From assembly GCA_900088475.1 (NCBI GenBank), contig FLMG01000641.1:1-49060 (forward strand): a stretch of DNA of 49,060 nt, in the 5' to 3' direction. A program made the position numbers and the translations under genes. Within the stretch, counting starts at the first letter, position 1. Each line of letters opens with the position of its first letter. Positions 1 through 49,060 of the stretch are shown piece after piece. The notes below the pieces were generated by a model. The model had not been told where the DNA came from and searched no databases. It saw only the letters and a list, made by a program, of their open reading frames with translations. The stretch comes from Hyphochytrium catenoides (lineage: Eukaryota > Protista > Hyphochytriomycota).

Positions 1-890
1 CCGCTGCCCTTCTTTACCCGCTGCCCTAACCCGCTGTCCTAACCCACTGCCCTAACCCACTGCCTATCCCTAACCCGCTGCCTATCCCTAACCCGCTTGC
101 TATCTTATACTATCCCGCTGCCCTATCCCCAATTCCGCTGCCTTACCCCTGACACTCTACCCTTTCTTACCCGCGACCTAACCCACTGCCCTAATCTGCT
201 GCCCAGCCGCTGGCCTATCCAACCGTAACCCATTGCCTAGCCAATCGTAGCCCGCTGCCTGTCCCTAACTCCAACCCTATCTTATACTATCCTGCTGCCC
301 CATCCCAAATCCGCTCCCTTTGCTCTAACCCATTGTATCCCACTGCGTTAACCAGCTGCCTATCCTACCCTAGTCCGCTGTCGGTCCCTAACTCACTCCC
401 TATCCTATACTAACCTTCTGCCCCTTCTGAAATCCGCTGCCTAATATCTAACCCGCTACGCTTTCTTACTCACTGCTTAGCCCGCTGCCCTAACCTGCTG
501 CCAATCCTACCCTAACCCGCCTATCCCTAACCCGCTCCGTATCCTATACTATCCGGCTGCCCCTTCCCAAGCCCGCGGCCCTATCTTTAACCCGCTGCCC
601 TTCCTTACCCGCTTCCTAACCCTAACTCTAACCCGCTCCCTATCCCTAATCCGCTCCCTCTCTTATACTAATCCGGTGCCCCATCCGTCTGCCTTATCTC
701 TAACCCGTTGCCCCATCCCAAATCCGCTGTCTTAACCGCTACCCTTCTTTACCCGCTTCCTAACCCGCTGCCCTTTCCCGCTGCCTATCCCTAACCCGCT
801 CTCTACTTTATACTAATTTAGTGCCCCATCCCAACCCACTGCCTTATCCCTAACACGCTACCCTTTGTTACCCGCTAGCTAACCCGCTGC
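1..890. repeat. Subtelomeric satellite built from degenerate CCCTAA telomere units interspersed with CCGCTG, with a ~120-175 bp higher-order unit
   Basis: Recurrent CCCTAACCCGCTG-like units. A landmark tatc(t/c)tatacta-like motif recurs near 101, 278, 401, 540, 659 and 804. The C-rich strand is on +, as expected at a left chromosome end with TTAGGG telomeres. Confidence 0.85.
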
Positions 891-1182
891 TCTTCTTTTT
901 ATCCCCTGCTTTTACGTCACCGGCTGCCCTGTGCCCTCCCTTGCTTGTTGAGTTAATCTCTCTCTTTCTCCCTAACACCAACTGCCCTCCTCAGTATCTA
1001 TCATAACTTGAAAATGCTCCTTATTTTTGGCAACTACTCTCCCATACTCTTTTCTAACCTTACAAATGCCCACTCTTTTTCACGCGCCTAACTCTACTAC
1101 CCCAGCTTCACTCATCCGGGTCGACTTGTTTACACTGTCTTATATGCTACTAGAGAGAGAACAGAGTTGAGGCTATGAGCTG

Positions 1183-2160
1183 TGTAGCACAGAGTTTGTT
1201 CTCGCTAGTCACTGATGTGGAGTTTCACTTGCAGGCTAGGTGTCTGTTTCTCAACTACGGTTTATGGAATTTATCGGACTTCTTGTAAGAGAATTTAGGT
1301 TAGAGCTACAAGCTTTTATCAGTCTAACTCTACAAACAGGTTTGTCAGCACAGCACAGTGACAGTTGGCAAATCTCCCTCTCAGACTGAGAGAGTTCGGT
1401 TATGTCCATAAGAGACGCAGAGGTAACCGTAGCCTAAGGCTTCCTATGCCAGAGTCGAGTAGTCACCACTTGATAGACGGGTAGATTGTTCCCTGACCTC
1501 ACTTAACTATGGCCCGAGGGTTCTCTCCTGATCCGTTACAAGTTGACCAGTGAAACTCCATAGTAACCTCTGTACGTGAACTGTACTCACTAAGCTACAA
1601 CCCCTCCTCGCGTCACAGGTCTCCCAGCTTGATTGCATCACATGTCGGCGGATGATTGACCGGGGCACTGCCTTCGTCAACATGTCAGCTATCATCTCTT
1701 CCGCGAGGCAGTAGAGAAGCTGAACCATTCCAGATTGAACAAACTCACACACAAAGTGAAATCTCACATCGAGATGCTTATTCCGCCTCTTGTGGCTCTC
1801 CTAATTAGCTAGAGAAATAGCTCTTGATTGTCCTCGTGAAGGACTAGAGGAGAGTCCTTACCAACTCCGAGAGCTTTCGCAACCTTCTTCAGCAAAAGGA
1901 GTTCCCTTGTAGCCTCACTGGCCCCAACATATTCGGCTTCTGTACTGGAAAGAGCCACAGACTTCTGCCTTTTAGATGCCCCCATCACTGCATTTCGGGC
2001 TAGTAAGAATTTGAATCCATAGGTAGACTTCAGTCCATCCAGATCTCCTGCCCAGTCGGCATCTGGGTACCCGCAAATAGCTTCAGGGCTATCACCTGTG
2101 AAGGTTAGGCCATAGTCTTCCTTACACTTGAGATATCTAAAGGATCCATTGACTGTTTTG
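1183..2160 (-). mobile_element. Truncated, degenerate Ty1/copia LTR retrotransposon (RT/RNase H C-terminus, PPT, 3' LTR)
   Basis: The minus strand reads RYLK...GYPDADWAGDLDGLKST...SKRQKSVALSSTEAEY...LHEDNQ, then a frameshift and an in-frame TAG, then KHLDVRFHFV...MIADMLTKA (copia RNase H). PPT GCGAGGAGGGG at 1601-1611. LTR about 1183-1599, bounded by TGTAGC...GCTACA. Confidence 0.9.
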
Positions 2161-2919
2161 CTCTGTCCTACACGTACTTCAGTATGTCAACTTGTTGTCC
2201 CTCACTCCTACTTCTATCTCTGCTACAAGCAAAGAAACAAAAAGTAGGGGAGGAGAAACAGCGGGGTCGACGCATGGGCGTGCCCTGTGCTTTGGTTTAG
2301 CAAGGGAGAAACGATGACAGACCCTCCTTTTATCTTTATTCCTTCGTCTACTCCTCCAAGTCTTTTTATTCGTATATTCATGCATCCTCTGTCTCCCTTC
2401 GCCTTCTGTGTAGCGTCCTTCCCGGTGACAAGCGTCAGGCACCTGGGCCGAAGTTGAATGGAGGAAGAAGAGAGGGCAGACGGAGTGTCCCCCTACTGAA
2501 AGAAATTTTACGCCTTTGGAGGGAGAAGAAAGGAGAAACAGAAGAGAGAAGCAAAAGAGGGGACCGCATACGTCAATTGGTTTTCTCTCTCTCTACTGAA
2601 GCGATTTCTTTGTTTGCTGGAAATTGATCTCGTGACTCTGTGCATTCTCACACAATTTCATAAACGATAGAGGGACAAGAGGGGAAAGACATCAAGGAGC
2701 GGCTGAAAGAGCGAGAAGAGTAGAGAAGTAGAAAGAAAAAGAGAGGACATCCCCTGCGTCTCCTGAGTGTATCGTTAGAATCAATGATACTCTGATGCCT
2801 TTCCTTCTAGTCGCTACCGCTTTCTTCCCTTACGCGTAGGTTTTTCTGCTTGCAGAAGGTCCATCGTATATTCAGGAACGTTCTCTATTATGTTGAAACT
2901 CCCGTACTTTAGTCTCTGA

Positions 2920-3153
2920 ATCAGTCAATGAGACTTTTTTCGCACCTCTTCATTATCAGAATGATGATAGTCGGAAGAAGAAGATAATTACCGGCGATGG
3001 AGATTGCAAAATGAGATAAAGAGGTTTTGCCAATTCATCAGTCCATGAGACTTTTTTCGCACCTCTTCCTTATCAGAATGGTGATAGTCGGAAGAAGAAC
3101 ATAATTACCGGCGATAGAGATTGCAAAATGCGATAAAGAGGTTTTGCCAGTTC
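2920..3153. repeat. Tandem duplication, 2 x ~117 bp
   Basis: atcagtc(a/c)atgagacttttttcgcacctcttc...gaggttttgcca(a/g)ttc starts at 2920 and again at 3037, with a few substitutions. Confidence 0.9.
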
Positions 3154-4519
3154 AGAAGTGAAGGGGACTGGGGGATGCTAGGACGTAGCACTAAGAACCT
3201 ATACATTACACAGGAGAAAGAAAGAATGATAGGGAAAGCCGCTGTAAAGAGAAACAATGAGATAAGGGGGGAATGTTGTTGAGGTTGGTGGAGATAGAGA
3301 GCGATAGAAAAGGAGGTCAGATTAAGAAAAGCAGGCTGCTACTTCAGATCGGGCTAACAGACAGGGCAGACATGCAGATTGAGGAGCGGTACGTACTGAA
3401 GATCTCCCAACAGAAATGTAAAAAGAAAATAGAGCGATTGTCTCCGAGGACCAAAAACAGGTAGAGAATTATTGACTGAAGGAATTAAGGGGCGGGCTGG
3501 AGATGCGTGATGCACGAAATGGGAAAATGAACAGCGGTAAAAGAAGGTGAACACTGTGCCCTAATCATATTAGCATTTATATAGGGACAGAGAGAGAAAG
3601 AGGAAAAAGAGAAAGCAGAAAGAATGATGGACGAGTGAGGCCAGTTAAAGCTAAAGAAAAGAAAGCGGTGACAAATAGAAGTTAATGAAGCAAATCTGAA
3701 CGGTAATCATAGCTACATAGTACATAGCTACGGATGAAATTGGGCTAAATAATGACAGAAAGCCTGCCTGGAAAGAGAGGGAGAGGTAGGGTTGTCCTAG
3801 CTACTTAAGAGAGGACACAAAAAGAAGGTTATCAGGAGATCAGCGTAGGGCAAGAGGAAGAGAGAGGCAGATGAGTGGCTACATGATGCCAGCCTCTTAT
3901 GTAGGAATAGGAACCCTAATCATAAGCAGGAGAGTGGACCATAACACTAGGAAACTATCAAGAACCGTTGAGGAGAAGCGAAGAGGAAAGGCTACAGAGA
4001 AGTCTCCTTTCCGGCCGCCACTCGCTGACTCCGAGTGTAGACGCTTAGCTACGCAGGAGGCTGTCTTTCAATCGTTGGGCGCTGCCTGCCATGCACTCGC
4101 CAATCCGGTCGCCTCCTATGGCTAAGTACTAACCAGAATTAGTACGAACAACGACTAGCTGCAAGGCAGAATTCGCTGCTGGGCTCAAAGTTGGAGTGAT
4201 CTTTGTACGACGCCAGGTATTTATTTACCTGATGGGAACGGTCACCACTGTCTACACATGGATGGGCAGGCCAATGACGACATCCTTGAGGTTAGAAACC
4301 CGCTTGATGAGAAAAATAGTAGAAGGAGAAAGATAGGTCATAGACGCTCTAGACAATACCAGAGTACAGGGGCTAATTAAAGAGCGACTGTTAGGAATGT
4401 TCGTCAGTTATCCTAGATAGAAGAAAGAGGATTGAAGAGGAGCTTCTTCCTAAGGCTCTAACATCATCGATAGTCAAGTATTTGCGTCACATCTCAGAAG
4501 AGCAAGCCTATTAATAAAG

Positions 4520-4582
4520 NNNNNNNNNNNNNNNNNNNNNNNNNNNNNNNNNNNNNNNNNNNNNNNNNNNNNNNNNNNNNNN
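4520..4582. other. Assembly gap
   Basis: Run of N. Confidence 1.
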
Positions 4583-4653
4583 CCCTTTGCTACCTCAATC
4601 TATAAACTCTGTAGACGAGCGTCTGGGCTTTTTGCCATCTCCTCAAGTACAGG

Positions 4654-4944
4654 GCCTTAGTTCGGTGCTGCTATTCGATCCAGGGCAAAGACCTAGGCTG
4701 ACGGCTCGTTGCTGCTCGCTTCACTCTTTGCTCAAAGTCAGGAAAGGGCAATCAAGATGATGGTGCCTAAGAGCTGTTTTCTATTTCCTTCTTCAAATAC
4801 ACAGCCTTAGTTCCGTGTCTGCTAATCGATCCAGGGCAAAGGCTAGGCCAACGGCTTGTTGCTGCTCCCTTCAGTCTTTGCTCAAAGTCAGAAAAGGGCA
4901 ATCAAGATGATGGTGTTGAAGAGCTGTTTTTTATTTCCTTCTTC
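4654..4944. repeat. Tandem duplication, 2 x ~150 bp
   Basis: gccttagttc...gatccagggcaaag...ctttgctcaaagtcag...ggcaatcaagatgatggtg...gagctgtttt...tttccttcttc starts at ~4654 and again at ~4804. Confidence 0.9.
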
Positions 4945-6355
4945 TCTTCTCCTGTTGAACATTAAATAAATATAAGTCATCTGTGCAGAAGCGCTGAAAG
5001 GAGATGAGCGAGCTTAGCGAGAGCAGACACGATTAGCAGGAGGAAGAGAGAGAAAAGAAAGAGAAGAAGGAAAACGAGGAGAAGGAGGGAGAGAGAGAGA
5101 AAAGAAGATGAAGAAAGAGCGTCTGTATTTCTTCTCTAGCTCACCTCACCAGACTTTAGGGGCACTGATAGATCTGGGAAAGTTGGTATTAGAGCGATGG
5201 TCTCTCCCTGTCTCTCTCATTATCTCTCCTAGATTTACTTGAAAGGAGGTATCGTTATCATTTCCTTTTCTTTATTAGTTGACAACGGGGAAAGCGACGG
5301 TACGGTGGGAGGAAGAGTGAAGAAAAATGGAAGAAAAGAGTGGAAAGGTGAGTTTAGCATCTCCACTTCCTGGGCTACGTACTCGCTCTACTAGTAGTAC
5401 ATGAGGATGTGTTGCAGCCAGTCTTAATCTCCCTTAGAAGACTGTTAGTAAAAAGGAAGAAAGGTGTTATATATGTGCATCTGGCTGGACGCTTGACTAT
5501 AATATTCTGAGTTACGAGGAGCTGGCACATTCATCTCTTGGAGCACGCCCTACTACGAGCAGCTGAACAGGCGAGAAGGAGGAGCCCAGCAAAAAAGCAT
5601 CATATCTCTGTCTCCTTCGCTTTGCCTTTTCCTGGATACAGTTACATCTTCTTTCTCCCCTTTCTTCATAGATTTCGTTCCAAGGATGGTGGTCTGTTCA
5701 GTAGAGATGACTTGGCGATAAGCTTTGTTGTGAAAGAGAGTCCTTATGATCACGTCCTCCGCATATTTTCAACTGCGAAAGAGAGTCCTTAGGGCTAGGG
5801 GAGCCGGCACACTGAAGCGACGACTTAGATAAATAGCCCTGCTCACTCTCTTCTTACATGTGATTTGGTCGTCTGCTTTCCTCCTCGATTAAGATAGCAT
5901 CTGTCTTTAATTTTCAGAAAATAATCTGCATTAGTATCTGCGGCTACCTCTCCTCTCTATGGTATATAATGTCATTGTCTCCCGTCTATCTACCTCCATG
6001 TTCCTGTTACGTTCTCTCTATGTCTATCCCTTCACCTTCATCTTCAGCTTCTTCTCTTCCTCCTGCTTGTCGGCCTCGTCTCTTCCTTCATTCCTCAATT
6101 CTTTTACTCTGCCAGGGAGGAGAGAGGAGAGAGTGACTGGCGAGTGCACCCTAACCCTCACCCTTTTAAGACAAATTATTAAGTAATTGCCCTAAAATGG
6201 CTGTACCTTATATAGGTGTGCGCCTACTTTTTTCTTGGTTTGTCCCGTTAGTCTGTCTACTTACAAGGTTTTGCACGGAGATGATATATCTCCTGTAAGA
6301 ATTTTAGAAAGTCTCTAACTATGGGAGGGATCGACTGAATCTAACTCCTCCTTCA

Positions 6356-6398
6356 GCCTAGCCCTAACCCTAACCTCTAGGACATGTCACCCTAACCT
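6356..6398. repeat. Short interstitial telomere-like tract
   Basis: gcctagccctaaccctaacct...accctaacc, at the boundary between the repeat zone and the first gene. Confidence 0.5.
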
Positions 6399-6730
6399 CC
6401 CACACCAGGAATGTCAAGCGCCAGTGCATACATCCTTCTGCCCTTCTCACGACATCCCGCTGAGCAGAAGAGGTAAAGCAGATGCCCAGGAACTATTGAC
6501 TTCTTGATCTCAGATTAGAAACAGCGCCGCAATATCACAAACCACTCTAGCGCTAGAGTTCGTAATTATCATCTTGGCTGTGGATTAGAACCAGGTAGAG
6601 GAGCTCGCTTCCCGTAGACGAATGAGTTTATCCGTGGAGGCGGACTGCCTCAACCCTTGCTCAGTTTCATCCAAATCCTGCCGTCTTGCTGCACCCAAAT
6701 TCTAGAGATAGGTTTTTGACTAGTCAATAT

Positions 6731-9700
6731 TTAGCGAATAGAACGTTGAATGGATAAGCGTACCTCTTCGCTGGGCGGCATGCCGATCTGGGTGGTGGCC
6801 AACATTGATGCAAGGTGTGCGCTCTCCTCATCAACAGTCAAAGGGAGTGGGGGAGGAGGTTTGCCGCCATGGACGTGTCCAGCGACTTTGAAAGTACATA
6901 GAACACAATCTACCGATGGCACAGTCTGGTTGGGCTCCGGTTTGCTTTCTGAAGGTACTTCATCCTTTTCTATACTTGGCAGGTTATTGGTTCCTAGCCC
7001 TTCGTGCCGGTGACCAGAAACCTTAAACTTGCACAAGACGCATTCCTCTAAACAAAATTGGTCAAGGGACGAGGCAACGCTCAGCTAGGGACGTAAATAG
7101 AGTGGGAGTCTCTTGACACTTGAGGCTCTGCCAAATCCCACCTTTGACTGGTCCAGAGTCCATTTGCGTTGTACGCTCCATACATTGACCCTCCAGGATT
7201 AGCTTCTTCGATAATGGCTTGTCGATGCAAGGGGCCAACGGAGTTTTTCCATCATGTACATGTCCAAGTACATTCAGCTGACAAAGCGTGCACTCTGCAA
7301 AACGTTAAAACAATTGTCAACCTAAGCATTGCACCGGAAGCGAGATTCTCACCTTCGTTCACGTTAACAAGTAACTCCATGCTGTTCGATCGAGACCGGG
7401 TTGCAGCCATGTTATTACTGGCATCTGGACAAGGTCACAGATTCCTTTAGGCTCTTCCTCTACGCGGGGCTTGATGTTATCTGAGTATCCTACCTTCGTC
7501 GAGCCCGCTATTTTCCGTGCCTAAACGGTTCTCATCCTCAAATGCCGCGGTATCTTGCCGGCTGGACGTGTTGAGATTTTCTGATTCCGCAGTATCTTCA
7601 TCGATGCCAGATATGGTGGGCAGGAACCTTGAGGCCTTCCTCTTAGCTAAACGACCTCTTCGATTGGCATTTCTCCCTGACATCGGAAGCTCGTGTGACT
7701 CTTCTGGGTGATGTTGACTAGTTCTCCTTGCTTCCTCTTCTTCTTCTTCCTGAAGAGTTGACTCCGTCGATTCTCTAGGAACACCTGGCCTACAAATTGC
7801 AAACGCTGAGGATACTGCTTTTTTGGCGTACGGCTCCTTTTGGGCGCTAGAGATGACTCACATGTCACTTAATTCAATCTGAAGAAGCGAATCCGTAAAC
7901 CTTCGAACCATTGGAACTCCTCTACCCCCTCTACCCGGCAGCTTAGGCTCTGGTTTGAAGACTTCGTCAGGAAGGGTATAGTCTGGAACCTCCTCTATCT
8001 TCATTCGCTCTCGTCGCCTTGCATAAATAATTTCTCTAAAAGGGCCTGTAAAGACGTATTTCATGGCCCTTGCCGAGTAAGGATACTCCTCAAAGCCATC
8101 GTTCTGGCCCTCTTCCAGATGTCTTCGTGCCTATTGGATGTCGACGGTGAATCTCAAAGAACATTACTGCTGCCTGATGGTGATGTGGACAAGACCCTAC
8201 TCACTTCCAACTTTTTCTGGAAAATCAGATCAGCATCAGAGCCTTCAATGAGGGGAAAGCCAGGCCTAGGGTGCTTGCACCCTTTACCGACGGCTTTCTG
8301 GCGAACAGGAACCTCGTCAAGGTCGATAGAAGCACGACGTTTCAGTTTCTCGTATCGAAAAGCCTGGTACTGGTCGGTAGCTGGACCGCTAGGAATTTTG
8401 CTGGTTATTCGCTTCCACCTTTTGAGGGACTACAACCGCTATCGGTCCCTTACCTTGGGTTCGGTAGATCAAAAACAATGCAGGGATGGCACGGCTGATA
8501 CTCGTCATCACAAACTGAGGCGTTGATGTAGGTCGTGTAGCCGTCGCTACTCACTCCATAGGACTCATGCACTAACATGATTGGAGACAAAATCGGTAAA
8601 CGGCGAACGTAGAGACATAGCAAGGCGGCTTACCGTGCCCAAACACGTGGAACTTGGGCCGTAACCTAAATTGCACTTCATTCAGTAAATTTACACATCC
8701 AACATGTTCTGTCTCGCAGACGATGTCGCCTCGGCCGAGGGGAGGAGAATGGGTAAGGAGAACATCGATGTTGTCAGGAATCGCCCGCCACTTCTTTGCA
8801 AGAGCATCTCCACGGGGTAAGTTGAAAGCCCAGTTGCAGAAATCAGGCTGCCACGGCGACCTAAAGAGCAACAGTTAGAAGACATTAGTATAAACCAGGC
8901 CAAAGCACTGTCCCGCCTATGGGGAGGCCGGCCTCCGAGTGACCTGGCAGCAGCCGTTTTCATGGTCCAAAGTATATATAAGAATTATTCTAATAAGGAG
9001 GTACAAAAGAAAGCATACCCGTATATCCGAAAGCCATTTATCACCACCAGCTCGTCCTCTAAATAGACGCAGTTGGAAAGTAGGGATCGGACTTCCTCAG
9101 GATCTAATGCAAAATGGACGCTTTGAACTTGCTTCTACATTGTGCAAACCTCTAGTCAGCTTTTCCTCACCTTGCTTCTCTTTGTGACCATATTTAAGGT
9201 AGTGTCTGGCGTAGTATTCTGGCTGGAAGGTTGATTCATGGTTGCCAGCGACCACCACTTTATACTTATGAGGCAACTGCCGGAGCCACTTACTGAAGGC
9301 AATCACCTACCGTAGAACCCTTTAAGAAGCACGTAGATACGACTATAGCGCAGTGTGTCTGTCTTACCTCTTCTTTCTCTCCAGTGTCAGTGAAGTCACC
9401 TGCACAGGAGAAGATGGAACAAGGCAATAGACTCGTGTCAGAGCATAAAGGAGAGAGAGGTCCCTGCTCACCTAAGACAGGGTCTAGTTCTAACCCCTAA
9501 GCTTACCAGCGTGCAGCAACACATCCCCATCAGGCACTTTGGCGTGTTCATGCAAACCGTGGGTATCTGATATACAAACAAAGCGCGTGTAGCCTGACGG
9601 GCAGGGTACGGATGGATCTACTGCTTCGACCTTCATGAACTTTTGAAACGGTTTGAGCACTTCCCAAGCCCCGTTGGGCTCATTTGCGTACTCCAAAGCT

Positions 9701-9944
9701 TCACGCATGCTTTGAGCAGCAGCATTCTTCCAGAACTCTATGATCCCAGACGGGTCATGCCCGTCTGCACGTAAAGCACTTTCAATCATCTGTCGGGAAA
9801 GTCCAGCTAAGGATACACGTAAGCACTTCGGCTCGGTTCGAAAAGCATCTTTAGAGACCTACCGTTGAGCATCCGAAGATACTTATTGTCGATGCGATCG
9901 AAGGGCTCTAAAACCCGAAGGCTCTCGCTTTTTGCTGGGGGCAT
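6731..9944 (-). CDS. Calcineurin-like metallophosphoesterase (MPPED1/2, 239FB family) with a long C-terminal extension
   Basis: Spliced translation: MPPAKSESL...RFVCISDTHG...DVLLHAGDFTDTG...VVVAGNHE...YLEDE..INGFRIYGSPWQP...LLTHSPPLGRGD...HVFGHVHESYG...YINAS. The frame continues through a phase-compatible GT-AG intron (CCA AG|C GGT) into further exons and ends at the stop at 6731. Confidence 0.9.
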
Positions 9945-11002
9945 GGTTATTGCGCCCTATCAAGACTATCCCTTCTCTCTGCAGCGCCGTCCACAGGGCT
10001 GTCAATGCCTCATAGAAAGTGAAGTGAGCTGTTTATGCAACCTCTCGGTAACACTCCATAATTAAGCATCGCAGCCCTTTTACTGGGAAAACGAGTACCG
10101 CGTAGGCATCACCTTCCGCTGGCACTAGGGACACGGTAAAGGTAGAAATGAGCAAATATGACAAGGTCTCTAGGCGGCCCACTGGGTACTAAACAGGTAG
10201 GGCCTGGGACTTGTAGTTGGAGGTCTGAGTTGTGCTGTCTAACGTTTCTGCATTATCAGCTTCAGCGGATTCTGGACAAAAAAAATTAGATGGCGGTTGA
10301 GGACGATGAATCCAGCTCCTCCGCTGTTGCTGGGCTTTCCCCTCTGGGAGTGATGAAGGGAATCCATCAAGCATCCTGCTAAGAAACGTCTACGTGGGCA
10401 GTTCACAAGCAAGAGCAAGAGGGAGAGGCAAGTTTTTACCAGACACATAGGAGGTATATACCTCTTTCACGCATGCAGAGATTCACACCGATCCTCCTAG
10501 GTTCCGAGCAACCCGAAGGAGAACTGGATTTTTGGAAACGTTTCGTTCCCTTGATTTTTCACAGCCCTTAAGTCGGATCTACCTTTGTTCTGGGTAATTC
10601 TGAACTTCGAGACTCCTATTCTAGGTGATCAGCCGAAGTCTAGCTACCCTACTTTCGATTATCTTCGGACAGCGGTTTAGAAGTGTGTGTTTGGTTGAGA
10701 CTGCGCCATTGGCCGCTGTCAGATCCAGCAGAGACGATGAATGAAGAAATGAAGCAACCATTCAGTCATAACATTTCGCTACTGAGCCATAAGAATAGCT
10801 AATATCAGTGCAATAGAGTAGGCCCACAAAGCCATAGGGAGACATGTGAGAGTGGTGTCCTCTCCAACAATTGGAAGTCGCTAGATGGTCCCTCTGCTGC
10901 CAGGACTCTACCCCTGCTTGCTGCTGAGACCTAGTAGGAGCTCCTTACCCTACAGATTGGACACCTCAGTAATGTAAACTGGAAAATCTGCCCTTTCGTC
11001 CC

Positions 11003-12713
11003 ATGTCTGCCGGTGGATATGGAGTACAGTGCGGCTTGCCCGTCAAAGTATGGCGCGAAGGGCAGATTTTGTGCGGACGGGTGACCATTAGCCGAGAGAG
11101 GAGTCCGGATCTGGCGGGGAAGCAGATTGAGTGGGTAGTTGTTCGACTTCATGGACACTACCTCTCCTCCTACAGCAACAGTTCGGCCACGTCGCTAGCC
11201 ACTCTTGCAGATGGTTATCAACCACCTATCGCCGTGTCGTTGGAAGGCGCCGGACAGGGTCAAGGACACCAAGCTTCTTCTCAGAACTTTGTAGCACAGG
11301 TTCCGGACTTTCGCAAGTATGCCGGAGAAAAAGGGCAATGCTTTCTCCACTCCCGACCAGGTGAATTCCTTGCACGGTCCTAGTACGGTGCTCTTGTCTA
11401 ACTTGCGATGGATCCCTTTAGGCTTTGTAGTCTACAACACCAGGTTGCCGCCACAGACGCAGCTCACGATGCAATTTGAGGTGCAGCTTCCTCACGATCT
11501 GCCCCCATCATCAAAGGGCGCTGCACTGCGGACTAGCTACTTCTTAGCACTATCTGCGAAAATTCAGGGAGCCCAGGCTGTCACCACCCATATGCCTCTG
11601 AGCATTTATAGTCGAGGATACTGCTTTGCACCGCTTACAAGCCCTAAAACCGTTTTGGTCCGGAACGCTATAGATAGACAAATTAGCCTGCTAGATCCTC
11701 TTTCCAAGCTTCCCAGTGGGTAGGTAGCCTCCATATAGTTACTTTTTTTAGCAAATAACGCTCTCTCACTCTAACTCATCTGTTCAAGGACTGTAATGGC
11801 GCCTTTCACAAGCTCAACGCCTAGTACACATTCATCATTAACACCCGAGCGACCGCTGACGGTGTTGCAGAGTCAGATGCATGGGCGAACGGATGCAGAG
11901 CTCCTCGGGACCGCGCAATGCCGGCAGTTTAATATCAGCCAAGGCGCAGACACGCTGGGCACAATGTCAGTCTATCGATCCTCCTACCTGCCCGGCGAGA
12001 CCATTCTGGGAAGCTTTGACTTTAGCCAAAGCACTATTTTATGCTATCAGGTCTCCGTAGGTATGCACTTGCTCCAAGTGATTTTCCTTCATAGCACTTC
12101 TCCCGGCTAATTCACAAGTTGCTTTGCAAGGGCTGGTGGCGCAAGAAGTCAACCCAGACTTTGCCGACTTTCAGCCTTCAAAAATTTTATCCTCGGAGGT
12201 GTTAGCTACCTGCCATCATTACACGTCCGCGGTCCAGCATTTTGCATTTAGTCTGGCCATTCCCCCGGACGCATCGCCGGGGTTCGTCACGGACCTTGTT
12301 TGCTTGCAGTGGAGGATTCAGTTCGACTTTCTCATTCGGAAGGAACCGAAAGATAAGGAGATCGTGCGGCCACCCACTTCCAAGGATGATTACCAGGTTA
12401 GCCCCCATTGGCCTACTGACGAGTGATGCCCCTGGTTGTGATGAAGGAGAAGAGGACGGGTAGATTTTGTCTCTAAAGGGCTGAAGAATAGTGAACGACA
12501 TTCCCGCATTCTCCCTCTCGACGCTCTCTTTCCTCCTGTCTGGGGTTCAGACTAAAATGGCATTTATTGATTCTTTCCTCTTAGAACCTGAGCTGGAGCA
12601 TACCCATTACAATCCGTATTCCCCCGTCCTCGGGGGTGGCACCCCAAACACTACTGCTTGGAGCTAAGGGTGAGGTATCTCTGCCAGTCACTTCTCGAGT
12701 GTTACGGCTGTAG
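11003..12713 (+). CDS. RGP1: RGP1, Rab6 GEF (Ric1-Rgp1) subunit
   Basis: LPHDLPPSSKGAALRTSY, YLPGETILGSFDF, FSLAIPPDASPGFVTDLVCLQWRIQFDF; last exon NLSWSIPITIRIPP...*. GT-AG introns are in phase. Confidence 0.85.
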
Positions 12714-12744
12714 ACAAAGCCCCCGTTAATAATAGAAAGTTGAG

Positions 12745-15700
12745 CTAAAAGTAGTCTTCCCTGAATCTATACATCTCCGATTTCAAGCGCCGCAACGAAC
12801 CCAGACAAACTAGCTGTGCTTCACGCGAGGCCCCAATCGTAACTTTACGGTAGAGAGAAAGTATGTCAGTGTCATGTAGGATAGAGGCGGGCCATACGAA
12901 GGGGAGACATACCACTGCTCATTGCCTGTAGATCTGTTACATAGGCGTCTAGATCCTTCATTAATAGGGGGCACACATCAGAGAATGATACGCGCTCTAG
13001 TTGGGGAGCACGCGGAGATGCTGCATACTTCAGCCATGTCACCATGACAAAGTGCCAGGATTCCAGCAAGTGCACCACCCAGACTGAATTGCTGTGCTTT
13101 TGGTAGAGAGCTTTGTACGTCTGGCAGAGAGGACACAGGGAAATAGCGATCAGAGTGCAAAAAAGTTTGTACGGCGGAAACGGGGTTTAGTGGCGTCCTG
13201 CATTTACCTCTTGAAGGACGAGGAAGGGTACCCCGACGTCAACCATGGCACCTGCCACCCAGTATTCGGCAGGAAGACTTGTGCTTTGTGGCCTGGACAT
13301 CTCTCTGAACCTCAGAGCAAAGGTTTCGAGTTCCTCACACAAGAATCTTACAGGAAAGCAGAAGTCTGAACCTGGAAGCCAAACAAGTTTGAATGAGAGA
13401 TTGAGGTTTCACGAGTAGACTCATAAGCAAGTTACCAAAAACGTATTACCTGGGTTGTACAGCTTACGGCCCAAAGCGACAAGCTTTCCTCTGAGAGCTG
13501 CGATCCATGTGGCGTCTTCGAAGGAGCTTTGAGTATATGATAACTCATCACCTTCCATATGGCATTGGGCCAACCATGCCGCCGTTTCTCTATCTCCGCT
13601 GGTACGAGGAACGAACCTGACAGTCGAGAAAAAGACAGCGCAGGTCCGGAAAAGGCGTCGTAGATTAAACAGGCAACTTGGTTATAGGTCGCTTTCTGCA
13701 GATTGATGACAGGTCTTGCCTGAGTATGATTCTCTTCCAGTGCCTCTGGATCAGCGCAGGGTCGTCGTGACGGCATTCGAACATGAGTGACAAGCACGAC
13801 TCCCACATCTGTTAGGAAAACATGGTGCCTGAGGTCAGTGCTCACAAGCAACATCTTCAAGAATCCAGAGCGCCAGACATATACACAGGCATCACAGAGT
13901 CCGGACATCACCTTGTATCTCGCTGCGAACTGATTGTACAACTTTGAGACGGAGAGGAGCTGGTAGGTGAGATGCCGAATATCACTCTCTCTCTCTTCTA
14001 ACTCTCGCATTCCTTGGCCACCTTCAAAGTCACGGGCATCCTTGCGGGCTTCAGTCTGTCGCTTCAGCTCATCCAATACCTGCTCAGACCAGTGAAACGT
14101 TACAAGCGATGCAGTCAATATGACCATCCAAACGGTCTTCATAAGAGCAAAGACTTGGGGATATCAGCAAGGGCATGAAGAGCGTGCAGTAATATCGTAA
14201 ACTCCCTCGTTGACTTCAGGATGGACACAGAGTGTTCGTTCTCGTCCTCTTCTATTTGCTCTCTCTACGAAAGCATGGGAACAAACGACAGCATTAGGTC
14301 TCTCATCATTCGCTCACCTCAAGCTGCAGCTTAGCTACATCTAACTTTTCTTGGAGGGCGAAAAGTCTGTCTCCATTACTCATGCCCTCAGCATCGAACG
14401 ATCCTGGTGCAGTAGAGGTACCGCTTTGCGCATACTGAATTGCCCTTGTCAAGTGCTGAATCCTTTCCATGAGTACAGGGTTTGCCTCCGGGTTAGGTTC
14501 CTCTCTATACGCAACAGGGGTAAGTACTATGTAAAACATTCTTTTCGTTTCCAGGAACATCAATCCCATCATCACCTGTGAGCAAGATATTCTTCTACCC
14601 TAGCAGCTTCCGCAAAGCGTTGATTCAGGACGTAGTGCTGGCACAGCAGCCCAGGGTTTCGCGATCGGAGGAAGTTCTCAATAAATCCGGATCGGGCCTT
14701 TACCTGTCAGAAACAAAGTTAGTTTAGGTGTTAAGGAGGGCCTCGAAGATAAAGTTTGTTGGTGACGGAAAGATGCCAGGCGGTAATGCTCTATTGGCGG
14801 TATAATGTGCATCTGAGAAGTACCAAAAGCTCCTCATGTCCTCTTTGAATTAGCCATGAACAAAGCTCCTCCTGGAAGAGAGTGTCGTCAGAGGCAAGAC
14901 TCCGGTTGAGACTTTTCAAGGCCTCCATTTCCTTCTCTTCGGGAGACAACGACAGCGCAAGGGTCCCGCTTGTCACTGCCAAGGATGCTTGTGGACAAGA
15001 AACAACGTCAGTACGAGTCCAGCACCTACAGCTGATATCCCTCATTACCAGAGCTGCCTACTCCGCCACCCTTGCTGCCTCCCTCTAGTAACTCCTGTAA
15101 GAGGTCCAAGACGCAGTTGTAGCACTCTCGTCGGCACGTGATGCTACGTTCTTCTTCCGTGGAGCCATGAGGAACCAAAGGCAGACAAGACGTATCAGAA
15201 ACCTACGATCACCATAGAGAAAGGGAGAGACATGAGTAACAACCAACAGATAAGCCCATCGTCATCAATACAGTTTGACACTGGATCCTCCCAGCAGGAG
15301 TAGCTCACATGAGCATTTCCAGGAGACAGAAAGATGCGCCTATGCTGTCTTCTGACGTAGACTCACCGCTGCCTCCGGACGACGGGAAACGTCCCCACGA
15401 GCGTATGTGAATGCCAACCGCAGAGACAAGTCCACTACGCCCTTGAAATAATTCAAAGCTCTACAAAGCTCGGGTCACCCACTAATAATTGGCGAGTAGA
15501 AGACAGCGTGAGAACAGAACTCACCGGTACTCCATGCAGATGTCCCGCAAAGCATTGACGTAGCTTGCTGATGTCCAGTATTCTGCAGCCTGGCAGGAGT
15601 AATATATGGAGAAAGTCAAGGTTCACGTCAGGAGAGACGGTTGCCGTAGGAAGACAATTGACAACATAGGCAAGTGAGAACTCAGAAAAGAGGATGACAA

Positions 15701-18700
15701 TCCCCATACAATGAAATAACCGCCAATATGTGCCGGCAGATGAAGTACGGAAAGCCGCCAAGTGGAACAGGACGTAACGACTTCCAAGCGAATAGAGGCA
15801 GGGCCCATCGCACCGTCATGAACTCCTTCAGGCTTTCCTCCAGGAGTGTGTCCCTCTCATACTCATTCTGTGTTTTCTTTGCCTGTTGCAACAGCTCCTG
15901 GCCGCGATACTGTAGGAGGTCCCCGAGAGAGAAAAATGACGAGCTCTGGACCCTGAGTAGCTCCGACAGGGAACTCGCCTCCCCTCCGTCATCAGCTACT
16001 GCGGCCATTAGCCGTTCCACTATAGACCTTGCAGCGTCATCTCCCTCGGGAGTTGTAACAAAGTCGGCAAATGTGACCTAAACAGAGCACGCGTCGCACC
16101 AACTACTTAGACATTATAAGTGCAGTCGAGAGTGCAGAGAAGCTCCCAGCTTGTCCATATAGCAGAGCTTAGGGTGTCGTCAAGAACATCCGCCTTACCC
16201 TTGCCAGCAGTTTGCTACCAAAAATCTTGTGCGCTTTCTCTTCCACGCGTGGTGTCGTCCGCTCAACGTAGTTACAGGCAACAATAAGAAGGGATAGGCC
16301 TTCAACACAGCGGACGACTAAGCGATACAGTGATGCAAGGGAGCGTTGTTCCGTCCTAAGGGCATTCTCTTTTTTCACTCTCTCCAGCTGTTCTTGTTGA
16401 GAATGCAGCGCAAGGACTCGGGTAAGAAGATTGCCCCTTGACGGCTTCGAGAAGTCATCAAGCGCTGGATTGTCGTCTCTGTTAATGGCCAAAGCATAAG
16501 GGGTGGCAGTCTCCATAAATCGCTGCAGTTGCCAAAGAGGCTCCTTCATTTCCTCCAAGAGTGACCTAACACCGAAGATTAGAAGCAAAGAACGCAGAGT
16601 GAAAAAGACGTCAATCGGATCTGCTATTCCTGTCTGTCACTCTTTCTACGACTCTCCGCCCTCCAATCTTTCATCAGTTTCCTTCAGCTGATGCTCCTCA
16701 CGTTCTCTTTTACAATTTTGACCTGATGAGGTGAGACCTATCGTCCTCTGCCTTCCTTGCCAAATACGGTGCACGCTTACCTAGTGAACCTGCTCACTTG
16801 TACATTCTCCTTTGGCTTCGTAGGTGCTCCCAACAGGAGTTTCGACGAAACAGACGACGTGCCTTCGGACTTGGAGGGAATTTCTCGTGCGAGGCTGCAG
16901 TTCCAGAGCGGACGAAGAAGGCGACACAAGAAGAGGCACAGCCCATTATGGTGGCCAGACATGTAGATATCATCGTGCATAACAACAGCACTACCCGACG
17001 ACATTGGTCGATAGTCTGAGGCACGGTTGTCGTGATGCCGACAGAAGCATCGAGTTAGTGCAGAGTAAACTACCCTTGGTTCGCTAATGAAAGATAAGGA
17101 CGCAGAGAAACCTCCGGCATAAGCATTGAATGCGAAAATGACAACGCAATAATGACAACTGACGGTCAAGAGGAGTAGTTAGGTAGACAGAGGGGGAGAA
17201 TGGACAAAGAACTTTGCTGGCGACTGGATGCGCTTTGTCTCAAGAGGACGGTCCGGCTTACCCATAACACCCGGATGACCCCCAAAATCGAAGATCGCCC
17301 TAATCGCTCTGCCTTTTATTAATGCCTGGGTCTGAGAGTCAATGCCTCCTGGCGACATCATGGTGTCACTTCTTCCGCTTCCAGTCCCTTTAGCTGAGAC
17401 TATGGAGGTAAAGATATCCCTTGGGACGCCACAGGCAAGAGAGAAGAGCATCGCACAAGTCTGGTCCACCCCAAAATATCGGAAAAAAGTTTCCAGCTGG
17501 TAGCTGTCGTGTTGTCTACTGGCAAGGATCTGGAAAAGATAATCCAGTGGTCGGACTTTGGTCAGCACATGCAATGAACGTGTTGTCAGGCAGAGAAAAG
17601 TAGCTCGAGAGCCGAGGTGCTGCGAAGCAAGGTCATGTAGATCTGGAAGCTGGTTCCTGCAGTGACAGCAAGAGGTATTCACCGGAACAGAAGACGACGA
17701 AGAGCATCAATTCATTAGTCTGTTGTCCTTAATCAGCACTGAGGGCTTTCAGACTGACACGTCAACTAACGCAGACAATTAGCTCATAGCGTTCCTAGCC
17801 CATAACTGCATGAGGCTGAACAAAGGTTACGGGGTTGGAAATGCTAACAGAGGGGAGTATGACGGACGGCACACAGTCTTCAGGGAGCACGCAATAAGAT
17901 GGTCATATTTCCAGGTGGATCAGCTCTAATTGCATCTTACCCTTGGCCGGTTGAAGTGGTTGATAATACGCGCTTGGAGCCAGTGATGAACCCTTGCCCT
18001 TGTAAGTCGGATTCCTGGTATGCATCCGGCTGTGCATAGTCGGGAGCTTCGGCTATCGCCCATACCTTTCCCGGTATAGACACACGGGTCACAGCCTCCC
18101 TAAAGCCTAATCAAGGACAAGTAAAGAGGTGGTGGGTGTTAAGCTCTTCGTTGCTGATCAAGGAAGAGCCTTGAATTGCGGGCTCACCAATCTTCTTGTG
18201 CGTCTGGTATGGAACTCCAACAGATCTATTGGTGATAAGATCCCTGCTTACCGCAACCATGTTGTCTGTCCTCTCTGGCACTGAGTCTGCAAGGAGGAGA
18301 ATGCCGTGACGATAGAAGGAGGTGTAAACGTTGGCAGGACTTTTGCCGGGCACAATGGCAGGAGGAAGACCCTCAAATGGCTCCCTTTGCTCATGTGACG
18401 CAGGAGGATCTACTGTGGGAGGTGGCAATCGTATGTGTACAACCTCTAAGGTAGTTGGGCTTCGCTCTCGACCTGATCTTTGAACATCCATTGGCGGCAA
18501 TCCTGCAGTACCGATGCTACGAGGGTCAAGCCCCTTTCTGTCAATCCCAGCACCCATCAAGGTATTCTGACTCCCTGTAGCCCCCGCATTAAGAGGTACC
18601 AGGGAGGATTGTGGTTCGGGTCCAGGGACTAGGGCTGAAGACGGAAACGTAGTGAAGTAGAAGCGAATGCCTAAAGAGGACACCGCAATGAGGTGCACCG

Positions 18701-19781
18701 CTCGAGATTCTGCAGTGGGAATGACAGAGAGCCCAACAATCTGCTGAACATTTCTGCCTTCAAAAAGCTGGCTGTCTGGACAGTTCGCACTCCGGCGATG
18801 ATTCCTGGCACAGAAAGTGGCCGCTTCTCTGAAGACATTACGATTTGTAACGCGCTGGAGGGCTTCTCCACTGTCTCCAAGGTCGTAAACGTCCAGGGAT
18901 CCGGTGGCGCTAATAGTGTAAAGGATATTTCTTTCGTTGTCCAATGCAATATCAACGAGTGGATCTGAGCTTCCAGAGCCCAGATTTCTTATAAATGAGG
19001 GGAGAAAGCCGGTGAGGGGGGAAGACGAGTGGTTGAGCTTGCGGCACTTCTTGGACCACCCCATGTAGCTGTTTAGTCCCTCATCTCCGTCATAGACTAG
19101 CTCGTACAAGCCACCATCCTTACCGGCCATAAAAATCCGCCCTACCTTTGTACCGACGATCTTCAGCATATTGACATTATCGGAAGGGACAGAGAATTGC
19201 GTGGGTCTGAGGATCAGATTGCCAAGCAGAACGTCGTCGTTCTCAAAAGAGACGGCAAGCAGTACCACTTCCACAGGTGTAGCAATGACCAACAAGAACT
19301 TTACAAAGTCCTTGAAGACTGCTGACCGAGGGCGGACGAGCCCTACAGATACAATGACCTGATCTAAACCGTCGTACATTGTGAAGTCTTCTCCATTGGC
19401 GTAGTTCCAGATAAAGAGCTTGTTGTCAATGGAGAGCCAGGCGCGATTGATCTCTGGCAAGAGGTCCATCAAGGACAGCACTTCCAGCTCGCTATACTGG
19501 TCCAAGAGAGCTTGTGGAACTTGCTTTGTAGACGTCAGCTCTACCGGTGGGCTCCAAAGAGAGTGATAGGGCTCAAAAAAATAGTTGTGCCGCTCAGATT
19601 CATCATTTAGCTGGTCCAGAAGCTCCGGATGCTTGCCATCAGCAAACATGTGCTGATTGATCACCTTCCCTGCATCAGATAGGCGCCCGTAGTCTATACG
19701 GTGCTTCCGGGAGGTGGTCGGCCTAGCATTTTCACCGACTCCATTCCGGGATGCAGCTCGGCCCGTGGAAATAGGCTCCAT
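12745..19781 (-). CDS. NUP155: Nucleoporin Nup155/Nup170
   Basis: PEINRAWLSIDNKLFIWNY, GRIFMAGKDGGLYELVY, KKCRKLNHS, HLIAVSSLGIRFY, RPLDYLFQIL, LLSVSKLYNQFA. Many GT-AG introns; last exon ends ...FREDYF*. Not every internal junction was checked. Confidence 0.95.
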
Positions 19782-20510
19782 AGCTATGTCAGGGCTGAAC
19801 AACAGCCCGTTCTCGCTCTAGCTGCAGTCTTATAGAGGAAAGTAGGGACCTGCGTTGGGACCTGCGTTAACAGAAGACAGACTTTATAGACCAGGCTGCC
19901 TTTTGAACTCGATGTGGCGCACCTGGCTACCCACACGACCGGACCCCGCCTCTGGACTGCGGAGTAGCGTGGCGACCTGATCTCCGCTATGAAGACTGGG
20001 GGAGTCGAGCGCCAGCTAGTTTGTGCGCTTGCCTCTATGTCCCTTCTCTTTCATAGGCACTGGCTGCGGCTGACTATCGCGCTGGGATCTGCGACCACCG
20101 TCTCCTCCTGCAGATCCTGTGCAAACATCTCCCAACATCCTCTTCATCCTCCTCCTTCCCCTTCGCATCGCCACACCTTGCCCTTCAGCAGCGCCAGTCC
20201 TCCCCCGGGAGATATCCAAATTTCTCTGTAGTTTACCTGTACAGTTCGCCTTACAGAGGGACGATCAGAACTCAAGCCGTTGTTTATTGCTGGGAGCTCT
20301 ATCTCAGCGACTCACTGTAGGAGACCCAATAGTCTTTCTACTCTCAGAAGATCCATCATCGTGCCTTCTACCTTCTTCAAGACCTCGTCATAGACATTCC
20401 ATGAGTTCGAACGGGGAGATAATTTTGTGAGACTCTCTCCTCTGGGCCGCACGGGCGTCAGTGCATAAAGCTTTACTTCCAAAGACTTAGAGGAGGACAG
20501 CTTCATCACC

Positions 20511-22078
20511 ATGCACCGCTTGCCAGATAATGGCCTATTGAGGTTTGAGGGCAGGCATCGTCCGCCACCACCCTTGCTAGTAGGAGAACCCGGCAGCTTC
20601 GCGCAGCTCTCGATGAAGGACAGAGTACCTCGTGCAGCCCTAGACATCTGCGATCAGATGAAAGATGAACTTACAAATGAGCAGATTGAACGTCTTAGGG
20701 GTGTTTATGATGGCCTGATCAACGATTCCCTCATTCCTGAACTAGCTACAGAGCGGGAGGCTGGGGAGCAGGACAAGTATTGGAGAAAGTACGCAGGGAA
20801 ACGGTGGTCGGAGCTCCCATGGTTCGTGGCAGAGGTGTACCTCTATCGTGTCCTCTTAGAGTTCTCTGGCTACTATGAGACCAACAAGGATCCGTTCTAC
20901 TACAGGTATGCTCGTACAACAATCAAGCTGCATTGGCTGTAGCTGACCAACTGAATAGCAAACTGGGAGAACTGCAGAAGCCATCAACTTGGTCTCTTCT
21001 CTGCGGAGCGCTAGAAGGTGTGCAGAAGGTCGAACGAAGATATGCACTGAAAAGCTTACTGAGCTTCAGTCTCTGGGGAAATCGAGCAGACGGCTGCTAT
21101 AAGAAGGTTCATTTCGATACGTCCTTAAGGCAACTCCACCGTGATAGTGATCAATCTTCTTCTTTGCTTTAGGTAGCAGACGCGACTGGCACCCGAATAG
21201 AGCTGACTGTGGAGCAGAACAATCTCTTGATTGACGATTCTGAGAAGGTCATTAATCATTTGGAGACCGGGACAGGCCCAAAGAATGTCGCTGTCATTAC
21301 CGATAACAGCGGCGTGGAGGTAACGTGCAAATGATTGACGTCAGGGTTGGCACGTGCACCTAATGCTGCTTTCTCAGCTTCTGATGGATCTTGCCCTAGT
21401 GGATCACCTTCTTTCAGCGGTCAGTACATGAAATGCCTTCATGGCTCTTTTGACTTTGTTGGCCTCTCCTATCGTGCTGACGCTTCTTTGGGCTGATTCC
21501 TACAGAACTGGGCTGCTATTGTGGACTTGCATGTCAAGGCTCATCCTACCTTTGTCTCAGATGCCACAGAGGCAGACGTGCGATGGACCATTGAATACAT
21601 CGCAGCCGTAGCTACAGGCGCGCACTCAGTTGGCTTGGAAGGGGAGGACGATAGGGAGGTGCTAAGCGCTCTTGCACGCCGGTTGGCACTATATCTCAGA
21701 GAGGACAGACTGAGATTGACATCAAACGCTTTCTGGAATAGCCCACTTTTTTTCTGGGACATGCCTACATTTCTCTATGAGCAGTTACAGCCATATCACC
21801 TCATCATTCTCAAGGGTGACGCGAACTACCGCCGGTTGCTAGGAGACAGCCGATGGCCAGCCACCCTAAGGATGCAGGATATCGTAGATTATTTCCCTGC
21901 ACCTTTCGTGAGTCTGCGTACACTCAAGTCGGACGCGGTAGTCGGGATAACTGCTGAAGAACTGGAGAGACTGAACGAGACCGATACGGAATGGAGATTT
22001 AATGGCAGACGCGGCGTTATACAAGCAGTACTTAGCCCTAGCGCTACTAATGCAAGATCTGCTTCTACCATCGCGTAG
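20511..22078 (+). CDS. ARMT1: ARMT1/DUF89 damage-control phosphatase
   Basis: WSELPWFVAEVYLYR, SLWGNRAD, ITDNSGVELLMDL, HVKAHPTFVSD, LKGDANYRRLLGD, LRTLKSD. Four GT-AG introns were checked and are in frame. Confidence 0.92.
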
Positions 22079-22391
22079 AAGGGCGAGGACTAGCAGAGGC
22101 AAATGCCAAGGGTAAAGGGGTGCTGGGTCACAATATGTGATGCTGGGTCATAGTACAGAAGACTAGAGGCTCGGACAGGACCTGAGCTCCGTTCCACTTT
22201 CCTCAAGTCTTGGGTGGCAGACTTTACTCTGCTCAAACCTGCCCTTCCTATCATCCGCTGAAGTCCCTTATGTCGTCCTTGAAGTGGATGGCCGCACCAT
22301 CTAGAATAGGGCAGTGCGTTCTCCCCACCTCCGCCGATGATAGCAGAATGGGAGGAAGATGTAAGAATATATGGGCTTGCTCGTCTTCGCT

Positions 22392-22892
22392 CTAGTACTC
22401 CCGAGGTCTTGCTGGGGCCATGGCTGGGTTCTGCTGCGTTGGGTCAGGGTGGGCCTCAGCCTCCCTGTAGAGTGTCCATAGAATGGTCTGTCCAGCTCCG
22501 GTCATGCCACAAAGCTTGAACCCAATGGTGGAGAGTCTGTCGAGCACTATTCGCGGGCACTGCGGTGTAGAATAATGCCTGGTAGTAGCGAGAAAGGATC
22601 AGCGTCACTTCACAGTCTAGGTTTGCAGCGCTCCTATCCCTTCCTAACTTACTTATACGTTTGACAGTTGCTTTGAACCAGCTTGGCACCTAGAAACTGA
22701 AGGAGCCAGAAGAGAGGCATTAGTAGCTTATGACCCCCGAGCAAGAAGGTCAAGGGTGAGGACAGTCGGAGGAATGTCTTTGAGACTTGAAGCTGCCTAG
22801 TGTACCTCCATCAGCCCAAGATCTGAATCAGAGTCTCCCACCACGGTAGGGCCGCGAGTGTAGTTGATCTCCGTGGATATCACGATGTACAT
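22392..22892 (-). CDS. GCHFR: GTP cyclohydrolase I feedback regulatory protein (GFRP)
   Basis: Exons 22892-22806, 22696-22653 and 22578-22392 splice to MYIVISTEINYTRGPTVVGDSDSDLGLMEFLGAKLVQSNCQTYKHYSTPQCPRIVLDRLSTIGFKLCGMTGAGQTILWTLYRE...*. This is collinear with mammalian GFRP (MPYLLISTQIRMEVGPTMVGD...PRIVLDKL...MTGVGQTLVWCLHKE). Confidence 0.92.
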
Positions 22893-23589
22893 TGCTGAGA
22901 GACTGCGAGAATTACGCTGCTTTTCCTCACCCTTCTTCCGACGGTCAGCCTCCAGCACTCTAAAGCTTGATTGCCGTCTCTCTGTTGCTCTTTACTGAGA
23001 GCACTCTCCAATGTACCAAGAGATAGAGACGACAGGCAAGAGAAGAAGTGGTGGCGCAATTAGTTCTGTTGGGAGATGATGCGCAGGGACCTGAGTCTAA
23101 ACGAGTCGATCCTAGAGCAAGAACCTTCTCCCTCGGCAACCTCGTAGTTGAAGTACAAACAGAGCTTTCGACAAGCATCAGCTCCTCAGACCGCACCGGA
23201 GCCGCAAACGGTGATGTTCGAGAATTCCTGTTGAAGTTGCCCATCCAAAAGCACCAATGAACTAGGAAGCAATCTCCTTTCTCTTACATTGCTCCAACAA
23301 CTCTCTGTCTTCCTCCGTCATCATGTGAAGGAGGGCAGAGTTCCCTGCTCTGTAGATGTTTGCTGTACATACGTTCTTGGCTGGCTCCTTATTACCTGCC
23401 TTGGTAGAGCAATAGAGTTATTTATATGAGGCCATCAATGTGTCCATAAATATTAAGCTGTCCATTGACGGGCTATCTTCCATGTCTTCTGCCAATCTGT
23501 CTCTCTCTCTCTCGCTGTCTCAGCTCTGTCCTCCCTGCTCTCATTTGTCCTTGGCCTCCCTGTCTCTCTGTCTGTTTCTCCCTTAGTAC

Positions 23590-23865
23590 AGTCGTACTCC
23601 TAGAATGCGGATGAAGCGCGTAGACGACCCGCTACGACTCTGGCAGGCGGCCTCTCCTTCAGCGTCATCGTATGGTCAACTCTTCTCTTTCCCACTTGCG
23701 TGAGTCTCGTCCGCTGAACACCTCAGCGACTCCTCATCAGTGTCGCCACATCTGCGGTGTGTCATAATGATGGCGTTTGGCACAGCCTCCGGCTTGCTCT
23801 TGGCTTATGTCCTAAACATGATTGCTCTTAAGCTCCGAGTCGCGCCACGCTCAATCTACAAGGTG
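23590..23865 (+). CDS. Possible exons of a small membrane protein (model not resolved)
   Basis: Hydrophobic segments TTLAGGLSFSVIVWSTLLFPTC (then GTGAGT) and FGTASGLLLAYVLNMIALKLRVAPRSIYK (then GTGG) each end at a donor-like site. No complete model or family was recognised. Confidence 0.3.
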
Positions 23866-24493
23866 GATATGCTCCACATTAGGATAACCTGTCCTTGCGC
23901 TTCATCACTCGCACCAACTCTCTCATTGTCCGCCATTGGCCAGCGGCAGTAGCTGGGGCCCAGGTGTAATGAAGTTGTGCAGGGCTACTGCGCTTATCTA
24001 TGAGTCTTTGTATTTAGATGAGTTATCTCCTCTCACTGGGATGCTAGCCTCTGCGACCCGTCGTGGTCAATGGACGTACCATATGGGCCGGACCCTCATC
24101 TTATAGGCAACGCTTTATCCGGTCCAAGCTTATGCTGCTTGCAAGGATACCCGTCATACCTTCCGTCCAGAGACTGCCGCATCCAGCCGCTTTCCACGCC
24201 TTCTAACCCCAAAAAAATATGCCCCATGGGTTGGTTACTGCTGCCCAGCCATGACAGTGTGACCTGCGTTATCGTTGCTCTCTACTTCTGCATGGCATCC
24301 AAGAATCCGTCCCACGCGAGACATCTGTCCAGGCTGAAGACGTAAGATTGACAAGAAGATAATTCTTTGCCTCACTTAGCCTCTGAGCATGGTAGCCACG
24401 AATAGGCCAAGCATGAGGCTGAAAGGATTCCTTGTGGCGAGGACTCTTGAGCTAGCTCCAATCATTCTCTTACTTCACGGCAGCCATGGGCTT

Positions 24494-25702
<1,209 letters not shown>

Positions 25703-26388
25703 GACCTGCAGTGCTTCCTGGTACACGGCATCAAGGAAACTCCTCCGGCGGCAAGCCACGTGCTAAAACTGTCCCGGAGCGTCGAGGAGCTCGTTGCCTG
25801 CCTTACAAGTTCTCCTACCGACGCGTCACGAGGGCTGCTCACCTTAGTAACACTGATGACTGATGTACCTCCTAGAGAACGGAAAGGAAAGGAAAGAAGC
25901 AGCCTGCTGTACACAGCAGCAGCAGGAGGAGACGAGGGAAGAAGCAACAGCGGCTCATCGACACATGGAGACAAGGGCCAGGGCCCAGAGGCCAGGAGCC
26001 ATCATCATCAGAAGCTCTGGTTGGCTGTATCGGGCCGATCCAGGGGTAGGTCTGGCTGGAAGCGCCAGTAGAGACAACTCCTTGCCTTCCTGTGCATTCC
26101 TACTCCCGCGTCAGCCGCAGTGGATTGTCAAGGCTCATCAGATCTCATCCCAAGGAACGGCGTGACACAGCTTCTCCTCGACAGCTGTTTCAGTTGCCCA
26201 TGAGCAGCCGCGCTGTCACGTCAATGCACTGAGATCGTCGATTAGCACGGTGCTGGGGATCCCAAAGGTTAGTGGTGACGATTACAGGCAAAACTTTAAC
26301 GAGCGTCCTCAGCGCTTGAAGGAGCTATCCTTTGTGGCTGTCGATTGTCCCGCAGATCCTGTAGAGTTTGATCCGTCCAAAAGGAGTC

Positions 26389-29300
26389 ATGGACAGATCC
26401 AGTGAGGAAGAAGAGTATCCTTCGGGTCCTGCTCCTCCTTCCGAGGACCCAGCGGGAAAAGTGGACAGTGAGAGAACTCCCGGAACAGCCGAGAAGCGGA
26501 AGAGCTCGAGGCGACTAAGTGAAATGCTTGAGAGTCTGCAAGATGAGGATGATGACCTCATGGCGTCTGAAATGGAAGGGTAAGCACTGCAGACAACAAG
26601 CTCTCGGCCAATTCTCCTTCTGATGGTGCTCCAGTGTTCACTTCCTACCTCCTGTCGTTTGGCTTATCCTCTCATGTGCCAACGGTTTGCTTCCTTCATC
26701 ATCGGGACACCACTGTCATATCCTCCTAACGTATCCTGTTATTTAGACCCGAGGAGGATGCTTCACTGGGCCCGATGCGGGCTGCGAAGGAAGGCAACTG
26801 TGTGGAGTGCGACGAGGACCTTGCCATTCTCTTCTGTGAGCAGTGTACCGATCACTTCTGTCAGCTTTGTTTTGAGATGCAACACCGCAAGGGCAGCCGC
26901 GTGCAGCACTCCGTACAGCCGATTCTGAGAGGCAATCCAGAGGCGCCACAGGTACATTGTCCTTTTGATCGTTGACCCTACAACGAAAAACAGCATTGTC
27001 TCTTCTCTTCTAGCTTTCCGCATTCCGTGTGCTCTCCTCCGCTTTCCCCCGCTTAACTTTTGGATTCCTACTTTTGCGGTCCGGCCGCACCTCTGACGGT
27101 GTCACTTATTTCGCACTTTGGCTTCTCCCTGCGGCTTTCTTCAACAGGAGACAAGTGAGATGTTGCCAGTTCACAGCCCAGAAGAAGACGAGGAAGATCA
27201 GGAGACTTTTCCCTCTAAATCCAAGAGCAAGTCCGACAATATATGCAGCGCTGTGGGGAATATTTTCCGCTCTCCTGTCGCGCTTCTATCGAGACCTGCG
27301 CATCAATCTTTGACTCTTGAAGGACAAAGTGGGAGCCAGGGGGCAGGGCTCCAAGGGGTGGCTCCTATGAGCGACCGAGCCAAGTTCATACCACTAAGAC
27401 TTACTTACGAGCAACGGAAGAGACTCAGGACACTGGAGGCCGCTTTGAAGGTAACCTTAACCTGAGATCGTGGAAGGATAGGGTAGGGAAGAATGCACAC
27501 CAAAACGTACCGGGCCAGGGGGCAATTAGAGAGAATCGAATGGATGAGAATGATCACGGAAAGAGGGGCCTGAATGTGATGGCGGAGGTCTTAATAACCT
27601 TTCACTGCAACGGGTCCCGGTGGATCTATCCTTCTGTCGCTTCTCACAAGTATCTTCCTCTCTTCATCCAGGTTAGCCGATATACGGACCGGCTAGATAT
27701 TGCCGCGTCCAAGGCAAAGTCAAAGCGGCTCAAACTCCAGCTGCAGGAGGTTTGCGGGGTCCTCTCTGGGTTGGTGGTGGCGACGGACTACAAGGTTGGA
27801 CAGGAGGTCATCCGCGAGAGTGAGTTTCCGAAGTACGAGACGTTCTTCCAAGACCTTTTTGAGTTGGGAAGAAGATATAAGATCATGAACCCAGGTAACT
27901 GACAAGTAGCAAGATAAGAGAGCAGAGAAAGAGAACTATTGTGATTGGCTGCCAGAGAACCGACGGAGAGGGGAGTTAAGGGTTCTGGAGATAAGAGAGG
28001 AGAGAGTTACAACGAAAGAGAGTAGAGACAATGACTCCAGGGCACTCAGAGACGAGGATCGTGCCACGGCAATCGCGATGTAGCGAGAGAGAGAGGAGCC
28101 AGCATCCATCTGAGGATTTGACACCGACTAACTGTGTCCATCGAGTAGAAAAGATGCGCGGCGATTATGGGAAATTGCTCTACTTGATGCAGGACGCTGT
28201 GTCTCCTCAGGTCCAGGAGTTACTTGGCCTTAACGTCAAGAGAGAAATCCGCACAGTTTATGCACTGTTGAGAGCTAACGGTACGATCTCATGAGATCTA
28301 TCTCCCATCCAACGGCGCGTCGCACTGAATTTTTTTATATTTGTCTTTTTTGTTGGATTATTGGATGTAGATGGGCTGAGCTTGTTAGAGGATCCTAGGA
28401 TTGAGCTTGCAACCCGTGTAATCGCGCCTGAAGGCAAGACTAGAGCGCAAATCCAGCGGGAGATAGCGGCGAAGGTGTGGCATTTAGTCTGACGATCTCT
28501 TTGTGATTTGTGACCTGCAACATGTTGTTTGCAATCAAAAGTATATCCCCTCTTTCGTTCCTTGCCATCTTTCCTAAATAATGCTAAACGCAGGAGGACG
28601 CCAGGAAGCAGCTCGTCCGTAGCTATACAACGCGAAAGCTCACTGCTGAGACGATAGAGCAGTGCCTCTACTCCTTGGCGGACAACAACTACTATTTATA
28701 TTATGACAGGGACCCCATAGACAAGATGATAGGCTCCCTTAAGAAGTACTTCTCACCCAGCAGGTGAGCCAGCGAGAGGGAGCAGAGCAGAGTCAGAGAA
28801 CCGGCAGTGAAGGCAAACCTAACACTTCGCAATCGCAGTATAGAAGAAGGGTTTTCGCTAGCGATAGTAGAAGGGATGGATGGCGCACGCCTCTCTCATA
28901 ATCACGAACGCCAGTACAACTTCGTGCTGCAGTCTCTGCTGCTATGGAGAGAGGTCAGTAAGGAGGCACTCTAGGGGGTACCCTGTAGAAACATGGTGTC
29001 ACTGTCTTCTACCGTCAATCCTCATGTTGCCTTGGGTACAGTTCTTCTGTTTGCATCTCCCTTGTCCTCGAAATGGAGTTACTCTTGCCTCTCCTTTCCT
29101 CCCAACAGCGTGACTGTGAAAAGGAAGTGCGCTTTCTGCTTGCTAAGGGATCTTGTACCTGTTAGGTGATCAACGATATGTTTCGCCTCTGGTATCTGAC
29201 CGACGAAGATATTCTGGCTGAGGATAACGCCTACATACTGACCGATACTGGACAGGGTCTGCATAGGGTGCAGGTCAGTGCCGGTCACTTCTTTGTTCTG

Positions 29301-30571
29301 GTTCCTCTTCTTGGGATCTTGCGCCAAATCCTGCTTGCCTCAGTGCCTCAGTAGAGTAGCCCTCTAACACGTCTTCCTTGTGTGACATATCCTTCAACAG
29401 CAAGCACCACGGGTATCTCGTGCCATGCATGTCATCCTGCATGACGTACAGCGAAAGGTAAAAGAAGTTTCACTGCGCCGGCCACCCAGACTCGACTCTC
29501 TCAAACTCAGCTGCGGCGGCTTCGTTTCATTTGCTCCTGCTTACACGTTGCTGTACCCTCTCGACATACTAGGTGGGCAACTGGATCGGCTCGTCAGTGA
29601 TCCACTTGGGAGATAGAAATGTGCCCAATGCCTTGATGTTTATAGATAAATATGCTCAGGTATGCACCGCCACCACTAGAAATTCAAGAGTCTCTTGAAA
29701 ACGGTGGACAGAAAATCATATAATGACGGGAGAACGATCAACCCTTAATAGGAAGAGAAGGGCCAAGGGGTGAGATGCGGGTCACTGTCACTCTTAGGGT
29801 GAGAGCTGATTAGTCATAATGTCGCATGAGAAGGAAGGAAGAAGAAAGGTCCTGTCCCTTGGTCCTCTCACCGCTTACAAGAACTACTTCCGCATGATGC
29901 TGACAGGTTGCAAAGATCATTGGGCCCATAGTTAAGACGCTAGAAGGTCTCAGCCGGATCTGTGAAAGCAACAAAGGGGTGGCGTACTATATTGAGACGG
30001 TAAGGATGACGATCGACGATGCAGCAACCGTTAGATGGCCTTCAATCAAGAGAGGAGGGTGTGGCCTTTTGAACTCTTGCTGTCAGATCTTATGCGTGCA
30101 CTCCTACCTCCTTCCTGTTCTCTCTCGCCTTCCTCGTACGCTCTAGATCCCCACCTGTGGCTCTCTCGAGTCTAAGCATGAGCCTATGTCGTTGAAGTTC
30201 TTAGCATCTTTTTGTTGAGCATGGTTCGTTCGTGTTGAGTCTCCTATTTACCCGCCATTCTCAGGAGTTTAAGGACCCAGAAACAGCAAAGAAGACTATT
30301 TTAGCGGACTTCTTCAGAGAAGCGTTTGACGGCAGTGGGGCAGACAACTTCTTTGACGCGGGATCCTGCGTTGACGGCAGGTGAGCAGCTAGATACTAGG
30401 ACAAAGAGCCAAGATAGAGGCGATGACAAAGCGGAGACAAGGCTAACATTGCTGCTTGTCCGCTTCAGATTGACATCGGCTTGGAACTGGTGCTCCCACT
30501 TGCCGAGCAAGAAATTTTTCCCTATCTTTAAGCTTGTGGGCTTCATTGGATTCGACGGCAAATTCACATAG
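26389..30571 (+). CDS. B-box zinc finger + DUF2009 (UPF0652) protein
   Basis: B-box [32 protein letters not shown]; then [60 protein letters not shown] and [28 protein letters not shown]. Confidence 0.92.
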
Positions 30572-32264
30572 GAGAGACAGCGCCGAACTCAAGAATAGAG
30601 CAAAGGAGTTGCAAGAGACGGCAAGTCCACCTATACTGTGCCTCACAAGAGATGTGGATCCGATAAGAAGAGTAAGGCGCTGGTATAGGTCAAGTGAGGT
30701 CGACTAATCTCTGAAGGAGAGTGCACCTAAGCGTTGATCCCTGCTGCTGCTTTAAGATTGCGAGGCATCTGTCTACCACTGTCCAGCGTGCTCCATGCCG
30801 CAACTTTATTCAATGACCTTTCTCAGTGAGGTCACTCCTTCGCTACTTATCCTCAAATGGCTAGAAGAGTACCCCCAGAGCAAAGAGAAAGTGTGTACTG
30901 GCTGAGGTGGCAGGAACGTTGCTGAGAAGAGATTAGGTGGCAAGCGTAGCTCCTTAAGGGTTATGCAGGCAACTTGAATAGCTGAGGCTATAATGTTATG
31001 TCTTCTTGTCGCTCTTAACTTCTAACGGTCTAAGAAGATAGTTTGGATCTTTGGAGAAAGGAGATGTGCTGCTCCAGCTGCTGGTGCTCCTTTTTTTCTT
31101 CTCTTCTCATACCCTTACGTTGCGTTAACGAATTATCTGAAAAACTAAAGCCAGAGCAAGGAAGCCGCGTGATTTTCTATGAAAGCACGCGAGAAACCGA
31201 GCTAGGATAGTGCGCGCGGCAGGCAGAGACGAGTACCCTGGAAGAATGAAGTGGTCGCTTTTGAGGCAAGCCCCTTCTTCTCAGCCGTTGTTTCAGATGC
31301 ATACAGTACCTACATGGGCGCCTGCGAACGGGCAGGCATCACCGTCATCTAAACCTGATCAGGGACCGACGTCTGGAACTGACTGCTGAGCGACCATTCA
31401 TCGCCGAATAATCTGCCATGAGAAGATCTGCCCACAACTAACTATTGTAGGTAGACAGCGTCATCGTCCGAGGGACGCCAAGGGAGGAGGAGAACGCCTT
31501 CTACCCCGTACAAGGGACAGCACTCTAACAACACATCCTACCATTATTGGACATGATGATGGACCAGTGGAAGAATGCGCGCTGTGTTGGGCTGTGTAAT
31601 CGGAAGGAGGGAGGAGGAAACCAACGAGCTGCTGGATTGAATGAGAAGAAAGAAAGTAGGAAGGAGAGGGAAGGAAAGGGGGAAGAACACACGATCACCA
31701 CTGCGAAGGAGGAGCGAACCAGGTCTTCCCCTCTTCCTTCCCTCACCAGCTGCAGACGCCCGCCCTGCCACAGCTCCTGCCACCTGCCCCGCGCAGAAGA
31801 AGAATAGAGGGGAGGATCGGGCAATGATGACGGCGAGAAGATGACGGCTCCTCGCTGCTGTTGATATTTGGGAGGAAAAGAAGAACAAGACCCCTCAAAC
31901 AAACAAACAGCGACGACGCCCAAGAACAGCTCTTGCGAAGGAACGAAGAGCGGTAGGTGGTACCGCAGCAGCAGCAGCAGCAGAAGAAGAGGAAAGCACT
32001 GACAAGATCTCGGCAACGAGTCTTCAATGATAGAAGTTTATAGAGCGTTGTTACGTACTAGATAATATCTTCCTTTTGTCCCACATCAGCAGCTAGGTTT
32101 CCCTGGCCTGCCTCAGTTCATTCAGATACTTCTCTCAAAAGCAAGAAGATATTCTTTTCCAAACGAGATTAAGACGAGGACGACGGCCGTGCTCTGGCTT
32201 CCCCTATCATCATCTGTGTAACAGCTAGTCCTTTCCTCATCTCAATAGGACAGCAACAGGCATC

Positions 32265-33245
32265 ATGGCATCGTCGAAGATTGCCATTGTTACTGGCGGG
32301 ACGAAAGGGATCGGTTTCCATGTCGTGAAGGGACTATGTGAAAGGCTCCCACAAGGCTCAGTCGTCTATGCGACTGGGAGAAACGATGAGCGAGGCCAAG
32401 AGGCAGTTCATGAGCTACGTGAAGCTCTGCAAGGCAAGGCATCGGGGACCCCGACTTACCAACAACTGGACGTCTCCGACCGTGAAGCCGTGAAAAGCTT
32501 TGCGAGATCAGTCAGAGACAATCATGGACGAGTCGATATACTTGTTAACAACGCGGGAATGGCGTTCCCCATGGCTGCACAGGAGCCATTCTCTGTTCAA
32601 GTTCGAGAAACACTGAAGACGAACTTCTGGGGAACGCTCAGCGTCTGTGAAGAGTTTCTATCCCTTCTCGCGCCCCACGCTAGGGTAGTAAATGTCTCCA
32701 GCTCCTCTGGCGAGCTTCGTCGCATTAGTGGGGATGAGCCCGCAGCGGCCGGCCTACGTAGCCGCTTCAGCGCTGAGGACCTTACCACTGAACAGCTGAG
32801 TGATCTAATCAGGGAATTTGAGAAGGTGGCAATGAACTGTCCTGAAGACAAAGTCAAAGAAGCTGGTTGGCCTATGTCGGCATATGCAGTCTCCAAAGTT
32901 GGAGTGAGTGCCTTGAGTCGGGTTCTGCACCGCGAACTTAGCCGTGACCCAACCCGTCCAGCTATCGTTGTCAACTATGTGCATCCTGGCCATATCCAAA
33001 CGGACTTGAGTCGTCACACAGGCGAGAAAAGCCCCGAGACAGGTGCAAGTCCCATCATCTTTGCTGCGCTTCTTCCTACAGATACTCCTATTCGAGGAGA
33101 GTTCATCTGGGAAGACTGTACAGTTGTTGATTGGGTTCATGGGTTCGGACAGGCAGGAGGCTTCTCCCAGATCAAGGATCCAGTGCACAAGCATACGAAG
33201 GAGGGAGGAGGTCGAGTCACGCTTCATGAATCATCAACTACTTAA
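32265..33245 (+). CDS. Carbonyl reductase (CBR1-like short-chain dehydrogenase/reductase), intronless
   Basis: TGGTKGIG, LVNNAG, catalytic YAVSK, and the CBR-type helical insertion (LTTEQLSDLIREF...GWP). Confidence 0.93.
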   Translation: MASSKIAIVTGGTKGIGFHVVKGLCERLPQGSVVYATGRNDERGQEAVHELREALQGKASGTPTYQQLDVSDREAVKSFARSVRDNHGRVDILVNNAGMAFPMAAQEPFSVQVRETLKTNFWGTLSVCEEFLSLLAPHARVVNVSSSSGELRRISGDEPAAAGLRSRFSAEDLTTEQLSDLIREFEKVAMNCPEDKVKEAGWPMSAYAVSKVGVSALSRVLHRELSRDPTRPAIVVNYVHPGHIQTDLSRHTGEKSPETGASPIIFAALLPTDTPIRGEFIWEDCTVVDWVHGFGQAGGFSQIKDPVHKHTKEGGGRVTLHESSTT

Positions 33246-33951
33246 TCGTGCCCAGCTAAGAAGAAGCAATTTCTATATTGTTGAGTCCTTACTATCTTCT
33301 TTTCCTTCTATCATCCAGGCCTCAGTAGACGTCGCTACTATCTTCTTCTTGACAGGCGCGAGACATTATACCGCTTACGTTGTTCGAAGGAGGTTCAATC
33401 GGGGTTGGTCCCTCCGCGATGAGCGCATCATCATACTTCCTTTCACAGCCTCTCCTTTCTTCCTAGTGCAATCAATGCTGATCGTCAAGTGAGCTTGTAA
33501 GGAGCACTATGGTGAGTCTGGGCACACCGGCTCCAGACACGTTGACACCAAGCTTCTCCGTGCAAGCGATCGAAAGTCGACTATCTGCTGATAGAGCCAA
33601 TAGCTTCTGGAATGGCCATTCTAGCCCTACCTGGGAAGAAGCTTCTTAAAAATGGAAGGTCAACTGGCCGCGCACAAACTTAAGAACAAACGAGAACTAC
33701 GACTCATAGCTCTATAGGGTTTTGATCATCAGCAGATTGCGCTCTGCTGCAGAAATGACAGACGACTTTGCCGCCTGCTGCTAGAGCGTAGGAAACCGTG
33801 ACAGGGGCTGTGGATGGTGCCCTCCTCTCTAATACCTCTTTTAGCATACGGATGTTGCGACGACCTGGGCCTCTAACTCCGGACCCTTCGTATGGTTAAT
33901 CTGCGTCTATGAGCTATTGCCATGTCCTTCTTTGGCAAGAGGGTTGCGTAC

Positions 33952-35907
33952 TTAGATAGACCTCACTGCTACGGTAGTCGCGCCACCGTCTGAGTTGCCG
34001 GCAGCGGAAGAAGAGAGGTCTACGAAGGGGTTGTGGTACTCTACGGTGCCTTGCTGGATAACGAGGGTGTCTTCACTTGTAGCAGCAGCCGCCCGCCAGA
34101 GGAGCCTCAATATCCAGACAAGAGACCAAGCAGCCCGTTGGTGACGTAGCTGTATATCTGTAAGACCACCGGCTGTCCAATCACTAACCCTTCCCACAGA
34201 ATCCTATTTTGATAACTCTCCCGGGGTCCGAAGTACAGCTGGAAGGTCATCCAGACCAGCCAAAATGTCTGAGAGAAAAGAACAGGGACTAGGTGGGACT
34301 TCTTCGAGACACCAAGCAGAGTCTTGGATGGCGGCAGCAGAGAATCGAACACATTTGTCCATTGCACCCAGAGACAAAGAGTTCCCAAAGCGATACATCT
34401 TACGTCCCAGGCCATTACCTCATCAGAGAGTCCTAGACACAGAGTGATCGCGAGGAAGGCCGTGTACTGGACATCGGGATTGCGGTATAGCAAGATGACA
34501 ATGGGTCTGGCTGAATGAGAGGCATACTGTCACGACCACCACCAGCAGGGTGCATAGTAGCCCTACAATCGCAATCGCGGTTAGGGCTGTAGGCGACAAG
34601 GAAAGCACCACGTATCCTTTCGATACAATGACCAGGTAGGAGCAACCATTACCAAGTACCATCGCGAGGTTGAAGAGTATCTGAAGCACTTTCTTCCTCC
34701 GCTGCTGCATCTGCCCTCCGTTTCCCCAAGAAGTGAACCTTCTTCCGCGCGGGACCTGAAGATACACTGCGTCGGAGCTCAGACGGGTGGAAAGACCCTT
34801 GAAGCTGGGTGGCAGCAGCTGTAACTGCACGATGTAGCGATCTTTGGGCTGCGTCTCCTGGTCCTGCGGTGGTTTGATAACTGGCCCGGTGGAATGGTGC
34901 TTATGCTTGTCATTTACCAGAGAACTATTGGCCCCTGCAGCTCTTATCTTGAGGTTACAGCTATATAACAAACAGCTAACTGTGTTCTTTGCCTGGGACA
35001 TCTGTCGTCTCTTCTGCCTTCGAGTCTGCTCCGCGAATATCATCACTTTAGCAAAAGCTACCGTGAAAGTGATGTTAACGTTTAAGTAGAGACTGAACAG
35101 GGTGACGGAATGTTCCCCATAAATCATCCATGTGTAGTCTAGGAGACCCGGACACCACCCAAGCTGCACCGCGACTCCAGCCAGGAGGGCACCGACAGCT
35201 CCACCGGCCATCCCTTGAGACAGAGTCTCCCGACTAAACGTGTGCGCATCAAACGCTACTGGAGCCACAGCGCAGAGAAGAACAACCAGAGCAGTCGGCG
35301 GGCCACGAAGGTCAGTTCTGCTGATGCCAATAGCAAATGCTGCTCTCAAAACGTTAAGAACGTTCAGAAACCAGAAGTCGAAGGTCTTGAAGAGTAGGAG
35401 CCACACTTGCCACCTGGTTAGCAGCAGATTACCTATCATCCAGGGTAGGAGGAGAATGAGCCCACTCCATACCATCGCTTCGCCTAACCGCACAGGCAAA
35501 AACATTCCAGCACAAGCGGCGATGGCGCCTATGTTATATGCAATTAGCATTATTGTCATATGGCGTCGCATGAGGGCCAGCTGCTGGACCTCAGCTGTTG
35601 GACCAAACAGAGCAGACACTATTGAAATAGAGAGGTCTAACGTGGCTAGAGGCTTTGCTGGGATCAGCTCGTACGTAAGCTCCCCGCTGTCTGCGCTCTT
35701 TTCAGAAGCCAAGTCACCGGGAGCAGTATCACGGTGTGACTTTTTCTTTAGTTGTTCCAAGGAGAAAGACGGGTGCTGATCATGCCCTCTCGCTGGGACC
35801 CCAAGCTTGACCTTGGTACTACTGGTGTTGAGGATAGAATGATTTGCTGGGAGGCTTGGGGTCACGGTGGCAGATGTGCCGGTACGTTCCCCACGTTTGC
35901 TACGCAT
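33952..35907 (-). pseudogene. Intronless multi-pass membrane protein with two frameshifts (pseudogene or assembly error)
   Basis: Three overlapping ORFs join by single-base shifts near 34500 (CLSFSQT/IVILLYRN) and near 34120 (NGLLG/LVWILRLLW). Two hydrophobic halves; FDFWFL..N and GTVEYHNPF motifs. Confidence 0.7.
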
Positions 35908-38500
35908 AGTGGAGCCAGCTTGACAAAGAGAGATGGAGCCTTGGTAATGGCGCTTTGCTTGCTCGCCCTAAGGAATCAGCGAATTACACTGAGCCCATAG
36001 TCTACCGCCGCAGGCAGCTGTTTCATAATAGCAATAAGTGCTATTTCTAGCTCTACTAAGGGATATCGACTTCCACAGCCTTCAGGGTAGCTGTTAGAGT
36101 CGGCTACTATGAGAGTGTTGCCGGCATCCACTCAGAGTGCATAAACAACCGCACTTCAGAGTCTAGTTTTTGAAGTTATCTTGTTGGAAGGATGGAGTGG
36201 GCAATCCTATTAAAGAGCATGGAGGTGTTTGCCCATCAGAAGCTAGTCTGGTCACGCATTTTGCAGACATTACGTTTGCCGGGGGGCGGAGCAGGATGAC
36301 CTGCTGCTGTGAGAAGGTTGATTTATAACAGGTAGCATGGTCATTATCTCCTCCCTCATCAAGAAGTCTGTGCGCCGATTCGCCTAGAGGTATCATTTTT
36401 CACTAGCTGACGTAGCGTGGGCCATCATCCCATGGGCGGACGACAACATCATGACCGTGTCAAGGGAGCAGACTCTGCACTAGTATTTCTGGCTCGCTCT
36501 TCTGGACCACAGGCAGATAAGGCCGACAGCCAACAAGGGCTAACGGACTCTCACCTCTTCTTGCCCTGGAAACATTAGTGCCTAGTGTCCCTCATACACA
36601 CAGCTAATTTGATGCCCCATCACCCTCCGACACAGCTTAACTACTGACAACAACAAAAGATGATGAAGGGAGGATAGGTGGAGGGAGGAGGAAGATAGTG
36701 ATGAAGGAGGACGACGACAATCGAAGGCTATGGGATGGTTGACAGCAGAGAGACAGAGGCCTGAGCCTGATGATGGCGCCACGCCACTGGTGGTGCACTC
36801 ATAAGAAGCCGATTGTGGCTCTTTTATAAAAAGAGGGCGTTGGAAGTGAGCCAAGAGCAAACAGAGGAGCGGAGGAGGGACTTCAACAGCTGTAACGCCG
36901 AAGGGCCTAGACTCTGAGCCGCCATGTAACGGATGGATAAAGCGACAATATAAGACTCTTAGTTACCGATACTACATTCAATTCTTATAGACCTCTATTA
37001 AGTCGAGGTTTAAGGGGACATTATTTTTACCTCCGAAACGCTTAGCCTTCAGCTAATACGACAATCATCTGCATGTATTGCCTTGACTGTGTGGATTTAC
37101 AGTGTTAAAGGCCAGCCGACGGCGCATCAGCGGCGGGAGGAGCAGCAGGAGCAGAAAACGACGAAGGAGAACGAAGAATGTGTTCCAGAAGGCTCCTCCG
37201 TCCTCTCTCCATAGTCAGCTATCGTCATCCTTCCTCCTGTCTGCTGGGTCTTTGTTGAAGAGATTCACAATGCTGTAGATGACAGCAGCACGCACCATTA
37301 ATCTTCTTAGCAGGAACCATCTACTATTCTGAAGATACTGCCAGGAACCCTTGAAATAAAGCGTCATCATACTGCTATAGTTGGGAACCATACCCTCCTT
37401 AGGGGCTCCTGACGAAGTTGATTCTTCTTCTACAGGTGATGGTGGTATTATTCAGGACTACGAAGGCGGAGTCCATCCATAATAACTACCTCGATCATCG
37501 GATCGGTGTAAAACCTCTAGCTTTAGCTTCTAGCACAAGAGCCGCTCCTCTTCGGAACCCACCCTGAAGTGATCGCTATCGGAAAGACGCTTTGCAGGCC
37601 TACAACTGAGACTTGTCGGTATAAAGGACCGACGAGTACCTTAGAAAATGCTGTGATCAGCAGGCCGAAGACCTCAACAACAAGATTGTGCAATGGGAGT
37701 TGTCTTAAGAGAGGAAGACGGCATCTATCGCAAGGACAAGAGTGATAAATGATGAATTTTGCTGCACATCCACGTCAATAAACTATCCATGGAGATGCTC
37801 TTGTTATGGCACGGGCATCGTCATTACCTCAGAAGAAATCGTCTGTTCAATTCTGCTGGGCGGTGCAGAAGTAGAAGAGATGATAGCAGTTGAGGAAGAA
37901 GGGGCCTTCAACAGCAAAGGCGATCTACAACGAACAGAGACAAAGAAGAATAAATATCAGCTACCAGGCTCTGCATTGCCTCTGGTTGCCCGCCTCTGCA
38001 AGACGACGCTGCAAATCAATCACCAAGACGCCACTTCGAGGTTTTTTACACGGCCAAACCGCTTCTCGAACTTCTTGGCCTGATTCGTCTCAGCTCCAAT
38101 AAATATCATTTTTGATCGGCGTTACTACTGTTATTGCCGTCTCTTTCGCTGCCATAATGCCGGCACCTGAGCTGGTTACTCTTAAGACTATGCCTCCTTC
38201 TACCAGCCTCATGGCCTCACAACGTCCTTGGATTACTCTATACTCTGGGTGACATTCCTCCCAACGACAAGACTAGAAGGATCAACGTCCTGCTGAAACT
38301 CAAGGAAAGGAGCATTGGGGCTGGGCCTACTGGGCGGGGGCTTCCTGGAGGAAGGAAGTGAATCAGCTAAGCGAAGAGAAAGCATATCCCTGGTGTGTAT
38401 AGAGTCCATCTTCTTCTCCACTTTGGCTCTCTTTTCGCCAGGCACTACTGGTATAAAACAAGGAATAGGTCCTGAGTGCATCCGGAGGCACCACAGTCTC

Positions 38501-38851
38501 TCAGCTAGTAGGAAGTCCCTGGTCAGCTTTCTTCTCTAACAGCCGTGCATCCTGAGGGACCAAGCTGGGGACACCGTCTCGCACGGGATACGCTACTCCG
38601 ATCTCGTCGCATACAAGCTCGCTGGCCCCTTCGTCAAACCTTAAGGGTAACTGATGCCAAGGATGAAACGTTACTAAAGAGCAGTCGCACAGACAGGAAC
38701 TCCTTTAGGGTCTAACCTTGGAAATGGGGCAAACCAGAACCTTCTGCAGTCTCTTGAAGGCTTCGTCAGACTGGCTTATTTGTGTCGAGAAATGACGCCG
38801 GGCGCTTGAAGCTGCTGCTTCTCGCAAGCTTCTTGAATACCTTAGCGCCAT
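38501..38851 (-). CDS. PYURF/preY (UPF0434, Trm112-like) mitochondrial protein
   Basis: Exons 38851-38717 and 38650-38501 give MALRYSRSLREAAASSARRHFST...KVLVCPISKLPLRFDEGASELVCDEIGVAYPVRDGVPSLVPQDARLL*. The N-terminus is an Arg/Ser-rich presequence. Confidence 0.9.
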
Positions 38852-39488
38852 TGTGGAAGGCTTACCGCTTGTTGTCTGGCCACCTAGTGCAGCTCAGATA
38901 GTTCTCTGGGGGAAGCTCAGCAACAAGATCCATCGTCAAAGCAGCGCAGATGTTGGGCATCAGCCCTTGCCCAGCGTTCACTTTTTGCTCTCCAGGTTTG
39001 GTTTGCAAGTTCTATTATGCAGATTGAGAATAGCATTCGCGGTAGACTCCACTAACTGTATACTGTTGTGAACGTTGAACTAAAGACGGTCATGGATAAA
39101 GGCCTTCGTTATTCCTAACGTATGACACCCTGCGAGTTGATTTGTTTTGTCCTTGATGGACTTTCTTCTCTTCTTCTCTGCTCCTGCCGTCGTCCTCACT
39201 CCATCATCGCCCGGCCTTCGCCCTCTTCACTCCGCAGGCCATGTCCATCAGCTCACTCAGTAGGAAGTGCAGCAGCGGCACGTAAAGGGAAAGAGAGAAG
39301 GAGAGCAGACGGCACAGGCGTGGAAGCTGGTACCATGAAAGCCGTGAGTGGCTTTAGAGCGGGTTAGGACTAGCTGATGAAATACATCTGTCCGTGGAAA
39401 GTCGGGGCGGTGCGGTTAGGAGGGCGTAATAGACTGAGCGGAGAGATTCTAAGTGGATGATTGGCTCTCAAGGAAAAGCGAGAAGAAA

Positions 39489-42162
39489 ATGGATGACTCG
39501 CAGCTCCAAGAGGCTGCAGACAGAGCTTTTAGCTTGTTAAGAAGTCAGGAGGAGCTTCTGGCGCATCATCATGAAGACGCAGAGGCTCTGCATTGTGACC
39601 ACCACGACGGCCATGAAACAGAACTCCTCGCTTCACAGTTGCCGCTCGAAGAGAGCGAAACTGTCCAAGGAGAGCCTGGGGAAGAAAGACATAGAGAACA
39701 TTCCACGCATCGAGCGCTAGAACTCTCCTCCTCTGCTGTCCCTCTTTCAACACTGAATCTGGTCCTTCCGTCACCTGTAAGGCGTGGGCGCGCCGGTCAG
39801 CCGGCGAGGATGTGGACGGGAGAGGAGGATGAGAAGCTGCGTTGGGCGGTGAAGAAATACCAAGAAAAGAACTGGAAGGCCGTAGCGGAACATCTACCAG
39901 GTGACCAAACCCCTTTCTCTTCTGTCGTTATCCTCTTTCCTTTCCATCTTTTTTCTTCTCCTCTCTCTCTCCCTCTCTCTGTCTCTCTCTCTCTCTTCTG
40001 CTTCTCTCGCTCTCTTCACTGCTTCTATCTTCCTTGTGAAGCTTCTGTGCGTCTGTCCAACCGATGCAGTCTTCATGCCCCGACTTGACATCTGGCCGGA
40101 TCTCTGTCTCACCTATAACCTATTCTCCTTCCTTCCATAAATGTTGCAACAGCTACTTCTTCTCCTCTCTTTCACTCTTCTTTCAACTGCTTTCCCTCAG
40201 GTTCTCCTCTCCTATCATTTCTCCCCTACTCGCTGGTCGTATGATAGTTGCCTGCCTCTTCTGAGGCCTTCGGCTAACTAACTAAGGGGCTTTCTGCTAA
40301 GGTCGTTCGCACATACAATGCATGAGTCGGTGGAAGAACGTCCTCAGTGTCGATGTTGATCGCGGCCCTTGGACGGCAGAAGAGGACAAGGAGCTTATTG
40401 ATCTCGTGAGCAAGAATGGACCAAAATGGGCAAAGGTGGCCAAGCTCCTCAGCAGCAACAGAGACAGCAAGCGTTGCAGGGAGAGATACCTTAACCATTT
40501 AGATCCTACCATTAGGAGAGGCGATTGGCGTCAGGAGGAAGACAGAGTGCTGTTGGAAGCGAGGCAAGAGCTTGGGAACAAATGGAGCACCATCGCGCAG
40601 AGACTGCCAGGTGGAACCTTTCTCGCACACTGCGAGCTTCTTTTGTCCCTCTCTCTTAATGACTTATTTTCTCACACTTTTACTTTACCTTTACGGATAG
40701 GGGCACTAAGCAGTTGTTTCTCTGTTTGCCATTAGGACGCAGTGTGACCGACGTGACGAACCGCTGGTACGCTCTCGCCAGAAAAGAGTTTCTTGGTCAC
40801 ATTACGCGTGTCATGGGTGCAGAGAGCGACCTGCTGCCGCACCCGCAGGCGAATAAGCGGCCGAGAGTCAACGAGGAGGTTAGAGGATGATGACTTTTGT
40901 GCATCTCTTTCTCTCTTCTTCTGTGTCCACGTGTCCTTTGTTATTCCTGTCATGTTCACCCCAGCCTTCTCTGGATATGAATTCTCCGGGTAAGGTCTTT
41001 TGCCTGAAATAGCCACAATCGAGATCATTGTGACCCTTGTAAGCGTCGAATAAGAGCTAGACACTCATTGTCCGCCTTCCATCGATGTGCCGCCGTGCCA
41101 TAGGGCTTTGACGCTCAAGGTCGGAAGCTGCATAAATGGAGTAAGGAGGAAAGCGAGAAGCTCCGGCAATCCGTGCGAAAGTACGGGCCATATGGCTGGA
41201 AAATTATTGCTAGGCAGATCCCTGGCCGCACTGCCGTGCAGTGCCAGCAACACTGGAACCAATTTCTCAAGCCAGGAGTCGCCAAGGTGAGTTGCGGGCG
41301 CCGCGTTAGCAATAACAATGTCTAGCCTCTCCTTCGACATGCTTCCTCACTACACAGTTTCGACTATTCACGCTCTGCGTCTCTTTTCTCTGCGATTGGC
41401 TATTCAGGGGAAGGGGTCATGGACTCCAGAGGAGGATGCTCTTCTCATGCAGAAGGTGCAGGAGTTGGGGCGCAAATGGGCAAAGATTGCCCAGGAGCTG
41501 CCTGGCAGGATAGGGAAACAGTGCAGGGAGAGGTAAACAATGTGGCTTTGGATTGTTGCTCCTTCACCACATATTTTAGTCTTTCTAACCCTTTAAAGTC
41601 TTAAGGTTGCCATGGCTATGCCTATCAGGAGCCTTCAAATGGCACAGATTGCGCTGACTTATGAACCTCTACGTCATATATTCGTCTCTTTAGGTATATC
41701 AACCACTTAGATCCGTCAATCAAGAGAGAGCCCTGGACGATGGAAGAGGTAATACCATGCCACCGTTGAAATAAGAGCGCATTTCTCCTCCTACACCATT
41801 CCTCATTCCTCCAGAAAATGCGCGGAAGCGCTACAAGAGCTGCACTTCGCTGTTCCTCATCTCTTTCTAATCTGAACCTCGAACGCTGTTCCTCTTCCTT
41901 CTCGCTATGTCATCCCTTTATACCTCTCACTATCCCTTTTGTTGTCTACTCTTGCCAGGAGAATATCCTCATTGAGGCTCACCAACGTTTATGGAACAAG
42001 TGGTCCGAAATCGCCAAGCTTTTGCCTGGTCGGAGTTACAATGATGTGAAGAATCACTGGCTTTCTTCGTTACAGCGCAGAGTGCAGAGCGGGGAGCTAA
42101 CCGTCTCGCTCACCGCTGTAGAGACAGAGATGGAGCTACATGGTGGAGAGCAGTCTAGCTGA
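39489..42162 (+). CDS. Myb transcription factor with six Myb repeats (two tandem R1R2R3 blocks)
   Basis: Six repeats begin WTGEEDEKL, WTAEEDKEL, WRQEEDRVL, WSKEESEKL, WTPEEDALL and WTMEEENIL. All six GT-AG introns are phase-compatible. Confidence 0.9.
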
Positions 42163-42601
42163 CCTGTTACGGGTATAGGAGAATAGTCGACGCCACGAGT
42201 ATAAGGATTCTGAGGCTCGCATGCATCGGGAAGCAGCAGAAAATTGAGAAGCAATGGACTGAGCCCAGGCAGAGAGCGTGTGGATAGAGGAGCCAAACAC
42301 CATCTATTTATGATTGTGAATATGTAACCTAGCAGATTACTTCAGCGGCCTGCCCTCACCTTTCCCGTTGCTTTCGGCTGATACTGCCTTTGCAAGCCTG
42401 AGAGACAGAGAAAGACAGGGTTATCCTAATATCAGAAGCACAGGACTGGATGCGAAGGCTTTAATGCAGCTATAGCTCTATCTCAAGGAGAAGGCAACAT
42501 TCAACTCTCGGCTGGTGGCAGTGTTGCTCGCAGAGAGAGCCAGGAGGACTCCACTGGTCGCTTGAAAGCTTGGAATACCGGTCACAGCGGGCATAAATTG
42601 T

Positions 42602-45600
42602 CTAGCCTTGACTCTCAGCCTCTTCACGCCTCTTTAACTCGTCCTTGATGTTCTGCATGCGCTGTTTCAATTTCTCTAAGACCCCAGCTCGAGTATGAGG
42701 AGGGTAAGACCATTGCAGCTCCTCGCAATAGTGCAAAGCGCGACGGAGATCTCCTGCTTTGCGACATACTATGGCCAAGTTGTTAAGAATGTCTCTCTCT
42801 TTCTTGCACCAGTCGCGGTAGAGCGTTTCCCTTTCTTCTCTCTCAATCGATGGACGTCTCTCTCCTTCTTCATCCTCGTCCTGCATATTTGCAACGACTT
42901 CTCTTGTCTTAAGCACACAAAGTTCGTAGCCCTCAATGGCAGCCTTCAGCTCTCCTTGCGCTGTGTACACTGTGGCGAGGTTATTGAGCGCTCGTGCCTC
43001 TACAAGCTTGTTGCCTGCCAAGGAGAAGATAAAGTGAGGGAGTGAGAAAGGAGTGAAAGGAAGACACTTGACCAGAGAAGAGTTGTAACACTGTTTGTGG
43101 ACGGTTGCTTAGAGAATCATGGGCGGATGAAGGAGAGAGAGGAAGAGAAAAGGCCCAAGAGAGAGATTGTGCAATCAGGTGTTGACGCAGCAGGATGGCT
43201 ACGCACGCAGCAGGATGGCTACGTGCTTCAAGGAATGTGCAGGAACTGAGAAGGACAGGGCCGCGATGGTTCCCACCTCCTTCCCTAGCAACGCGAGTTG
43301 CCTGTTTGAAAAGCTCAGCGGCGAGCTCCAAAGCCTTATCTCCATAGAGCTGGTTCCCGCGATCCAGAAGTTCTGTCGCGGAGACTTTGTCTTCGACGAC
43401 CCCCTCTACCCTCCCTGCAGCTTCCCTCTCTATCTCCCTCTCTTCTATAGCCAATCTTTGCAAGTTCATCCCTAAAACGCTCCCATACGCCGAGAAAGGA
43501 GAAGATAAGCCAGCAGTTGAAACTCCAGTCGCGACGGCTCCATAGGCAACCGCATCTGGGTTCCCTTCTGGTCCTGGCATAGTGGAAATGCCGCCATACA
43601 CTGCAGAACCGTATGACGCGCCGGAGGTGGAATCCACAGATGAGAAAGGAGTGGAGACGGCTTGATATGTGCTTGAAAAGGTAGGTACAGACCCATAGAG
43701 AGAGGCAGGAGACGAAGTAACTATGGAGACCGAACCATACGCGGCATGCCCAATGATAGGGTTAGCTGCAGGCGTTCCTATCTGCCAGAGACCAGAAGGT
43801 AAAGGACATGGCGGTTAGAAACTAGAGCGCGATATCCCGTTCGCTAGCTGCCACGTTGCGGAACCACCACCATGGCCTTCACCAATCCCTTATGGACTCT
43901 ACTGTTACTCTGCCCTGCTCGTCTGTACCTTCTCGCCTCTTTCCCTAGTCCTCCACCTTTCATTTTTCCCTATATCTTGCAGCATATCTCACCATCGGGG
44001 TGCTCCCATAGACTCCGCCACCAGAGGTGAGGCCCTGCCCTGCGTTGAAGTTTGTAGCAAGGAGCTTCTGCGGCCAAGAGGGCCACCGCGTACAGCGAAA
44101 TATGCAAGTCAGATGTATAGCGAAGTAGCCGACTATTGAGGGAAAGACCGCACCAGAGAAGCGAAGAGTGGGACAAATCGAGTGTCAAGAAACTGATTTA
44201 CCGGCAGTGCGTGGCCTGCGGAGTTTTCTGAGGGGTTGTTACGAGCCTCTTCTCTGAAGCATTTGGAGAGGTGAGACAGAGCCTGAGGGGTGAGTAACAC
44301 CATTAGTCATGTGACCGAAGGAGCATATTGCGACGACCATAAAAGAGAACCACCTCCTTAGCCACCGGAGGTGGGAACGGTCAGCAGCATATCTAACAAA
44401 GGTCAGTGGAGGGAAGCCTGGCTCTTCTCCTTACCGGAAGGCGAAGAACATTGTCATTTCTGACAACAAAGTCTGTTATAGAGAAAAAAGATGGCTCTCC
44501 CGGCCTCAAAGGGCAAGACAGACCGTAGCCTCCCTGCACAGACAGAAAGCGCAATCTCAGCTGAGCACAAGTGAAAAGTGGCTGGGCATGGCAGTTAGAC
44601 GGTCTAGGATTCCCACGCAGGGTGAGAGCTTGAGAGCTCGGCCCATGAAGAAGCGAAGCAGATGCAAACTGTGTATGCAAGGACAGGACATGTGTGGCAA
44701 GGAGACAACACAAAGGCTTCCCTAAGAACCGCCCCCTTAGCGCCTTGGACAACACCTAGATCGATGACAATGTTTTATTAGGCTGACAGACTTACCTCAC
44801 CGATGTTGTGCAGGAGAGAGTGCTTTATGGCCCGAGCTGAGCGTGGACCGTCCACAGCTTCCACTGTCACGCGAGTCAGGACGAATTTGGAGGGCTGGCT
44901 GTCCCCATAGCGGATTAGAAATTGGCCTGCACGGGCAGTTGTGAGACATCAGAAGATAACGAGTATAGTCCAATTCACAACCGCCTCACTCATGCTCCCC
45001 TATAGGTACCAGTGAGAGTAGCGCAGAGCGAGAGAGACGGCTAAAGAGGGAGGAGAGCGATCCTTACACGGCAAAGAGACGGCTACTGTTGAAGGTATCA
45101 GAAGCGTCGAAGGGCCGTAAATAGAAGAAAAGATGTAGCTACAAGGTAAAAGGTGCGAACAGGAATATCGAGTTACCAGGTGTCTTCTCCTGCAGTATGG
45201 ATTCTGCCTCTAAGCGCGATAGGCGCCCATGGAACCACGGAGCCAGCAGCCCGTCCTGCACTAAGGCCACACTTGCCTTTCGAACGCAAGATGTCAGTCA
45301 GGCGCGTAAGACATAGGCTACCACAAAAGAACGAAAGCCTTAAGGACCTGAGCCAAGTTGAAAAAGATGGACGGGTAGGAGAAGAGGGTAACATGGGAAT
45401 GCAGAGAACGGAGCTAAGGGGGCAGGTATCGTCGATTGGACCATGTTAAGGAGTGACATCCTCTCAGGTATAAAGAGAGCCCTCCCTCCTTACCTTCTTA
45501 AGACAGACTCTGAAGGGCCCAAATCTGTCAAGAAAGAGGCCAAACTGTGGCCATAGGCATATTAGAATAGAGGCATTCTTTCTCCTTGGTTTCCGTTCAC

Positions 45601-45625
45601 GTACAACAGGCAAGAACTCTCTCTG

Positions 45626-45675
<50 letters not shown>

Positions 45676-46390
45676 GGTTGCTCTCTCGCTTCAGCATGAC
45701 CATAATTTATCTAAGTTCTTACCTGTTCTGGGGTGACTCCTTCGTTATCCTGAGCGTCCAGTGCATACTTGATGATGAGTTGAAGGTGCTCTGGCAATCG
45801 GTCAGAGGTAAAGACCCAACCGCAAGCTTTCTGAAGTCAGTAGAGGAGTTTACATAACAGAAGGGGAGCCGTCAGATGTTTAGCACGGATGGAGGTGAGC
45901 GAACATCGTTCTCAGTAGTAACCGGAGAGTTGAAGTGAGCGTCCATCAAAGTCACGCTTACGAATAACCTCTATCACTCGACGAACACCGAGAGAGAGAG
46001 AGAGCCAGATAGGTCATCATCCACCTTCTAAAGTTGGGACGGAGGGTGTGGGCTGAGAGAAGCGGAATAGGAACATGGCAAGTGAAAGAAATACTCGTGA
46101 TAGAGGATGAGGACGAGTAGCAGATGGGATGTGTAGCGAGGAAGGATACAGAGAGAGACAAAGGACAAGGAGAGGCAAAGAGTATAGCGCGCTTACCAAG
46201 AGTCCGTCAAAAAAGATGTCATAATGCACCCATTCGCCAAACTGATGGCGCTTCCTGCAGGAACCACAGAAAGACAACTAAGGGCCGACCTCTTGCATCC
46301 TGAACTAAGATTGTTATGGCGGTACCAGAACTCTCTGCCTTCGATATCTCGAATAGCCGCAACAAAGTTGTTGTTGGTTACGGTGCTCAT
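42602..46390 (-). CDS. Cbl-type EF-hand + SH2 + tyrosine-motif array + TPR protein
   Basis: Spliced translation: EGREFWKRHQFGEWV...YALDAQDNEGVTPEQFGLFLDRFGPF (EF-hand-like); PWFHGRLSRLEAESILQEKTPGQFLIRYGDSQPSKFVLT...IKHSLL (SH2); a YG[S/A/G]x-rich linker; TPRs EARALNNLATVYTAQGELKAAIEGY and ILNNLAIVCRKAGDLRRALHY. Confidence 0.85.
45628..45672. repeat. (CT)n microsatellite, intronic
   Basis: Perfect dinucleotide run. Confidence 0.95.
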
Positions 46391-47670
46391 AGCTTGTTAG
46401 AAAGGCAAAGGAACCGCATGAGGTCTCCCACAAAGCACCATCATGAGGTCTCCTACGTGCTTGTTGACTTCGGAGTGTGGCTCTCCACAGCTCTCTTATT
46501 CGTAGCTTTAGTCTTCTTCCGTCCAACCAGGCTTAGCAGACACTGTCCCCAGTCAGGATAAAGAGACCCCACAGAGACACAAGGAATTTCACAGAAGCTC
46601 TGTGGATCAAACAGCCTTTACCGAGGTTCCTCTCTTAACAGCTCGTGTCTGGCTGCGGCTCAGTCTCTTTCGTGCTGCTCCCTGAACGACGAAATAATCA
46701 TCAAAATCTCTGTTTGCGGACGACAAGAGCTTCATCAGATCAGAAAAGCTTCACAGCTATCAGAATCGTGTAGTTGTTATCGCACTGTGACGCTGTATCA
46801 CTCCAAACCCAACCAGAAAGACGCTACCGGCTCTCGTCCCTGTCCTCCTCCAGTACCTGTAATGTTTGACAACAGTTCGTACAGCTGTACATCGGTTCTC
46901 ATCAGGGCACAAACTCGGGGTATTCCGTGCTGCCATTCTTCGTCGCCCTCGTGGTGTGGAAGGCTATGCATAAAGTCTAGTATGTAGTTACTCCACTTAT
47001 TAGTTTCTCCAACTAGTAACTAAATAAATGTTCAAAGAACCTACAACCTTCCTTCACAAAATTATGATGATCTTCATCTGATCTTCAGTCTTCTCTTTAT
47101 AGTCCCTACTGTACGATAGTTCTACTAATGCTAATCTTCATATAGAGTTTGACGAATAAATAGGGAATCAGGCAAAAGGATGAAGAAAGTAGAAGACCGT
47201 ATTACCGTCCATTGACTGCCTAGGAGTCCAAGACACCAAGCCACGAACAACCTGCTGCTGCCTGCTGATGATTCACGTTGTTGTTAAAGACGCTTGAGTA
47301 ATAAAAAAGAAGAATGAACCGGACGAACATCATCGATCGGGAACTCTTCCTGGTGAAGTCTTTGATGGCTAGTTATCATCATTATTCTTCTTCTACGCCC
47401 GCCGCTTTGTCAGGTAGAGGAGGAGATTAATAAAGTTGCAGTAGCATCCTTCGTCATATTCTTGTCTTGTTCTGCTCCATAATAATAGCCTAGAAGAAGA
47501 AGTTAAGGTGAAGAAGAAGAAGTAGTCAGGAGTTGTAGCTATGGCCACAAGGAAGTAGAGCGGACGCAGAGTTCTATGTTGTTGATGAATCTTGCCTGGA
47601 TTCGCAAGGGATCATCATTGCTAACATAATAATCCTCAAAGGATCCATAATATCCTTGCTTCTTCAGTCT

Positions 47671-47709
47671 NNNNNNNNNNNNNNNNNNNNNNNNNNNNNN
47701 NNNNNNNNN
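47671..47709. other. Assembly gap
   Basis: Run of N. Confidence 1.
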
Positions 47710-48679
47710 CCACCAACTTCTCTGATGGTGATCAAAAATGGCCAGGAGTTGTGCTGATCAGAAGATCTGCGGTTGCATATTGCGCTGTCTGATGACAGAA
47801 GAGCCCAAACCAGCCAACACCTTACACGGTATTGTTCCTCTACTGTTGTTATTATCCAGTGTCCAGCTGCTTGGACCTTGGCTGGAGGACAAAAAGTTGA
47901 AAGATCTGAACAAAATTATCCACTCTCAAGGTGGTTTCCTCATTATTCATAGACTGGTTTCCCCCGTTATTCATAGACTATCAATGAGACAAATAGGAGA
48001 CCACCACATTGCTGCTTCCTTGCAAGGGTCTTTCTGAAGACAATCTTTACTCTCCTCATTATGTGCAAGCGTACTTCCTCGCCCCATCATCTGCAGTTAG
48101 TAGATCCGGCCCTCTCTCCTGGCGAAGTGATGATGATGATGATGGTTTGGTTATTGCTAGTTCTCAGCTTGCATCGTGCATCTTCCATCATTATTTGTTG
48201 ATACGGAGATGAAGGAGCGCCACTATGATAGTACTTCCTTCTCTGCTAGAATGATGGTAAAGAAGGACAGAGGGATTGAGGGGTTCAAAATTCCTCTTGG
48301 TTAATGCTTTAGAACTACTGAGCTCTTCTTGTCCCTTCTTCTATCTCTTCTTCCTTTCTTCTTTCTTTTTGCAGCACTTCTTCTTCTTCTTCTTTCTGCA
48401 TTCAATAGGCGGCTGCGGTAAGGCCTTACCATAATCAATATCATCCAACAAGGTTATAGTCAAACAAAGTACCGGAGGCACCTTGAGAATCAGGTACACG
48501 CAGCATAGGACCTACCACCTGCGACGTTATTGACAAAGATGCGGTCACAGTGTAGTTCTATGTCTCCATTGTTTATTACTCCTATAACTATGGGAAGGAG
48601 AACATAAGAATAATGAATGATAAGACAGAGACAAAAGGAGAGTTTTGAGAGAGAGACGGAGGATAAGGTCGGAGATGCG

Positions 48680-48739
48680 AAGAGAGACAGACAGAGAGAG
48701 TGAGACATGAGAGAACCAAAGAGAGAGAGAGAGAACCAA

Positions 48740-48779
<40 letters not shown>

Positions 48780-48780
48780 G
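48680..48780. repeat. Imperfect (GA)n microsatellite
   Basis: GA runs with a duplicated gagaaccaaa interruption. Confidence 0.9.
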
Positions 48781-49060
48781 TAAAAGATGGAGCTTCTGGG
48801 TAGGAAAAGTGAGCTTGGGAGGGTCGCTCCTGCGGTGCTGTTAGTCCTGTCATTTTATTACTGTAGCCCCGAGGTGCCGTTTGAAGTTACAGCCTTGAAC
48901 CATCCCTGTACCTGAAGATGTTCCGATATGGGGTGCAATGAGCCCATCATTTGGCACTTCAGAATCTAATCCTACTCCGCTGGCCTAAGGTGGCAAAGTT
49001 CTGGGCAAGAAATGGAACATCAGCGATGAAGATGATGTTGAGTCTTTGTTGTGTTTCTCT

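Follow-up and report, generated by a model that had tools for sequence, protein, structure and literature searches.

A predicted Hyphochytrium catenoides protein that joins a Cbl-type EF-hand-like domain and an SH2 domain to C-terminal TPRs

The window analyzed here, a stretch of 49,060 nucleotides of Hyphochytrium catenoides DNA (contig FLMG01000641.1, positions 1 to 49,060), was shown to carry on its minus strand one intact, selectively constrained gene, whose predicted protein of 561 amino acids contains no recognizable catalytic domain. The locus as a whole is best explained, with a probability that we put at roughly 70%, as encoding a member of an EF-SH2...TPR protein family, with a tyrosine-rich linker, that would act as a phosphotyrosine-reading scaffold. 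The gene and the parts of its predicted protein are as follows.

46390 to 42602, minus strand: whole gene, 11 exons, 561 codons plus stop (1686 nt in one frame)
46390 to 46326, 46254 to 46197, 45830 to 45723 and 45544 to 45494, minus strand: exons 1 to 4
45276 to 45177, 44926 to 44796, 44533 to 44435 and 44282 to 44202, minus strand: exons 5 to 8
44067 to 43993, 43781 to 43277 and 43014 to 42602 (stop included), minus strand: exons 9 to 11
46366 to 45271, minus strand: EF-hand-like domain of the Cbl_N2 type, aa 9-96, exons 1 to 5
45240 to 44435, minus strand: SH2 domain, aa 107-204, exons 5 to 7
44016 to 43473, minus strand: Ser/Gly/Ala-rich linker, aa 249-359, from motif listing and composition
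43394 to 42605, minus strand: C-terminal TPR domain, aa 386-561
aa 386-423, end of exon 10: TPR1
aa 427-464: TPR2
aa 465-497: acidic insert
aa 498-531: TPR3
aa 533-561: closing helix

The SH2 domain opens with PWFHG at position 45240 (aa 107), and its GQFLIR motif straddles the junction between exons 5 and 6. Residues characteristic of the domain are present at Trp108, Arg115 (αA2), Arg133 (βB5, in FLIR) and His163 (βD). Exon 5 matched positions 1-18 of the Pfam SH2 profile (PF00017; E value 0.0067, 16.9 bits) and a stretch of exon 6 matched positions 17-44 (E value 0.0063, 17.0 bits); the two matches are adjacent and colinear, and their summed bits exceed the 21-bit cut-off. All 109 PDB matches to exon 5 were to the N-termini of SH2 domains (best E value 2.9e-4), and in a single chain, the C-terminal SH2 of SHP2, exon 5 aligned to 110-129 and the exon 6 stretch to 130-153, which are contiguous. 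Nothing meaningful was found when the 43 amino acid exon 6 piece and exon 7 were each searched alone against the PDB, or when the exon 6 fragment was searched against the protein atlas, and a homologous-protein search with the 52 amino acid exon 5 stretch gave no candidate. The best PDB matches of the SH2 sequence were SHP2, SHC, SYK and RasGAP. These comparisons confirm, at the level of predicted residues, an SH2 sequence of the canonical type in which the phosphotyrosine-pocket arginines are kept, and the preliminary description, which had placed a canonical SH2 with an intact phosphotyrosine-binding arginine at about 45240 to 44435, was exact in its coordinates.

The region before the SH2 had been likened by eye to the EF-hand of the Cbl TKB domain, and the string used for that comparison is genuine c-Cbl TKB. 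Aligned without gaps to aa 61-88 it gave a score of 34, which was equalled by 30-56 of 5000 shuffles. The resemblance is far stronger by way of intermediate sequences and a family profile. Using aa 1-106 as query, aa 11-99 aligned to residues 148-234 of one intermediate, L025 (E value 1.9e-5), and a second, L049, was matched at residues 144-223 (E value 1.1e-4). The matched segments coincide with the Cbl_N2 domains that Pfam calls in these two sequences (1.9e-11 in L025; 2.6e-13 in L049, which also has an SH2 at 1.4e-26). A direct Pfam scan of the single EF-region exons gave no Cbl_N2 match, as expected since the pieces are so short (17-36 aa), and exon 3 alone returned from the PDB one chance ankyrin-like match and nothing meaningful. 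By this transitive link the region is homologous to Cbl_N2 (PF02761). The second EF loop (aa 66-77), with D, Q, N and Q at positions 1, 3, 5 and 12, lacks the bidentate Glu typical of calcium-binding EF-hands. A calcium-sensing role appears unlikely given the Gln at loop positions 3 and 12; since the canonical calcium ligands are missing, the role of the domain is probably structural.

To compare the two domains as one module, a family profile was made as an HMM, for which 39 Cbl_N2+SH2 modules of other organisms were used; Pfam Cbl_N2 was found in 39 of 40 family modules. The profile aligned aa 9-211 of the Hyphochytrium protein in one piece at 86.3 bits, while the best of 2000 shuffles reached 3.7, and the alignment spans the whole SH2 (aa 107-204), exon 7 included. 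The same profile matched residues 131-271 of the Cbl TKB at 3.6e-19, and Cbl was the sole protein among the 60 listed PDB sequence matches to cover the EF part. An AF2 model of the module from one homologue had a pLDDT of 94.4, and its best 50 PDB matches were all Cbl TKB (E value about 2e-11, TM 0.61-0.72). From these homologues we infer that the 561 amino acid protein would likewise fold into an EF-hand and a complete SH2. A STAT-type module was also considered and rejected, as no STAT was present either in the 60 best PDB sequence matches of the family profile or in the 50 best fold matches of the modelled module; the N-terminus leaves no room for the STAT N-terminal domains.

The C-terminal portion encoded by exon 11 matched Pfam TPR_1 (1.1e-9), TPR_12 (7.7e-8) and TPR_10 (2.3e-7). 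Its AF2 model (pLDDT 88) consists of helical hairpins throughout, and the matches of this model in the PDB and the protein atlas were TPR or designed helical-repeat proteins. When exon 11 was searched against 1.84 billion cluster representatives, only generic multi-TPR proteins were recovered, none with a shared N-terminus; only generic TPR clusters were recovered from the protein atlas, no relative was found in metagenomes, and the TPR part had no match in 120 metagenome loci. Pfam searches of every exon found neither a RING finger after the SH2, where the low-complexity linker and then the TPRs stand instead, nor a match to a protein kinase domain on any exon. The four-helix bundle (Cbl_N) that would precede the EF-hand is also absent, because the EF domain begins at aa 9 and an in-frame stop lies shortly upstream of the ATG. 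The EF-hand-like domain, SH2, linker and TPRs fully cover the 561 amino acids. Thus the TPRs that the preliminary description had seen at the C-terminus, and its statement that four-helix bundle, RING and kinase are all missing, are borne out.

That description had also implied a unique architecture, which is no longer tenable. A search of the window TPR model against 2.3 million AlphaFold DB clusters gave as its top three A0A6G0XN59, A0A067CW72 and W2W1P4, with 25-32% identity and TM of 0.67-0.72. The match covers residues 681-781 of 782 in the first, 455-555 of 557 in the second and 592-689 of 692 in the third, and each of the three also bears an EF-SH2 module (at 4-202, 10-200 and 6-212, respectively). 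As in the window protein, the EF-SH2 lies at the extreme N-terminus and the TPR at the C-terminal end; therefore this layout is conserved and is already present in public databases. A0A067CW72 (557 aa) is nearly equal in length to the Hyphochytrium protein, whereas the other two have longer middle regions. Judging by their accession series, A0A067CW72, W2W1P4 and A0A6G0XN59 are probably from Saprolegnia, Phytophthora and Aphanomyces. They carry automatic names only (unnamed or "SH2 domain-containing"), and we found no study of these three proteins or of the EF-SH2...TPR layout in the literature. Judged by the modelled structures, the Hyphochytrium protein is a further member of an unstudied EF-SH2...TPR family, apparently represented in oomycete proteomes.

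Several known systems share part of this layout. The Cbl E3 ligases have a TKB region (four-helix bundle, EF-hand and SH2) followed by a RING. In Cbl the EF-hand-like domain lies directly before the SH2 and is packed on it, and the order is the same in the window protein; however, the linker helix and RING are both missing from the latter, in which a TPR tail replaces the ligase part, and the SH2 of Cbl is divergent while that of the window protein is canonical and nearest to SHP2, SYK and RasGAP. Without a four-helix bundle and a RING, the protein is not a Cbl orthologue. The closest alignable EF-SH2 sequences belong to amoebozoan Cbl_N2 plus tandem-SH2 proteins (for example P0155, P0160 and P0168), which match the window module at 60-73 bits and are colinear with it over aa 10-210. 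Balamuthia, Planoprotostelium and a MMETSP0413 transcriptome are the sources of members of this amoebozoan type. These proteins differ from the window protein by a helical extension of about 140 amino acids at the N-terminus, by a further SH2 and, in some members, by a RhoGEF. None of the 88 matches to the EF-SH2 module contained a TPR Pfam domain, and none resembled the window linker or TPR. Dual-specificity kinases of the SHK type, with a kinase domain and an SH2, are known from Dictyostelium. SHK-like metagenome ORFs have a PK_Tyr_Ser-Thr domain with, after it, a weak Cbl_N2 and an SH2, and match the window module at 31-44 bits. Since these kinases have the catalytic domain that the window protein lacks, an SHK kinase is ruled out.

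Dictyostelium also has two non-catalytic SH2 proteins, CldA, in which the SH2 is combined with C-terminal TPRs, and LrrB, in which it is combined with LRRs; both function in a complex that depends on phosphotyrosine, and Dictyostelium lacks classical tyrosine kinases (PMC2906285). CldA is like the window protein in pairing an SH2 with C-terminal TPRs, but is much larger and has a Clu domain between the two. No Clu domain was matched by Pfam on any exon of our gene, where the middle region is low-complexity, and neither an LRR nor a 14-3-3 site was found in the 561 amino acids. By analogy, CldA and LrrB may serve as a precedent for adaptors that join an SH2 to a repeat domain.

Taken together, the domain content would fit a non-catalytic phosphotyrosine reader. 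The SH2, supported by the EF-hand-like domain in the manner of Cbl, would bind phosphotyrosine peptides, and the TPR domain would dock a second partner, so that the protein would bridge a tyrosine-phosphorylated protein and a TPR ligand. The linker may add to this function. It contains eight tyrosine motifs, of which seven conform to x-Y-G-[S/A/G]-x (Tyr 251, 271, 285, 313, 318, 336 and 355), and the eighth is Tyr295 in TYQA. Should these tyrosines themselves become phosphorylated, the SH2 of the same or an adjacent molecule may recognize them, and such reading could produce phosphorylation-dependent self-association or autoinhibition.

A different view of the linker is that it is a FUS-like [S/G]Y[S/G] self-association or condensate region, or a flexible spacer, with the SH2 and TPR acting on other proteins. 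The composition speaks for this, as G, S and A account for 70 of the 170 residues of aa 226-395 and the tyrosines lie in YG[S/A] contexts. The linker looks disordered by sequence, and a short acidic segment separates it from the TPR; it matched no Pfam family and no homologue of it was found among the 120 metagenome loci. Four of the six non-synonymous allelic SNPs fall in exon 10, which is consistent with weaker constraint on the linker. Yet the regular x-Y-G-[S/A]-V spacing beside an SH2 in the same chain recalls docking proteins with phosphosites of their own, and we regard the self-association or spacer view as possible but somewhat unlikely. It is compatible with the scaffold reading, and the two are not mutually exclusive.

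The ligand of the SH2 must also be considered. Stramenopiles are not known to have classical tyrosine kinases, and a natural ligand other than phosphotyrosine is therefore conceivable; the protein would then be the same scaffold, with an SH2 that binds pSer/pThr or an unphosphorylated ligand, as the Spt6 SH2 does. The SH2 domains of Spt6 are reported to bind pSer/pThr-containing linker peptides of RNA polymerase II (PMC5599234), which provides a precedent. However, the window SH2 is canonical by its PDB matches and not of the Spt6 type, and the residues of the phosphotyrosine pocket, αA2 Arg, βB5 Arg and βD His, are all in place. Furthermore, Dictyostelium pairs SH2 domains of the canonical type with TKL kinases (PMC2906285). 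We therefore judge a non-phosphotyrosine ligand to be decidedly improbable, and the phosphotyrosine-reading scaffold remains the preferred reading.

All of this depends on the gene model. The preliminary description had proposed a single gene of about 11 exons that join in frame and are mostly hidden in the ORF track, and we arrived at the same structure. GT..AG borders are present at every intron and the frame is uninterrupted across the 11 exons; most of these encode only 17-43 amino acids and are therefore hardly visible in the ORF list. Junctions 1/2 to 7/8 are spanned colinearly by homology (family HMM, aa 9-211) and junction 10/11 is spanned by 275 local alignments to TPR proteins. The two remaining junctions, 8/9 and 9/10, fall within the low-complexity linker, hence their support comes from splice signals and reading frame only. 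RNA sequencing runs were sought for the gene locus and none was listed. The runs that supplied the allelic variants were DNA contigs of two haplotypes, which aligned without splice joints. All 11 of the allelic indels listed in the gene fall in predicted introns, and of the 12 exonic SNPs listed, six are synonymous versus an expectation of 24%; in the domain exons the count is six synonymous to two non-synonymous. That the model is wrong, the SH2 and TPR parts being separate genes or the locus an unexpressed pseudogene, could draw on the missing RNA run and the two junctions without homology support, but is highly improbable given the open 561-codon frame with canonical splice sites throughout, the intron-confined indels, the synonymous excess and the three database proteins that bear both parts in one chain with the same ends.

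A bolder extension, which we think unlikely, is that oomycetes and hyphochytrid-like relatives possess a self-contained phosphotyrosine circuit that operates in the absence of classical tyrosine kinases and in which this conserved protein is both the reader and, through its YG[S/A]V array, a multi-site substrate. If this were true, phosphorylation would lead to self-binding or head-to-tail chaining and to recruitment of a TPR client, which would amount to a switch like those of STATs or docking proteins, evolved outside animals and amoebae.

Functional work on SH2 signalling outside animals has been done almost entirely in Dictyostelium (PMC3085826). The Hyphochytrium gene places a canonical SH2 and a Cbl-type EF-hand in what would be a conserved, non-catalytic stramenopile scaffold, and the same layout is found in proteins apparently from oomycetes that infect plants and fish. 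The comparison with other EF-SH2 proteins shows the module to be an old, portable cassette, seen here in combination with RING, kinase, second SH2, RhoGEF or TPR domains. The family may thus offer an entry point to whether this lineage uses phosphotyrosine reading, and to the role of the Cbl EF-SH2 module where neither ligase nor kinase is attached.

The gene was found on the minus strand at 46390-42602, where three-frame translation and reading of the DNA gave eleven exons. All introns start with GT and end with AG, and the joined exons form one frame of 561 codons. As the preliminary description had remarked, the gene is barely revealed by the list of open reading frames (ORFs), because most of its exons encode only 17-43 residues. 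Among the domains placed by profile or model within the spliced protein were the following:

SH2 domain: aa 107-204, window 45240-44435, minus strand; Pfam and PDB sequence matches
TPR domain: aa 386-561, minus strand; Pfam on exon 11, local alignments and an AlphaFold model

No RNA sequencing runs were found for the gene; the runs containing it consist of DNA contigs that represent two haplotypes of a single organism, so the support for splicing is indirect. All 11 of the allelic indels listed inside the gene lie in predicted introns, for which the chance expectation is approximately 0.0015, exons making up 44.5% of the gene. Six of the 12 listed exonic SNPs are synonymous, compared with 24% expected under random change, and within the exons encoding folded domains the listed SNPs comprise 6 synonymous versus 2 non-synonymous. 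Colinear alignment of proteins from other organisms spans junctions 1/2 to 7/8 and also 10/11; junctions 8/9 and 9/10, in the low-complexity linker, were assigned solely from splice signals and frame. On this evidence the gene is real and its eleven exons join in frame, as first described.

The two haplotypes differ by many SNPs and small indels over window 42400-46700, among them a deletion of 20 bases at 43185 (intron 10), and the run contigs break at a (GA)n microsatellite, ~70 bases long, in intron 3 (window 45616-45687). A 263-base contig from another organism's run (X7, guessed to be RNA) matches window 42586-42831 at ~92% identity, covering the last 76 codons and 16 bases of 3' flank; thus a close relative has the gene and may transcribe it. 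At the far end of the window, positions 1-600 (probably to ~1000) hold degenerate repeats of the CCCTAACCCGCTG... type, and the first kilobase has a strong C-over-G bias (GC skew -0.59). The sequence resembles a subtelomeric or telomere-adjacent array, and the window may therefore start near a chromosome end.

Exon 5 alone matched positions 1-18 of the Pfam SH2 profile and, against all PDB sequences, gave 109 matches, to SH2 N-termini only, the best being the C-SH2 of SHP2 (2.9e-4). The stop-free stretch around exon 6 matched profile positions 17-44 and SHP2 residues 130-153, which come straight after the residues (110-129) that exon 5 matched in this chain. Since the matches adjoin, the exon 5/6 join rebuilds a contiguous SH2 sequence. 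The domain keeps Trp108, Arg115 (αA2), Arg133 (βB5, within FLIR) and His163; the canonical SH2 first proposed, with its phosphotyrosine-binding arginine intact, is therefore present, and its coordinates proved exact.

The N-terminus had been likened by eye to the EF-hand of the Cbl TKB domain. That alignment is weak by itself (score 34, equalled in 30-56 of 5000 shuffles), and the homology instead follows from intermediates, a family profile and fold matches. Searches with single short exon pieces found no homologues. We scanned metagenome contigs with a degenerate DNA pattern for WFHG...GxFL[IV]R, which gave 120 loci with uninterrupted SH2 ORFs, and searched these locally with the spliced gene model. 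In two ORFs, L049 (E 3e-24, aa 11-151) and L025 (E 6e-14), the match reached far upstream of the SH2, and Pfam identified in both the EF-hand-like domain Cbl_N2 (2.6e-13 and 1.9e-11, respectively) directly followed by SH2. The first 106 residues of the window protein contain none of the scan pattern; searched alone, they matched only L025 (E 1.9e-5) and L049 (E 1.1e-4), in each case precisely over the Cbl_N2 segment.

Starting from L049, and in a further round from an alignment, searches collected ~90 proteins, nearly all with PF02761 (Cbl_N2) and PF00017 (SH2); the few organism-named members are from Amoebozoa. Among 40 family modules Pfam found Cbl_N2 in 39 and SH2 in all 40. A profile built from 39 modules, the window sequence not included, matched the spliced protein at aa 9-211 as a single domain with 86.3 bits, whereas 2000 shuffles of aa 1-225 scored 3.7 at most. 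Against PDB sequences the profile matched, at 3.6e-19, Cbl TKB residues 131-271, which cover the EF-hand and half of the SH2. In its SH2 part it was closest to SHP2, RasGAP, PLC-gamma and SYK, and the best 60 matches included no STAT. For one family module, a homologue of the window protein, an AlphaFold model reached a pLDDT of 94.4, and its top 50 PDB matches were all Cbl TKB (E ~2e-11, TM 0.61-0.72, ~180 aligned columns).

The residues at positions 1, 3, 5 and 12 of the second EF loop are D, Q, N and Q, so the calcium-chelating Glu that canonical EF-hands have at position 12 is missing; in one allele Asp69 of this loop is replaced by Gly (window 45748). Judged from these residues, the domain more likely has a structural role than a calcium-sensing one. 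The stretch LQLIIKYALDAQDNEGVTP in exon 3 (window 45723-45830) also resembled the consensus ankyrin-repeat helix-loop of designed ankyrin proteins (E 0.028); since these residues align to the family's EF-hand loop, the resemblance is probably due to chance.

L049 (L049:140-1423:-) and its relatives, including P0155, P0160 and P0168, form an unnamed family with an N-terminal helical region, Cbl_N2 and two SH2 domains, and in some members a RhoGEF. Pfam IBP39, the Trichomonas initiator-binding protein, had weak matches in twelve scanned family modules, lying in L049 and L025 over the EF-hand-like part. Seven further metagenome ORFs (L087, L089, L041, L073, L110, L092 and L059) encode a PK_Tyr_Ser-Thr kinase followed by SH2; in two of them a Cbl_N2-like stretch lies between these domains, scoring above the Pfam cut-off in L041 and below it in L087. 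This is the layout of SHK-type kinases, and the sequences suggest that at least some of these carry a Cbl-type EF-hand-like domain before the SH2.

The C-terminal TPRs were borne out by Pfam on exon 11 (TPR_1 1.1e-9, TPR_12 7.7e-8) and by 275 local alignments to TPR proteins that extend over the exon 10/11 junction. AlphaFold modelled exon 11 (pLDDT 88) as helical hairpins with a long closing helix; the PDB matches of this model, although weak, were all TPR or designed helical-repeat proteins. Pfam found no RING or kinase in the exons, and with the EF domain beginning at aa 9 and a stop shortly before the ATG, the protein has no four-helix bundle either, so these absences also stand. Between the domains, aa 249-359 is rich in Ser, Gly and Ala, contains eight tyrosine motifs (seven fit x-Y-G-[S/A/G]-x) and carries most of the listed non-synonymous polymorphism between the haplotypes; no homologue of this linker was found among the 120 metagenome loci.

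Two independent structure searches, with the EF-SH2 family-module model and with the TPR model of the window protein, were made against 2.3 million AlphaFold DB clusters. The former matched amoebozoan proteins, Cbl proteins and kinases, and placed the module at the extreme N-terminus of A0A6G0XN59 (782 aa, 4-202), A0A067CW72 (557 aa, 10-200) and W2W1P4 (692 aa, 6-212). The three best matches of the latter were the C-terminal ends of these proteins (681-781, 455-555 and 592-689, respectively; identity 25-32%, TM 0.67-0.72, rmsd 1.2-2.7 Å), the remainder being generic TPR proteins with worse scores. Recovery of the same three proteins cannot be chance; EF-SH2 and TPR therefore belong to one polypeptide and the layout is conserved. 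From their accession series we take the three to be Aphanomyces, Saprolegnia and Phytophthora proteins. Aste57867_23431, presumably a locus tag of Aphanomyces stellatus (Oomycota by taxonomy lookup), was also among the EF-SH2 matches.

An SH2 protein with C-terminal TPRs has been described in Dictyostelium, where CldA and the SH2-LRR adaptor LrrB form a tyrosine-phosphorylation-dependent complex (PMC2906285). CldA resembles the window protein in these domains but is much larger and includes a Clu domain. The domain make-up of the window protein is established; the protein most likely functions as a non-catalytic adaptor, in which the SH2, of canonical type and stiffened as in Cbl by the EF-hand-like domain, would bind a phosphotyrosine motif and the TPR domain a second protein. 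As the main rival, the SH2 might recognise a ligand other than phosphotyrosine, in a lineage not known to have classical tyrosine kinases; against this stand the canonical pocket and the precedent of Dictyostelium. Within the phosphotyrosine-binding adaptor, the tyrosine array could provide phosphorylation sites for the protein's own SH2, leading to self-association or autoinhibition, or it may be a low-complexity spacer only.

The architecture had not been recognised as a described one. We found no papers on SH2 proteins of oomycetes in the literature searched, and the claim holds only for that literature, since catalogued oomycete proteomes already contain the layout, without a name for it; the EF-SH2...TPR architecture is not unique. 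The gene is thus an intron-rich new member of a family not yet studied, whose combination of domains, based on the Cbl-type EF-SH2 module, is new against the literature.

Follow-up and report, generated by a model that had tools for sequence, protein, structure and literature searches.

A tyrosine-motif array between the SH2 and TPR domains of a predicted protein from Hyphochytrium catenoides

Described systems and how the locus compares

In the SLP-76/BLNK (SLP65) family, in STATs with their tail tyrosine and in Src with its C-terminal tyrosine, an SH2 domain and tyrosine motifs within a disordered stretch belong to one chain, an architecture that in animals permits trans or cis binding as well as multivalent assembly. 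The motifs of animal SH2 adaptors are usually acidic (YE.P), and conventional tyrosine kinases phosphorylate them. SLP65 and CIN85 form condensates together (PMC10923291). Repeated tyrosine motifs in disordered regions are also found in p130Cas (YxxP), ITAM/ITIM proteins, CagA (EPIYA) and nephrin, which work through multivalency, and multivalent phosphotyrosine-SH2 pairs drive assembly, e.g., that of nephrin and Nck (PMC4700675). Functional work on SH2-phosphotyrosine pairs beyond animals and their close relatives is confined to Dictyostelium (PMC2906285, PMC3085826). There, CldA (SH2 plus Clu and TPR domains) is bound by the SH2 of LrrB in a phosphotyrosine-dependent manner that involves no conventional tyrosine kinases, in an organism that uses dual-specificity kinases (PMC2906285). 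Recurring aromatic residues in Ser/Gly-rich, charge-poor disordered regions characterize the [G/S]Y[G/S] domains of FUS/FET proteins and the FG-nucleoporin repeats. FUS and FG nucleoporins assemble through such low-complexity aromatics, and FG hydrogels withstand the replacement of Phe by Tyr (PMC4700675).

We analyzed a window of 49,060 nucleotides from Hyphochytrium catenoides (the whole of the stretch taken from contig FLMG01000641.1), which contains a gene for a predicted protein with an SH2 domain, eight tyrosine motifs and TPRs. As in the animal adaptors, the SH2 and the motifs would share one chain, but the linker here is of an uncharged Y-G-S-V type, the partner domain is a TPR, no conventional kinase loop was found, and a sequence relationship is shown for the SH2 only. 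Phosphorylation by Src-family or related kinases is proven for the docking arrays of p130Cas, ITAM proteins, CagA and nephrin, which lie mostly in proteins without an SH2, whereas the protist motifs are putative sites and differ in sequence; a hydrophobic residue at +3 is common to these and to ITAM/ITIM-type motifs. CldA is likewise a non-animal SH2 protein with C-terminal TPRs, but it has a mass of 145 kDa and a Clu domain, compared with ~560 residues here, no tyrosine array has been described in it, and homology is shown no further than the SH2 and TPR. A CldA-type identity was rejected: ~190 mostly low-complexity residues separate the SH2 from the TPRs, a Clu domain needs >200, and Pfam recognized SH2 and TPR only on the exons. 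A search of the literature gave no specific account of stramenopile SH2 proteins.

Gene structure and domain order

The gene, as read from the sequence, is spliced from about 11 exons on the minus strand, running from 46390 to 42602. Its predicted product of ~560 residues comprises an N-terminal region, the SH2, a linker of ~128 residues, a coiled coil and three TPRs. It would be a cytosolic adaptor with a short helical N-terminus. Family scans, searches and folds were run exon by exon, on separate exons.

Exon 1 (46326..46390; 21 codons and 2 bases) was placed from sequence alone, with a proposed ATG at 46390, a donor GT at 46325-46324 and a splice phase that matches exon 2. Exon 2 (46197..46254; 19 codons and 1 base) has AG/GT boundaries and frame continuity and covers the N-terminal helical region. 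Exon 3 (45723..45830; 36 codons) also belongs to the N-terminal part. Exon 4 (45494..45544; 17 codons), the frame of which fits only the acceptor at 45545, directly precedes the SH2. The N-terminal exons, as short pieces, gave no Pfam match. A Cbl-like tyrosine-kinase-binding domain was considered; no RING follows, and the N-terminus lacks the length that a complete four-helix bundle with an EF-hand would take up. A STAT identity was rejected: a STAT has coiled-coil and DNA-binding domains ahead of its linker-SH2 module and a single tail tyrosine, whereas here only ~95 residues precede the SH2 and the eight tail tyrosines are followed by TPRs.

The SH2 is split over three exons. The first (45177..45270) encodes the domain start (WFHG...SR..EAE) with the alphaA arginine and was identified by Pfam SH2 and by alignment to an SH2 paralogue on contig C573. 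Its acceptor is uncertain and may lie after 45264 (start at 45263) or after 45249 (start at 45248), either in frame. This exon matches positions 1-18 of the PF00017 profile (17.1 bits, E 0.006), below the family's 21-bit gathering threshold when this one piece of the divided domain is scored by itself, and it was the fourth SH2 candidate in a profile scan of the genome (15.9 bits). It also aligns with the above-threshold C573 SH2 (E 2e-6). The second exon (44796..44926) carries the invariant betaB arginine in an FLIR strand, the central sheet and a His at the betaD position, the last of these read from the sequence. BLASTP aligned it to the C573 SH2 (10/19 identical, E 2e-5) and tblastn also matched it to STAT-like SH2s of contig C2975. 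A PDB sequence search with this exon found nothing. The third (44435..44533), which completes the domain, rests on frame and splice sites. As separate pieces, the second exon and the 33-residue third had no Pfam match. Both phosphotyrosine-binding arginines, alphaA (S-R..E-A-E) and betaB (FL[VI]R), are kept in a residue-for-residue alignment to the C573 SH2.

Exon 8 (44202..44282; 27 codons) is a post-SH2 spacer without tyrosine and is weakly similar to the tail of a STAT-like SH2 gene (tblastn, E 0.16). The low-complexity linker begins in exon 9 (43993..44067; 25 codons). Exon 10 (43277..43781; 168 codons and 1 base), part of a 277-codon open frame, encodes a 103-residue low-complexity stretch followed by a coiled-coil helix; in the AlphaFold2 model the first pair of TPR-like helices closes the exon. 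Exon 11 (42602..43014) adds two TPRs with an acidic insert between them and a C-terminal helix, and contains the stop codon (42602-42604). Its matches to TPR_1 (38.1 bits, E 1.1e-9; cut-off 27.8), TPR_12 (32.9 bits, E 7.7e-8; cut-off 30.1) and TPR_10 (31.1 bits; cut-off 27.5) exceed the Pfam thresholds and place the predicted product among TPR repeat proteins. Exon reading and Pfam thus confirm the order given in an initial annotation of this DNA, in which the array lies between the SH2 and TPR domains.

Further searches centered on exons 10 and 11. HMMER with the TPR exon returned 650 matches, and the best 150 were generic multi-TPR proteins without an SH2 signature, among which the query's own protein was absent. 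One match with 11 motif-like occurrences proved to reflect the TPR consensus (AYQAAL), and was not an array. The few of these HMMER matches that were inspected looked bacterial. Scans of metagenomes with exon 10 and with exon 11, and of genome contigs and viral contigs with exon 10, gave no match, and the ESM Atlas recognized TPR features alone (scores < 0.9). A word search with the 277-codon frame, scored on its exon 10 part and covering proteins of 152-485 amino acids only, identified no orthologue.

The eight tyrosine motifs and their linker

All eight pentapeptides listed in the initial annotation are present on the minus strand where it had placed them. The array spans 43476..44013 and comprises VYGST (43999-44013) in exon 9 and, in exon 10, AYGSV (43728-43742), LYGSV (43686-43700), TYQAV (43656-43670), SYGSA (43602-43616), VYGGI (43587-43601), AYGAV (43533-43547) and a second AYGSV (43476-43490), which sits where a predicted helix begins. 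The span first given for the array (43477-44013) is not continuous coding sequence: an intron of 211 bases on the minus strand (43782-43992, GT..AG) separates motif 1 from the other seven. Both introns that flank exon 9 are phase 0, so that skipping of the exon would keep the reading frame, and motif 1 therefore depends on the gene model.

The motifs share one register, with the consensus [small]-Y-G/Q-[S/A/G]-[V/I/A/T]. Gly occupies +1 in seven of eight, a small residue +2, and Val or Ile +3 in six of eight. Within the 103-residue stretch, Tyr is followed by Gly in six of seven cases, a count matched by one of 100,000 composition-preserving shuffles, so that an artefact of composition was ruled out; the seven full motifs of exon 10 were reached by none of 100,000. 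Across the copies, each of the four codons for Gly occurs and Ser is drawn from both of its codon families (AGC and TCN), and third-position identity at identical motif residues is 43%. Tandem Repeats Finder and a direct-repeat search found no DNA repeats in the array. A DNA tandem repeat was ruled out on these grounds, as the initial annotation had held, and since codons differ between the copies and no DNA repeat is present, it is in the protein sequence that the pattern is conserved. Translation of a CT-rich microsatellite, of a kind frequent in this genome, was likewise rejected, given the S/G/A/V/T/Y composition and the frame that stays open for 277 codons.

The 103-residue stretch contains S 21, G 14, A 14, V 10, T 9, P 9 and Y 7, in agreement with its earlier description as Ser/Gly/Ala/Thr-rich. 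It has no K/R and three D/E, with no acidic residues near the tyrosines, and its mean hydropathy is +0.34. Ten residues are aromatic, including three phenylalanines, and their spacing is slightly more even than random (5.5% of random placements were equally even, which is not significant). Disorder had been proposed as a check on the linker, and the prediction bore it out: in a single-sequence AlphaFold2 model of exon 10, residues 1-100 have pLDDT < 50 and no secondary structure, helices are predicted at residues 95-128 and 135-167, and the coiled coil directly follows the linker. Several tyrosines with a common flanking motif thus lie in a region that is predicted to be disordered.

Similar arrays were sought in the organism's own genome. 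Exon 10 matched only itself. A two-motif DNA pattern gave five matches, and the single other in-frame one (on contig C2951) is not an array. Proteome-wide enrichment of YGSV-type arrays, raised in the initial annotation, found no support in either search.

Possible roles of the motifs

The 61 Mb genome encodes a small phosphotyrosine toolkit. The profile scan identified four SH2 loci, and two of the three besides the gene described here are STAT-like and located on C2975; the third, the C573 paralogue, has apparent TPR-like helices downstream but no tyrosine array. A classical PTP containing both WPD and AGIGRTG loops is present. Exact tyrosine-kinase loops (HRDLAARN or HRDLRAAN) number zero in 61 Mb, for a pattern that is blind to intron-split or variant loops. 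There are 135 matches to PF07714; among the best 20, every catalytic loop that the pattern recognized is of Ser/Thr or TKL type, some matches show no recognizable loop, and a loop of tyrosine-kinase type is absent. TKL-type loops (HRDxK[S/T/C]xN) occur 19 times, compared with none in the control. For the cognate kinase that the initial annotation expected elsewhere in the genome, no exact loop of a conventional tyrosine kinase was found, and TKL-type kinases are candidates.

Our leading reading, which we hold tentatively and at somewhat less than an even chance, is that the motifs are putative short linear motifs, phosphorylated by TKL kinases and bound by SH2 domains in a Y to Y+3 register. 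A TKL writer is proposed because no exact canonical tyrosine-kinase loop was found, so that the kinase would have to be of the dual-specificity TKL type, as in Dictyostelium. Phosphorylated motifs may be bound in trans by the protein's own SH2, which would give head-to-tail oligomers on the coiled-coil/TPR scaffold; alternatively, the SH2s of the other three genes, two of them STAT-like, may be the readers. The classical PTP could reset the system. We infer phosphorylation, SH2 binding and oligomerization or condensation of the array from sequence features. The constraint to Val/Ile at +3 and Gly at +1 is what recognition by an SH2 of the pYxx-hydrophobic type would impose, and it is atypical of FUS-type stickers. 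Counting against docking are the lack of an orthologue in the collections searched, the C573 paralogue without an array, the sub-threshold SH2 exons, the lack of an exact tyrosine-kinase loop and the uncharged flanks; in most known tyrosine-kinase substrates, acidic residues flank the tyrosine. The premises of the docking reading put forward earlier, i.e., an SH2 with its arginines and a real array in a predicted disordered linker, were upheld, but the wider arrays it anticipated in the genome were not found.

It is plausible that an array-bearing SH2-TPR protein serves as a docking scaffold for readers outside animals. The intact SH2 and the constrained eightfold motif make pY-G-S-V a candidate ligand for a non-animal SH2, and the linker a candidate substrate for finding phosphotyrosine writers where conventional tyrosine kinases are absent. 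We consider unlikely the more far-reaching proposal of a self-contained phosphotyrosine module in a stramenopile-type protist, in which one protein with a working SH2, eight pY-G-S-V ligands and the coiled-coil/TPR scaffold would form head-to-tail polymers or condensates when switched by a dual-specificity kinase. Such a device, with reader and multivalent ligands combined, would have evolved separately from the tyrosine-kinase signalling of animals.

The composition of the linker plausibly fits a phosphorylation-independent role nearly as well as it fits docking. Tyrosines and the three phenylalanines could act as aromatic stickers in an uncharged Ser/Gly/Ala/Val spacer, adding valency to the coiled-coil/TPR scaffold through weak self-association or LARKS/silk-like beta contacts. 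We rate this as somewhat less likely than docking. The ten aromatics per 103 residues, the near absence of charge and the positive hydropathy describe a neutral sticky chain and no polyelectrolyte; the region is predicted to be unstructured, with the coiled coil immediately after it, and the aromatics are spaced slightly evenly, but that evenness is not significant. A generic sticker model leaves the preference for Val/Ile at +3 and Gly at +1 unexplained, and the genome searches turned up no second region of this kind. A FUS-type prion-like domain was rejected: a strict [G/S]Y[G/S] triplet (SYGS) is found in only one of the eight motifs, and Q+N amount to 3/103. The linker further differs from FUS/FET domains in its Ala/Val/Thr/Pro content of about 40% (42/103) and its fixed hydrophobic +3. 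If the motifs are unphosphorylated stickers, the protein would be an ordinary scaffold with an unusual linker.

The motifs might also be read by a partner other than an SH2, either the protein's own TPR groove (giving autoinhibition or chain formation) or a binder of unphosphorylated Y-x-x-hydrophobic peptides, and we regard this as doubtful. TPR domains bind extended peptides, repeats of TPR_1/TPR_12 type are present, and residue preferences that differ by position between -1 and +3 are a sign of peptide recognition. However, the tyrosine-containing TPR ligands known so far are acidic and the linker is nearly uncharged, and we know of no TPR ligand that resembles Y-G-S-V. Sorting signals of the Y-x-x-hydrophobic type work in membrane-protein tails, and the exons read encode neither a hydrophobic N-terminus nor a membrane segment.

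Low-complexity linkers are common, the array was found in no orthologue or paralogue, and its first motif rests on the small exon 9, but a functionless flexible spacer, with the motif left over from an ancient internal duplication whose DNA has since drifted, is improbable: neutral drift that erased all DNA similarity should also have erased the five-residue pattern, whereas Y, G(+1) and V/I(+3) persist under different codons and the shuffle result is extreme.

Gene model and tyrosine motifs

The DNA of the window is eukaryotic, with a G+C content of about 50%. Exons were read from three-frame translations and GT..AG boundaries, and the most consistent sequence-based model comprises eleven minus-strand exons with the frame kept across all junctions; the predicted protein would have ~560 residues. 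Following a start codon read from the sequence at 46390, splice boundaries delimit four short exons (46326-46390, 46197-46254, 45723-45830 and 45494-45544, together ~95 residues), three encoding the SH2 domain (45177-45270, 44796-44926 and 44435-44533) and, beyond a 27-codon spacer exon (44202-44282), a 25-codon exon with the first tyrosine motif (43993-44067). A 168-codon exon (exon 10, 43277-43781) encodes seven motifs followed by a coiled coil and the initial TPR-like helices, and the last exon (42602-43014) encodes two clear TPRs before the stop codon. Exon 10 is contained in a 277-codon open frame, the chance probability of which is ~2e-6 (own calculation, 3 stops per 64 codons). Phase-0 introns flank the 25-codon exon, and skipping it would keep the frame, thus motif 1 is model-dependent. 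The intron between exons 3 and 4 includes a long (GA)n microsatellite (45625-45690, minus strand); CT/GA runs are very common in the genome assembly of this organism (G000) and produce spurious Leu/Ser-rich open frames.

All eight pentapeptides claimed in the initial annotation were found on the minus strand (43476-44013), and a 211-base intron (43782-43992) falls inside the reported span. In motif 1 (VYGST, exon 9), positions -1, +1, +2 and +3 are V, G, S and T. Aligned on Tyr, motifs 2-8 read A L T S V A A at -1, G G Q G G G G at +1, S S A S G A S at +2 and V V V A I V V at +3. The first 103 residues of exon 10 include 21 S, 14 G, 14 A, 10 V, 9 T, 9 P and 7 Y; this low-complexity stretch has no Lys or Arg, only three acidic residues and a mean hydropathy of +0.34. 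Gly directly follows Tyr at six of the seven tyrosines, a Tyr-Gly count reached in 1 of 100,000 composition-preserving shuffles (seven full motifs in 0 of 100,000). Neither a DNA tandem repeat nor a direct repeat was found in the array, and the motif copies use four of four Gly codons and both Ser codon families, with 43% third-position identity at identical residues. Thus, the pattern is kept at the protein level, as had been proposed. Single-sequence AlphaFold2 gave pLDDT <50 and no secondary structure for exon 10 residues 1-100, and helices at residues 95-128 and 135-167, so motif 8 is at the start of the first predicted helix. Such a model is weak evidence that the linker may be disordered, and agrees with its composition.

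SH2 and TPR domains and the search for relatives

TPR_1, TPR_12 and TPR_10 all score above threshold in the last exon. The SH2 is below threshold when scored in pieces because introns split the domain; with exons scored singly, the first SH2 exon reaches 17.1 bits (E 0.006, profile positions 1-18), and the gene came fourth and last among the SH2 candidates of a scan of G000. The first two SH2 exons align with the above-threshold SH2 of a gene on contig C573 (E 2e-6 and 2e-5). Since these alignments take in both the arginine of alphaA and the FL[IV]R strand, where the invariant one of betaB lies, the SH2, from exons scored singly, is taken as canonical and predicted to be able to bind phosphotyrosine.

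No orthologue was found by a word search with the longest stop-free reference, which sees proteins of 152-485 aa only. When the TPR exon was used for a full HMMER search, the hits were generic multi-TPR proteins lacking an SH2 signature; the protein itself is missing from the results, and therefore the library seems to be without this genome and near relatives. Metagenome, genome and viral contig scans gave no match to pieces of the gene, which looks lineage-restricted at present sampling. Proteome-wide enrichment of YGSV arrays, raised in the initial annotation, was not found in G000, where exon 10 matches only itself. A two-motif DNA pattern occurs at this locus and as one other in-frame pair (G000:C2951:11512-11561 (+); YGSV and AYGSV with nine residues between them, within an open frame of 105 codons), which does not form an array.

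Phosphotyrosine components of the genome

G000 (61 Mb, 4759 contigs) has four SH2 loci: the gene studied, one on C573 and two on C2975. The C573 gene (G000:C573:6354-9800 (-)) is the closest SH2 paralogue and lacks the tyrosine array; open frames downstream of its SH2 (6354-6941 and 7280-7741) seem to read like TPR-type helices, and it may be a second SH2-TPR protein. The contig has an N gap and many CT microsatellites. The C2975 genes are adjacent and divergent (32355-32510 (+) and 33444-33635 (-)). Both have STAT-type signatures (GFI..., then PGQFL[LV]RFS) preceded by an F..FW.WF stretch. The encoded protist proteins appear STAT-like and are candidate readers of the array. The spacer exon (44202-44282 (-)) resembles the tail after one of these SH2s (37% over 27 residues, E 0.16), which has Tyr where the spacer exon has Leu.

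A classical, intron-split protein tyrosine phosphatase was identified (G000:C2036:16533-17760 (+); Pfam PF00102, 48 bits); its WPD loop (WPDHGVP) lies at 17428 and the AGIGRTG loop of the active site at 17723. The best 20 of 135 PF07714 matches include no tyrosine-kinase loop, and the catalytic loops recognisable among them are HRDxK-type (Ser/Thr or TKL). Exact back-translated patterns for HRDLAARN and HRDLRAAN, which intron-split or variant loops escape, had no match across G000. TKL-type HRDxK[S/T/C]xN loops number 19, versus 0 in a reversed-pattern control. SH2 signalling in Dictyostelium runs on dual-specificity kinases (PMC2906285). With SH2 loci, a phosphatase and TKL loops but no exact canonical tyrosine-kinase loop, the toolkit thus resembles that of Dictyostelium, not of animals. 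An oomycete has been reported to possess non-animal 'group B' tyrosine kinases (PMC4342544).

Possible roles of the array

We infer, with somewhat less than even confidence, that the motifs serve an SH2-TPR adaptor as a phosphotyrosine docking array. Phosphotyrosine would be written by TKL kinases and read either by the protein's own SH2, acting in trans, or by STAT-like SH2 proteins, and the phosphatase would reset the array. The tyrosines, known here from sequence, are candidate phosphosites. Against docking are the empty orthologue searches, the failure to find a conventional tyrosine kinase in the G000 searches, the absence of acidic residues near the tyrosines and the array-less C573 paralogue. 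The anatomy is real, and peptides could be used to test the docking hypothesis.

In STATs and Src-family kinases, the phosphotyrosine tail that is bound may belong to the protein itself or to a partner; adaptors of the SLP-76/BLNK type have tyrosine motifs as well as an SH2. The arrangement described here would work like that of such animal adaptors. SLP65 and CIN85 form condensates (PMC10923291), and with nephrin phosphotyrosines and the Nck SH2, phase separation has a lower threshold (PMC4700675). The SH2-plus-TPR pairing recalls Dictyostelium CldA, whose retention by the LrrB SH2 depends on phosphotyrosine (PMC2906285). With no Clu domain such as that of CldA found on its exons, a different motif and no homology seen beyond SH2 and TPR, the protein belongs to neither family.

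The main rival, a phosphorylation-independent aromatic sticker region, is somewhat less likely. Speaking for it are ten aromatics within 103 uncharged residues, their slightly even spacing (5.5% of random placements are as even) and an adjoining coiled coil; against it, the composition is not FUS-like and Val/Ile at +3 is left unexplained. A short linear motif is favoured over a generic sticker because the constraint is position-specific, mainly C-terminal to Tyr (Gly at +1, a small residue at +2, Val or Ile at +3), and because an intact SH2 lies ~45 residues upstream in the same chain. Tyr to +3 is the register that SH2 domains read. That the motifs are a ligand for the TPRs or another reader is improbable, and a spacer without specific function, no less improbable, is argued against by the codon data.
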